This document shows, piece after piece, positions 1 through 64,000 of a stretch of 64,000 nucleotides of DNA (positions are counted from its first letter, which is position 1; every line of letters starts with the position of its first letter). Position numbers and translations under genes: made by a program. Source of the DNA: Negaprion brevirostris. Its lineage: Eukaryota. The DNA lies in contig JARDVH010000115.1 of assembly GCA_030324005.1 (NCBI GenBank), forward strand, positions 3,694,232 to 3,758,231. Reading direction: 5' to 3'. The notes beneath the pieces are model-generated. The model was not told the origin of the DNA. It made no database searches and saw only the letters and a list, made by a program, of their open reading frames with translations.

Positions 1-390
1 CACAGGTTGGGAGAGTGTTGCAATGTTGCAAGTGCTGCCTTTTGAATGTACCTTCAATCCAAGGCACAATCTCTCCTCTGTGTGAATGTCAAAGATTCTA
101 CAGCAGTGTTCTAAAGATAAGCAGGCGAGTTCTCCCTGGTGTCCTGGCCAATATTTATCCCTCAATCAACATCACTAAAAAGAGATTATCCTGTCATTAT
201 CAGATTGCTATTTGTGGGAACTTGTTGGGTGAAAAATGTCTGTCACATTTCCTGCATTACAAGAAGTAAATGAATAAAATAAATAAGATATAAATGAATT
301 ACTCTGGTGAATGAATCGGAAAAAGACAGGAAAGTATTTCATTGTCTGTAAAGCATTTCAGGATGTCATGAAAATTGCTATAGAAATGTC
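1..390 (+). mobile_element. LF-SINE-like SINE copy (5' part decayed)
   Basis: Contains gagttctccctggtgtcctggccaatatttatccctcaatcaacatcactaaaa...gattatc..gtcattatca..ttgct.tttgtggga and the tail ctgtaaagcattt..ggatgtc.tgaaa..gctata, matching the LF-SINE consensus as I recall it. Confidence 0.6.
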
Positions 391-405
391 AGTTCCATCA
401 AAAGA

Positions 406-830
406 TCATAAGAAATAGGAGCAAGAGATTCAGCCCATCGAGCTTTAACTTGTGATTGTGGCTTTAACTCCACTTTGCTATCTACCCCTTATGACCCTTG
501 ATTTCCAAGAATCTAACTAACTCAGCCTTGAATATATTCAGTAACCCAGTCCCCTCTGCTCCCTGAGGAAGTGAGTTGCAATACCTAATGATCCTCTGAG
601 AGAAATGAAAATAACCCTTATGTTCTGAACTGTGCTCCCATAGTTCCAGACTTCCCCACAAGGCGAGACATCCTCTCAGCATCCACCCTGTCAAGACCCC
701 TCAGAATCTTATGTTTCAACGACATCATCTCTCAATCTTCGAAACTCCAATTACAATTAGCCAACATACTCAACCTTTCCTCATAAAGCAACCTCTTCAT
801 CCCTGGAATCAATGGAGTGAACCTTCTGAG
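406..830 (-). mobile_element. CR1/HER1-type LINE 3' fragment
   Basis: The minus-strand ORF ends ...LNIFKAELVRFLEIKGHKG, a typical CR1 ORF2 C-terminus. The 3' tail reads cataagaaataggagc on +. Confidence 0.75.
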
Positions 831-1250
831 CCTGAATATGACTGAAAAGAGAGACATGCTGCTGCAGCTTTTCATGTTGCACTCAGATCAAACACGAGAC
901 TGCCAAATTTCAAACACTCACAATAAGGGTGCTGATGGAAGGAAAGTCAACTGATTGGCCATGGTGTTGCCAAGGAGAGAGCTATGGGGAAAACAATAGA
1001 TTCCCCAAGTTCCCAGATAATTCCAAAAGGTGCAAGAATTGAACAGATCCCTTTTGAAAACAGGTGCTTGTGTATGAATGTTTTTCACTTCCAGTAAGCT
1101 TAAATAAGCCAAGCTACAAACTCAATGGATTATCTTAAACTTTTGTTAGTGTAGTTGCTGACAAACTCACAACTTGCCCAATCACAGAATTACATCTAAC
1201 GCTTTGTTTTGGATTTTTTGAGCACTGATTGGTTGAGTTTGGTCTATATC
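830..1250. mobile_element. Penelope-derived-like dispersed repeat
   Basis: Starts gaaaagagagacatgctg..cagcttttcatgttgcactca, the reverse complement of the end at about 8353-8400. Shares ctgattgg..tgttgcca.ggaga with the 8070-8410 copy. Confidence 0.4.
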
Positions 1251-2009
1251 GTGCCGAAACAACATGCTGTTTGATTTAATCAGCTAATTGCTGGGACATT
1301 GGGTCTACATACTTGACATTGTACCAGCTCTGAAATTCACGCACCATGTCGTGTTGTAGGAAAAATGGGACTGATGCAGCATCTTGTTGGTACAAAATAC
1401 CACTGCATAGTCGTGACGTGAAACAGCTGCTTAAACTATTGTTCAAATTTAATGTATACTGGTCACTTTTCAGATCGAAAAGTGGCATCTTTTGTCCAAT
1501 TGTGAGTTTGCATGGCATACAGAAAACAATGACCTGAACTGGATAATCATTGTCCTGCAGGATACCCTTGCTCTATTAAGGGTATTGAGGATTGAGGGGG
1601 GTGNNNNNNNNNNNNNNNNNNNNNNNNNNGGCTCCATGGCCCAAGGACAAGTCATCAGTGGTAGGGGTCTCCCCTCTGCTGGAGGAGTTTCCAATCGCTG
1701 AGGCCTGCCCACTTGGCCTCAGCAAAATTGTTCAATTCTCTTAAACTATATACAACTCTCTGCCATCCCTGCTGAGGCTGATGAGCTGCCAACCCTCTAA
1801 CTGGGCCTGGAAAGTCACCTGTCTTTTTTAATTGGCCAAATCCCCTGGCTGTTGGCTCTTTACTGCAATATCTTTGGAGGTTCCCTCATCCCCCAGGATG
1901 CTGACCATCCAGGAATCTCCCCCATCAAGACTGATTCCACCCAATAAATGGCTCAGTAAAGAATGAAAGAATTGAGGTACAACATAATTCTTAACATGAA
2001 TGCACACAA

Positions 2010-2545
2010 GATAGGACTGGATGGTTCAGGAACACAGTGATTTCAGGTATACAAGTCTATGTTGGTGGAAGGACAAGTTAAGAAAGTTGCTAAAAAAGAC
2101 ATGAGATGCTTTGTTTTATTAATAGAAAAATACAAGTTAAAATCAAAGAAATACCCCGTAAAAAAATTCAAGGCAGATAGAGTAGGGTACTGTGTTCCGT
2201 TCTGGTCACTGCATCTTGGGAAGGATATCAACACATTGGGAAGGGGGTACCAGAGGTTTAGGATAATGATACCAGTATCATGAATGTGGGACTTCAGACA
2301 TGCAGGGAAATTACACAGTTGGCATTATTTTCCTCAGAGCAAAGAAGATTAAAGAGAAATGAATTAGAGGTATTTAAAACTACTAGTAGCTTTGATAGGG
2401 GAAATGAGGAGAAACTGTCTGTACAGGCTTTGGGGAAGGGGTAGTGGTGCAATAACCAGGGAACACAGGCTGAAGATGTTCTGCCTGAGAACCAGAGGGA
2501 AGATGTGTTTTCCACGGCGATCGGTTGTAATATGAAATGCATGAC
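2010..2545 (+). mobile_element. Decayed CR1 LINE 3' fragment
   Basis: Contains YCVPFWSLHLGKDINTLGRGYQRF and LFSSEQRRLK, typical of the CR1 ORF2 C-terminal region. Confidence 0.7.
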
Positions 2546-2552
2546 CTGAAAG

Positions 2553-2667
2553 GTTTGGTTTGATTTGATTTATTATTGTCACATGTATTAGTATACAGTG
2601 AAGAGTATTGTTTCTTGCGCACTGTACAGACAAAGCATATCATACATGGAGAAAAGGGGAGGGTACA
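2553..2667 (-). mobile_element. Rex-Babar LINE 3' end
   Basis: tgatttgatttattattgtcacatgtattagtatacagtgaa is the reverse complement of the 3' end of the 9330-10770 element. Confidence 0.7.
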
Positions 2668-3843
2668 NNNNNNNNNNNNNNNNNNNNNNNNNNNNNNNNN
2701 NNNNNNNNNNNNNNNNNNNNNNNNNNNNNNNNNNNNNNNNNNNNNNNNNNNNNNNNNNNNNNNNNNNTGTCCAGCTTCTTCCCACCTACACTTTTCAACA
2801 CCCTCTGTCATTTTAACAGATTTAAGTTTCACGCCCCATTCAACAGTCATTCCCTAAACAGCCTGAGGGCACTCTCCTCCTTAAGCAGAGCTCTGAGCAG
2901 CCCCCGCCAGCACTCTGTGAACCCCCTTACCTCATCCCATAGCCAGAGCAATGTAACATCCCTGTGCCTGGGAACAGCACTTCCAGCACTAAATCAACTC
3001 CCCCACCCACCCAGCAACTTTGCAGCCCTTACCTCTACACCCCTCCACCCCCACACTCCGGGGGCTGCAGCTCCATAGCATTTACCTCCTTGCTCCTCCT
3101 CAGCGCTGCCCACGCTTTTATTGAGCAGTTGTAAATGATGGCATGACATCACGCTGGAGAGGGGGGAGAAGCTAGTGGAGGTGGGGAGACTGCTGTCCCA
3201 AAGTCGCTAGTTATACGTTAGGGTTTGGAAGCAGATTTAAATTGCTGCCACATTGATTTCTAACACGAACCTGCTTGTGCTAAAAGTCGAAGCCTGGGAG
3301 ACTCACCGAGGCTTGGGCGCCTGGCGTGAATCCTGCTAAAGGACCCCTGCTCATGTCTCCCGGCCCACTACACTACTCGAGCTGCGCAGCAGCCTGAGAG
3401 AACCCTGGCCTTTGTTTGCCTCCCTTCCGGTGCGAATGATGAGAATTGCGAACGGTTATTATTTTGGCACTGAACCACTGTTTTTTGGGAAGGGTTCCAC
3501 ATCGGGGATCAATTGAGGTTAGAGTCCAGATGAGTAGTGCTGGCATTGCTGTAGATCGGAACAGTCACCTGTTCCTCTAGTTTCGCCAGGAGGACTCAGG
3601 AGGAAGGGGGGGATGGTAGCGGGAACACTCACATACTGACCAGGCCCAGTAGATCAAGGCTGATATTGCTGCAGGTTCATGTACAACAGCTTTATACATT
3701 TAGATAGTGCTTGAAGCAAAAGATATGGAATAACAAGATAATTAATTGCCCCAGTAAAATTCTCAGTGAATGCTCATAAATTAGAGCATTGCCTGGCGGA
3801 ACAACAGTCAGTTAAACACCATAAGACCCTGAACTTTACTCAC

Positions 3844-3998
3844 CACTGGAGAAGGTTTTTTACCAATTTCTCTAGGGCAAAGGACAGTAATTTGTCAATC
3901 GCTGGCTGACTGAAATGATTAAGATAATACGTTTCCAAATAATTCCGAGAGTTAAACTTCTTCTCATAAAAATCAGCAACAGTGTAACTTGACTCCAT
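3844..3998 (-). CDS. NNMT: First coding exon of an NNMT/INMT/PNMT-family SAM-dependent N-methyltransferase (NNMT-like); downstream exons not found in the window
   Basis: MESSYTVADFYEKKFNSRNYLETYY...LLSFALEKLVK aligns to the NNMT N-terminus ([25 protein letters not shown]...LLKNLFKIF). Good Kozak context (acgATGG) and a consensus donor G|GTGAGT at 3843. NNMT versus INMT orthology is unresolved. Confidence 0.8.
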
Positions 3999-4039
3999 CG
4001 TGTCTGCAACTGGAATGTTGACTGGTCGCAGGCTGCATT

Positions 4040-4110
4040 GCAACAGTCCAATCCCCTCGAAATGAGGCGGGGCTTCATAAAAAAGCTCCTTTTAAACACT
4101 TTTATTTTGA
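4040..4110 (-). promoter_or_regulatory. Candidate proximal promoter of the NNMT-like gene
   Basis: A GC box (ccccgcc on -, about 4066-4072), a CCAAT (4048-4052 on +) and AT-rich TTTAAAA lie 50-110 nt upstream of the ATG. Their order relative to a TSS is unverified. Confidence 0.3.
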
Positions 4111-4195
4111 AAAGGGGGGCATTCCTCATGAAATGCACACCATTGTTCTCACAGCCACTCATAAAAGTCATGTGATGATCATGTAGCAGAGACAG

Positions 4196-4588
4196 GAGCA
4201 CCACAGTGGCACAGTGGTCAGCACTCCTGCCCCACAGTGCCAGGGACCCGGGTTCAATTCTGGCCTCGGGCCACTATCTGTGTGGAGTTTGCACATTCTC
4301 CCCATGTCTGCCTGGGTTTCCTCCGGGTATTCCGGTTTCCTCCCACACTCCAAAGATGTAGAGGTTAGGCTTTTTGGCCATGCTAAATTGCCTCTTGGTG
4401 TCCCAAGATGTGTAGTTTGGGGGATTAGAGGAGTAAATACATGGGTTTACGGGAAACAGGTCTGGGTGGGATTGCCCCTTCCTGTCAGAAGGGTTACAAG
4501 GATGGGGCCTGGTTGGGACTGTTGTCAGTGCATATTTGATGGGTTGAATGGCCTTCTTCTGCACTGTAGGGATTCTATGGCGTCTATG
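4196..4588 (+). mobile_element. HE1-type tRNA-derived V-SINE
   Basis: tRNA-like head (gtggcacagtggtcagcac...gggttcaattc), V-domain tgtgtggagtttgcacattctccccatgtctgc, and LINE-derived tail aatggccttcttctgcactgtagggattctatg. Confidence 0.85.
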
Positions 4589-4646
4589 GACATATTGGGC
4601 ACACTATCATATAAATTATAGGAAGGAAATAGAGATTTGGTATAAA

Positions 4647-5422
4647 TGTAATGAACTTTTTTCAAACATAAACTAATATAGATGTATAGATTATACATCT
4701 TAATAGTAATTTATTTAATCTCAAACAAGCCAGAATTCTCTACCAAAGCAAGATTACTGTAGGTAAATCATTTTGTTATCGGACAACAAATTTTATGAAA
4801 TTGGGCACACAATACGGAAGCAGACTAAAGTAACACTCAGAGCCTCTCCACTAAAAATCACAAAGTAACAGACACAGATTAGCAGGCAAGAGCATGCTTT
4901 TAGAATGCAAATGAGGGCTAGCACACAAGGGAAGCTGGACAGGATGGCACCTACAGGAACTAAATCCCCACCCCATCAAAATCAGCACTTCTAAAACAGT
5001 CAAACAACCCATGGAGACACCTAAAATTAACACAGTTAAGGAAACGTTCTTGCCCCCTCAAACCTCTTTTGAGATCAATGACACACCTATGGTTCAAACC
5101 CCGGAGATTCTAGACCGTTGATAACCAATCAGACAAAACAATTAACACACACTTAAAACAATTTCCTCAACACTTGGAAACATGGAGACAGAGTGGCTAA
5201 GGTTGAATACTGTAAACAAAGTATTAGCATTTAAATCACATACTGCACCGAAGTTCAGGTATAACTATAGCCTGCTGAGAGGGACCATTAGAGCACTTTT
5301 GGGACAGTCCGATTGTATGTCCTGACTGTGCTTCTCCGTCAATGTAAAAAGAAAATAAAGCGGTGCCGTTATTGAACTTCACCCTGAGTCCGTAGTGGTC
5401 GTTTCACCCACTCACACTAACA
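4647..5422 (+). mobile_element. Candidate solo LTR
   Basis: Non-repetitive-looking block with TG start, TATA-like tataactata (about 5260), AATAAA (about 5354) and a U5-like end ...cacactaaCA. No TSD seen, and the 5' boundary is uncertain. Confidence 0.35.
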
Positions 5423-5690
5423 CATTGGTGGGCTTTCTTGGTGGGACCAGGACAGGTTGTTGGTGATCTAGATACCTCAAAATCTGAAGCTTTCAATCAT
5501 TTGCACTTCATTACCATTGATGTAGATAAGGGCATGTCTTGGTCTACACTTCTTGAAGTCGATGTCTATCTCCTTCATTTTATTGATATTGAGGAAAAGA
5601 TTATTGTCATCACACCAGTTCACCAGATTCTCTATCTCTTTCCTGTACTGTCTCATTTGAGATCCGACCCACTACGGTGGTATCAACAGA
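5423..5690 (-). mobile_element. Rex-Babar LINE fragment
   Basis: Reverse complement of the RT C-terminal region seen at about 9950-10230. Confidence 0.7.
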
Positions 5691-6949
5691 CTGCTCAAGT
5701 CATGCTTAATGTATTCAACACTTCAGCTGTTTGGCTTTATGCCTTACTTTTTTTTAAACTAAAAATATACTTTCACATTGAGCCTTCATTGCCTGTATTT
5801 GGAAGGATTTGGCGTTGAGGATTTTTAAAATTAATCTTTGGATGAAGTCAGTTGTGTTTGAAAAAAAAGTCAACTAATTGTACCGCAAAGAGATAGGTCA
5901 GTTCTGCAAAATCTTTGAGTATGTATTGCAGGAGAAAGGGAGAGGAATCAGTTCAGATTAAAGTGTAGGGTTTTTATGCTCTATTTTAACTTGGGCAACG
6001 ACAGGGGGGGATTCAGGGCTGGGGGGAGATAGATCTGTTTGGCCCTTTCAGAACATGAGGCATTTTTAATATCTGGACTTTGTTTACTCTCATTCGGATA
6101 TGTTTTGAGAAATATTAATGGGAATGTGACTCCAAGATAGGATGGGGAGGGGGTGTGGTTGTGAGTGTTGGGTGGAAGGTGGGTCAGAGCAGTCACAGGA
6201 CAGTCCCTAAAAAGGTCAATGAAAAACTGAGAGGAGTGAGAAACTAACTGGAAAGCCTGTGATCAGGGTGGGGTCAGGAGAAGTAAGAGCGTTCCTCTTG
6301 CCAGTAGACTAGCGATGTCGTCCAAAGAGAACAGGAGAGGAATTTGGCTTAACATCTCAACCAGAAGGCAGAACGTCCAAACAGTCAGTACTGTCAGGCT
6401 ACTGTCCTGGGAACAAATGCGCTCAAATGTCTGAACAGGGGCTTTAAATCTTTAACCTCAGTAGAGAGAGTTCTATCAAGTAAACCACAACACAGAAGCT
6501 CAGGGAGTTGGTTTAGATAAGCAATGGTGAATGTCCTTTCAAGAAACTAGAAATAATGGAATCAAATTAAATTAATTCATCCACCAGGAAACATTGGGTA
6601 CAAAAGCATTGCTCTAACTCTCCAGGATATCCTTTTTGAGTAAATGGCTCAGGATCACAGTTGTAGACACAAATTAAAAATAGTCTGAGTTTTGCTATCC
6701 AGCCTGTTTTATTTCAAACTTTACATTCCATTTTCATCGCAATGTGACTGCACTGGAGAACTTACTTCACTAACATTAGAATGCAACAGTCAAACACGAG
6801 ACAATCTACCTGGGTTCTAACAAATCCCCTCAAAATCCAACTAAATCACACTATTACTCAAAAGGACATACAACTGACAATTTCCTGGAATTTGAGCCTT
6901 CATCATGACAGAAGTTGTGTAACAGTTTTCTCTAGATTACTTGCATCAC

Positions 6950-8060
6950 TTCCAGAATGTTGATTTATTCTTTCACAGGATGTGGGCATTGTTGGCTGGC
7001 CAGCATTTATTGCCCATCCCAAATAGCCCTTGAGAAGGTGGTGGCGAGCTGTCTTCTCAAACTGCTGCAGTCCATATGGTGTAGGTACATCCATAGTGAT
7101 GTTAGGAAGGGAGTTGCAGGATTTTGACCAAGCGCCAGTGAAAGACTGGTGATATATTTCCAAGTCCAAGGGCTGCACAGTGGCACAGTGATTAGCAGTG
7201 CTGCTCCAGGGGCCTGGGTTTGATTCCAGGCTCAGGTCACTGTCTGTGTGGAGTTTGCACATTCTCCTCATGTGTGCGTGGGTTTCCTCTCAGTCCATAG
7301 ATGTGTGGGTTAGGTTTATTGGCCATGCTAAAATTGTTCCTTAATGTCCTGAGCTGTGTAGGTTAGAAGGATTAGTAGGCAAATATGTAGGGATATGGGG
7401 GTAGAGCATGGGGGGATTGTGGTCGGTGCAGACACAATGGGCCAAATGGCCTCTTTCTGCACTGTAGGGTTTCTATGGTTCTAAAATCAGGATGGTGAGT
7501 GGCTTGAAGGGCAACTTGCAGGTGGTGGTATCCCCATGTGTCTGCTGTCCTTGTCCTTCTCAATGGTAATGTTGTGGGTCTGAAGGTGCTATCCAAGGAT
7601 CCTTAGGCAGGATTTTCTGGCCGAATACACCCCGAGCCAGAGAACCCTTCCCAAGGTCAATAGACCTTTTGATGGTCTGTGTCCTACCCACCACAAATTC
7701 CTGTGGCAGACGGGATAGGAAATTTCACCTGCTGTCCTTTTTCTTAGATGTGATGGAATTCACAGGTTTGAAAAGTACTGTTGAAACAGTCTTGGTGAGT
7801 TGCTGCAGGGCATCTTGTAGATGGTACACACAGCTGCCGTAAGCTGTATCCATGATGGAAGGAGGGAATATTTAAGGTAGTAAGTGGGGTGCCAATCAAG
7901 CAGGGCTGACTTTTTTCCCGGATGGCGTCAAGCTTCTTGAGCATTGCTGGAACTGCATTCATCCAGGCAAGTGGAAAGTATTTCATTACACCTAACTTGT
8001 GCCTTGTAGATGATGGACAGGCTTTGGAGAGTAAGGAGGCGAGTTACCTGCCATAGCTTG
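6950..8060 (-). mobile_element. CR1-clade LINE 3' fragments (second family) with nested SINE
   Basis: Same family as 34730-36050, sharing the tail gggatgggcaataaatgctggcc. The minus ORF reads EYFPLAWMNAVPAMLKKLDAI. Confidence 0.65.
7170..7480 (+). mobile_element. HE1-type V-SINE nested in a LINE
   Basis: Same head, V-domain and tail as 4196-4588. The host LINE text ttccaagtc...aggatggtgagtgg resumes after it. Confidence 0.85.
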
Positions 8061-8069
8061 TCCTGTCTA

Positions 8070-8410
8070 CAGCCTGGTCGATGGTAAACTGATTGCCAAA
8101 TTATAAAGGGAACAACAAGTTATATTGCATGAGAAAAGTGGTAATTGGTTGGAAAATGGATTCTGATTGGTAGAGATGTTGCCATGGAGAATGTGCCAGT
8201 TAACAGATAACTGACCATTAACTGCCAAGCTTTGTTTAAATTCAAACCAGGTAGGATAACTATGATTGGACAAGGCATTTCCCTGGGGAATAAACTCTTC
8301 TTATGTAGAATCAATTGTAGCTGCCTTTATATTTGTCATTCTTAAGGATTAACCTGATGAGTGTAAGATGAAAAATTTTGACTGCACGTGTCCTTTTTCA
8401 GAAATACCAA
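8070..8410 (+). mobile_element. Penelope-derived-like repeat ending in a CTGATGA...GAAA motif
   Basis: Homologous to 830-1250. Terminal sequence cctgatgagtgtaagatgaaaaattttgac. Confidence 0.4.
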
Positions 8411-9329
8411 AGCATTATTAGTCAGTTGATAATAACTCCGCTCAGATTCCAGCCTGAGGAAGATTTAAACAACAAGGTCTTTTGATGGAGCTTTTTTCAG
8501 AGACCAAGTGTTAAGCTGGCTTTCACATGAGGGACTTCCCTTCTTAAATTATGGCTTAGCTAATACAAAGACTTGCAGAGGTGGTATTCTGGTTAAAAGA
8601 TGTTTCTTTATTTCCCAGGCCTGGTTCAAACATAAGGTGTGTAGCAATCCAAAAATCACAAAGTACGTCACTTTCAGTTATTACAATTATACTATTTTCA
8701 AAAATTACTTNNNNNNNNNNNGCTCACCCCAGCAGAGTGTGAGCCAATTAGTAGCATGGGTTATTTACCATGGCCAACAACATTTACTCTGACAGCATGG
8801 AAATACATGAGTTTGTGGACTTTGGAAGTTTTTCCTTCACAGCCTCCTAACATTTAGGCTTTCCCTTATCTTGTGTAATGTATGGTCTATTCATTTAGTC
8901 TTTGAGAACTCTAGTGGTCCTTGGAATACCACCTAGAGACGCCGATAAGAATTGCCTTTTTCCCTTCACTCAGTAGCTGTATTGTTCCAAAGAACATTAG
9001 GGAGGGAGTTGTAAGATTTTGACCAAGTCCCAGTGAAAGAATGGCGATATACTTCCAAGTCAGGAAGGTGAGTGATTGGAGGGCAACTTGTAAGTGGTGG
9101 TGTACCCATGTGTCTGCTGCCCTTGTCCTTCGATGGTAGTGGTTGTGGGTTTGAAGGTGCTGTCCAAGGAACCTTAGGCAGGATTTTCTAGCCACATTCA
9201 CCACTGCTTTTTATTTGACTAAGTCCCATCATGCCTTTGATCATTGTGCCATTGACCAAGGTGTACGCTTTTAATATAGAATATTCAGAAATACATGTCT
9301 AAATTTTCTCAGTGGTTATGTCTGAGGTC

Positions 9330-10770
9330 ACTGTTGCAGATGTCAGAGCAGTCTTCGAAAGTCAACTCTGAAAGTGACTGGCCTGGATGGGATACCCAGA
9401 TGAGACTCAGATTCTGCACGGATCAGCTGGCAGGGATACTTGCAGACATCTTCAACCTCTTTACAACAATCTGAGGTCCGTATCTGCTTCAAGAAGATGA
9501 AAACCATTCGGGTACCAAAGCAAAACCAAGCAATGTGCCTTAATGACTATCATCTGGTGGTTCTGACATCTGTCATTATGACATGCTTCAAATAGCTAGT
9601 CATGGTATGAATCAATTCCAGCCTCCCAGACTACCTGGATCCACTACAGTTCACTGACCGCCACAACAGGTCCACAGCAGACACAGCTCCTTGGCTCTGC
9701 ACTCAATCCTGGAACACCTGGATAACAAAGACACCTAGGTCAGACTCTTATTTATTGACTACAGCTCAACCTTCAACACCATTATTCCTAGAAAACTCAC
9801 CTCCAAACTCCACGGCCTGGGCCTTGGCTCCTTCCTCTGTGACTGGATCTGGAAATTCCTAACCCACAGACCACAAACAGTAAGGATAAGCAACAAGACC
9901 TCCTTCACGACCGATGCCCCACAAGGCTCCAAATCGATTTTCAAGTTTGCTGACCACACCACCGTATTGGGGTTGGACCTCAAACAATGTTGTGTATAGG
10001 AATGACAGAATCTGATGAACTGGTGTGGCAACAATAATCTCTCCCCCAATGTCAACAAAAGGAAGGAGATTGTCATTGACTTCAGGAAGCGTAGTGGAGA
10101 ACATGACCCTGTCTACATCAATGGGGATGAAGTTGAAATGGTCGAAAGTTTCAGATTTTTAGGTCCAGAATGCCAACATCCTGTCCTGGATCCCCACGCC
10201 AACACAATAGTTAAGAAAGCCCACCAATGTCTCTACTTTAAGAACATAAGAACTAGAAGCNNNNNNNNNNNNNNNNNNNNNNNNNNNNNNNNNNNNNNNN
10301 NNNNNNNNNNNNNNNNNNNNNNNNNNNNNNNNNNNNNNNNNNNNNNNNNNNNNNNNNNNNNNNNNNNNNNNNNNNNNNNNNNNNNNNNNNNNNNNNNNNN
10401 NNNNNNNNNNNNNNNNNNNNNNNNNNNNNNNNNNNNNNNNNNNNNNNNNNNNNNNNNTCAAAGCAGCCAGCATAATTAAGGATTCCACACACCCTGGACA
10501 TTCTCTCTTCCACCATCTTCCGTCAGGAAAAAGATACAAAAGTCTGAGGTCACATACCAACCAACTCAAAAGCAGCATCTTCCCTGCTGCCATTAGACTT
10601 TTGAATGGACCTACCTTGCATTCAGCTGATCTTTCTCTACACCCTCGCTATGACGGTAACACTACATTCTGCACTCTAGTTTCCTTCTTTGTGAATAGTA
10701 CGCTTTGTCTGTATAGCAAGAAACAATATTTTTCGCTGTATACTAATACATGTGACAATAATTAATCAAA
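9330..10770 (+). mobile_element. Rex-Babar (Rex1-like) LINE, 5'-truncated, frameshifted RT
   Basis: Translations include GLDGIP..CTDQLAGILADIFN, IRVPKQNQAMCLNDY, LEHLDNKDT.VRLLFIDYSSTFNTIIP and WCGNNNLSPNVNKRKEIVIDFRK, followed by a 3' tail (..aattaatcaaa). Confidence 0.85.
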
Positions 10771-11414
10771 TATATGTGTTGCTTTGCAAATAGGTATCTT
10801 TGTAAGATATATTTCAGGCACTTTGACTTCACTCTAAACTAATCTACTCTGATTTGTTAGTATTTCAGTCCCAGGTTATTCTGAACCCTCTTACATCTAC
10901 ACAGTGATTCATAACAATGCATAGGTTTTATGTAAAAGTTCTACAGGAATGTCAAAATGACATGCAAATCATAAAACCTGTTACTCAGGCCTGCAAAGAC
11001 CACTTTCTATGCTATGGACTGAATCTGTGGCTGTGGGCTTCCAACTATTTGGAAACACTCAAACNNNNNNNNNNAGCACAGTGACCAGCTCTCCAGGTCC
11101 ATGCATGGCTTCTGACAACTCCAGGAAAGTCTGTACATGGAAAGGGAGAGAGAATGGGCAAGACGGAAATCAATGCTGGAGATTTCTCAGAATGCTTGAC
11201 TGGTAGTGACCATTTATGAAGCTGTTCACTTCTTGCGAACACTTTCCCCTTCGATGATTATGTTTAATGTTGGTGAAATCTCTCAATTGAGAGAATGTTG
11301 CATTCACAATTCAACCTCTACTCCGCCGTCTTTACATCTGTGTCAATTTTCTTTCTAGTGAAAGAGTTGCTGATGGATAATTATGTCTCTCCTCCGTTTC
11401 TGTGGCACCATTGG

Positions 11415-11630
11415 AGAATCTTTGGAATTCTTTACCCCAGCAAACTGCTAAGGCCTTGAATATTTTCAGGGCCGAGATCGATAGGTTTTTAATCAGTTGG
11501 GGAATTAAGGATTATGGAGAGAAGGCAGGTAAGTGGACTTTGTTAGATCAGCCACAATTTCATGAAATGACAGAGCAGGCTCGCAGGATTAATGGCCTCC
11601 TCCTGCTCCTATTTTTGTGGTCTCATGGTC
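11415..11630 (+). mobile_element. CR1 LINE 3' end
   Basis: NLWNSLPQQTAKALNIFRAEIDRFLISWGIKDYG, followed by the 3' UTR ggcctcctcctgctcctattt. Confidence 0.8.
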
Positions 11631-11929
11631 TTGTCTTAACACTGATTCACCCTCGAAGTCCTGCAAGAAGAATGTTGTTAATGTACCAGTCACTATCTTT
11701 CCGCTCTTCAATCAGCTCACATCCTATTAACTTCATCCTCTGTGCCCAAACAAGTCCTTGTGCATTTTATAACATATACCATGAAAACAAAACAATGCAT
11801 CAGACATCCTTAAATGAAGCCTCAGTGTTGGGAATAGCCAGTGGGAACTCAGTGACAGCCATTGAGGAAATCAGGATGGGGCCAGGTTTGAAGAAAGAAA
11901 GATAAGGTCATCAGAAAGTAGGTGTAGAT

Positions 11930-12610
11930 TAATTGGCCCCTTGAGCTAGTCCACCATTCAGTAAGATCACGGGTGAGCCAATTGTGGCCTTAACCCCACA
12001 TTCCTGCCTGTCACCTCATAACCCTCAACTCCCAGTGGATCAAAAATCTAACACATTCTTGAATGCATTTAATAAACATTTTGTACAATCCTTTCTGGGG
12101 ATGAGAATGCAAAGGCTAATGGCACTCAGAAATTCCTCTTCATTTCCATCTTAAGTGGAAGCCCCCTTTCTTTTAACCTGTGTCTCAAGTTTGTGGATTC
12201 ACCCATGAGGGGAAAGTTCTCTCAATGTCTACTGTCCTAGAAGAAGACACAGTATAGATATGAAATGCCTGGTACTGATCCAGTCTTGTATTCCTTAAAA
12301 TTGGAATCTAGCTCAGTCATTTCTAGCTTTTACCATTTTTCTTTCTAGGTTAGCCCTCACAGAATCTTGCATTTTTTTGAGAAGATTACCTCTCATTCTT
12401 CTAATGAGAACGAGTAGAAGCTCAACCTTCTAAATCTGCTCAAGTTTCCTCATAAGATAAACCCTCCACCTTGGAAAGCAGCCTACTGAACCTTCTTTGA
12501 ACTACCTCCAATGCAAATATATCCCTTCTTAAGTAAGGAAACCAAAACTGTACCCAGGACAGTCTCACCAATGGCTTAGTGTTGTAATAAAACTTCCCTA
12601 TTTTTATACA
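11930..12610 (-). mobile_element. CR1 LINE 3' fragments
   Basis: Reverse complement of the CR1 ORF2 C-terminus and 3' UTR (accaaaactgtacc..., atatcccttcttaagtaagg). Confidence 0.65.
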
Positions 12611-13559
12611 CCCACAGTGTTGACTCTAAAACACATGGTCATTCCAACATTGTCACTGAGTCAAAATCCCACAATTCCCTTCTTGAAGGCACTGCAGGAA
12701 CAACCTTAATCACAGTCCAAAGATGTGCGGGTTAGGTAGATTGACAATGCTAAATTGACCCTTAGTGTCAGGGGATTTGCAGACTAAATGTATGGGGTTA
12801 CTGGTATAGGGTCTGGGTGGGATTGTTTTCAGTGCAGGCTTAATGGGTCCAATAACTTCCTTCTGCGCTGTAGGGATTCAGAAAGGTGTCACGTCATCAT
12901 TTTCTCATGAGTAATTATAAGATGAGAAATAAGTGTTGGCCTTGCCAGCAATGACGATATTCTATGAATAAATAGATTAAAATGGATGCATCTCTGCTAT
13001 TTGCTTGTGGTAAGTAGCATGGTACCTAATTCCACATTACCATCACTTTCTTAAGCCACTTAATCATTTTGCAAGTGTCCCAACTTTCACCACTTCCATA
13101 ACAATCGCTCCATAAGCTGCCAAATACCAGGACAGCTTTGAGCAGATACATGGAAAAAGAATGTATTTGCAATTGGGATCAAACATTTGTTTAAAATTCC
13201 ATTAACGCCACCAAGGTGTTTGCTGATATACTTTAACCTGATGTTAATTCAGACAGCAAAAATATTAGCGATTTCCCACAGAGTTAAACAGCCCAAATCC
13301 CAGAGAATGCACTTGTCAGTCGTAACAGAAATGTCAACCTGTCAATTTACTTAACACACAGTCTAATTGATGTTTATCTAATCAACTGCCCTAAAAGATA
13401 AATGAAGACGAATCGATGTATTTCAGGCATGATAAATCCAAACTATTGAATGAACGGAATGTTTCCGCTTTGATGATAGGAAAGCGGCTGTGAGGTTGAG
13501 CCATTTCCTCTGTTAAATATTTACGACATGAAGCATCACTTTGCTTGTGTAAGTACTTA

Positions 13560-13655
13560 GACCGCGGAGGATAAAGACATCCCGCTCCTGTTCGCATTTA
13601 GTTATTTCCAGGCATAGCAACTGGAGCAAAGTCGAATTGTGGCGTTCTACACGGG
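13560..13655 (+). promoter_or_regulatory. Candidate promoter / first non-coding exon of the bradykinin receptor gene
   Basis: Unique CpG-retaining stretch (13380-13720), TATA-like GATAAA at 13570 and donor GG|GTAAGA at 13656. It lies about 8.3 kb upstream of the receptor coding-exon acceptor. Confidence 0.35.
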
Positions 13656-14439
13656 GTAAGAGTTGGTGATCCGTTTTCACATTTATATTTGTCACGTTGT
13701 CTTTAGATAGAGTTTGTGGTGATCAGTAACCGTTATTGAGGTACATGAGGCTCCTGGATTGAAGCACTCATCAGAAGTTCAGGGGATCTGATTGATCAGA
13801 CTGTTACACTTTGCCCACTGCAAGGCAAGTAGATACCCCAGGGGTTCAGGATACAAAAGTTCAAGTGCCTGACAGAATTCTCCCTGCCAGGCTTGGGTAA
13901 ATGAGTAAAGAGAGAAGTGAACAAGCGCTGGGAATGCAAACAGTCAGAGCAGGTTAACAAGTCTGAGTTGTGGCGAAGCAATCTTACCCGAAGCATGAAG
14001 CAGCTTCCTCTCAGTGAGGGATCGCCAGACCTCACTGTGTGAGAGTAATCTGGACTCTGTGTCAAAGCATATCCTGAGAGATTGTGAATGGACAGCTCAG
14101 CTTTTATATTCGTGGACCTCGTGTTCAATATTGATAAACATGATCTACAATGTATTGATATTAAACTTAAAATCAAAGAGAATAAAAATTGAGATAAATG
14201 TAAAATGCGTTGCCAGTTCGCTAGGTATCAGTATTCCTTATAGCCTTGAGTCCAATTTACCCTCAGATAATGGTGTCTGTCGGTTTCTTAGAGAGGAAAG
14301 GCTATTTCATATTTCTGGTAAGATTCCTCTGCCATTGCTCAGGTTGTTAAACTGCCCTGATCTTTTCCTCAGGTATTGACTCTTCGTATCCCCAGTGCTT
14401 TTCCATATATTTCTCTTTACTCAGAAATGAAAAACCAGC

Positions 14440-15480
14440 TATGTGAGGAGTATGACACTGCTATCAACATAATCTGTTAGTCAGAACATCCTAACCTATT
14501 GGAGGGGATTTCAAACCAGGAGTGAGAGCAGACCATGATGCAGGGCACTGCTGCTTTGGACATCATGGCTTGGAAAAGAGAAATGAGAATGGAGACTTTG
14601 GCTTTGCTGCTACCATGGGCAGGCTTTCTATGGCATCTAGAGCTTCCTCAGTAAAGATCAGAGCATTCACCCTAGAGTTCAACATAAGCCAGTGTTCCAC
14701 CCACCTATCCAACTGCTTATTGCCATAGATGGTGATCTCCCTTGCCTTTATTTTCAATGAAGACATTTTCTTTGTCAATGGATCTTGTGCTTTTGACCCT
14801 TTTATACATTCAGCTGACCTATCACAGGCAAGGAATACCTTCTTTGAGAACTAATCATGCCACAAAATATCCTTAAGACATCCAAATCAGGGCATTGCAC
14901 CAATAGCTCAATCTGATCATTAAATATGTGACTGTCTGAACAGCATTCTCAACACATTTGACTATTATGACACATCATTTCCTGGTGTTCAGTTGGGTGA
15001 GGATGCAATCCTCTAAGCATTTTCACTCAAAGCAGGATTGCCATCCTCATGTCAATGTTAGTCATACTGCCTACCCATATTAAAACCAACAGTTCCATGA
15101 TTCAATTGAGCATGAGATCTGTGGCATTTACGCGATAGTGCAGAAGTAAAATAGAATATACTTCAGGCCCTCATCTACAATACCATGCTCTAGAGTAGAA
15201 ACCTGTTGACAGGTTCAAGGTTAGCACCTCTATGATGGAATCTGTCATTGAAGTTGAGTGGTCAAATCTCATTAACTACAAGAGATATCCGAGCAAACCC
15301 TGAATAGACTCTGCCAGAATATCCAGCTGCCCTTTGACACAGGGATTTTCAAGAGGCATGTGTGAACAGTTCATAAAGACAGCATGTCGATTAGCAAAAA
15401 CAAAATGGGTCCATTGAAAACAAAGGCATAGGAGGCCATCATGTCTAATAAAAAGTTGGACAGTTGGGTGGAAGACCACC
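14440..15480 (+). mobile_element. Old RTE-clade LINE relic
   Basis: LLEG.F..GVRADHD..HCCFGHHGLEKRNENG matches the RTE endonuclease motif LLGDFNARVGADHD.W..CLG.HG.GK.NENG. The 3' boundary is uncertain. Confidence 0.55.
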
Positions 15481-15883
15481 TCGTGTATTGTACTGTACCG
15501 ATAAGTGTGAGGTAATTCACTTTGGCAGGAATAACAGATGTGTAGAGTATAGGGCTAACGGTAGGACTCTGAATAGTGTNNNNNNNNNNNNNNNNNNNNN
15601 NNNNNNNNNNNNNNNNNNNNNNNNNNNNNNNNNNNNNNNNNNNNNNNNNNNNNNNNNNNNNNNNNNNNNNNNNNNNNNNTGTTCAATATCGACACTCTGT
15701 CTATCTAACAGCTCTCACTGAAAAGGTAAATTGAGACATTTTGATATTTCACCCATATCTGTGCCCTTATTCCAAAATCTTATCACCTTTTAAAGTCTAA
15801 TTTTTTCTTTAGTTTTTCTAAAATGAGTTTTAAATACTTGATTTAAATTATCCATTACATACTTGATTTATCCAGGAGCAGAA

Positions 15884-16670
15884 TTTGATTATTTGATTTA
15901 TTATTGTTACATGTATCTGTATACAGTGAAAAGTATTGTTTCTTGTGCACTATACAGACAAAGCATACAGTTTATAGAGAAGGAAATGAGAGAGTACAGA
16001 ATGTAGTGTTACAGTGATAGCTAGGGTGTGGAGAAAGATCAACTTAATGTAAGTCCATTCAAAAGTCTGACAGCAGCAGGGAAGAAGCGGTTTTTGAGTC
16101 AGTTGATACACAACCTCAGATTTTTGTATCTTTTTCCTGACGGAAGAAGGTGGAAGAGAGAACATCCTGGGTGCATGGAGTCCTTAATTATGCTGGCTGC
16201 TTTGCCAAGGCAGCAGGAAGCGTAGACAGAGTCAATAGATGAGAGGCTGGTTTGCATGATGGATTCGGCTACATTTACAATCTTTTGTAGTTCCTTGCAG
16301 TCTTGGGCAGAGCAGGAGCCATACCAAGNNNNNNNNNNNNNNNNNNNNNNNNNNNNNNNNNNNNNNNNNNNNNNNNNNNNNNNNNNNNNNNNNNNNNNNN
16401 NNNNNNNNNNNNNNNNNNNNNNNNNNNNCTGGCTGCTTTGCCGAGGCAGCAGGAAGTGTAGACAGAGTCAATGGATGGGAGGCTGGTTTGTGTGATGGAT
16501 TGGGCAATTTTCATGACCTTTTGTAGTTCCTTGCAGTCTTGGGCAGAGCAGGAGCCATACCAAGCTGTGATATAACCAGAAAGAATGCTTTCTATGATGC
16601 CAAATTTCCTTAGTTTTCTGAGAACGTAGAAGCATTGGTGGGCTTTCTTAATTATAGTGTCAGCATGACT
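15884..16670 (-). mobile_element. Rex-Babar LINE 3' fragments (partly duplicated across a gap)
   Basis: The minus ORF reads HADTIIKKAHQCFYVLRKLRKFG..IESILSGYITAWYGSCSAQD. The 3' end matches 10460-10770. Confidence 0.8.
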
Positions 16671-16779
16671 TGCATTTTTCATGTACTTTTCATAGCCTCA
16701 TGACAGACTGAAGTACTTTTGAGCCAGTGATGCACTTTTTCAATGTGGGCACTACAGCAGTCACTTTGAGGATCTCCAA

Positions 16780-17452
16780 TGTTGTAGGTAAAGATACCTC
16801 TGAGACCAATTGTGAGTCAAAGTACAGCAAGTTTATTCAAAAGCTTTTGGGAGATACACCTGGTACCTAATAGCGGTTCCCCAAGGTCTCCTCAAACACA
16901 ACTTAAGAGCATATATTTATACCCCCAGTTATATATGCATCTTCTCATTCTCAGCAGTTTCCCAGGCTGTGAATTGTCCTCCATCATGGAAACATGGCTG
17001 CCTCAGCGTTTCTTCATGGTTATCTCAAGGCCGCAATTGTCGTGTGTGCTTAGCCTTAGCTAACATACAGGCCAGCAAAACAAATTAAAATTAACAGGAC
17101 CGGTGTAACAATTTATGTTCATAAGCTATATAGCATATAATATGTTGGTACATGACACATAAGCAGAACATAACAAATATATATTTAGGGCATGCAAGCT
17201 TCACCATGTTAGGCAAAAGTCCACGCAATTGAAGACACAAACGTAGATACGAGCTGGGTCAGCTATGATTCTGAACGGATGATCATAAACTTGTGTACAA
17301 CAGCAAGGACAGCTGCAGTCTCTTTGTCTGGGCACACGAAAACAAATCTTGTATCTATCTGAGATACATGAAAACAAGCTACATACAAGTTGTACAATGC
17401 TTTTTTTCATTCTCCAAGTATTACAAAGTTTATTAACCCATTCCCTACTGCA
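16780..17452 (-). mobile_element. Solo LTR inserted into an LF-SINE-like copy
   Basis: Termini TGTTGTAGG...CCTACTGCA form an imperfect inverted repeat, with flanks ccaa/gcaa (3/4 TSD). Minus-strand TATAAATA (about 16913-16920) and AATAAA (about 16833). The SINE halves at 16690-16779 and 17453-17535 join across it. Confidence 0.6.
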
Positions 17453-17907
17453 GCAACGAACAATGATGTTCCTCTTTGGTGATGTTGTTTGAAGGACAGT
17501 TATTGGTTCGGGCACCAGTGAGAAGTCCCTGCTTTAGAGTCATTGAATGGTTACAGCACAGGAAAACATCTGGTCTGCTGAACCCATGGCAGCTCTCTAC
17601 AAGAACAACCTAACTACTCCCACTCCCTTAGCTGTTCCCATATATCTGCATTCCGTTTTCATTCAGGTGTTTAACCCATCTCCTTTTGAAAGCCACAGTT
17701 GAATTTCCACCACTATTTCCACCACACTCTCAGGCAGTGCATCCCAGATCCTCATGGCACCATCATTGGCCAATGATGGTGTTCTCTGGTTTTTGATCCT
17801 TCAGCCAAACAAAAAGATTGAGGTGGTTTTTTTCATGACCACTGGGTGTCTCAGAAGCATTGCAACAAATGAAGTACTTTTGAAACATAGTTACTGTTCT
17901 TTTTTAG

Positions 17908-18210
17908 GGCACAGCCTCAAAATAAGGAGGAGTCAATTTAGAACAGAGTTGAGGAGGAACTTCTTCTCTCGGAGAGTAGTGAATCTTTGGAATTCTGCCC
18001 ATTGAAGCAGTGAAGGCTACCTTGTTAAATGTGTTTAAGTCACAGGTAGATAGATTTCTGATCAATAAGGGAATTAAGGGTTATGGGGAACAGGCGGGTA
18101 AGTGGAACTGAACCATTATCAGATCAGCCATGATCTTATTGAAAGGCAGGGTAGGCTCGAGGGGCTAGCTGGCCTACTCCTGCTCCTATTTCTTATGTTC
18201 TTATATTCTT
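17908..18210 (+). mobile_element. CR1/HER1 LINE 3' end
   Basis: GHSLKIRRSQFRTELRRNFFSRRVVNLWNS, with a (tcttatgt)n tail. Confidence 0.85.
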
Positions 18211-20119
18211 TGTACAGTGTCTGTCTTGGTGGTTGATATGTTATTAAGATTATGCAATATTTAGAAAAAGGTTTTGTTAGTTTATACTTTTAGTGTTGTG
18301 GTTTCATGCTTATACAGAAAGACCTAAGGGAACACAAGATCAGCATCTCTCAGTCCAGAAATCACTTCTGGAAGTATCAGCAAAAAAAGTTTAATATGTT
18401 TGCAAGATATTCAAATATATAGTATATATAACACAGAAACAAGCATTCTGGCCCAGCCAGTCCTTGCTGGTGTTATTCAACACTCAAGCCATCTCTCATA
18501 TTTTTTGATCTAAATTTGCCACCATAACCATCTATTGCTCTCTTCCTTGTGTACTTATCTCACTTCTCCTTAATGCATCTGTACTATTCACTTCAACCAA
18601 TCTTTGTGGTAGCAAGTTCTACATTCTCATCATGCTTTAAGTGAACAGTGTCTATAGAATCCCTATTGGATTTCTTGGTGATTATCTTATATTACTGACC
18701 TGTAGTTATACCCTTCCCACAAGAAGAAACTATGACCCATATCTTCTTAGGAGGATCAATTATTGTCAGATTGCCACTCTGTTCCTACTTCTCTGCACCA
18801 CAACACTGCTTTGCTTCTTCAGAAGTGCAGAGCAGTCTTCCATCAAACTGCCTCCTTGTAGTACTGGACTGTCAAGGGGATAGCACTATGGCACTAGCTG
18901 CCATATTCTGATAAGTGTTTACTAACACATTGGAAAAGCTTTTGGACATTTAAACCGATTATCAATATGTCAGTGAATGGTTGAATGAGTATCAAGGGGT
19001 CCAAAAAGTAGGGATCGAGTTGGGGGGAGGGAGGATGTTGGGGGGATGCTAGTCAGATTGGGTTNNNNNNNNNNNNNNNNNNNNNNNNNNNNNNNNNNNN
19101 NNNNNNNNNNNNNNNNNNNNNNNNNNNNNNNNNNNNNNNNNNNNNNNNNNNNNNNNNNNNNNNNGGCGGGAATGTGGAACTGAGACACGACAGATCAGCC
19201 ATGATCTTACTGAATGGCGGGGCAGGCTCAAGGGGCTAGATAGCCTACTCCTGCTCCTATTTCTTATGTTCTTATGTGCTTATGTAACACAGCAGCCAAT
19301 TTGCATACAGTAAACTGGGAATAGTTTCTCTCCATCTAACCTGTTGAGACCCCTCATAACTTTGAACAATTCTATCAAATCTCCTCTCAAGGGGAACAAC
19401 CGGAGCTTCTCCAATCTGCCTATGTAACCCTTGACCTTCATCCTGGAAACCAACTGCATAATTCTTTTCTGCACCCTCTCTAAACCTTCACAACCCTCTT
19501 AAAGTGTGCTGGCCAGAACTAAATGCAACCATCCAGCTGAGGTGACTAGTGTTTTATAAAGGTGTACTCCATGTGTCCAACCATCCGACTAGCCTATCTG
19601 TGTTGAAATTTATCACTATCCACATTATAATTCACAATACTTCTCAGTTTTGTGTCATCTGCAAATTTTGAGATTGTGCTTTTAAAACAATATCATTACA
19701 TTCAAATAGCTCACTTTCTTGGGGCATAGGAACATATTTGGTGAGGTTCACTCAGCCTATACAATATCACAAGAACATAGAGTATTACACATCCAGAGAG
19801 GAATAGGCAGGGAAATATGCATATTTTCTTCTTGGTTTTCTATCAGTACATTGAAAGCGTGAAACAAAGTCTTTGAACAATTTAGATAGAGATGGGGACT
19901 AAGTATGGGTGGAGGTATGGAAAGTCTGAAAGCGAGGGAATGTTTGAGAGTAACAGACAGGAAGACAGATACTGACAGCAAGCAAGGCTTCTTTGTACAG
20001 AGTTGTTTCTGTTGCGCGCAGATGTTCCCTGTTGTGCATTTATTTAGCTGAGGTCTAAAATGTTGCTATTGTGGAACGACATTGGTTGTTGTTCTCTATG
20101 GATGGTCTGGATTGTGTAA

Positions 20120-20680
20120 AGGTGTGTTAATTATCCAGCAAGGAAGTTATGCTGAACTCATAGAAGACACTAGTTAGTCCTCAGCTGGAATATTGTGCAA
20201 AGTTCTGGGTGCCACACTATAGGAAGGATGTGAACACATTGCAGAGAATGTAGAAGAGGTTTACAAGAATGGATCCAGGGATGAGAAACTTCAGTGGTGA
20301 GCACTGTTCTCCTTGGAGAGAAGAAGGCTAAGAGGAGATTAGATAGAGATGTTCAAATTCATGAGGAGATTGGACAGAATAGGTAGGGACAAATTGTTCA
20401 CCTCATAAAAGGATCGTGAATGAGAGGGTGATGTGAGCAAAGGTGATGTGAGAATAATTTTTTTTCACCCAGCAAGTGATTGGGGTCTGGAATGCACTGC
20501 CTGGAATTGTGGTGGAAACAGGTTAAATCAAGACATTCAACAAGGCATTGTATGATTACTTGAAGAGAAACAATATGCAGGGGTACAGGGAATCATACTA
20601 AGTCATGATGCTCATTAGGAGAGCCAGTGCACAGATGATGGGCCAAATGGCCTCTGTCTGCACCATATGAATTCTGTGAT
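20120..20680 (+). mobile_element. CR1 LINE 3' fragment
   Basis: LVSPQLEYCVQ.W.PHYRKDVNTLQR..RFTRM.PG and LFSLERRRLRGD. Confidence 0.8.
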
Positions 20681-21987
20681 ACAAAGATGTTCTCAGATGG
20701 CAAACATGTTCTCTGCTGTTGTGTAAAGGTGATTCCTTTGTGAAAAGTTATTCCATGTTTTGGTTTAAAATAGTTCTTTATTGCTATTCCCCACTGTGAC
20801 TATTGTGATTTTATTGTGGCCAACAGCAAAACCATTATTGTTCAAATAATGACATGGAATCTTTTACCTGAGAGAGCAGGGTAGATCCCAATTTAACATC
20901 TCATCAAAAAGACAACCCTTCTGACAGTGTGATATTCTCTTCGTATTGCACTGAAGATTATAAAGCTGGATTATGGTACTTGGGTCTCCAGAGTGGGATT
21001 TTAACTCATACCTTTCTGACATAGAGGTGAGAGGGGTTATGGGATATGGAGGGAAAATAGGATCAAGTTACTGAGTTGGATGATCAGCCATAATCACAAT
21101 GATTGATGGAGCAGGCTTGAAGGGCCAGATGGCCTACTCCTACTTTCTAGATTTCTATGTTTGAATACTTTCTATCTGCTTGCATGTTATTGCAACACCA
21201 AGAATAATCCAGAAGCTCAACAGCACCTAGGACAAAGCTGACACTCCATCCACCAGATTAAACATTCAAGCCCTGCACACCACTGCTGCACAGATGTACC
21301 GTATGCAAAATGTACTGCAGAAACTCACCAAGGCTCCTTTAGCTGTGTGTTCCAAGCCAGTGTCCTCTATCACCTGGAGGGACAAGGGGAAGGGAACACC
21401 ACCAGTTTCAAATTCCCCTCCAAGTCACACACCACCCTAACTTCACTTGTTGCTGGGTCAAAAACATGGAACTCCCTCTCTAACAATAGTTTTAAAAGTT
21501 TATTTATTAGTGTTACAAGTAGTCTTACATTAACACCGCAATGAAATTACTGTGAAAATCCAAAACTTTGGATATATCTACATCAATAGTAAGAAAAAGT
21601 GGCATTCCATTCTACATTCTTCAGGGTAATTGGACATGTATAATGTAGGCTGGCCTTGCCAGCAACTCCCACATCCCATGAATGAATATGAATATTAAAT
21701 ATAAAGTGTAGAACTTCCACATTGTTACACTGCAGCCTAGAATTTGTGCTCAAATATCTGTAATGGGATTTGAACATGTCGCCTACCACTACTTTGGAAC
21801 TACTCTCCAAAGCAGTTTGTTTTCTACATATGTTTCAACAATCCTATATCGCTGTGTACCTCTGCAGCTGTGTTCTTCTGTATGTGATCTCCTATGTACC
21901 AAAGCTTCTGTGTTGTGGTCACAATGATATATCCTTGGTGGAAAAACTAACTGATATGCTCTCTCTTTTCTTACTGACAGTGCCGCG

Positions 21988-23073
21988 ATGATTGTCAACA
22001 CAACACTGAATCAGTTTCTGGCAGGAACTTCAAATCTTAGCACTGCTGGCAGCCTCAATGATTCAGACTCTTGCCCTGAAGGTGACTTCTGGGAGTGGCT
22101 TTTTATCTTCCAACACATTTACATAATGCTGGTGAGCATCATTGGTCTTGTGGGAAACAGCTTTGTCCTGATCGTCATGTGTTTACACAAAGGCCATTGC
22201 ACAGTGCCGGAGATCTACTTGGGAAACCTAGCTGGTGCTGACCTGCTCTTCATGGCATGCCTCCCATTCTGGGCTGTTAACATTGCCCGCCGTTACAGTT
22301 GGCCTTTTGGAGAGTTCCTCTGCCGTTATGTCAACTCAGTTATTTACATGAACCTTTACAGTAGTGTCTACCTCCTGGTGATGGTCAGCATCGATCGCTA
22401 CCTAGCTCTGGTGAAAGTCCTGGATCATGGCAGGATACGGTCAGTCTCATGTGCCAAGGTCATCTGCTTCTTCATCTGGATGTTTGGCTTGTTGATGAGC
22501 AGCCCCATCATTATATTCCGAAAAGTGATCGATGTCGAACATTTGAATATCTCTGCCTGCCTAATCAAATATCCCCACGAATCCTGGAACCTGCAGATGG
22601 ACATTACATTGATAGTCATCGTTTTCCTGGTGCCTTCTGCCATCATCAGTTACTGCACCTTCCAAATTCTGAAAGTTCTAAGAAACAACCAAATGCAACG
22701 TTTCAAGCAAGTACGTAAGGAAAGAAAGGCGACCTGTTTGGTCCTCGTTGTCCTCTTGGTTTTCATCATTTGCTGGATGCCCTTTCAGCTCCTCCGGTTT
22801 CTCAGCATCTTCAGTCAGACAAATTTATTGTCAAGCTGTACCTGGTACACTGCCATTAGTAATGGTAATCAGATTGCAACATTTCTTGCATGCACCAACA
22901 GCTGCATCAATCCCATACTTTATGTCCTGGTGGGAAAACAATTCAGGAAGAAAGCAAAGGAATTTTATATCCAAACCGTAGCCAGGAGGATGTCATCGTG
23001 GAATTTCACTGACTCCTTTACAACCCAGACCACATCAGTAAATAGTAAACAGTTCAATAGGGAGCAGGCATGA
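21988..23073 (+). CDS. BDKRB2: B2 bradykinin receptor-like class A GPCR, 361 aa, single coding exon
   Basis: Intact 7TM ORF with N-glycosylation sequons, CLHKGHCTVPEIYLGNLAGADL, LPFWA, MNLYSS, SIDRYLALVK, LRNNQMQRFK..ERKAT, CWMPFQ and NSCINPILYVLVGKQFRKK, all B2-receptor hallmarks. The acceptor ttactgacag|TGCCGCG-ATG lies 7 nt upstream, resembling the human BDKRB2 coding exon start. It may be a B2 paralogue rather than the strict orthologue. Confidence 0.9.
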   Translation: MIVNTTLNQFLAGTSNLSTAGSLNDSDSCPEGDFWEWLFIFQHIYIMLVSIIGLVGNSFVLIVMCLHKGHCTVPEIYLGNLAGADLLFMACLPFWAVNIARRYSWPFGEFLCRYVNSVIYMNLYSSVYLLVMVSIDRYLALVKVLDHGRIRSVSCAKVICFFIWMFGLLMSSPIIIFRKVIDVEHLNISACLIKYPHESWNLQMDITLIVIVFLVPSAIISYCTFQILKVLRNNQMQRFKQVRKERKATCLVLVVLLVFIICWMPFQLLRFLSIFSQTNLLSSCTWYTAISNGNQIATFLACTNSCINPILYVLVGKQFRKKAKEFYIQTVARRMSSWNFTDSFTTQTTSVNSKQFNREQA

Positions 23074-23399
23074 AGCAGCCCACCTTCTACTATGTTACAC
23101 GGTATCTGATGCGGTGGCATTGATTTTTGTGACATTTTATTCTTTCTGTAAATGACAGGAGGGCTGTTGCATGTAAATTTAAAGAAAAGGAACAAAATGT
23201 AGCTGATACATCAGCATGGTTCCCAGGCCTGCCAATGATCCATGTCCAGATTGCTGGTCCCATCCTATGAATCTGGAAAGATGCTATGATATCCATCAGT
23301 GCCCCTGTGCTATGGAGAAAATTGTCTGTTAAAGAGCTGCCTGCCACATCCCATGACTCCTGATGTAATGTGCCCTTTGCGAGATAAGGACAACATATA

Positions 23400-25620
23400 A
23401 ACATCTGCAGGAGGAGCAGGGGTACGCTGTTCGGCCCCTCGAGTCTGCTCTGCCATTCAACAAGATCATGGTTGACCTGAATGTGGTCTCAACTCCACAT
23501 TGCTTAGCCACAACAACTTCTTGTTAATCAAGAATCTAACTACCTCAGACTTAAAAATATTTAATGACCTTGCCTCCATCACTATCCAGGGGAGAGAGGT
23601 TGGCACCAATGCCTTTATATCCTTACTTAGATAAGGGGGCGAGAAATATTCGTTGTCCTCTCGATATGGTCTTACCGACACCCTGTACAACTGTGGCAAA
23701 ACTTCCCGACTTTTATATTCTATTCCCTTTGGAATAAACACCAACATTCTATTTGCCTTCCTAATCACTTGCCGTACCTGCATACTAACTATTCCTGATT
23801 CATGTATGAGGACACCTAGATCCTTCTATATCTGAGTTCTGCAATCTCTCTCTATTTAAAACGCGTGTACTGATTTTCTATTCTTTCTGCCAAGATGGAT
23901 AAGTTCACATTTTGCACATTATATTCCATCCAGATTTTTGTCCACTCACTCAAAAATCTATTTATGNNNNNNNNNNNNNNNNTTTATGTCCCCTTCATAA
24001 CTTACATTCTTTCCTACCTATCTCTGTGTCATCAGCAAATTTAGGAACCATCTTGGTCCCTTCATCCAAGTTATTAATATAAATTACAAATAATTGGGAC
24101 CCCAGCACTGATCTCTGTGGCACTCCACTCATCAGATCTTACCAACCCAAAAATGACCCATTTATCTCCATTCTCTTCTTCCTGTTAGCTAACCAATTCT
24201 CTATCCATGCTAATATGTTATCCACCACACCATGAACTCTTATTTTGCACAGTAAATTTTAATGTAATACTTTGTCTCATGCCTTCAGAAAATCTGAGTA
24301 CAGTACACTCACAGGTTCTCCTCTATCCACATTGCTCATTCCTTCCTCAAAGAACTCCAATAAATCAGTTAAACATTAATTTAGTTTCTCAAAACTATGT
24401 TGACACTCTCTGATTGTGTTGAGATTTTCTTAAAATTCTCTTAAAATTTTCGTATGATAGTCGTTAAGATAACTAACCTGTAGATTCCTGCATTCTCACT
24501 CTTCTTGAACGGAGGAGTTCTGATGGGATTTTTCCATAATTGAGAGAGTTTTGGAAAATGAATCATCTGCTATCTCAGCAGCCATTCTTTTAAGACTCTA
24601 GGATGATGTTCATCAGGATCTGCGGACTTGTCAGCTTTTAGTTTGAATAATTTTCTCAGTATCTTTTCTCTATGATTTTAATTGTTTTAAGGCCCTCCCA
24701 CCATTTCACTCTCAATTATTTCTGGAATGTTATTTGTATTCTCTACAGTGAAACACAGAAATATCTGTTCAATTTATCAGCCATTTCCTTACTTTCCGTT
24801 ATTAATTCCTCATTCTCGCTCTCTAGAGGAGCAACATTCATTTAGCTTACTCTTTTCCTTTTTACATACTTGGAGAAACTCTTACAATCTGCTTTTATAT
24901 ATTTGGCTAGCTTTCCCTCACACTCTAATTTTTGTCTCCTTATTAACTTTCTAGTTATCCTTTGCTGTTCTTTATGTTCTGCCCTACCTTCTGACTTGCC
25001 ATTCATCTTTACAGAATTTTAATGCTTCTTTCAACTTGATGTTATAATTAGCCACGGAAGGTGCATCCTTCCTTTAATATTTCTTTCTCACTGGAATGTA
25101 TCTTTTGTGAGTATTTTGAAATATCTCCTAAAATAGCTTGCACTGCAGCACCACTGACCTCTTCCTGAACATAATTTCAAAGTTCTCTTTACCCTGCTGT
25201 GCGACATGCCCTCATAATTGCCCTTATTTAAGTTTAAAATGCTAGTATAAAGTCTATTCTTTTCTCCCTCAAACTAAATGTGAAATTCAATCATATTCTG
25301 ATGACTGATACCGAGGGACGCCTTCACTATGAGGTCATTAATTAACGCTGCCTCATTGCACAATCCCAGATCTAGGTCTGTTCTCTGGTGCTAAAATTTG
25401 CTGTTCCAAGAAACTGTCTCTGATATCCTCTATGAACTAGTCAACCATACTACCTTTGCCAATCTGATTTACTCAATCTATACATAGATTAAAATCATCT
25501 ATGATTATTGCTATGCCTTTTGCACAAGCCCTTATTATTTCTTCCTGTATGTCCCATTTTATGTTGTGGCTAACACTAGGGGTTGATGAATGAGTTCAAC
25601 AAATAGCATCTTGTCTACTT
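23400..25620 (-). mobile_element. Decayed CR1 LINE, long ORF2 fragment
   Basis: The minus ORF reads QVRQVIRKANRMLVFIPKGIEYKSREVLPQLYRVSVRP, with GSVLGSQLF and FADD motifs near 24030-24120 and EN-region remnants toward 25500. Confidence 0.8.
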
Positions 25621-26451
25621 TTTTTAATCCAAATTGATTCTACAAGTTTGAAGTTTCTGCCATACACAACAATGTTGAACTGGTCCATTGACTTCTGCTA
25701 TCTTGGCTCACACAATGATGGCAATAAAATGGAGAGCCAACACAGCCAAAGAAAGACTACACCGACTTCCAAAAATAGAGGAAATGAAAAATGGTGTAAT
25801 TCGGGAGGAAAGAATTTTTTCTTCAGAACGTATGATGGGAAAAGATATGGTAGAAACCTGGACTGAAATGTAAATGATTTAACATAATCTGCAAGGGAGA
25901 AGGAGGGAAAGGAATATCAGGACATCTTAGTTAGAACCAGTTAATTGAAACACAGTATGATACTGCACTAAGGGAGACTGTCTAACTCATTGTACCTTGT
26001 ATTAGCTGTTCAACAGAGATATCCAATTAATTGCACTCCATTTCATTTTCCTCATAGCACAGCTGAAATTCTTTCAGATCATGAACTAACATAGAATTAT
26101 AACCATTGGCAATTAGCAGTTGAGGGATTTGAATGGACTCTTCCTCTCCATTTTATCCCATTCCACAACCAATACTCTCTACCCTACCATAAACTCTCCC
26201 TCTCTGTTTAATCCCATTTCACTTCCCACATACATTTGATCTTAGCATGGAGCTGACACATCCATTGGATTTCCAGGTACCACTTTGAAAAAGCTCCAAC
26301 CTTGCTGCGATAGCCCCTCTTCAGCAATTCATCTGTCTTTACAGGCTTGTCTTCACAAGCCTGCCAAGGATGAAGATCAGTGTTCGAGAGGAAGATTTCA
26401 GAGAATGATCTACACTAAGCCAAGAATGTGCTAATTCTATAAACGTCTTAT

Positions 26452-27812
26452 AAAGCTTAGGTATAAGTTTCAGATATATTGCTCTGTTACATGACAAGTC
26501 TTGGACCACGAATCTCTTGGTGAGATTGGGGAAGTTGGAGTTGTTCTTCTCATTAAGGGGAGACAGCTCATAAACATATTCAAAATTATAGGAATGAGAA
26601 GAGAGCAGTAGTTTCCTCTGGCCACTAGTTCAGTAGCTGGAGATCATAAATTTAAAATATTGAAAAAGGAAGTAGAGGGGACCTGATAGAAGTATTTTCA
26701 TACAGTCACTTGTTAAGACCTGAAACACACTTTCTATAAGTGTGGTGGAATCAGATTCTATACAAACTAACAAAAGGAATTGGATCCATATTTTAAAAAG
26801 ACAATTTTGCAAAGTTATGAGAACTAACTTGGATGGTAACTAAATTGTACTTCTAAAAGCTAACACAGACATGAGAGACCAAATGGCTCCTGGTGTGCTG
26901 TAAGATTCTATTATTCCAAATGGAGAAAGACCAAGATCAGAATTGATCCAAAAAGCTGCAAACGTGCATGTGTATGGGGAACAGAACGGGTAACATGAGA
27001 GAATACAGGATCACCCAAAAGGACAAAGTTGAATAAAGTCCAATGATGACTTAGTCAAATGCAGCATCTTATGAGGAATATTCTGGATATCTGGACAAGT
27101 CTGTTACAAGAAATCAGCAACTACAATTTTCAATTGTATTGTTTTCTTTCAGGTAGCAAAACTTCCCACAGCACTTCACAAGCAAGCTATTAGAAAAAGC
27201 TTACACAAAGCCACACAAGCATGTGATCATTGAGGTTGTCATTTAAGGAGGTTCTTAAAAGGAGAGCGAGACAGATAGTTTCAAAGAAGGAATTCCAGAG
27301 CTCAATATCCAAGCAGCTAATGACTTGGCAGCCAAAGGTAATGGGTGATGTACAAGAGGCTAGAATTGGAGGAGTGGAGAGATAGGCGTAAATCAATCTT
27401 GATCATTATAGAGTGTTGTGTGATGACAGTAATCCTGTCTCCGATTAACATTGAGTTGATGCTGTACTCTGATCTCATATCTTAACCAGTTAATAACATT
27501 TAACCAAGTATTCTGAATAACTTTATTGCTTGTGATATTATTTGTTTTCATAGATGTGGTAATAAATTAATGATACTTCATGCCTATCTGCCTTCTTAAT
27601 GTGAATTCTTTCACATGAGGGAGCAAACCAATTTACCTGGTGTGTCGTGTTCTTACTGTAATCAATTTGTTTTGGACATCTTTTAGTTTACTTTGGACTG
27701 GTTGATGTAAGGTATTCCAGACATCCATTAAACCTTAGATACAGAAACTAAATCATCCTGTTCTCTGATGTAAGGGTTCAAGGTCACTTGATATTTTCAT
27801 GCCAATTTTCTC
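26452..27812 (+). repeat. Local duplication copy A (~1.35 kb)
   Basis: Collinear with 32044-33430 across several different TE fragments and unique sequence, e.g. aaatcaatcttgatc..tataga.tgttgtgtgat.acagtaatcctgtc and gagggagcaaaccaatttacctggtgtg. Confidence 0.9.
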
Positions 27813-30445
27813 AAAAGGTTTACATCCTTTTTCACAAAAGGTGACTAGCTTCCAATACACTGCTGATGTTGAATACACCTGAAATTTTCAAGATTGATAC
27901 TGATAGATAATGTTGGGCTAGATATCAAAGGATACCCCTCATCAATTCCAGTCAATACATTGTTGTTTACCTGACACACATTTGCCTCAGATACACTTCT
28001 TCTTCAAAATAAATGACAGAATTACATCATTTGTTATCACAGTGCAGTGCCAACATCACAGCTAACCCAGGCCACCAGAAATAACTCCTTGTGAGTTCTT
28101 TCATACCTATGACTCCTTCATGAGGTTATTCCAGTTAACGTTTCTGCAAATGTGGAAGCCTGATTATCATGATCCTCAGTAACAGTATACTGTTTTCTAT
28201 TATTAGCTCAAGTTCCCTTGTTCAATATGGCTTGAATTTTGAATTCCTCTTCTGTTTATCCAATGGGATTCCTTTCAAAATAAACTAGCATAATCTTCTC
28301 CATCAGTGGATCTGACCCAGTGCATTTTTATACTTGAGAGGCTGTAATATGTACACCACCAATTCTCCTGTGATTTGACTTTGTCCTGAATTGGTAGAGG
28401 TGATTTCAGCATTGGCACCCTGCTCAGACCTTCTGCATTTAATCTTGTAATTATGTGTTGATAAGATGAAGGACCCTCCCTATGAACGAGTCCTTGCTAA
28501 AGATGGTATTCCCTTCTACGGACCAAAGATCATAAGGCCTGTGGTTTGTTGACAAGGTAAAATGTCTTCCATACAGATAGTGATGAAATCTTGTGATTCC
28601 TTATCTATACTCAGGGATTCCTTTTCCAGTTGAGCATCATTTTGTTCAGCGCTTGTAAATGTTCTTGAAGCAAAAACTATTGGTCTTCCACTTCCATTTA
28701 CATTATATGAGAGACAATTGTGCCCACCCTATAGGGCAATGTGTCATATGCGAGTTGTCCTTAAATTTGGGTTGAAATGAACTAAGACCTCTGATTTCAT
28801 TAGCATATTTTTGACTTCATTATGTGCCTTTTCGCTGTCTTTTGTCCAAGTCCATTATTGATACACCTATAACAAAAGTATAAAGTGGTTTTAGCATAGT
28901 AACGAGATTTGGAAAATATTTTCCATATTAATTGATTTAAAAAGTCCAACAAAAACATCTCAGTTGCAATATATTCTGCAAGTATAAGCATATCTAAAAT
29001 CGCAGTCATCTTCTTAGGTTTCTTGTGGAGTCCATCATTATCAATTACGTGGTCTAGATAGCTTACTGATGACTTTAAAAATTCACATTTTTCTTTCTTC
29101 ACATGGAGATTGTGCTTCTCCACACACACTTCAGTGTTTCCTCTAAGTTCTGTACATGTTTCTGTACATCTTAGCCCATTCAAATACTATCCAAATAACC
29201 ATTAGGCCACTAAGGATTTGATCCATTGATTTTTGGCATAAGAGAGGCGCTGATTTTATTCCAAACAGTAGGCATTTATATTGGAACAATCCTTTGGGAG
29301 TAACAATCATTAACAGAGATTATGACTCAGTTGCCACCTTCATTTGGAGATATGCTTGGGACAAGTCTATCTTACTGAACTGCTGACCCCCAGGCAATCT
29401 AGCGAATAGGTCCCCGATTAATAGTAAAGGGGGTTGGTCAATACGGAGCATTGGATTTATTGTTGTTTTGAAGTCACTGCAAATTCTTATCAAGCCATCG
29501 AGTTTAATGACAGGGATAAATGCAGTTGCCCAATTACTCGTGGCTATGGACTCAATCAATCCAGCCTTGATTCAATTGTTCAAGTTGCATTTCAACTTAA
29601 AGCTTGATAGCATAAGGCAAAGTTCTTGCCTTCAAGCACTTTGAGCTGCTATCAAGTTTTATCATAAATCATGACACGAGTCCAGACATTTCCCCTAAAG
29701 TTCTTTTCATCAACTAATTAGTTAATTACTTGCCAATTTAGTTTGATTTTGTTTAACTAAACTCTTTTGAAAAGTGCAGGAAAATTTCTTTTTGTGTAAT
29801 GGCAATTTGCCAGNNNNNNNNNNNNNNNNNNNNNNNNNNNNNNNNNNNNNNNNNNNNNNNNNNNNNNNNNNNNNNNNNNNNNNNNNNNNNNNNNNNNNNN
29901 NNNNNNNNNNNNNTTGACCCTTGCTCTGCCAAATACCTTACATCATAATGCATGCAGGCACATATCATCACAATACAGCAAAGTTTTATGTTTTGATAAT
30001 TCTTTCACAATCTTGGTCTGTCACCTGTGAAGGAATGGGTTGTTGTAATCTGTTTCTGGTACTTATGTTACGTGATAAAGTTTTTCCTCTTTCCAGCATT
30101 CCAATTCAGCATCTTTCTCATTGATCATTTTACCGTATTGGTGCTATTCCATTGATGTGACCATTTCAGCAATCTTGTTTTTAATGCCTTCTCTAAAGGT
30201 TTAATTCTTTTTGCTGATTCCTCTTTGTGTTCAATAGTTCCTAGTTTCTTTAATTACTGCATTTTTTTCTGAGATGAATCCACCATGTTCATACTGTTCA
30301 AACTATATTGCACAAACAGAACCTTCATTTCTACTTGTCTTGTCTTTAGCTAAACTTCACTGTTGGTTGGCTATGTCTCTGACAAAGTATTCACTTCTTT
30401 CCATTCTGCAATTTTCTCATTGCTCTTTTTTTGTTCATTTAGTGT

Positions 30446-30750
30446 CTTTCATTGCCCTTCTTCTGGGATCTTTCATTGCCCTTCTTCTGGGGTTTTTCAT
30501 TGCCCTCCTTCTGGGATCTTTCATTGCCCTCCTTCTGGGATCTTTCAGAGCTCTTTCTCTGGGATCTTTCATTGCCCTCCTTCTGGGATCTTTCATTGCC
30601 CTCCTTCCGGGATCTTTCATTGCCCTTCTTCTGGGGTTTTTCATTGCTCTCCTTCTGGGATCTTTCATTGCCCTCCTTCTGGGATCTTTCATTGCCCTTC
30701 TTCTGGGGTTTTTCATTGCCCTTCTTCTGGGATCTTTCATTGCCCTCCTG
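30446..30750. repeat. 24-bp minisatellite (~12-13 copies) inside the Gypsy gag region
   Basis: Unit tctttcattgccct(c/t)cttctggg(a/g), repeated with few variants. Confidence 0.95.
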
Positions 30751-31786
30751 AGGTCTTCAGTCGCGTCTTTCCTGAGGTTTTCATTTCCTTCTCTGAGGTT
30801 TTCTGTTGCCTCCTCTGAAGCCTTTCATTGCCTCTTCCTTGACGTCTTTGTTGCTTGTGAATCCTTTTTGAGAGTTGGATTTCTTTTGGGGTTCTCCAAT
30901 TTTCCTGTTCATTGTCCACTGTTTCTTCTTGTGGTTGCTGCTTTAAATGCATTTCCACATTAAACATATTATAACTTTGAATGTATCATCTCTTGAAATA
31001 CATTATCACTTTAAGACTGTCAATTTATTTTCAAACTGTTGTCAGCAGCTGTTGGTTTTGTATTTTTCCTTAACCTTTGAAGTCCAGGTGTGAAGCTTGA
31101 CTGCTCCTTTTTGAACCTTTTCATTATTTTTAACATCTCTGCAGTTTTTTTTCTCTTTTTGCTGCCTGGAGATTTTTTCTACCTTTGATGTGTTTGTTTG
31201 TTAATTTCACTGCACGATCCAGCACTGTCCATTTCTTTTAACTCTTTAACTTCTCCTTTTCAAATAGGTTGCTGACATTCCTCCAAAACTTTGGAACCTT
31301 GCTGTCTGCAGTCCCTCAGTTCAGGGACTGCCACCCAGACCCCACTCCTCTGCAATCTCTGTTGTGATCAGGAGCCTAACAATCTTACTCTCTTTAGTTT
31401 CTTGTTGTTTTTAAAAACTTGCTCTAGTTCCTTGGGACAATTTTCCCTTTTCAATTTAAACACTGCTCTCTGTGTTCTTTCTTTTTTATTTTAAAAAAAT
31501 CTTTACAGCAACTCTTTATTTTGTTTCCAACCTAAGTTTCACTTTTCCAAACTCAAAATCATAGCTCCTGCTTCTGAAGAATATTTTCTCTTGATTTTGT
31601 TACATATGTTTAAACTTTAGACTATATCATTCAATTCAGGCCTGCTCCGCCCCCATCACTCAGGGTCTTGCAACATCTCAAAATGTCACTCATCTATTCG
31701 CCCAAAGACAGGCATTCAGATGAGTATTTTTTTTCAGACTTCAATAAAAACAGGATACTCACAGTTGTCGGGCCACAGGCATCAAT

Positions 31787-31804
31787 AATCCATCCTCGTC
31801 GCCA
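31787..31804 (-). other. Primer-binding site complementary to the 3' end of tRNA-Ser(GCT)
   Basis: The minus strand reads TGGCGACGAGGATGGATT. The vertebrate tRNA-Ser-GCT 3' end is AATCCCATCCTCGTCG-CCA. Confidence 0.8.
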
Positions 31805-31805
31805 A

Positions 31806-32043
31806 TGCAATGATACACGCTCACAGACTTAGAAGTTATTTATAAACAGCAATGAACCACCTCCTCCTTTCCACCCATATTCTAGCTGCCCCAGTCCCTA
31901 CATGTCTTCTGCATGCCTTATGCCCAAGAAAGGATTCCACCCCCAGGGGTGATTACGCACTCTCAGTCCCAATTAGACCCTCAAGCCAGATGACCCTCTC
32001 CTGCTGTGTTTTTCTTAACAGTATAATCACCTCAATCACCACA
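31806..32043 (-). mobile_element. 5' LTR of the Gypsy relic
   Basis: TG...CA-bounded 238 bp block directly next to the PBS. Duplication copy B begins immediately after it. Confidence 0.65.
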
Positions 32044-33430
32044 AGTGCTTAGGTGAAAAGTTTCAGATAAATTGCTATTATGTGACAACTCAGGCCATGA
32101 ATCTTGTAATGAGATTGGGGACTCTGGAATTGTTCTTCCCAAAGCACAAAAGTTTAAGGGGAGAACTCCTGGACATATTCAAAATTATAGGAGCTAATAG
32201 AAGCGAGAAAGGAGAAGTAATTTCCTCTGGTCCTGTAGCTGGAGGTCACAAATTTAAAATATTAGAAAAGGAAGTAGAAGGGAATTGATAGAAGTATTTT
32301 CATACAGTCATTTGTTAAGATCTTAAACACACCTTTTACAATTGCAGTGGAATCAGATTCTATATAAACTGACAAAAGGAATTGGATATGTATTTGAAAA
32401 AAAACATTTTGCAGAGTTATGAAAATAACCTTAGATGGTAACTAAATTGTATTTCTAAGAGCTAGCACAGACATGAGAGACCAAATTGTCCCTCATGTGG
32501 TGTAAGGTTTCATTATTCCAAATGGGGAGAAATGAAGATCAGGATTGATCCAAAAAGCTGCAAACATGTGCAAGGTTGATATATGGGGAAACAAAAAAGG
32601 TAACATGAGAGAGTACAGGATCACCCAAGTGGACAAAGTTGAATAACTCAGTCAAATGTAACTTCTTATCAACAATATTCTGGATATCTGGACAAGCCTG
32701 TTACAAGAAATCAGCAACTACAATTTGCAATTATACTGTATCTTTTAGTGCAGCAAAATCTTTCCAAAGCATTTCACAAGCAAATTATTAGTTAAAGCAG
32801 TTTCCACAAAGCCACATAAGCATGTGATCACTGAAGTTGACTTTTAAAAAGGTTCTTAAAAGGAGAGCAAGACAGATAGTTTCAAAGAAGGAATTCCAGA
32901 GCTCAATATCCAAGCAGCTAAAGGCATGGCATAACAGTCAGTGATGGAGTAGATTAAGGATGTACAGGAGGCTAGAATTGGAGGAGTGGAGAGATAGGTG
33001 TAAATCAATCTTGATCCCTATAGAATGTTGTGTGATAACAGTAATCCTGTCTTCAATTAACATTGAGTTGATGCTGTAATCTGATCTCATATCTTAACAA
33101 TTAATAACATTTAACCAAGTATTCTGAATAATTTTATTGCTTGTTCTTGTGATATTGTTTGTGTTTTCATAGATGTGGTAATAAATTAATGATACTTCAT
33201 GCCTATCTGCCTTCTGACTGTCTCTGAATTCTTTCACATGAGGGAGCAAACCAATTTACCTGGTGTGCAATGTTCCTACTGGAGTCAACTTGTTTTGGAC
33301 ACCTTTTAGTCTATGTTGGACTTCTTAACCTAAAGCATTCCAGACATCCAATAAACCTCAGATATGGAAAATAAATCAATCCTGTTCTCTAATGGAAGAG
33401 TTAAATATATCTTGGTGCAAATTTTCTCAT
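32044..33430 (+). repeat. Local duplication copy B (~1.38 kb)
   Basis: Direct repeat of 26452-27812. Confidence 0.9.
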
Positions 33431-33434
33431 CTGA

Positions 33435-34025
33435 GTCATAGAGTCATGGTCATTGAGGTTTACAGCATGGAAACAGGCTCTTCGGCCCAACTTGTCCATG
33501 CTGCCTTTTTTAACGACTAAGCTAGTCCCAATTTCCCGCATTTGGCTATATCCCTCAATACCCATCTTACTCATATAACTATCTATATGCTTTTTAAGAG
33601 ACAAAATTGTACCTACCTCTACTACTGCCTCTGGCAGCTTGTTCTAGACACTCACCATCCTCTGTGTGAAGGATTTGCCCCTCTGGACCCTTTTGCAACT
33701 CTCCCCCCTCACATTAAACCTATGCTCTCTAGTGTTAGACTCCCCTATCTTTGGGAAAAGATATTGGCTATCTAGCTGATATATGCTCCTCATTATTTTA
33801 TAGATCTCTACAAGATCACCCCTAAGCCTTCTATGCTCCAGAGAAAAAAGTCCCAGTCTTTCCAACCCCTCCTTATAACTCAAACCATCAAACCCTGATG
33901 GCATCCCAGTAAATCTTTTCTGCACTCTTTCCAGTTTAATAACATTCTTTCTATAATAGGGTGACCAGAATTGTACATAGCATTCCAAGTGTGGCCTTAC
34001 TAATGCCTTGTACAACTTCAACAAG
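33435..34025 (-). mobile_element. CR1/HER1 LINE 3' fragment (relatively young)
   Basis: ORF LKLYKALVRPHLECYVQFWSPYYRKNVIKLERVQKRFT...LFSLEHRRLRGDL, with a (ctatgact)n tail. Confidence 0.9.
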
Positions 34026-34729
34026 ACATGATCTTATTGAATGGTGGAGCAGGCTCGAGGGGCCAGATAGCCTACTCCTGCTCCTACTTCTTATGTCCTT
34101 AAGTTCAGGACCACTGCCAAGCACCCTCAAATTTGACTGGCCTTTAAATGTTTGCTGCCTTGCATCGATCAAGAATATTGCAAATGTACTGGAGGGCAAT
34201 TTTGTGAATTATGGGCCCCTTTTTAAAGGAGTTGAATGCTCCGCTGCTGCTCCTATTTCTTATGTTCTGATACACTTGCTCTAAGGGTGGAGGAAGAGAA
34301 ATGAAATCACGTAGAAGGGAGGGATTTCCTATTTTGAATGAACATAGAAAAAAATACAGCAGAAACTTGAACTGGAATGTAAATGATTTAACGATAACTA
34401 ATTATTGTATGTGAAAGAGAGGGAATGGGTGGGAGACATCTTTATTAGATCAATTCATTGAATCATAGAAACATACATGATTGAAGGAGGCTACTGGATC
34501 TATCCTGACAATGCTGGCACTTTGAAATAGTTATCCAATTCATCCCACTCTGTCTTTTCTCCATGAGCATGCAAAATGTCTGCATATGCTGTACAATCTG
34601 ATGATAACATCCAAGGCAAATTACTTGATTCAAGGAAAACATTGAAAGTCCTTCCGGATGATAACAAACCAATCTACTATCACAACTAATTGCAATTAGC
34701 TTGCAAATGTTTTGAGTACACCCTACACA

Positions 34730-36050
34730 GCTCCAGGCCTCATTACAGAAACATGGACAAAACAGCAGAACTCAAGATGTGAGTTGAGGGTGCCTGCCCT
34801 TGACATCAAGACAGCATTTGACTGTGAATGGCATCATGGAACCCCATCAAAACCCCATTAAAATCATGGCATCATGGAACCCCATCAAAAATGGGAATCA
34901 GGAGGAAAACTCTCCATTGGTTGAAGTCATATCTAGCAGAAGGGAAGATGATTGTGGTTGTTGAAATCAATCACCTCAGTGCCAGGATAGCACTGGAGGA
35001 ATTCCTCAGGTTGGTGTCTTCAGCTCAACCATCTTCAGCTGCTTCATCAATGACCTTCTCTGTCATAAGCGCAGAAGTGCAAATGCTCGGTGATGATTGC
35101 ACAACGATCTGCACCACTTGTACTGAAGCCATCAGTGTCCATATAAGCAAGTCTAGGGCAACTTTCAAGCTTGGGTTGATAAGTTGCAAGTAACATTCTT
35201 GCCGCACAAATGCCAGATAATGATCATCTTTGACCATAAAGAATCTCCCCTTGACATTCAATGGCATTACTCCACCATCAACTTTCTGTGAGTTACCATT
35301 GACCAGAAGCTGAACTAGACCAACCATATAAATGTTGTGCCTTCAAAATAACGTCATAAGCTGGGATTTCTGGCAAATAACTAGCTTCCTGACTCCCCAA
35401 AGTTTGGCTACCATCTACAAGGCACAGGTCAGGAATGTGATGAATGAGGGGTGACATGGTGGTTAGCACTGTTGCCTCACAGTGCCTGGGAGCTGGGTTC
35501 AGTTCCCGGCTTGGGTCACTGTCTGTGTGGAATTTGAATGTTCTCTCTGTGTTTGCATGGGTTTCCTCCCACATTCTGAAAGACATACTGGTTAGGTGCA
35601 TTGACCTGAACAGGCACTGGACTGTGGCAACTAGGGGAATTTCACAGTAACTTCATTACAGTGTTAATGTCAGCCTTACTTGTGACGAATAAATAAACTT
35701 TAACTTTTAACTTTAAATGATGGAATACTCTCCACTTGCCTGGATAAGTGCAGCTCCAACTACACTCAAGAAGCTCGACACAATTCAGGATGAAGCAGCC
35801 CCTTTCATTGGCACCACATATACCAACTTCAAAATTCACTCTCTCTATCACCAATGCATAGTGACAGCAGTGTACTACCTATAAGATGCACTGTCAAGAC
35901 TCCTTTAACAGCACTTTCCAAACCTGTGACCTCTACTACTTAGAAGAACTAGGGCAGGAGATGTGTAGGAACACCATGATCTGAAAGTTTCCTTCCAAAT
36001 CATGCACCATCCAGAAATTAGAACCATATTACCATTTCTTCACTGCCACT
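34730..36050 (+). mobile_element. CR1-clade LINE RT fragment with a nested tRNA-derived SINE (35448-35712)
   Basis: ALDIKTAFDCEWH, MGIRRKTLHWLKSYL and FINDL motifs. The SINE head gtggttagcactgttgcctcacag interrupts tgtgatg..gaatactctccacttgcc. Confidence 0.75.
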
Positions 36051-36054
36051 GGGA

Positions 36055-36900
36055 GAACAAATGCAATGGTATCTTCGAATTTTCAACATTTTTTTGATAA
36101 AGTCTCACATTACAGCTTAGTATTGTGGGGGTAATATGTTGGCATGGATTGAGAATTTGTTACTCGACAGAAAAGAGTGTAGGAGTAAATGGGTCTTATT
36201 CAGAGTGGAAGGTAGCGACTAGTGGGAGACCACAGGCTTCAGTGCTTGGGCCCCAGCTATTCATAACATACATCCATGATTTGGATGAGGGAATCAAATA
36301 TACTATTTCCAAGTTTGTTGACGACATAGAATGAGGTAGAATTGTGGAGGTGAGGAGGAAGTACAGAAGCTTCAAGGTGATTTAAACAAGTTGAATGAGT
36401 GGGCAAACTCAAGGCAGATGCGGTACAACATAGAGACATGTGATGTTATTCAATTTAGGAGGAAAAATTAATGGCAGAGCATTATTTAAATGATGATAGA
36501 TTGAGAAATATAAACGCACAAAGTGATCTGAGTGTCCTTGTACACCAGTCATTGAAAGAAAGCGTGCATATAGAGAAACCATTCCGAAGGCAAATGATGT
36601 GTCGGCTTTGTTGCAAGAGGACTTGAGTACAAGAGTAAGGATGTCTTAATGCAGCTGTACAGGGCTGATGAGCGCATATGCAATGTGTGCAGCTTTAGTC
36701 TCCTTACCTAAGAAAAGATGAAAATGCCATAGAGGGAATGCATCGAATGTTCACCAGACAGATTCCTGGGATGGCAGGATTGATGTATGTGAGAGGTTGG
36801 GTAGACTTAGAAGAAAGAGAGTGGATCACATTGAAATGTATAACGTTCTGACAGGGTTGGACAGACTGGATGCAGGGTGTTGCTTCCCTTGGCTGGGGGT
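36055..36900 (+). mobile_element. CR1 LINE RT fragment
   Basis: VGVNGSYSEWKVATSGRPQASVLGPQLFITYIHDLDEGIKYTISKFVDD. Confidence 0.85.
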
Positions 36901-37044
36901 GTGGGATGGGCAGAGTGTCTATATCAGTGGCTTTCAATCAGTGTGCTGTAAGAAGCGTGCAAGTATGTCACAGCCATAGCTGTGGGGCAAACTCCAAGCC
37001 CTGGGTGAGGAAATTTACTGCAGCAATGCCTTAATGAACTCTCG

Positions 37045-37272
37045 TCACTTTCCCCCTCTCTCTCTGTTCACCGAACTCTCTCCACTTTCTCTCTCCCTCT
37101 GCTCACTGAACTCTCTCCACTTTCTCTCTCCCTCTGCTCTCTGAACTCTCTCCACATTCCCCCTCTCCCTGCTCACTAAACTGTCTCCACTTTTCCTCTC
37201 CCTCTGCTCACTGAACTCTCTCCACATTCCCTCTCCCTCTGCTCACTGGGCTCTCACCATTTTCCTCTCCCT
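37045..37272. repeat. ~35-bp pyrimidine-rich minisatellite (~6 copies)
   Basis: Unit cactgaactctctccactttctctctccctctgct. Confidence 0.9.
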
Positions 37273-37465
37273 GTGCTATTTTTAAAAAATAGGCTTGCTG
37301 GTTCAAACGAGTAAGGGCTTTATTGGAAAAGTGTTTACTCTACAGGCTGTTATGATAGACTGTTCATTTGCCCACCCAAATGGCTGGTGACATAATCAGT
37401 ACAAGACATATTTGGACTCTTAAAGTGAGCTTGTTTCAATGGGGAACAAACATAAATATACAACA
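37272..37465 (-). mobile_element. Candidate 3' LTR of a second, very old Gypsy element
   Basis: On the minus strand the PPT aaaagggagagaaaag is directly followed by TGTTGTA, with an internal AATAAA and an end ...GCACA. Confidence 0.45.
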
Positions 37466-40269
37466 CTTTTCTCTCCCTTTACATCAGAAATTCCTGCAAT
37501 GAAAAACAATATAATGTTAACAATCAAAATTTACAACATGAGCAATTCATCAACACAATGGTCAATAAGTTAGCCATTTCACAGGATATTAAGTACTGGT
37601 TGGTTGTCAGTGAATGTCAGGTATCTGCTTTATATGTTGACAGCAACCTCTGGTATTTTTGATTGAATTTGGACGTCATCCATGGTTGTCTCAACAACAG
37701 TTGACATAGGATTTGGAGGTTTATTCAGTGTTGGTGTTCTCAACTACATACTGACTTCCCCAGTTGTTTCCAGCATTGTCAGGTTCACAGGAATGTCTAG
37801 GTCAGTGGTTTTCAACCAGCGTGCCACAGTAAAGGAGGTTGCCATGAGAAGTGTGCAAATATGCCATGGCCATGGCTGTGGGGCAGACTTCAAGCCTCGG
37901 CTAAGAAAATTAAGCTGCAACATGCCTCAGTATATTATATTCAAGGAAAAGTGAAAGAAAACATTCACATTCTGTCCAGCCTGTGTTCTTCCCCCGAGGC
38001 TATGTCCCATTTAGTTCTAAACCAAAAAGATTAATAAAATACAAGCCTGGAACTGCTAAGTGCAGAGATGCCTGTTCAGTTCAGGTTGTGGCACTGTGCA
38101 GGTTAATTCAGCACTCCTCACTGTCACCACCACAATTTCATTCTTGATAATCTAGCTTTTACATGCTTTATAGCCCCTTGAATATATTACCTTCTCAAAA
38201 GGGTCAATGTGGGTGGAAAATTCAAGCTGTCAAAAGAAAGAACCATTTCCTGGACTAACAGTATAAACAGTTCTATTACAGGCATTAAATCGAGTTATCC
38301 AACTTCCTGTCCAGTAACATGCTAATTTCAACTAAATAACATTTTTTTTAAATCCAAAAATGAAACAAACAACTGTCAATGATCCCAAGTGAAACCAGCC
38401 ACCCACCTTCCAAGTATCTGATAATAAAACTGGTCTCTGCTTTCATCATCTGTAGATTTCCCAACATGGTTCATTACTATTCAGTGCAAAATTATTTAGA
38501 GATGGAGAGTAGTGAAGTTGACACTCGAGAGAAAAACAGCAATTCTTCAATTGATTAAATTTTGAAGGTTATGCTGCCTTGGTTGTGAAATAAGACTTTT
38601 CAGTGTTAATTCTAATTCAAATCTTAATTTAGGCTTGATTCAGATTGAGAAACTACCTGGAAAGTGACTCCTCAGTTACTCCCAGATTTAAAGTAGTTAT
38701 AGTATTTGTTCCAATGGAAAATTTATTCAGAAAGGCCAAGCAACCCCACCAGCTCCCTATTTTGGACTGGACTTCTCTGTAATTCTTTCAATCCAGTTAC
38801 TTCTCTGCTACAATCTCAAGCACCCACCTCCCTACCCCTCAGATTTAAAACCCCGACATCTGAATTTATCTGACACTTGACCAAAGCATTGCAAGAAATA
38901 TCTAACCCCTACAAGGGGATGATTTACATTAATTATTTCCGTTTATAAAATAGAACAGCTAGGGTGTCAGAAGTTCATCCCATGAGAATGTGGGAACTCA
39001 TAATCTATAAATATTACGTAAATTTCTTTTAATACTGTTGCTTTGTTTGAATTGTTGAAAATTTTGACCTAAGTAATTAGTTTTTGATATTTATTCTTAA
39101 TGAGTTTGTTTAAAAAGAATGCAAAAAAGATTTTGTTTCTAAAATCAATATCACTACTTACCTTTAGTGTCTTTGCCGGACTCTTCCATTCAACTGTAAA
39201 CATCTTTAGGCAGGAGTGGTCTCACTAAAGTATGTGTGAGAGTATTTCTTCTATAGAAAACATTGCTTTTCCAAATTTACTTCAGGAATTGTTTAAAAGT
39301 TAGTGAATGGGTAACAGATTAACCCATATCAGCCAAATACAGTAAATATGAAGAGTGCAAACAATTTACTTCAGTTATCGAAAATAAACAATGAAAGGAA
39401 GACCAAATCACTGGCTTCTGCATGTAAATGGACGCCATGCTTCCGAGCAAACTTCCCATCCCAGAGTATAAAGTGAATGTTCCAATAATTTCACCACTTC
39501 CATGAGTTAATGCCACATACAGCCTGAGCAAGTTCAAGCTTTGTTTTCTATTTCTGATACTGACAAGCCACAAGCACCATAAATAAGTGTAATCAATTAC
39601 ATATAGTGCTGCTCAAGATTAAAGGAGGTCAAGTAAGTGGCTATAAACAGAATCCCAGAATTTCTGGCTGGTGTCCTGACTCTTTTCTCCAGCAATCTCG
39701 AAGACCTCGTCCGGTTTGTCCTCAGCATGTGGAATTTCTTCTATTATTCTGAGCTCCATTTGGTTAAGAAGATAAAGTGTGTTGTCAAATTTAGGCTGCA
39801 AGTCACAGAAGACCGAAATGTACCTGTCAGTAAAATGGTATCTCTCTTCTCTTTAGAAATGAAAGATTGCGTTCTGCTGAGAAGTGAAGGTGAAGTACTG
39901 GAAGTTGAGTCACAGCAAAGGCAGGGCTCTGATTCATCAACAAAAAATACTTCTGTATTGTCAGCTGAAGATGGCTCAACGGTAGTGTTGGGAACAGCAG
40001 CATTTGGAGGAATGACATTTGTGCTGCCAAAGAACCCTGACTTTAGAAAGGGCATGTTGTGTTCAAGACATCAACCCCTAAATTTCTGGGCTGCTGTCCT
40101 CTCCTCTCTCTCTCTTCCTCTTCCACTTCCTCTTCCTCTCTTTCTCCAGTGAATTAATCCTTTCCTTACCGGCATTTGGAGCTCTTGCCATGGGTTCTAC
40201 TCAGCCAGCCACTGAAGTACGTCTGTGTATGAAGCCCGGGGATCCCATGTTTGGGTACCTCTGGCTTTG

Positions 40270-41050
40270 GCATTCAGATGCCCCACCAGAGTTAGCTGTG
40301 ATGTTGGAACAAGCTATGAAAATTGTGAATTACATAAAATCAAAGTCATTGATATCACATTCACACATGTTTTGTGTGCAGAGATAGGGGCTGAACATCA
40401 GAGTTCACTATTACAGCTGTGATGGTTATCGCAGGGAAGATTCAGTCCTATGTTCATGAGCTCCAGAGAGAACTGACAGGGTTTTCANNNNNNNNNNNNN
40501 NNNNNNNNNNNNNNNNNNNNNNNNNNNNNNNNNNNNNNNNNNNNNNTGCATGTCGCGCAGACATTTTCAGCTATCTGAATGAAATGCATACAGGGAAAGA
40601 ACAAAACAATCCTGACCACTACAGATAAATTTCAAGGTTTCAGGTCAAAACTGGCCCTTTGGCAAGAGATAGTGGCAGGGGGTTCACTTGAGACGTTCCA
40701 ATAACATTGTCAGCAGCAGACGCAGCTGTCAAGGTGCACCTTAAAATGCTGTGAGATGTGTGAGTGCTATTTTCCCTCTACAGATAGGGAAGACAATGGC
40801 TGGGTACGTGATCCATTTAGTTCACTTTCTTTCACTTCATCACAAAAAGTGACATTAAATTAAAGGAATATGCAGAGCTATGGATGGATAGCATAATAAA
40901 GCTGAAGTTTGGAGAGTGTCTTTGGATGTGGTTTCACTGTGGTAGACAGATATCCAATGATCCCTAACCATGCTATTACAGTACTCTTGCCCTTTCCAAC
41001 AACATACCAATGTGAATGAGCATTTTCAATATTGGCTTATGTAAAAAACA
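40270..41050 (+). mobile_element. hAT Charlie/Buster (ZBED5/SCAND3-like) transposase relic
   Basis: LAVMLEQAMKIVNYIKSKSL, LCAEIGAEHQS, WLSQG, ADIFSYLNE, KLALWQ, WVRDPF and VLLPFPTTYQCE, with frameshifts and stops. Confidence 0.85.
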
Positions 41051-42759
41051 ACAGAAGGGAGGGCAGATGTCCCCCACCCTCCCATTGGATCAAAAGACTC
41101 TGCACACACCAACAGCCCCAAGTTTCCCACTAACCCAGTAAGTTTCTTTTTAATAAACTTTGCATTTTGCTCTGATCCATTGAATTTCAACTGTATGCGG
41201 CAAACCTCTCTGGTAAAACCGTAACAATAGTAATTGTAAGTAAATATGATGTCTATGAACAATTGATTCAGTTGAAAAGAGTGGGTGTGCTGTGGAATTG
41301 TTTGTCTCATTGAAGTGTGCCATGCTACTGAGAATGTTATTGGGAATCGTGTAGTCACTGTCTCAGGATTTGGGATAGGCTATTTAGGACTTAGATGAGG
41401 AGAAATTTCTTCACACAGAGAGTGGTGAATCTGTGGAATTCTCTATTACATTAAGGCCTTTTGTGGAGGCCAAGTCACATACTATTTAAGAAAGAAATAG
41501 ATTTCTAGACATGAAAGATGTCAAGGGGTATGAGGAGAGAACAGCATTGGAATTCTACCCCTCTGCCTGCGACAGAATCAGAGGAGGTGAGGGGCAGACA
41601 ACAGGAATTCTGGGTCTTGCTCAAGCGAGGCTGTAAAATCCCTTTGCAGGTGTATGTTGTTGAGATAGAGGATCAGCCATGATCACACTGAATGGCAGAG
41701 CAGGCTTGATGGGTTTAATACTAATTGCTGCTCTTTTTTTTTATGTTTCTGTTTTCTGGAACTCCCTTCCTAACAGCATTGGAGGTAGTCCTACACATGG
41801 CTTACAGCAGTTCAAAAAGACAGCTCACTATCACTTTCGCAAGGGCAATTAGAAAAAGGCAATAAATAATGGTCTAATCAGTACTGCCCACATCACACAA
41901 AAGAATAAAAAAAAGCTAGTCATAAGTGACTGCTTTGGCTCATACAATTTAATGTCTGTTTCTTTACATCATGTTTTATAATGACATTATTTTGTGATGG
42001 AGTAAATTGCTTAATCATTTTTGCTTCCTGCCAGATGTTTCCTCCCTGCTTTTTAAATCGGATTTTATTCTGCCAGGAAACATTGTGTTGAGAAATTTAT
42101 TGTCCAAATGTAAGAAATCACAGGTCAGAATCTGTGTTCAAAATCTATTTTTACGTTCTTATGTCATATTCAGGCCATAACTTGTTCAAGTGATTTATCC
42201 ACAGATTGAAATCAGTCTTTAAAAAATAAACTGCATGTCAGTTAAAGAAAAACATGTTTAAATTAATGCAAAGTCTTACTTTAGATTGAGAAACAAAGGA
42301 AAAGGGTAGAGGTCCATATGGCATCTCACTTTCAAAGGTGTAGGACTCAGGGATCTCAGAATATTGTGGGGAGTTTACAGGGATCTCAGAGGTCTTTAGT
42401 GCTCGAGGGGTTACAGAGAACTCAGGATTAGAATATTAAATTATAGGCATTATGACTGAGAGCCAGTATAGGTCAGGGAGCAAAGATATGATAGGTAAAT
42501 GGAAGTTGGTGTGAGTTCCAACCCAGACAACAAAATATTAGATGAACACAAGTTCATAGAAAGATGGGAACTGGCTCAAAGAACACTGGAATACTATTGT
42601 TGAGATGGGAAGTAGCAAAAGCAAGGTTTCAAAGCAGATAGCTGAGGCAGGGGTACAATCAGATGATGAAAATAGATGGTCTTAATGAGAGAATATGGGA
42701 TCAGAAGCATCCTGGAGGTAATCATTGAGCAAAAACTTAACTAGATTAATCATATAAAA

Positions 42760-45700
42760 GAGCTGGATTAGAGGCTACAAGCGGGTGTTGATTGTCAGGA
42801 GATTGAAAACAGCATGAGAATGCAGAGAGAAATTTTCAGTGTTAGCTTGGAGTTTGGAACTCCTGATTGGGTAAATATGGTTAGGTAAGCATTTACTACT
42901 TTATTGCTTATAGTTTGTCAGGTCTTTATTTTGTGGTTTATAGTTTGGAAGGGCTGTATTCTGTAGTAATGAGGATCAGGGAAGAAGGACCCTCAACTAT
43001 TTTGATATAATGTGATTTTAAGTATCTTCCAGAAGATTTAATTTGAAGGGGTAAATCATGGCAGGAGTGCTCAAAGCCATGGTGTGCTCCTCCAGCTCTA
43101 TATGGGAAGGCAAGAACATTTCCAGTGCTCAGGGCTAACATGAGGAAATGTCTGCAGCTGCAGCTCCTGGAAGCCCAGGTTTCAGAGCAAGGGATACAGT
43201 GGAGCATCTGTGAGGTGAAGAGTATCGTGGCTAGCACGTATAAAGAGGTGGTCACAGCTTCCACTGGCAGGGAGGGAATGGGTGACTACCAGGCAGTGAA
43301 AGAGAACCAGGCAGGCAGTGCAGGAATCTCCTGTAGCCATGTTCCTGCAATACCAGTTCAGACACTGTTGGGGGAATGACCTCTGTTGGGAAAGCAGCAA
43401 CAATTAAATTTGTTGCACCATGGTTGGCTCTGCTACACACAAGATTAAAATGTGCGGGAATGCAATAGTTATAGGGAATTCAATTGTAAGGGGAATAAAT
43501 AGGTGTTTGTATGGCTGAAAACAAGACTCCAGGATGATATGTTGCCTTCCTGGTGTTAGGGTCAAGTGTGTCTCAGAGTGGCTACAGGACATTCTGAAGG
43601 GGAGGGTGAGTTTCCAGTGATTGTAATATGAACAACATCAGTAAAAATAAGGATGAGGTCCTAAAATTAGATAGAGAATTAGGAATTAGGTTGAAAAGTA
43701 GGAAGTCAAATGTAATAATCTCAGGATTAATAGCAGTGCCACATGCTAGTTCGAGCAGAATTGCAGGATATATCAGATGAATATGCGACTGAAGAGATGG
43801 TTCAAGGGTAAGGGCTTCAGGTTCCTGAGGCATTGGGACTGGTCTGTGGAAGCTAGGGCAAGTACAAACTGGATGGATTGCACCTGGGCAGGACCAAGAC
43901 TGATGTCCTCGGGGGAGTATTCGCCAGAGGGGTTGGCGAGGAGCATGGGAAAATGGCAGCAGGATGGGAACCTATGAAATGAGTCAGAAAAGGGGGAAAC
44001 AAGGACAAGAACAAAAGACGGAAAGGGAAATAAGAAAAGTGATAGGCAGAAAAATCAAGGGCCAGAATCAAACAGGACCACAGTGAAAAATAATAAGAAT
44101 GGGGCAAGGAATGTTAAAAAGACATGGGTTTGTGCCTTAGTGCACACAGCATTCACAATAAAGTGGAAGAATTAATCACACAAATAGGTGTAAATGATTA
44201 TGATAAAGTTTGGATTACGGAAACATGGCTGCAGGGTGACCAGGGATGGGAATTGAACATAGAGGGATATTCAGTATTCAAGAAGGACAAATAGGAAAAA
44301 GCTGTGGGGTTGCATTAGTGGTTAAAGAGGAAATTAATGCAATAGTGAGGAAGGATATTCGCGCCAAAGCTGTGGAATCTATATGGGTAGAGCGGAGAAA
44401 CACCAACCTGCAAAAAACATCAGTGGGAGTTGAATACAGACCCTTAAACACCAGTGGTGATGTTGGGGATGGCATTAAACAGGAAATTGGAGGTGCATGC
44501 AACACAGGAATATCTGTAATTATGGTTGATTTTAAATGGGGTATTTTGTAATAATTGGTAATCTAGTTGTGTGAGACTCGTCGGGGATCAGCAAATTATA
44601 TGATAGAATTCTTTATCAAGATGGAGATGATGTAGTTGAGTTTAAGACTAGGTTCCTGAATCTAAATGAAGGTAGCTACTATAGTATGAAGTGCAAGTTG
44701 TCTTTGATGAATAGGGGAACATTAACTAAAGGTACGATGCTGGACAGACAATGGCAAACACTCAGAGAATGCATGGGTGAACTACAACAATTATTTATTC
44801 CTGTCTGTCACAAAAATAAAATGGGAAGTGCAAAACCATGGCTTACAAGGTAGATTAGAAATAGTGTTAAATCCAAGGAAAAAGTACACAAACTGGCCAG
44901 AAAAAAACAACAGACCTGAGAATTGGGAGCAGTTTAGAATTCAGCAAAGGAGAGCAAAGGAATTGATTATGAAGGGGGAAATAGAATACAATAATAAACT
45001 TCTGGGAAACATTAAAATGACTAAAAACTTCTATACGTTTGTGAAGGGAAAAAGATTGGTGGAGACAAATGTAGGTTCTTTACAGTCAGGAGCAGAAAAA
45101 TTTATAATGGGAACAAAGAAATGGCTGACCAACTAAGTATATACTTTGGTTTTATCTTCACAAAAGGGGACACAAATAAATTACCAGAAATGTTGAGGAA
45201 CATGGGGTTTAGTGAGAGGAAAAAAACAGAAGGAAATCAGTATTAGCAGGGAAATGTGTTGGAGAAATTGTTGGGGTTGAAAGCTGATAAATCCCCAAGG
45301 CCTGATAATCTACATTCAAGGATGTAACTTAAAGATCTGACAAGGGAGAGTCAGTGGATGTGGTTTATTTTGACTTTCAGAAAGCTTTCAACAAGATCCC
45401 ACATCAGAGCTTCTTCCTTGGATCTAATACTATCTTTAATTTCCCTTGTAAGCCATGGTTTTCCAAGTGGCAGGCAGCGACTAGTGGGGAACAACAAAGA
45501 TGAGTGCTCGGACCTCAACTATTCATAATAGCTTTAACATAGCTTTAAGGGGTGGTAATTATAGGATGGATGTCAGAGGTAGGTTCTTTACTCAGAGGGT
45601 AGTAAGGTCGTGGAATGCCCTNNNNNNNNNNNNNNNNNNNNNNNNNNNNNNNNNNNNNNNNNNNNNNNNNNNNNNNNNNNNNNNNNNNNNNNNNNNNNNN

Positions 45701-46775
45701 NNNNNNNNNNNNNNNNNNNNNTGGAATAGTTTAGGTTAGAGGGTCATTAGATTGGTTCCACTGGTCGGCGCAACATCGAGGGCCGAAGGGCCTGTACCAC
45801 GCTGTAATGTTCTATGTTCCATGTAATGTATACTAATGATTTAAATGAGGCAACTAAGTGTACTATTTCCAAATTTGCAGATGACACAGAGCTGGGTGAA
45901 AGGGTGGGCTGTTGAGGAAAATGCAGTGATTTGGACAAGCTGAGTGAATGGGCAAATGCATGGCAGAAACAGTATAATGTGGATAAGTGAGAGGTTATCC
46001 ACTTTAATAACAAAAGCAAGAAGGCAGATTACTATCTGAATGCCAACAGATCGAGAAAGAGAAATGTGCAACGAGACCTAGGTGTCCTTGTACACCAGTT
46101 GTTGAAAGTAAAAATGGAGTTACAGCAGTTGGTGAAGAAGGCAAATGGTATGTTCGCCTTCATAACAAGAGGATTTGAGTTCAGGAGCTGTGATGCCTTG
46201 CTACAGTTAAACAGGGCCTTGGTGAGGCCACATTTGTAATATTGTATGCAGTTTTGGTTTAGTTATCTGAGGGAAGGATGTTCTTCCTATGGAGTTAGTG
46301 CAATGAATGTTTACCAGACTGATTTCTGGGATGGCAGGACTGACATATGAGGACAAATTGAGTCAGTTAGAATTATATTCATTGGAGCTTATAAAAATAA
46401 TGGGGGTATTATAGAAACCTATAAAATTCTAACTGGACGAGACAAAGTAGAAGCAGGGAGGATGTTTCTGATGGTGGGGAAGTCCAGAACCAAGGGTCAC
46501 AATCACCAAGGGATATGGAGTAAACTATTTAGGGATGAGATGAGTAAAACTTTCGTTACCCAGAGAGGGGTGAGCCTGTGAGCCTCTACCGCAGAAAGCA
46601 GTTGAGGCCAAACATTGTATGTTTCAAGATATAGCTCTTGGGGTTAAAGGGGTCAAAGGATATGGTGAGAAAACCGGAATAGATTACAGAGTTGGATGAC
46701 AGGCCATGATCATAATGAATGACAAAGCAGGTGTGAAGGGCCAAATGGCCTACTCCTGCTCCTATTTTCTATAAA
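42760..46775 (+). mobile_element. Near full-length but internally deleted CR1 LINE (ORF1 zinc finger/esterase plus ORF2 EN-RT)
   Basis: ORF1 RKCLQLQLLEAQVSE and SGNH esterase AIVIGNSIVRGINR..RMICCLPGVRV. EN HSIHNKVEELIT..VWITETWLQGDQGW. RT SKFADDT. 3' UTR ends at about 46770. Confidence 0.85.
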
Positions 46776-47385
46776 TACTGTGATTACAAAGGTCAGTCAG
46801 ATTGGAATTCTGCAGGGAATAACTTGCATCCTGACTCCCCAAAGCTTGTTCTATCAGAGAAAAAAGTTTCTCCATATTGACCATCTCATTTCAAACATCT
46901 TGATCAGATTAACCCTCTACCTTCTATTCATAAGAAAGCACAAGCCAAGTTTATGTGCTTATAATTTAACCATTTAAGCTCCAGTGTCAAAATAGTAATT
47001 CTGCATGCACTTCCTCCAAGAGCAACCAATTGTTACAGAGGTATAGCATTTAGAACTGAATATAGTATTCCAGATGGGGACTGAAAATGCCTATATGATA
47101 GAAGCATCATCACTTTCTCAATCCCCTCTTGCACACTAGCCACTTTTGAGATGAAGACCATGAGATCTGCAATGTGCATTCCTAATCGCGTAAGACTCCA
47201 TAGTTGATAGCAAGGGAATACAAAATGTTGACAAGGCACCTCAATTTGAATATGAACATCTTTAATTTCTTTCTATGTAGCTGTAGACTGACAAGCAGGC
47301 TTCCTGGGAGTCCAATTTGTGCGAACGGTAATCAAATGCTGGGAGTTGAGTTCTCCCTCCGTCTGTTAATAAGGTAGTTTGAGCT

Positions 47386-47454
47386 TCAGGTTGATCTGGG
47401 CTTTGAGTCATTCTTGTTGTTTGCCATTGATAGTATTTTCTTCTTCCTTAGTTG
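47386..47454 (-). CDS. Probable last coding exon of the unidentified minus-strand gene (QLRKKKILSMANNKNDSKPRST*)
   Basis: Acceptor ctctcttctcgctttag| in unique sequence between TEs. Phase 0 is compatible with the upstream exon ending ...LLQM|gtagca. Confidence 0.45.
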   Translation of the reverse strand, partial: QLRKKKILSMANNKNDSKPRST

Positions 47455-47759
47455 CTAAAGCGAGAAGAGAGTCTATCAGAGCAGTTTTCACAACAGAAAT
47501 CTTTAGTATCTACTTCCCCTCCCTGTAAGTATCAAATCTTAATCAGGATATCGTGCTACTGCCTTTTTTTTGCCTGGCAGAAGGTTTGGTGACCAGAGCA
47601 CAGAGATTTAAGACAATTTACAAGAAAAACCTAAGAGGTAGAAATAAGGATCAACTGATTTAAGCAGCAGGTTGTAATAATCTGGAATGCGTTACCTAAA
47701 AGGATGACATAAAAAGTAAGAAATAAGAGCAGGAACAGTCATATAGCCCCTTAAATTAA

Positions 47760-50600
47760 TTCTACTATTCCATTCCACTAGGACTGGGACCAAAGTTCAC
47801 ATCTGGAGGTTCACTAGTGTGGTTGAAGAATAACTCAATTAAATTGGAAGAGGAATGTGCATCAGAATACAGAAGTGGAAAAGAGAAATGAAGCGAATCA
47901 AGGAGTGTGAGTTTTGGACAGTAGTAAGGAGTAGAAGGAGTAGAAGGATAGAAATAAACTAAGAAAGACCATAAGAAATTCAAAGACAGGTTTACAATGC
48001 ATGTCAACAAATACAATGTGTTGAAAAAGTCTGCTGATTACAAGAACAAATTGCCTTGTGGGAATCTGATGTAGTGGCAATAATAGAAATGTGCCTTAAA
48101 GTGGTGAGGAACGGGTTTAATATTCAAAGATACAAAGTGTTGAGTAAAGGTAGGGAAGTAAAAAAGAAGTAGCAAATTGATTAGGAAAGATATTGTAGTG
48201 TCAAAAAGATTGGATGTCCTTGATGGAGCAAAGACAGAATCAATTTGGTTAGAATTGAAAAGTGGAAGAGTATGATATTGAGGGCATTCTAAAAGCCTCC
48301 AAATGATGTGACAAAGGTAGAGAAAACAACTAGCTGGGAACTCACAGAGATGTGAAAGAACGATTGAACGGTATTATTGGAAAACTTTAATTAGATATTG
48401 ATTGGGATAACATTAGAGTAAAGGGTGAAGGGGGATGAATTTCTAAAATGTATTTTTGTTATTTATTTATGGAATATGGGTATTGCTGACAGGCAGGCAT
48501 TTATTGCCTATACCTAATTGCCCTTGAACTGAGTACCTTGCTAGGCAATTTTAGAGGGCATTTTAAGATTCAACCTATTGCTGTGCATCTGGAGTCACAT
48601 ATAGGCCAGACCAGATAGGACAGCATATTTCATTCTCTAGAGGACAACAGTGAACCATATAGGTTTTTACAATAATCAATGAGATTTCAAGGTCATCATT
48701 AGATTTTTATTTCCAGATTTTATTCATGAGAACTTCTTTGATCAATATGTTCCTGGTCCAACCAGGAAGGAAGCATTGCTAGAACTGGTGCTGGGAATGA
48801 GACAAGCCAAGTGGACCAGCTACCTATGGAAGAACACAAGTAAGAACAACAAAGTTTAGATTACTAACGGTGAAAAGCAAGGAACAACCTAAGGGTGGAC
48901 TTCTAAAATGGAAAAGATCAAATTCATTGGGATGAGAGAGGACCTAGCCCGGGTAAAATGGATGATAGATTGACAAAAAAAAACTGTTGCATAAGAGTGG
49001 GTGATCTTTAAAGAGGAGATGTTTCAGGTACAGATTAAATACATTCAAATAAGGGACAAAGGTGAGGGAATCAAAGCCAGGGCACCTTAGATGATAAGGG
49101 AGAGAAGAAGAATATGGTGAAACAAAACAAGAGAGGTGAATTCTTAAAACAAGAATGAGGCCAAATACATTAAATTTGAGAAGAAAAATGAAGAGGGAAA
49201 TGACAAAGGGAAAATATGAGAATAGGCGACAGTTAGCATAAACTCAAACACGTTCTATTACTATCAAATAAACCTGTTGGACTTTAACCTGGCAATGTGA
49301 GACTTCTTACTATGTAAATAGCAAGCAGATAATAAGAGGTGATTGGGTCTATTAAGGGCAAAGAGAGCAATACATATTTAGAGCCACAGGGTAAGGCTAA
49401 ATACATAATGAGTACTTTTTATTGATATTTATTAAGAAAGAGGATGCTGACAGAATATTGGTAAAAATATAGATGAAACAATCAACGGATGGGGGAAAAT
49501 TGATGGAAAGGATATATTATAAAGCTGGTAATCCTTATAGTAGATTAGTTGCTTTGTCCTGATGGTTTTCATCTAGGTTGCTGAAAGAAATGGCTGTGAA
49601 GATAAAGGACGGACTTGCCATATCTTTCAATCTTCCCTAAGGATTGCAGAGTAGCAAATGTGGCACCCTTGTACAAGAAAGTATGCAAGGACTATCCAAA
49701 TAACTGCAGGGCAATTTGTTTATTAGCAGTGGTGGTTAAGGTATTGGAAACAATACAAAGATGTCAACAGGCACTGGGAGATATTTGAGTTAATTAAGAA
49801 AAGCCATCAAGAATTTGTAAAAGGCAGATTGTTCTTGATTAAATAATTGAAACTTTTTAAGGAGTAACAAAGAAAAAGGAAAAGGGATAAAGATAAACTA
49901 ATGGATGTTTTCTAAATGAATTTTAAGAAGGATTTGATAAAGTACCAGATAAGAAGTTGGTTAACAAATTAGAAGTTCATGGCAAAGTTGGATTAGTGCA
50001 ATCTCAGATAAGAAAATGGCTTAAGAACAGAAAACAGCAAGTTTTGATAAATGGATGTATTTCAGACTGAAGGACAGTAGATAGTAGTGTTCCCTATGGC
50101 TCTGTGACAGAACTACTGGTGTTTTGATATATTAATTATAAGCGTATTGAAATAGAGAGTAAAATTTAAATATGTGCATGTGTAATAGATAGTGAAGATT
50201 GGGAAGGCATATGGCATGAAGATTGGGAAGCCATATGGAAGATAAAATTTAACATAGAGGAGTGTGAGGAGATGCATTTTGGCAGAAGGAATTGACTATA
50301 TGGCACAGTTCTAAAAGTGTACAGGGAACAAGGGACGCGGGGTTCACGTGCATAGTTTGGTGGAGGTGGCAGGGAATATTAGCTGACTAGTTAGAGAAGC
50401 ATATGAGAACTCAGGATAAAAACAGAGGTCTTGAGCAAAGCAGGAAAGCTATGCTGAATCTGCATAAAGTTCTGATTAGAAGCACAATTAGACTATTGCA
50501 TCTATTTCTGGTTAAACACATTATGAGGAATGTGAGGGAGCAGAGGAGATATACTAGAATGGTTCCGGAGATGAGGGATTTCAGCTCTTCAAGGGAGGTG
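47760..50600 (+). mobile_element. Old CR1 LINE ORF2 relic
   Basis: EN remnants (DVVAIIE, TESIWLEL, PTRKEALLELVLGN), GPDGFHL, CRVANVAPLYKK, and C-terminal RRYTRMVPEMRDF. Confidence 0.75.
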
Positions 50601-51637
50601 GCGATGTAGTGATATTGTCACCGGACTAGCAATCGAGGGACCCAGGAAAATGTTCAGGGGACCTGGGTTCAAATCCCATCTAGGCCCAACTATCTTCAGT
50701 TGCTTCATCAATGACCTTCCTTCCATCATAAGGTCAGAAGAGGGGATGTTTACAGATGTCCATTTCCAATATCTGCATTTTTTTTATCCATTCGTGGGAC
50801 ATGGGCAGCACTGGCTGGCCAGCCTTTATTGCCCATTCCCAGTGGCCTAGTGGTATTATCGTTAAACTACTAATCCAAATACTTAGCTAATTTTCTGGGG
50901 ACCCAGGTTTGAATCCCACCACGGTAGATGGTGGAATTTGAATTCAATAAAAAATATCTGGAATGAAGAATCTACTAATAACCATGAAACCATTGTCAAT
51001 TGTTGAAAAAACCCATCCAATTCACTAATGTCTTTTAGGGAAGAAAATCTGCTGTCCTTATCTGGTCTGGCCTATATGTGACTCCAGGTCCACAACCAGG
51101 TTGACTCTCAACTGTCCTCGCACCCTAGGGATGGGCAATAAAGGCTGGCTAGATGGTTAGACTGGTGGTGGAAGCAAATTGAAAAAAAACTTTATGAAGA
51201 GAATTGAACACATACAGGTCTATGAGGAAAAAGCAGGAGATGTGGTACTGATTGGATATTTTTCCAAAGAGATAACAAGGGCACAATAGGCTAAATAAGC
51301 TCCACACCATGAAATGTTTTAATAACTCCTTACATATTTGTTGGAAAACTGAGAGAACAATTGTCAACCATTAACCACCCATTTCTCATTCCATTGAGGT
51401 TCAGGTCCTTTAAATATGCAAATCTGGGCACCTTATTGGTACAAAACTGATGGAGTCTATGACATATCCAACGAAGTGTATTAGGATAATTCCTACTTGA
51501 CCTCCTAAGAAAATCCCTGCATGGTCAAACCTCAAGAAGTAGACCCCAAATTCAGGATGCAGCACACAAAACTAACCAGTAGCAACCTACTTTTCGGCCA
51601 CATGCCCTTTCAGGAGATGTGAAGTATGGCTTGCTAC

Positions 51638-51762
51638 CATTTGCAATAGTTGGGCCAACTGCTTTTTCTTTGCAGCTGTTTCCTTTGAAGTACCTTGAGA
51701 GGTCAAGATGACCTCTGTCCTTTGCTCTTTGTGGAGCTTAATGTCTGGACTGAAAACATCAT
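51638..51762 (-). CDS. Internal exon of the unidentified minus-strand gene ((D)DVFSPDIKLHKEQRTEVILTSQGTSKETAAKKKQLAQLLQM)
   Basis: Strong acceptor cctcttcttcttttgcag|, phase 1, matching the phase-1 donor at 60808. The frame is open. The donor ATG|gtagca is weak, so the 3' boundary is uncertain (in-frame stop at 51587 if read through). Confidence 0.6.
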
Positions 51763-52309
51763 CTGCAAAAGAAGAAGAGGAAGACCAAGTTTGAGGCAAC
51801 TGACCAAAGATTAACATCTCAAATGTCTTTTTTATTGTCGCTTGTCTCTTTCGTGTTACTGTTGAGAGCTTAATTGCTTAATATCTGTGCTATCAAACTA
51901 TATGAACAAAAAAAAGTTGCGTTTCTATAGCACGATATAACACAGTAAAACATTTCAATAAATTTTGCAGTAGCTTTAACTAACAGAAATTCAATAACGA
52001 TCTGGATAAGGAAATATTAGGACAGATAATCAAATGGTTTTAGTTTTAAACAATGTCTTAAAATAAGAGAAAGTGGTCCAGAGTCAGGGAGTTTGAGAGT
52101 AGGAATTCCAGGCTTCAGCAGCTGAAGATGTGGCTGCCAATGGTAGTGCAACTAAAATTGGGGAATGCACAACAGGCTAGAATTAGAAAGCAGAGAAACC
52201 TTGGAGGTTTATAGGACTGGAGGAGATTATAGACATGGGGGGTGGGGGCGAGGCTACGGAGGATTTTGAAAAGAAGGATTGAAATTTTGAAATCAGACCA
52301 ATTACCAAG

Positions 52310-52395
52310 GATAAAAGCAAAATACTGCGGATGCTGGAATCTGAAACAAGAACAGAAAATGCTGGAAATCTCAGCAGGTCCGACAGCATCTGTAA
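52310..52395. mobile_element. Penelope-derived short repeat end
   Basis: aaaagcaaaatactgcggatgctggaatctgaaac...gctggaaatctcagcaggtc, an abundant shark repeat terminus by recall. Confidence 0.55.
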
Positions 52396-52409
52396 GGCGT
52401 GAATAGAAT

Positions 52410-53345
52410 CAATGGGCGATTTGACTATTTTAATTCTAAGTGCTGGGCGGACTTGAAATTGGGAGTGTTTCAGATCGAACTTTTAGATCCATTATCAAGC
52501 GCCCCATTCCCACTCTGCCCGAAAAAATATCAGCGATTCCAAATTGCGCTGGAGAAGCCTGTGGGTGGGGCNNNNNNNNNNNNNNNNNNNNNNNNNNNNN
52601 NNNNNNNNNNNNNNNNNNNNNNNNNNNNNNNNNNNNNNNNNNNNNNNNNNNNNNNNNNNNNNNNNNNNNNNNNNNNNNNNNNNNNNNNNNNNNNNNNNNN
52701 NNNNNNNNNNNNNNNNNNNNNNNNNNNNNNNNNNNNNNNNNNNNNNNNNNNNNNNNNNNNNNNNNNNNNNNNNNNNNNNNNNNNNNNNNNNNNNNNNNNN
52801 NNNNNNNNNNNNNNNNNNNNNNNNNNNNNNNNNNNNNNNNNNNNNNNNNNNNNNNNNNNNNNNNNNNNNNNNNNNNNNNNNNNNNNNNNNNNNNNNNNNN
52901 NNNNNNNNNNNNNNNNNNNNNNNNNNNNNNNNNNNNNNNNNNNNNNNNNNNNNNNNNNNNNNNNNNNNNNNNNNNNNNNNNNNNCCACCAATCTGAGTCA
53001 GGGAGTTGCCAGAAGATCAGAATTTACCTCCTCAGAAGCTGGAGCACCTGAATCGGATCTTTGTGGACCATGTATATTCTGCGCCGAATCTGGATGAGTG
53101 AACGCAGTGGTAAAGGGGGAAGTGCCGGTAAGTTTGGGCATGCAGCTCATTCAGTCAATTTAAATACATTTGAATTGACGTCATGCCCGTTTCAGGCATG
53201 GTCCCAATGGCAGCCATTTTTGGCCCATGGTAAAGGGGGAACGGGTGTGGAGCTGAGCACAGTTTGCGCTACTCACTTCACGCCTGACTTGACCAAGATT
53301 TTGCGCCCAAAAACGGGCACAACTTCATGGTGAAATCGGGCCCAA
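52410..53345. mobile_element. GC-rich MITE-like insertion spanning a gap
   Basis: CpG-rich block with roughly inverted ends gggcgattt...aaatcgggccc. Confidence 0.4.
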
Positions 53346-53599
53346 TGTTCCAAGTCTAGATGACTCTTCGTCAGATTTTAACAAAAAGCCTAATATCAAT
53401 TACGCTTTATAATATTATGCTTTTTGTTAAAATCTGCTACAGTCACCTGAGTTTGGCTTTGGGAAGTGAGTTTAACAACAGTCTTTTTACCTCACGTATC
53501 TTTAAGTGCAGCCCAGATTTACTGGATGAAAATGTTTTTACCAGCTCAACTGCCAGATGGATTTTATGCCACTGTTAAGGTCAAATACCCAGCACATTA

Positions 53600-56500
53600 T
53601 TCAACATTGGAGGTTAAGTCCTGAAGGGAGAAACGTGATGAGATGAAATGACGCCAAAGACAAAATAACATCCATCTGGTAGGCCTTGCAGAGGGAATTA
53701 AGAGCCCAAATATCACAGACTCTGTCACCCGGCTATTGAAGAATGTGATGCAACTTGAGAATTAGCCACTTCTGGATCACAAAGCCCAGGCCAGGAGAAG
53801 CTCCTCGGCCTATTATTGCACAAGTACATTACATCTCAGCACAAGACAGAATCCTGCAGCAAGCAGCACAGGCTACCACTCTGAGGTACCAGGAGAATAA
53901 GCAGTTAATAGTTCCAGATTTTACCCCAGTGATAGCAAGAAGGGCAGCCTTCGCTGGTGTCAAAGAACTTCTGCATGACTGGCCTGGGGTCAGGTTTGGG
54001 CTTCGCTTTCCAGTCTGCTTGAGGATCACTCTCAACAATGGAACTGAGCACAAATTCACGGACCCACCGGTGGCGATGAAATTTGTGGAGCAGCTTTTTA
54101 AATTGGATGACTGCATGGTGGATGTAACCTGATATTTGTTTTTTATGAACCTGCATGCTATACCTGGATCGAATTGTTGTCCAGGAAAGGGTAATGGGTT
54201 TTGCGACTGTTAGGTTAAGTGTTTGGTACTTCTACAGACCTTTTCAGGTTATAGCATCTGTGACTGCAATGGGAATGGAGGTGAAGATTGTGTCCATGCA
54301 GAGTGCTGTGAAAGTGCCGCAGTAAGGAGGTGTTGGAGGCACAGGTGTCCTTTTTTGGGAGGGTATATGTGGGGAGGGATTGGGGAACGCTGTGTTTGTG
54401 AGTTTGGTCTGTGTGGGTATTTTTGTGTTTTTGCTATATCTTCTTTTCTCTGTGGGTATGGTTTGGCCTCTTTCAAGCCTGTCCTCCCTTTCTCATGGTT
54501 GGTTCCCTGCGGCCGATGGGGAAGGTGGAGGGTAGGACCCTGGGGTGTGGCGTCTGTCAATGTCAGCGGTTGGGGGGAAACCTGCAGTGAGGAGGGATAG
54601 CAGGCTACTGTTAGGAATGTGGGATGCTACCTAGGAGGCCCTTAGGCTCTGACCTCGGAGCACTAGCTGGAATGTCAGGGTATTAAATCATCTGGTTAAA
54701 TGTGGTAAGATATTTCAACATCTTCAAAAACTCGGTACCTAAATTGCATTCCTCGAAGAGACCTGCCTCAGGCCAGTGGACTGTTTTAGGTTCCGTATGG
54801 GGGGGCGTCAATGCCTTCACTCAACTTTTCACATCAAGGCACAGGGGGCAGCAATCCTTATCCACAAGTCATTGCCCTTGGTAGTAACCAATGTCATTTC
54901 TGACTCAAATGAACAATATGTCATTGTTGTGGGTAAATTATATGGGACTGCCCCAATGTTAGCCAATGTGTAAGCCCTAAACTGGAACTGTGAAAACTTT
55001 TTCCAGTTGTTTCTTGTGCTACTTCCAGATTTGAATTCACATCAGTTGATTCTGGGCTGAGATTTCAACTATTGGTTGAATTCTGCCCTGGACTGCTCCT
55101 CCCCCAGGACCGCTGTATCTTCCAAGTTGGCAGAAATCATTTCTCATGGAATACGCAGTGTTGGACCCATGGAGATTTCTTAATCCAACCAATAGGGAAT
55201 ATTCTTTTTTTTCACCTATCCACCAAACCTATTCACGTATAGATTACTTTTTGGTAGAAAACAAGTTGCTTTCAGCTGTGCGCTCATGCTCCTACGAAAT
55301 CATTGTAATCTTGGACCATGCTCCCTTGACAATGGACTTGGTAGTAGGGAGGAGAGTGGACCCCTGTACGCCTTGGTGATTTAATACTTATCTGCTGTCT
55401 GATGATGAGTTTGTTAAGGTTTCGGTTAACCCAGATCGATGATTTCTTAGAGTTTAATGATGCTCTTTTCCAAAGGAAAAGAGGGCATAGGTTTAAAGTG
55501 ATAGGGGAGACACACAAAAGTGTCCAGAGGGTCAATTTTTTCACATAGGGTGTGGTGAATGTCTGGAACAAGCTGCTAGAGGTACAATTTTATCTTTTAA
55601 AAAGCATTTAGATAGTTACATGGGTAAGATGGTATAGAGGGATATGGTCCAAATGTAGGCAATTGAGATTAGCTTAGGGGTCTAAAAAAAAAAGCAGCTT
55701 GGACAAATCAGGCCGAAGGGCCTGTTTCCATGCTGTAAACCTCTATGAGTCTATGACTCTGGGAGTCTCAGAGAACTGCTACCTTATGGGAGATATTGAA
55801 GGCTTATTTAAGAGGCCAGATCTTATTCAACGCACAAGGTGAAGCAGAAAGGTAAGAGGTATCGGACTCACTGGGGCATTTCACCCAAATTAATGCTGCA
55901 TACGCTGTGGGCCTGTCCCCAGAGGTATATAAGGAACATTTACTACTTCTGGCGAAGTTTGAGACCTTGTCCTCATGTCAAGCGGAAAAGATGATGTTCA
56001 AAACTAAGTATACACACTATGAACATGGGGACAAGGCAAACAAGCAACTCGCTCATCAGATGAGCCAATTCTCCGCCAAAAGTCTAATACCACAAATGCA
56101 AACTCCGAATGATCCACAGTGCATAAATGAACTGTTTAGGGACTTTTACTCAATTCTCTGTAGCTCGGACATTACCGCCAACGAGGCGGACTTTCAGGAG
56201 TTTTTTGGGGCACTGAATCTCCCCTTGGTGGACAGGGGAGAGGCTGCAGCACTGGAGAAACCAACTGATGTTGAAGAAATTGTCAGAGCTGCCAGAACTA
56301 TGCTGAGTGGGAAACGTCTGGGCCCAGATGGGTACCTCATTGAATTCTACAAAAAATTTATGGATAGGTTGGCTCCCCTGCTACTACGCATGATCAATGA
56401 ATCGAATGAAAACCGCGCTCTCCCACAGACTTTGAGGCAAGCGACAATTTAGTTTATCCTTAAAAAGAATAAGGCCCCGCAATTCTGCAGCTCCTACAGA

Positions 56501-58070
56501 CCGATCTCAAATTCATGCTGAACGTGGATCTCGAACTGATCTCTTAAATTCTGGCCATTCGCTTGGAGGACATTCTGCCCTCTATCATCTCGCTGACCAG
56601 ACTGGATTTATTAAAAACAGACATATGTACTTGAATATTTGGCAGCTGTTTCACATTTTGTATGCGCCTGCTGCCTGCCACCTCCAAGTTCCCATAGGTG
56701 TTAATCTTGCTGCTGCTGAAAAAGTGTTTGATTGGGTGGAATGGCGTTATTTATTTTATGCTCTTGGGTGGGTCAGGTTCGGGCCAGAGCTCATCTCCTG
56801 GATCAAAATATTGTACTCCGCCCCTCTAGCTTCGGTCTGGACAAACAATGTGCATTCAGCTTTTTTCCCTTTGTTCCGGGGCACTAGGCAAGGATGCCCC
56901 CTTCCCCCTGTTATTTGCCATTACAATTGAACCTCTTGCTACGGCTTTTCACAATAGTAAACGAGTGGTGGGGATTGGTTGGGAGGGAATTGATGGAGAG
57001 TATCGCTGTACGCGGATGACCTTCTATTGTACGTCGGCAACTCATCCAACTCGATTCCCGAAGTCTTATCTATACTAGAGAGGTTTGGTCGTATTTCGGG
57101 GTACAAGCTCAACTTGATTACGTGTGAGCTCCTTCCTTTCAATACAATGGCTCATAGCCTCCCGCTCCACAAGCCTTTCAAGGTCGTTATTAGGCAGTTT
57201 ACTTACTTGGGGGTGCAAGTGACTAGCAAATTTAGAGGGCGCTTTGAAGCTAACTTTGCTTTACTCATGGGGCAGACGGAACAGGATCTCAAATGTTGGT
57301 CCACTCTCCTGTCATTGTTAGCGGGCTATATCAATGCGGTGAAGATGAATATACTACCTAAATTTTTATATCTCTTTCAATGCTTTCTGGTGTTCATCCC
57401 TAAATCCTTTCCTCACAGATTCAATCGGCCCAAGCCTTTGTCTGGAATAGCAAAAGCCCAAGAAAACAGAGAGCAGACTTGCAAAGCCCTAATTGCCCAA
57501 TTTTCTATTTTATTATTGGGCAGCCATTTTGAGATTGGAAGTGTGTTGGGTGCAGAGAGAAAGACAACCTAAAGTTCCTTTTTAACTGCAGTTAGAATCC
57601 TCCTGTGCTCCGTCTTCCTTGGCTGCCTTGATATGTTCCTGGTAAATTATCCCTCCTCTCAGTATACTAGGAATGCATTTGTCAATTCAACTTAGAATTT
57701 TGACGCAATTTAGATGCCACTTTGGGTTTCAAGCCTGGTCACTGGTCTTCCCAATATCGGCTTTTCCCTCTGTTTCCGATGGTGCCTTCAACACATGGGT
57801 CAAGCGCAGGATCAGAGCATTCGGGACTTATATGTGGACAGCGTGTTTGCGTCATTCCAGCAAGTGGTGGTTAAGTTTGCTTTACCTGCAATGCCCTTTT
57901 TCAGATATTTGCAGACTTTGCGTGGAGGGCTGACTCTCAATTTCCAATGTTCCCACCTCGTGTCTCCATTGGCATCTTCTTAGTGCCTTCCATTACTATG
58001 CGTGGTATCATTTCTGTTCTTTATTCTCAAATTCTGTCCCAACAAAACTCTCTATCAGTGTTAAATCTTT
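53600..58070 (+). mobile_element. L1/Tx1-type LINE (ORF1 plus ORF2), decayed, intronic and antisense to the host gene
   Basis: ORF1 RQRQNNIHLVGLAEG, PRPGEAPRPIIAQVH, IVPDFTP and GLRFPVCLRIT. EN SWNVRVLN..IAFLEET and YSRIDYFLV..LDHAPL. RT GPDGYLIEFYKKF, RGTRQGCPL, LYADDLLLY and FGRISGYKLN. Confidence 0.9.
55462..55758 (+). mobile_element. CR1/HER1 3' fragment nested in the L1 ORF2
   Basis: GHRFKVIGE..RGSIF..RVVNVWNKL with a ctatga-repeat tail. The L1 text FLEFND...LWEILKAYLRGQI is split around it. Confidence 0.85.
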
Positions 58071-60807
58071 ATNNNNNNNNNNNNNNNNNNNNNNNNNNNN
58101 NNNNNNNNNNNNNNNNNNNNNNNNNNNNNNNNNNNNNNNNNNNNNNNNNNNNNNNNNNNNNNNNNNNNNNNNACTCTCCACACCCTCCGCGCAATTTGCC
58201 GTTCCACCAATCTTGGTGTCATCAGCAAATTTCGACACCATACACTCGGGTCCCTCCTCCAGATCATCTAAATAAATGGTAAATAGCTGAGGCCCCAGCA
58301 CCGACCCCTGACCTGAGTCCACCCGCCCACCCTGCTGAGGTATGGGGACCATTACAAGAACTTTTCTCTTTTCCCTTTCACTCTCTTTCTTCTCTCTCTT
58401 TTGCTGTCTGTCTTTCTTTTCTCTGCTTGCTAATTTATAGCCTGGACTGTTTGGGCGCTCAGTTGGTTATCCAACAGCATTCCTCCGCCTTTTTGTTTTT
58501 ATATTATTACCATCGTTACCAGTGCAATTAGACAGGACTTGGATGGAGTGGATATTGGGGCTACCAGGGATTTGTCCCCTGGCCATGGGAAGCCAAATGC
58601 CCAGTCACGTTGGAATGTACACGTGAGCACTGTGTGGATCTGCACCTGGGTTTGTTTGCCATGTACAATATAAGAAAATTTCAATAATCATATCAAAAAA
58701 TAGTAACATAAGGTTACAACTATCCAATTAACCTGGTGCCACACGGTGAATTTCCATATTAGGAACATTGGGCTCTTTGCAGCACCGGCTTGGATGAAAC
58801 AATGATCATGAGGACAGCATGAATATTTGAACTGTTACAAAGTGGGTGATATTACTAAAAAAATTCTATGTGCAGAACAAGTGTGAAATGAGGGAGAATC
58901 ACACCCATTTCTCAGTCAGCTTTCAGAAATGATCTATGGCATTTAGAGCAAAAAAGAGGCAAAGTGTGATTTACACCAATAGAAGGAGTTTATTCTTGCT
59001 AGAATTCCAGCTTCTCGCACTAGAGGGTGCTATCCCTCATTGTTACAGGAAGATCTGTCAGATCCACCCCACCCCTCCCCCCTCGATCACTGGCCTCCCC
59101 AACTGATCACTGTCCTCACATCCTGGATATTGCCCTGATGCCCCTGCCCGCAACCCCAGACGATGGCCGTCCCAGTATCCTGTCCAGCCAATTGCCACTA
59201 TTTAGATTGATGAGTACCTCTGACTGCTGACACTTTACTTTTTTGTCTGCATTCAGGCCAAGTCTTCCTCTCTTCCATAATGTTTTGGCCGCACACCTTC
59301 AGAAATATGACTTATATAGGGAATCTTGCAAGAATCTTTGTAACATTATCAATGATAGCACAGAATTTCAGTCTCCAACCTATGCTGCATCAACTTCACA
59401 CCGAGATTTCCACCCCCACCTCCAACTTTTAAAGAGATTATCCAGGATGCTCCACCTCTCACCATAGAATTACAGATGCCTCCTGCCTCAGTTCAGCAGC
59501 ATCACTCTACCCTGCAAATCATATAAATCTCTCTTTGCTGACCCAACAGTGGTACTTTGTATTGCAGTCATATGTACTTAGGAACAATAGTCAGCTATTC
59601 ATTCCTCAAGTAAGTCTGCACAACATCCTTACAGAAGTACTGCAGTTGTCAAGCTATCACCCTACAACACAGTCCCTTCCAGGCTCTGCCATTCCACTGG
59701 GTATTGGGAGGGGTACATACAGGTTGCAGTGAGTTAGGTGTGAACAGGTTATATTGTGGCAACCCCACTAAATCTGTTGATCACCTAGTCCCATGTCATT
59801 GAGATAGTTTGCTGGCTTCTAGCCCTCTCCAACAGTTTTCCTTCCTGTCCCTGATCACATCCCTCCCTTACCATCCTCCCCCTCTCCCCCAATGTTCTGC
59901 CTCTCCCTCACATTAACTTTCTACTCTTTCCTTTCCACCCTGTTTTTTGTCCCTCATCTCTTTTGTTCTATCCTCCACCCTCTCGCCATTTACTCATCTC
60001 CTTCTACTCCTTCCCCTCCAGTCTGCATCCTTCCCTCCCTCTGTCTCCACCTTGGTCCAGTTATCAATGCCTTCCAAATCTGCATGACCTCATCACTACA
60101 CTTGATCTAGGCGTATTAGAGATTGATTTGTTTGCTCAGTCATCCCACCTCCTTTCAATATTATCGATGTTAGGAGAAACTGTTATTATGAGGAAATGAT
60201 ATCAACTCTAATGGTGGAATAACTAGGCTATTTGCTGGAATAAAGGCACAAATTTCCTCCCTTTTAACCTTGTATATGATTGGACCCAAGCATAGTTTTA
60301 GAAAGGCAAGGAGAATACACATCCAATGAAGCTCTGGAAATCACCAGTGGATTAAGATGAAAATGCTTAAATGATAGTCAATCTGTACTATTCTTGCACA
60401 CTTGGTAAGGTATTCCTGGGGCATGCCTCAGGAATACCTTAGCAGAAAGTACTGTAATATAGTGTCATGATAAAACAGAGAACATGAGTTCACATATCCA
60501 CCATACAATTTAAAGAAAAATCGGGAAGCATAAAGCTGGTATCAGTAAAAATGTCTGTGGAGCTGCCTTTATTCTTCTGTTGGTAGCTATGCCTTCAGTT
60601 GTTTGAGGCCCTGAGCTCTGGAATTCCCACCCTAAAACTTTTTGAACTTAGACCATTTGGTTACCTGACCTAAGAACATCCAATGTGGTTCGGTGTCAGC
60701 TTTTGTTTCATGTCATTTTTGTAAAGCAACTTGGAATGTTTTACTATGTTAAAGATAATATTTAAATTCAGTTTGTTGTTGTTGCAGAACATAGGGAGCT
60801 TTATTAC

Positions 60808-62213
60808 CTGAAAAGGGATGTTTCTCATTGGTTGAATGGTGAGATGCTCGTTTCTTCCTGTGCTGTCTAGTTTGCACAGGTGACAGTAGTTCCTTCTCAC
60901 AAGTCGACTTCTGTTTATTCTGTGGCATGCTTGGCAAATGCTCCCCTAGCTTCACACTTAACTGTAAAAGATGCTCTTTTGGTAATTTTGATTGCGAGCA
61001 ATTGCCCCTTGTTTGGTGGTGCCGTGATCGTCGGCACACGTGTATCCGTGGTGGCAATTTTGATTGCTGTTGGATTTTGCTACCAGGTTGATCCTCCTGG
61101 TGATTCAAGTTTTGTGGGTCTTGCTTAGAAAGCTGTGGGCTTTTCTCTGCATTGCACTTCTGGTGGTTGAGGCTTTGGTCCTGCGGCTCTTGGTTTTCTT
61201 GATCTGCCTGAGGGTCAGACTTTTGGCCCTGATGTGTTTGATCAAGATTATTTTCATGGTCAGCTGGTTGATTCTGCTGTGGTTGACAAGTCTGGGGGTT
61301 TTTCTCTTCTTCATCTAGATCTGGTTGAATATTAGACTCCTGACCTTGTTTATTGGAAAGATGGATCTGATGGTCAGGCTGATTTCTCTCTTGCTGGTCT
61401 AAATGATCAGATGACTGATCTTGTCGAAACTGTTGCTCGCTGCCTTGGAGACAGTCAGTGCAATGTCTCTGTTGGACCTGCAGTTCTTGATCGGAATGGT
61501 GTGACTTAAAACCAGGTTGTTTGTCCTTTACATATAGCCAGTGTTGGCCCAGATGGTCTCTTTGATAGCAGAACCACTGACCCTGCTGACACTGAAGTTC
61601 TTGGTTTGGGTAATGTACCAGGCAGTCCAGACATTGGCTTTGATAAGGTTGAAGATCTTGTGAGCAGTGTGGNNNNNNNNNNNNNNNNNNNNNNNNNNNN
61701 NNNNNNNNNNNNNNNNNNNNNNNNNNNNNNNNNNNNNNNNNNNNNNNNNNNNNNNNNNNNNNNNNNNNNNNNTTGTGAGCAGTGTGGCTGATGGTTGAGC
61801 CATTGGCTCTGCAAACAATAAAGCTTTTGATCTGGATGATGTGCCTGAAATCTAAACCATTCAGCTTGTGGGCAGAGCCAATCATCAGTTGCACTATAAA
61901 CTGGATCTTCAAGGTGTTGAGCCTGCGAACACTGTGATTGTTGGTCTCCACATGCTTGATGATCAAGCCATTGGTTCTGTGTGCTTTGAGGTTTTGGATC
62001 TGAATGGGTAACTTGATAATTGGCCCACTGACCTTGTGGAAAAGTCCACTCCTGGTCCAGATACTGTGCCTGATTGTGAGAATGTTGAAAATGCTGGCAT
62101 TGCTTCCCAAACATCTGCAACTCTTCCAGCTGTTCGGGCAGCCCGTTTCTCTCAGTTCCATCCACCTGGTACTTATGCCTCTGCGTAATTTTCATCTGTT
62201 CCGATTTAGCATT
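60808..62213 (-). CDS. Large internal exon encoding a Gln/His/Cys/Trp-rich degenerate repeat plus a basic segment (unidentified gene)
   Basis: Acceptor ttgttgtttgctttgttaag| (phase 0, NAKSEQMKITQ...) and donor TCA G|GTAATA (phase 1). The frame is open on both sides of a 100-N gap whose flanks are an identical 15-mer. Collapsing that overlap gives 1291 nt (430 codons + 1) with no stops. Confidence 0.75.
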
Positions 62214-62276
62214 CTTAACAAAGCAAACAACAAATAAGCGTTATCTTGTTCTGCCTGAAATAAAGACCACTCATTT

Positions 62277-62588
62277 GGGGTGGCACAGTGACACAGTGGT
62301 TAGCACTGCTGCCTCACAGTGCCAGGGACCCGGGTTTGATTCCCGGCTTGGGTCACTGTCTGTGGGGAATCTGCATGTTCTCTCCATGTTTGCGTGGGTT
62401 TCCTCTGGGTGCTCGGGTTTCATCCCACAGTCCAAAGATGTGAGGGTTAGGTGGATTGGCCATGTTAAATTTCTCCTTAGTGTCAGGGGGACTAGCTAGG
62501 GTAAATGCATGGGATTATGGGATAGGGCATGGGTGGGACTGTGATCAGTGAAGATTCAATTGGCCAAAGGCCTCCTTCTGCACTGTAC
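62277..62588 (+). mobile_element. HE1-type V-SINE in an intron
   Basis: tRNA head, V-domain and tail as in 4196-4588. Confidence 0.85.
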
Positions 62589-62640
62589 AACCCAAAGTAT
62601 TCCTTACTATAATAAATATAAAAACATGTTTTTTTTGGAC

Positions 62641-62721
62641 CTTTTCCTTAAGTGCTGTTGCTAGGTCTTTGATTTTCTTGTCATCCTGGCAGGATTTCGA
62701 TTTCAGGGCATCTATTTCTTC
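62641..62721 (-). CDS. 81-nt phase 0-0 coiled-coil-like exon (EEIDALKSKSCQDDKKIKDLATALKEK) of the same gene
   Basis: Strong acceptor tgttttttttccctctcag| and donor AAG|gtccaa. Heptad-like hydrophobic spacing. In phase with the downstream large exon. Confidence 0.7.
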
Positions 62722-64000
62722 CTGAGAGGGAAAAAAAACATTGGCTTTACTGGGTTAGAAGTGAAGAAGAAATAGGATGCATAATCAAGCCCAAAATATA
62801 GCACCTGTACTCTGGATACCATACAACTGATTTACGCTACATTAGGGAAAACGTCAATATAAATTCTACATGTAATTGCTGAAATGATAGAAATGCAACA
62901 TATAAATATTGTGGATTTTGCATGTTTTTATATATTCTGTATCTGTTGACACTGTGTTGATAATGTACTTGTGGATACCATTGCTTTATTTACAGATACT
63001 ATATAATTAAACACTGTGTAGATGTATTATATCTGTTCATCAAAATGTTGATGTTCTGCATCTCACGACTGTACCTGGAGGTTTCTCTTTTGCTGGTCCA
63101 AATGGTCAAATGGCTGATCCTGCTGAAATTGATGCTCACTGCTGTATTACTGTAGATACTGTACATATATGCCATGTACATGTAGGTTTTACATGCAGGA
63201 ACTGGGCATGCCAATGTTGTACTTATAGTTAATGCACAATTTTTTAAAAATCATTCACAGAAGGTGCCATGGCCAATATTCATTTTCTATCCCTAATTTC
63301 ACCCGAGGTGGTAGTGATGAGACATCTTTTTGAACTGTGGATGAATTGTCACAAGGTTGTTAGGCCGGGATTTCCGCTGTCATTCTTTTCAGGCAGATTA
63401 GTGACAGGAACGAAAAATCATTCAAGAGGCTAGTTGGAAGTCTCATTATGATAGTCCTCACCTCCCACCAGTAATGTAATGGTCAACGTCCCAACGTTCA
63501 ACGTCAAGAACACCATTATAATAAATTTCAATCTCATTATTAAGTCTCTACACCTTATCATTCCACCACCCCACCCAACACCCCCCAGTTAGATAATCCA
63601 TTCACATCACACAAAGCACGCTGGTGTGAATTAAGTCTGGTCTCCCAAGTGTGGCCAGCAGACCTCCCAGCAGAGCTCAGGTGAAATTATCATTCAAGAG
63701 GAGAGAGTCACGCCTAGGCATTGCCCCCTGGCAAGACAGTGACAGGTATCAGTGCCCAAGTAGTGTCAGGTGACAATGCCTGGGCAGAACTGGGCTAATG
63801 TCAGAGAGGTTTGAATATGGGTGGGTGCAGGCTGGGAGTTCCATTTAAGTTTTTGTGCACCAGGGTGGTCTTTAAAAATGGCGCGCCAAGCTTTATAAAA
63901 CTAATTTGCTGTTGGCGTGGCCTCTGCCAAGGCGACATTGAGTGACATAACCTTTTGAATTTTTTTCCCTAACTTACTAGCGATCATAGAATCCCTCCAG

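Follow-up and report, generated by a model that had tools for sequence, protein, structure and literature searches.

A B2-like kinin receptor with an altered ligand pocket in sharks and rays, and kininogen segments that lack Arg9

What does a kinin receptor read when residues that recognize bradykinin have been replaced? The question is raised by a locus in the 64,000-nt stretch of Negaprion brevirostris DNA analysed here (the window), where a segment at 22321..22875 was originally predicted to encode a B2-like receptor with a rewired ligand pocket that had co-evolved with an uncharged, des-Arg-type kinin or another ligand. That segment lies within a 361-aa coding frame with zero stops (Table 1). 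The product contains a Pfam 7tm_1 domain (214.9 bits), its AlphaFold2 model has seven helices at a mean pLDDT of 85, and the DRY, CWxP and NPxxY motifs are intact, as befits a class A (rhodopsin) GPCR. The coding region is probably a single 3′ exon, with one or more further exons upstream. The shark receptor is no new gene family; its nearest catalogued protein among the matches listed (RefSeq/UniRef) is a Mustelus asterias 'B2 bradykinin receptor-like' protein with 92% identity, which marks the source as a carcharhiniform-like shark, and elasmobranch 'B2 bradykinin receptor-like' and 'kininogen-1' entries are already catalogued, under automatic names only. A literature search that was thin on subscription journals turned up no work dealing with kinin receptors of chondrichthyans or their pocket change; shark sequences could already appear in published kinin alignments, whether as figures or supplementary material.

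Table 1 Receptor gene features in the window (counts refer to the matches listed)
Feature	Position	Strand	Basis
Splice acceptor (pyrimidine tract plus AG), 7 bases before ATG	21961..21980	+	Sequence; use as acceptor presumed
B2-lineage (favoured) kinin receptor CDS, 361 aa, seven helices, DRY/CWxP/NPxxY intact	21988..23073	+	ORF, Pfam, phmmer, model, Foldseek
Tyr120 (3.33), ancestral B2 state	22345..22347	+	16/16 elasmobranch, 30/93 bony B2
Arg178 (4.64), B2 carboxylate anchor kept	22519..22521	+	16/16 and 93/93; role from human B2R
Asp205 (5.39), acid adjoining Arg270, possible counter-ion	22600..22602	+	Asp/Glu in 14/16 elasmobranch, 26/93 bony; putative contact
Arg270 (6.55), elasmobranch-wide gain; the human B2R site touches the kinin's last Arg	22795..22797	+	15/16 vs 1/93
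Ser273 (6.58), acid lost, drifting site	22804..22806	+	Acid in 1/16 vs 88/93
Ser291 (7.32), acid lost, variable site	22858..22860	+	Acid in 2/16 vs 84/93
Asn292 (7.33), invariant across cartilaginous fish	22861..22863	+	16/16 and chimaera, 0/93 bony
Cys302 (7.43), in place of the Tyr/Phe/Leu flooring the Phe8 pocket	22891..22893	+	14/16 vs 0/93; role of Y7.43 from bioRxiv 2021.05.27.446069

Pocket residues across species

We compared the receptor with the best 120 of 433 matches, 111 of which were aligned with the query once nine fused or over-long entries had been dropped. The elasmobranch set comprises 16 receptors, one per species and this shark included; for Heterodontus and Scyliorhinus canicula an additional copy, divergent in the latter, was set aside. 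The comparison rows are the chimaera receptor and 93 others, 15 of which are classed as bony by identity alone. Generic residue numbers were counted by hand from the helix reference residues, and we take the human short numbers D266, D284, T263 and S111 of the original prediction to be D293, D311, T290 and S138 of the papers (offset 27).

The gap-free TM6-ECL3-TM7 alignment to human B2 receptor (B2R) on which the prediction rested was reproduced by phmmer against PDB chains, and the codons confirm Arg at 6.55 and Ser for both aspartates, 6.58 and 7.32. The change is common to other sharks: among the matches listed, both sites are non-acidic in 13/16 elasmobranch receptors and 1/93 bony B2 receptors, a difference beyond chance. 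Each acid is rare in elasmobranchs when taken singly, and the chimaera keeps Glu at 7.32 (Table 1). Arg6.55 stands where Thr is found in 84 of the 93 bony receptors listed and in the chimaera. As foreseen for ECL3, residues 270–295 hold no Asp or Glu, which is also true of 6/16 elasmobranch and 0/93 bony receptors among those listed; ECL2 of the shark receptor retains three acids. These sequences support a lineage-wide change of the pocket rather than private decay.

Two parts of the predicted rewiring did not hold up. Tyr120 does occupy the TM3 selectivity site, but it is no novelty, since Tyr is also the commonest residue there in the bony B2 receptors listed, where the human Ser occurs in 4/93. 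Nor does Ser look like a selected replacement; only 4/16 of the elasmobranch receptors listed have it at 6.58 and 8/16 at 7.32, so that of the four sites highlighted, Arg270 and Tyr120 are shared and the two serines are not. Site 6.58 carries eight different residues in the 16 receptors (pairwise identity 0.11 versus 0.84) and ranks within the 2% least conserved elasmobranch columns. We conclude that the sites that lost their acids drift.

The deep pocket is held. W2.60, R4.64, W6.48, F6.51 and F7.40 are unchanged in 16/16 elasmobranch receptors, and Arg4.64 is universal among the receptors counted. Within elasmobranchs, mean pairwise identity is 0.88 in the deep pocket, 0.13 at the entrance and 0.71 over all columns; the deep-pocket set consists of twelve sites from papers and two (5.39 and 7.33) added post hoc, after the table had been inspected. 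The original prediction had missed Asn7.33, Cys7.43 and the acid at 5.39, each widespread in the elasmobranch receptors listed (Table 1).

Both acids that B2 uses for the N-terminal amine are missing, with Tyr287 at 7.28 and Ser291 at 7.32. Where B2 combines an acid at 6.58 with a small polar residue at 6.55, this receptor has Ser273 and Arg270, and in place of the B1 signature of Lys3.33 and Arg5.38 it has Tyr120 and Met204. Judged by its pocket residues, the receptor is thus neither a pharmacological B2 nor a pharmacological B1. The hagfish receptor has Thr6.55 with Glu7.32 and that of the lamprey Asp6.58 with Glu7.32; the combination of Thr6.55 and an acid at 7.32, shared by chimaera, hagfish and bony fish, makes the state seen in sharks a derived one. 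Arg6.55 also occurs with Asp6.58 and Asp7.32 retained in an Amia paralogue (P0036) and in the receptor of the arowana Scleropages (P0278), members of a ray-finned B2 paralogue lineage and an independent gain, and therefore Arg6.55 alone does not imply an Arg-less ligand.

Descent of the receptor

Is this a B2 receptor by descent? Against PDB chains, phmmer places human B2R first (323 bits) and B1R next (238 bits), and Foldseek with the receptor model returns B2 at ranks 1–2 and B1 at rank 3. In a 46-row tree the receptor falls, on a short branch of its own (0.068), within a chondrichthyan clade (100/99) that tracks the species tree and joins bony B2 at 92/91; a 20-row tree groups chondrichthyan and bony B2 receptors at 75/93. 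Neither B2 placement is starred, and the B1 rows are long branches, just two or three in number. On the 20-row tree a pre-duplication position was rejected (p-AU 0.028), and a clade of sharks with B1 was not (p-AU 0.165).

A genome search with the receptor protein and alligator B1, in which the best 113/646 and 110/590 candidates were scored across 96,185 contigs, found no B1 gene; among those candidates, only two genes came back, the receptor itself and a paralogue (62%) located on contig C8502. The absence of B1 from the genome is not proven, because part of the candidates were scored and the assembly is in 96,185 contigs. ATG2 and GSKIP exons lie about 2.1 Mb from the receptor on its scaffold, C115, a linkage that cannot separate B1 from B2; ATG2B and GSKIP are neighbours of the human BDKRB2 locus. 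If the receptor descended from B1, or from before the B1/B2 split, a preference for des-Arg ligands would have been inherited rather than re-invented on a B2 scaffold. The failure to find a separate B1 gene among the candidates scored and the p-AU of 0.165, obtained with so few and such long B1 branches, would suit this descent, but we consider it unlikely in view of the bit scores, the Foldseek ranking, the best trees, the rejected pre-duplication placement and the lack of K3.33 and R5.38. The sequence data favour, but do not prove, B2 descent.

The paralogue, a fast copy at L002:148-1248 (-) on C8502, has an open frame and pairs at 100/99 with the divergent Scyliorhinus canicula copy. Its Arg4.64 is replaced by Glu, it has Lys6.55, and its NPxxY motif reads DPxxY; it may have a new ligand or be a decaying duplicate. 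The receptor and this paralogue give a dN/dS of 0.47 over 319 codons, a pair that does not gauge constraint on the receptor gene. Of the two Heterodontus receptors (P0006 and P0011), the second copy has Thr6.55, Gln4.64 and a TM2 deletion.

Decay of the whole elasmobranch kinin system, with the substitutions as mere drift, is a most improbable explanation. The poor conservation of 6.58 could be read in this way, as could the key pocket residues missing from the fast paralogue and from the extra Heterodontus receptor. However, frames are open in 16/16 species at identities of 56–92%, the tree is species-like with short branches, R6.55, N7.33 and the pocket floor are held, and so is the kinin core in all 18 segments described below.

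Kininogen and its kinin segment

A search of the genome with a skate-type motif pattern returned 39 matches against 22 in a reversed control, and we regard the sole exact match, which had Cys4 in a closed frame, as chance. A single-exon homologue search for kininogen gave no match. On scaffold C163, a search for cystatin domains revealed a kininogen with two of them. Its exons 5 and 6 are linked in an RNA-library contig from a related organism (run X5), which continues in frame into a further exon; runs X1, X2 and X6 matched mainly repeats and carry no information on expression. A six-exon kininogen profile, first checked on simulated relatives, matched 17 kininogens out of 829 candidates, and the 14 with species names are all from sharks or rays; a chimaera kininogen, which would be the natural control, is not among the 17 profile matches. 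The kininogen of Mustelus asterias is an orthologue, with 87% identity over the first exon.

The kinin exon of this shark lies at C99:44071672-44071848 (-), has a good acceptor and the correct phase, and reads DFLTL-RYAGWGPF-SDVRE. It sits on an 8-kb piece flanked by 100-N gaps in scaffold C99, with exons 1–6 on C163. Relative to the Mustelus protein, the kinin exon covers residues 269–329 and the C163 part residues 1–276, so that the exon supplies exactly the missing portion. It was not found in the 80 kb around the C163 kininogen locus, where a 4,279-N gap follows exon 6, and mis-scaffolding is the likely explanation for the split. A second sign of scattered exons comes from the GSKIP profile, whose two halves match different scaffolds, C164 (L065) and C115 (L066). 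Downstream of the kinin, the tail of the exon (L059) is out of frame with respect to Mustelus and about 20 residues shorter. Further cystatin-domain genes (L026, L030 and L031) lie directly upstream of kininogen at C163:21.97-22.02 Mb and are presumably the fetuin/HRG cluster. Scyliorhinus canicula has two kininogens (P0290 and P0292), one of them with Asp4.

We aligned 18 kinin segments, the 17 profile matches and this shark's own, in the bradykinin register. Trp5 and Pro7 are present in 18/18, Phe or Leu8 in 18/18 and Gly4 in 17/18, whereas Arg9 and Pro2 are each found in 0/18 and neither Arg nor Lys ever occupies position 9. Positions 0–3 vary: Arg1 occurs in 5/18, including the RYAGWGPF (then Ser) of this shark, position 0 is Phe or Leu in 10/18, Pro in 2/18 and Arg or Lys in 2/18, and 7/18 have no Lys or Arg anywhere between −4 and 1. 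The ligand of B1 arises by trimming of Arg9; the shark kinin, unlike it, has no Arg9 to trim. The kinin extracted from this species' own kininogen thus agrees with the predicted des-Arg type, and the prediction of an uncharged ligand fails as a rule; what matches the receptor is loss of Arg9, and the original interpretation is supported to that extent. Conservation in the kinin appears to mirror that in the receptor, with a conserved C-terminal core facing a conserved deep pocket and a variable N-terminus facing a variable entrance.

From skate plasma, an octapeptide with Phe8 at its end was reportedly isolated, free and active, and it is said to be more active than its Arg9 analogue; release of a bioactive kinin from plasma kininogen by a kallikrein is likewise reported for the skate; the peptide and its pharmacology are said to be in Anderson et al. 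2008, and the kinin of Leucoraja erinacea is reportedly the subject of Dasiewicz et al. 2011. The Leucoraja erinacea kinin, as quoted, also has eight residues, and its Trp5, Pro7 and Phe8 fall in the register of the 18 segments.

The bradykinin residues conserved outside this group of vertebrates are Pro2, Gly4, Pro7 and Arg9 (PMC3835742); the shark segments have the location of bradykinin together with Gly4 and Pro7, and lack Pro2 and Arg9. With no basic residue at 9 or 10, the Phe8 end cannot come from Arg-directed cleavage followed by carboxypeptidase trimming, and a cut after Phe/Leu is needed. Such a cut is plausible because tissue kallikrein accepts the Phe-Phe-Ser loop of kallistatin (PMC7356578), an observation that does not itself identify the enzyme.

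On these sequences, the ligand is quite likely to be a peptide from kininogen whose last residue is at position 8. A receptor that had switched to a ligand from outside kininogen, with the GWGPF motif kept for another reason, is by comparison highly unlikely. The lack of a conserved basic flank (Arg or Lys9 in 0/18, none from −4 to 1 in 7/18) and the extra pocket changes N7.33 and C7.43 would be in keeping with such a switch, but the five-residue core is nearly invariant within an otherwise unalignable linker, at the position of bradykinin past the last cystatin domain, and the pocket floor that would read Pro7-Phe8 is conserved.

Receptor and ligand considered together

According to PMC8821558, S6.54, T6.55 and D6.58 of human B2R touch the last Arg of the kinin, and in bioRxiv 2021.05.27.446069 R4.64 holds the carboxylate, E7.28 and D7.32 hold the N-terminal main-chain amine, and the Arg1 side chain reaches ECL2. 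The notion that both acids anchor the kinin N-terminus is therefore correct for D7.32, which binds the amine, but not for D6.58, which contacts the Arg9 side chain; for the same reason, loss of D6.58 tracks Arg9 and not Arg1. In the shark receptor exactly the Arg9-reading residues are lost, and Arg at 6.55 would clash with Arg9. Arg270 with Arg178 could reach a Phe8 carboxylate, and the three acids of ECL2 could serve this shark's Arg1.

The nearest solved sequence and fold is human B2R with bradykinin (PDB 7F6H, 7F2O; 50% identity, rmsd 2.5 Å). The two receptors share W2.60, I3.32, R4.64, W6.48, F6.51, Q7.36 and F7.40 and differ by T6.55 to Arg, loss of D6.58, D7.32 and E7.28, Y7.43 to Cys and V7.33 to Asn; their ligands differ by the Pro2 and Arg9 that the shark kinin lacks. 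Like B1 with des-Arg10-kallidin (PDB 7EIB), the shark receptor is predicted to read a kinin ending in Pro-Phe, with a basic residue near the carboxylate. B1, however, uses K3.33 and R5.38 for the Phe carboxylate and keeps acids at 6.58, 7.28 and 7.32 (bioRxiv 2021.05.27.446069); the shark receptor lacks all three acids and has Y120 and M204 in place of the two basic residues. In the same source, simple residue swaps between human B1 and B2 mostly failed.

The apelin receptor provides a second comparison. Its F3.33, Y6.51 and K6.55 line the C-terminal site of a ligand ending Pro-Phe and, in models, its R4.64 lies on the carboxylate (PMC11680790). The shark receptor resembles it in placing aromatic residues at 3.33 and 6.51, a basic residue at 6.55 and R4.64 around a Pro-Phe-ending ligand (PMC13197934 and PMC11680790), although the receptor and ligand families are separate (28–29% identity) and the layout is convergent at most. 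As to the carboxylate anchor originally proposed at R6.55, the basic 6.55 of the apelin receptor's C-terminal sub-pocket lends it substance, but R6.55 would not act alone, R4.64 being kept in 16/16.

We favour, at a probability of roughly 0.55, an account in which, on the stem of sharks and rays, the pocket of a B2-lineage receptor was retuned to recognize a kininogen peptide that ends in Pro-Phe and has no Arg9. A protease cutting after Phe8 would free the peptide, here predicted to be RYAGWGPF or shorter, and Pro7-Phe8 would insert into the conserved hydrophobic pocket floor. Arg270 would fill the space taken in human B2 by the Arg9 side chain of bradykinin and, with the retained Arg178, hold the Phe8 carboxylate. 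Asp6.58, superfluous without Arg9, and Asp7.32 would have been freed from selection, and signalling would presumably proceed via Gq. The outcome would be a receptor built on a B2 scaffold that prefers ligands much as B1 does, through residues other than the Lys3.33 and Arg5.38 of B1. What the sequences show are the receptor substitutions, how widely these occur, and the reading of the ligand gene; the receptor and ligand changes both fall on one deep branch and amount to one coincidence rather than repeated co-variation. A complex prediction pairing receptor residues 24–332 with 30 residues of Mustelus kininogen up to Phe8 scored 0.31 at best, below the mark of 0.34, and decides nothing either way.

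Several points count against this account. Arg1 is retained in this shark's kinin even though both acids are gone, loss of Arg9 would leave the loss of D7.32 unexplained, Asp205 could neutralize Arg270, and Stegostoma has Gln6.55 alongside an ordinary shark kinin. With the same Phe8-ending ligand, Arg270 might instead pair with Asp205 and plug the empty Arg9 site, leaving Arg178 alone to anchor the carboxylate. We judge this somewhat unlikely. An acid at 5.39 in 14/16 elasmobranch receptors and R4.64 in 16/16, among the matches listed, speak for it, as do the tolerance of Gln6.55 in Stegostoma and the position of R4.64 on the carboxylate in B2R (bioRxiv 2021.05.27.446069) and in apelin-receptor models (PMC11680790). 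However, the acid occurs without Arg6.55 in the chimaera and 26/93 of the bony receptors listed, and Narcine and Mobula have Arg6.55 with Asn5.39; since each occurs without the other, the two are not obligate partners.

Entrance drift is otherwise unexplained, and we therefore also considered that a single cut after Phe8 exposes a C-terminal GWGPF that would activate the receptor while attached to the cystatin domains or with any N-terminus, in the manner of chemerin, which is activated by C-terminal trimming (PMC11592271). Such a mechanism would explain the want of a conserved N-terminal cleavage site (no Lys or Arg from −4 to 1 in 7/18), the loss of the amine-gripping acid (14/16) and the drift at the entrance, and if true would mean a shark kinin system without a B1 gene and without Arg-directed release. 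The free and active skate octapeptide reportedly isolated goes against it, and we think it improbable.

If retuning to an Arg9-less peptide is correct, a whole vertebrate lineage makes a des-Arg-type hormone directly and senses it with a receptor of the B2 lineage, which would have reached B1-like selectivity by a second structural route. The non-canonical kinin reported from the skate would then have its missing receptor named, and nature would have supplied a reciprocal exchange, with Arg9 gone from the ligand and Arg6.55 gained by the receptor, on which the coding of B1/B2 selectivity could be studied. A releasing protease would further be implied in animals listed as without plasma kallikrein (PMC10499198).

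Elsewhere in the window, positions 55856-57572 (+) hold broken LINE-like reverse-transcriptase frames, in which YADD and QGCPL motifs were recognized by eye. A 24-bp tandem repeat of 12.7 copies at 30445-30749 gives rise to a spurious 229-aa ORF at 30274-30963.
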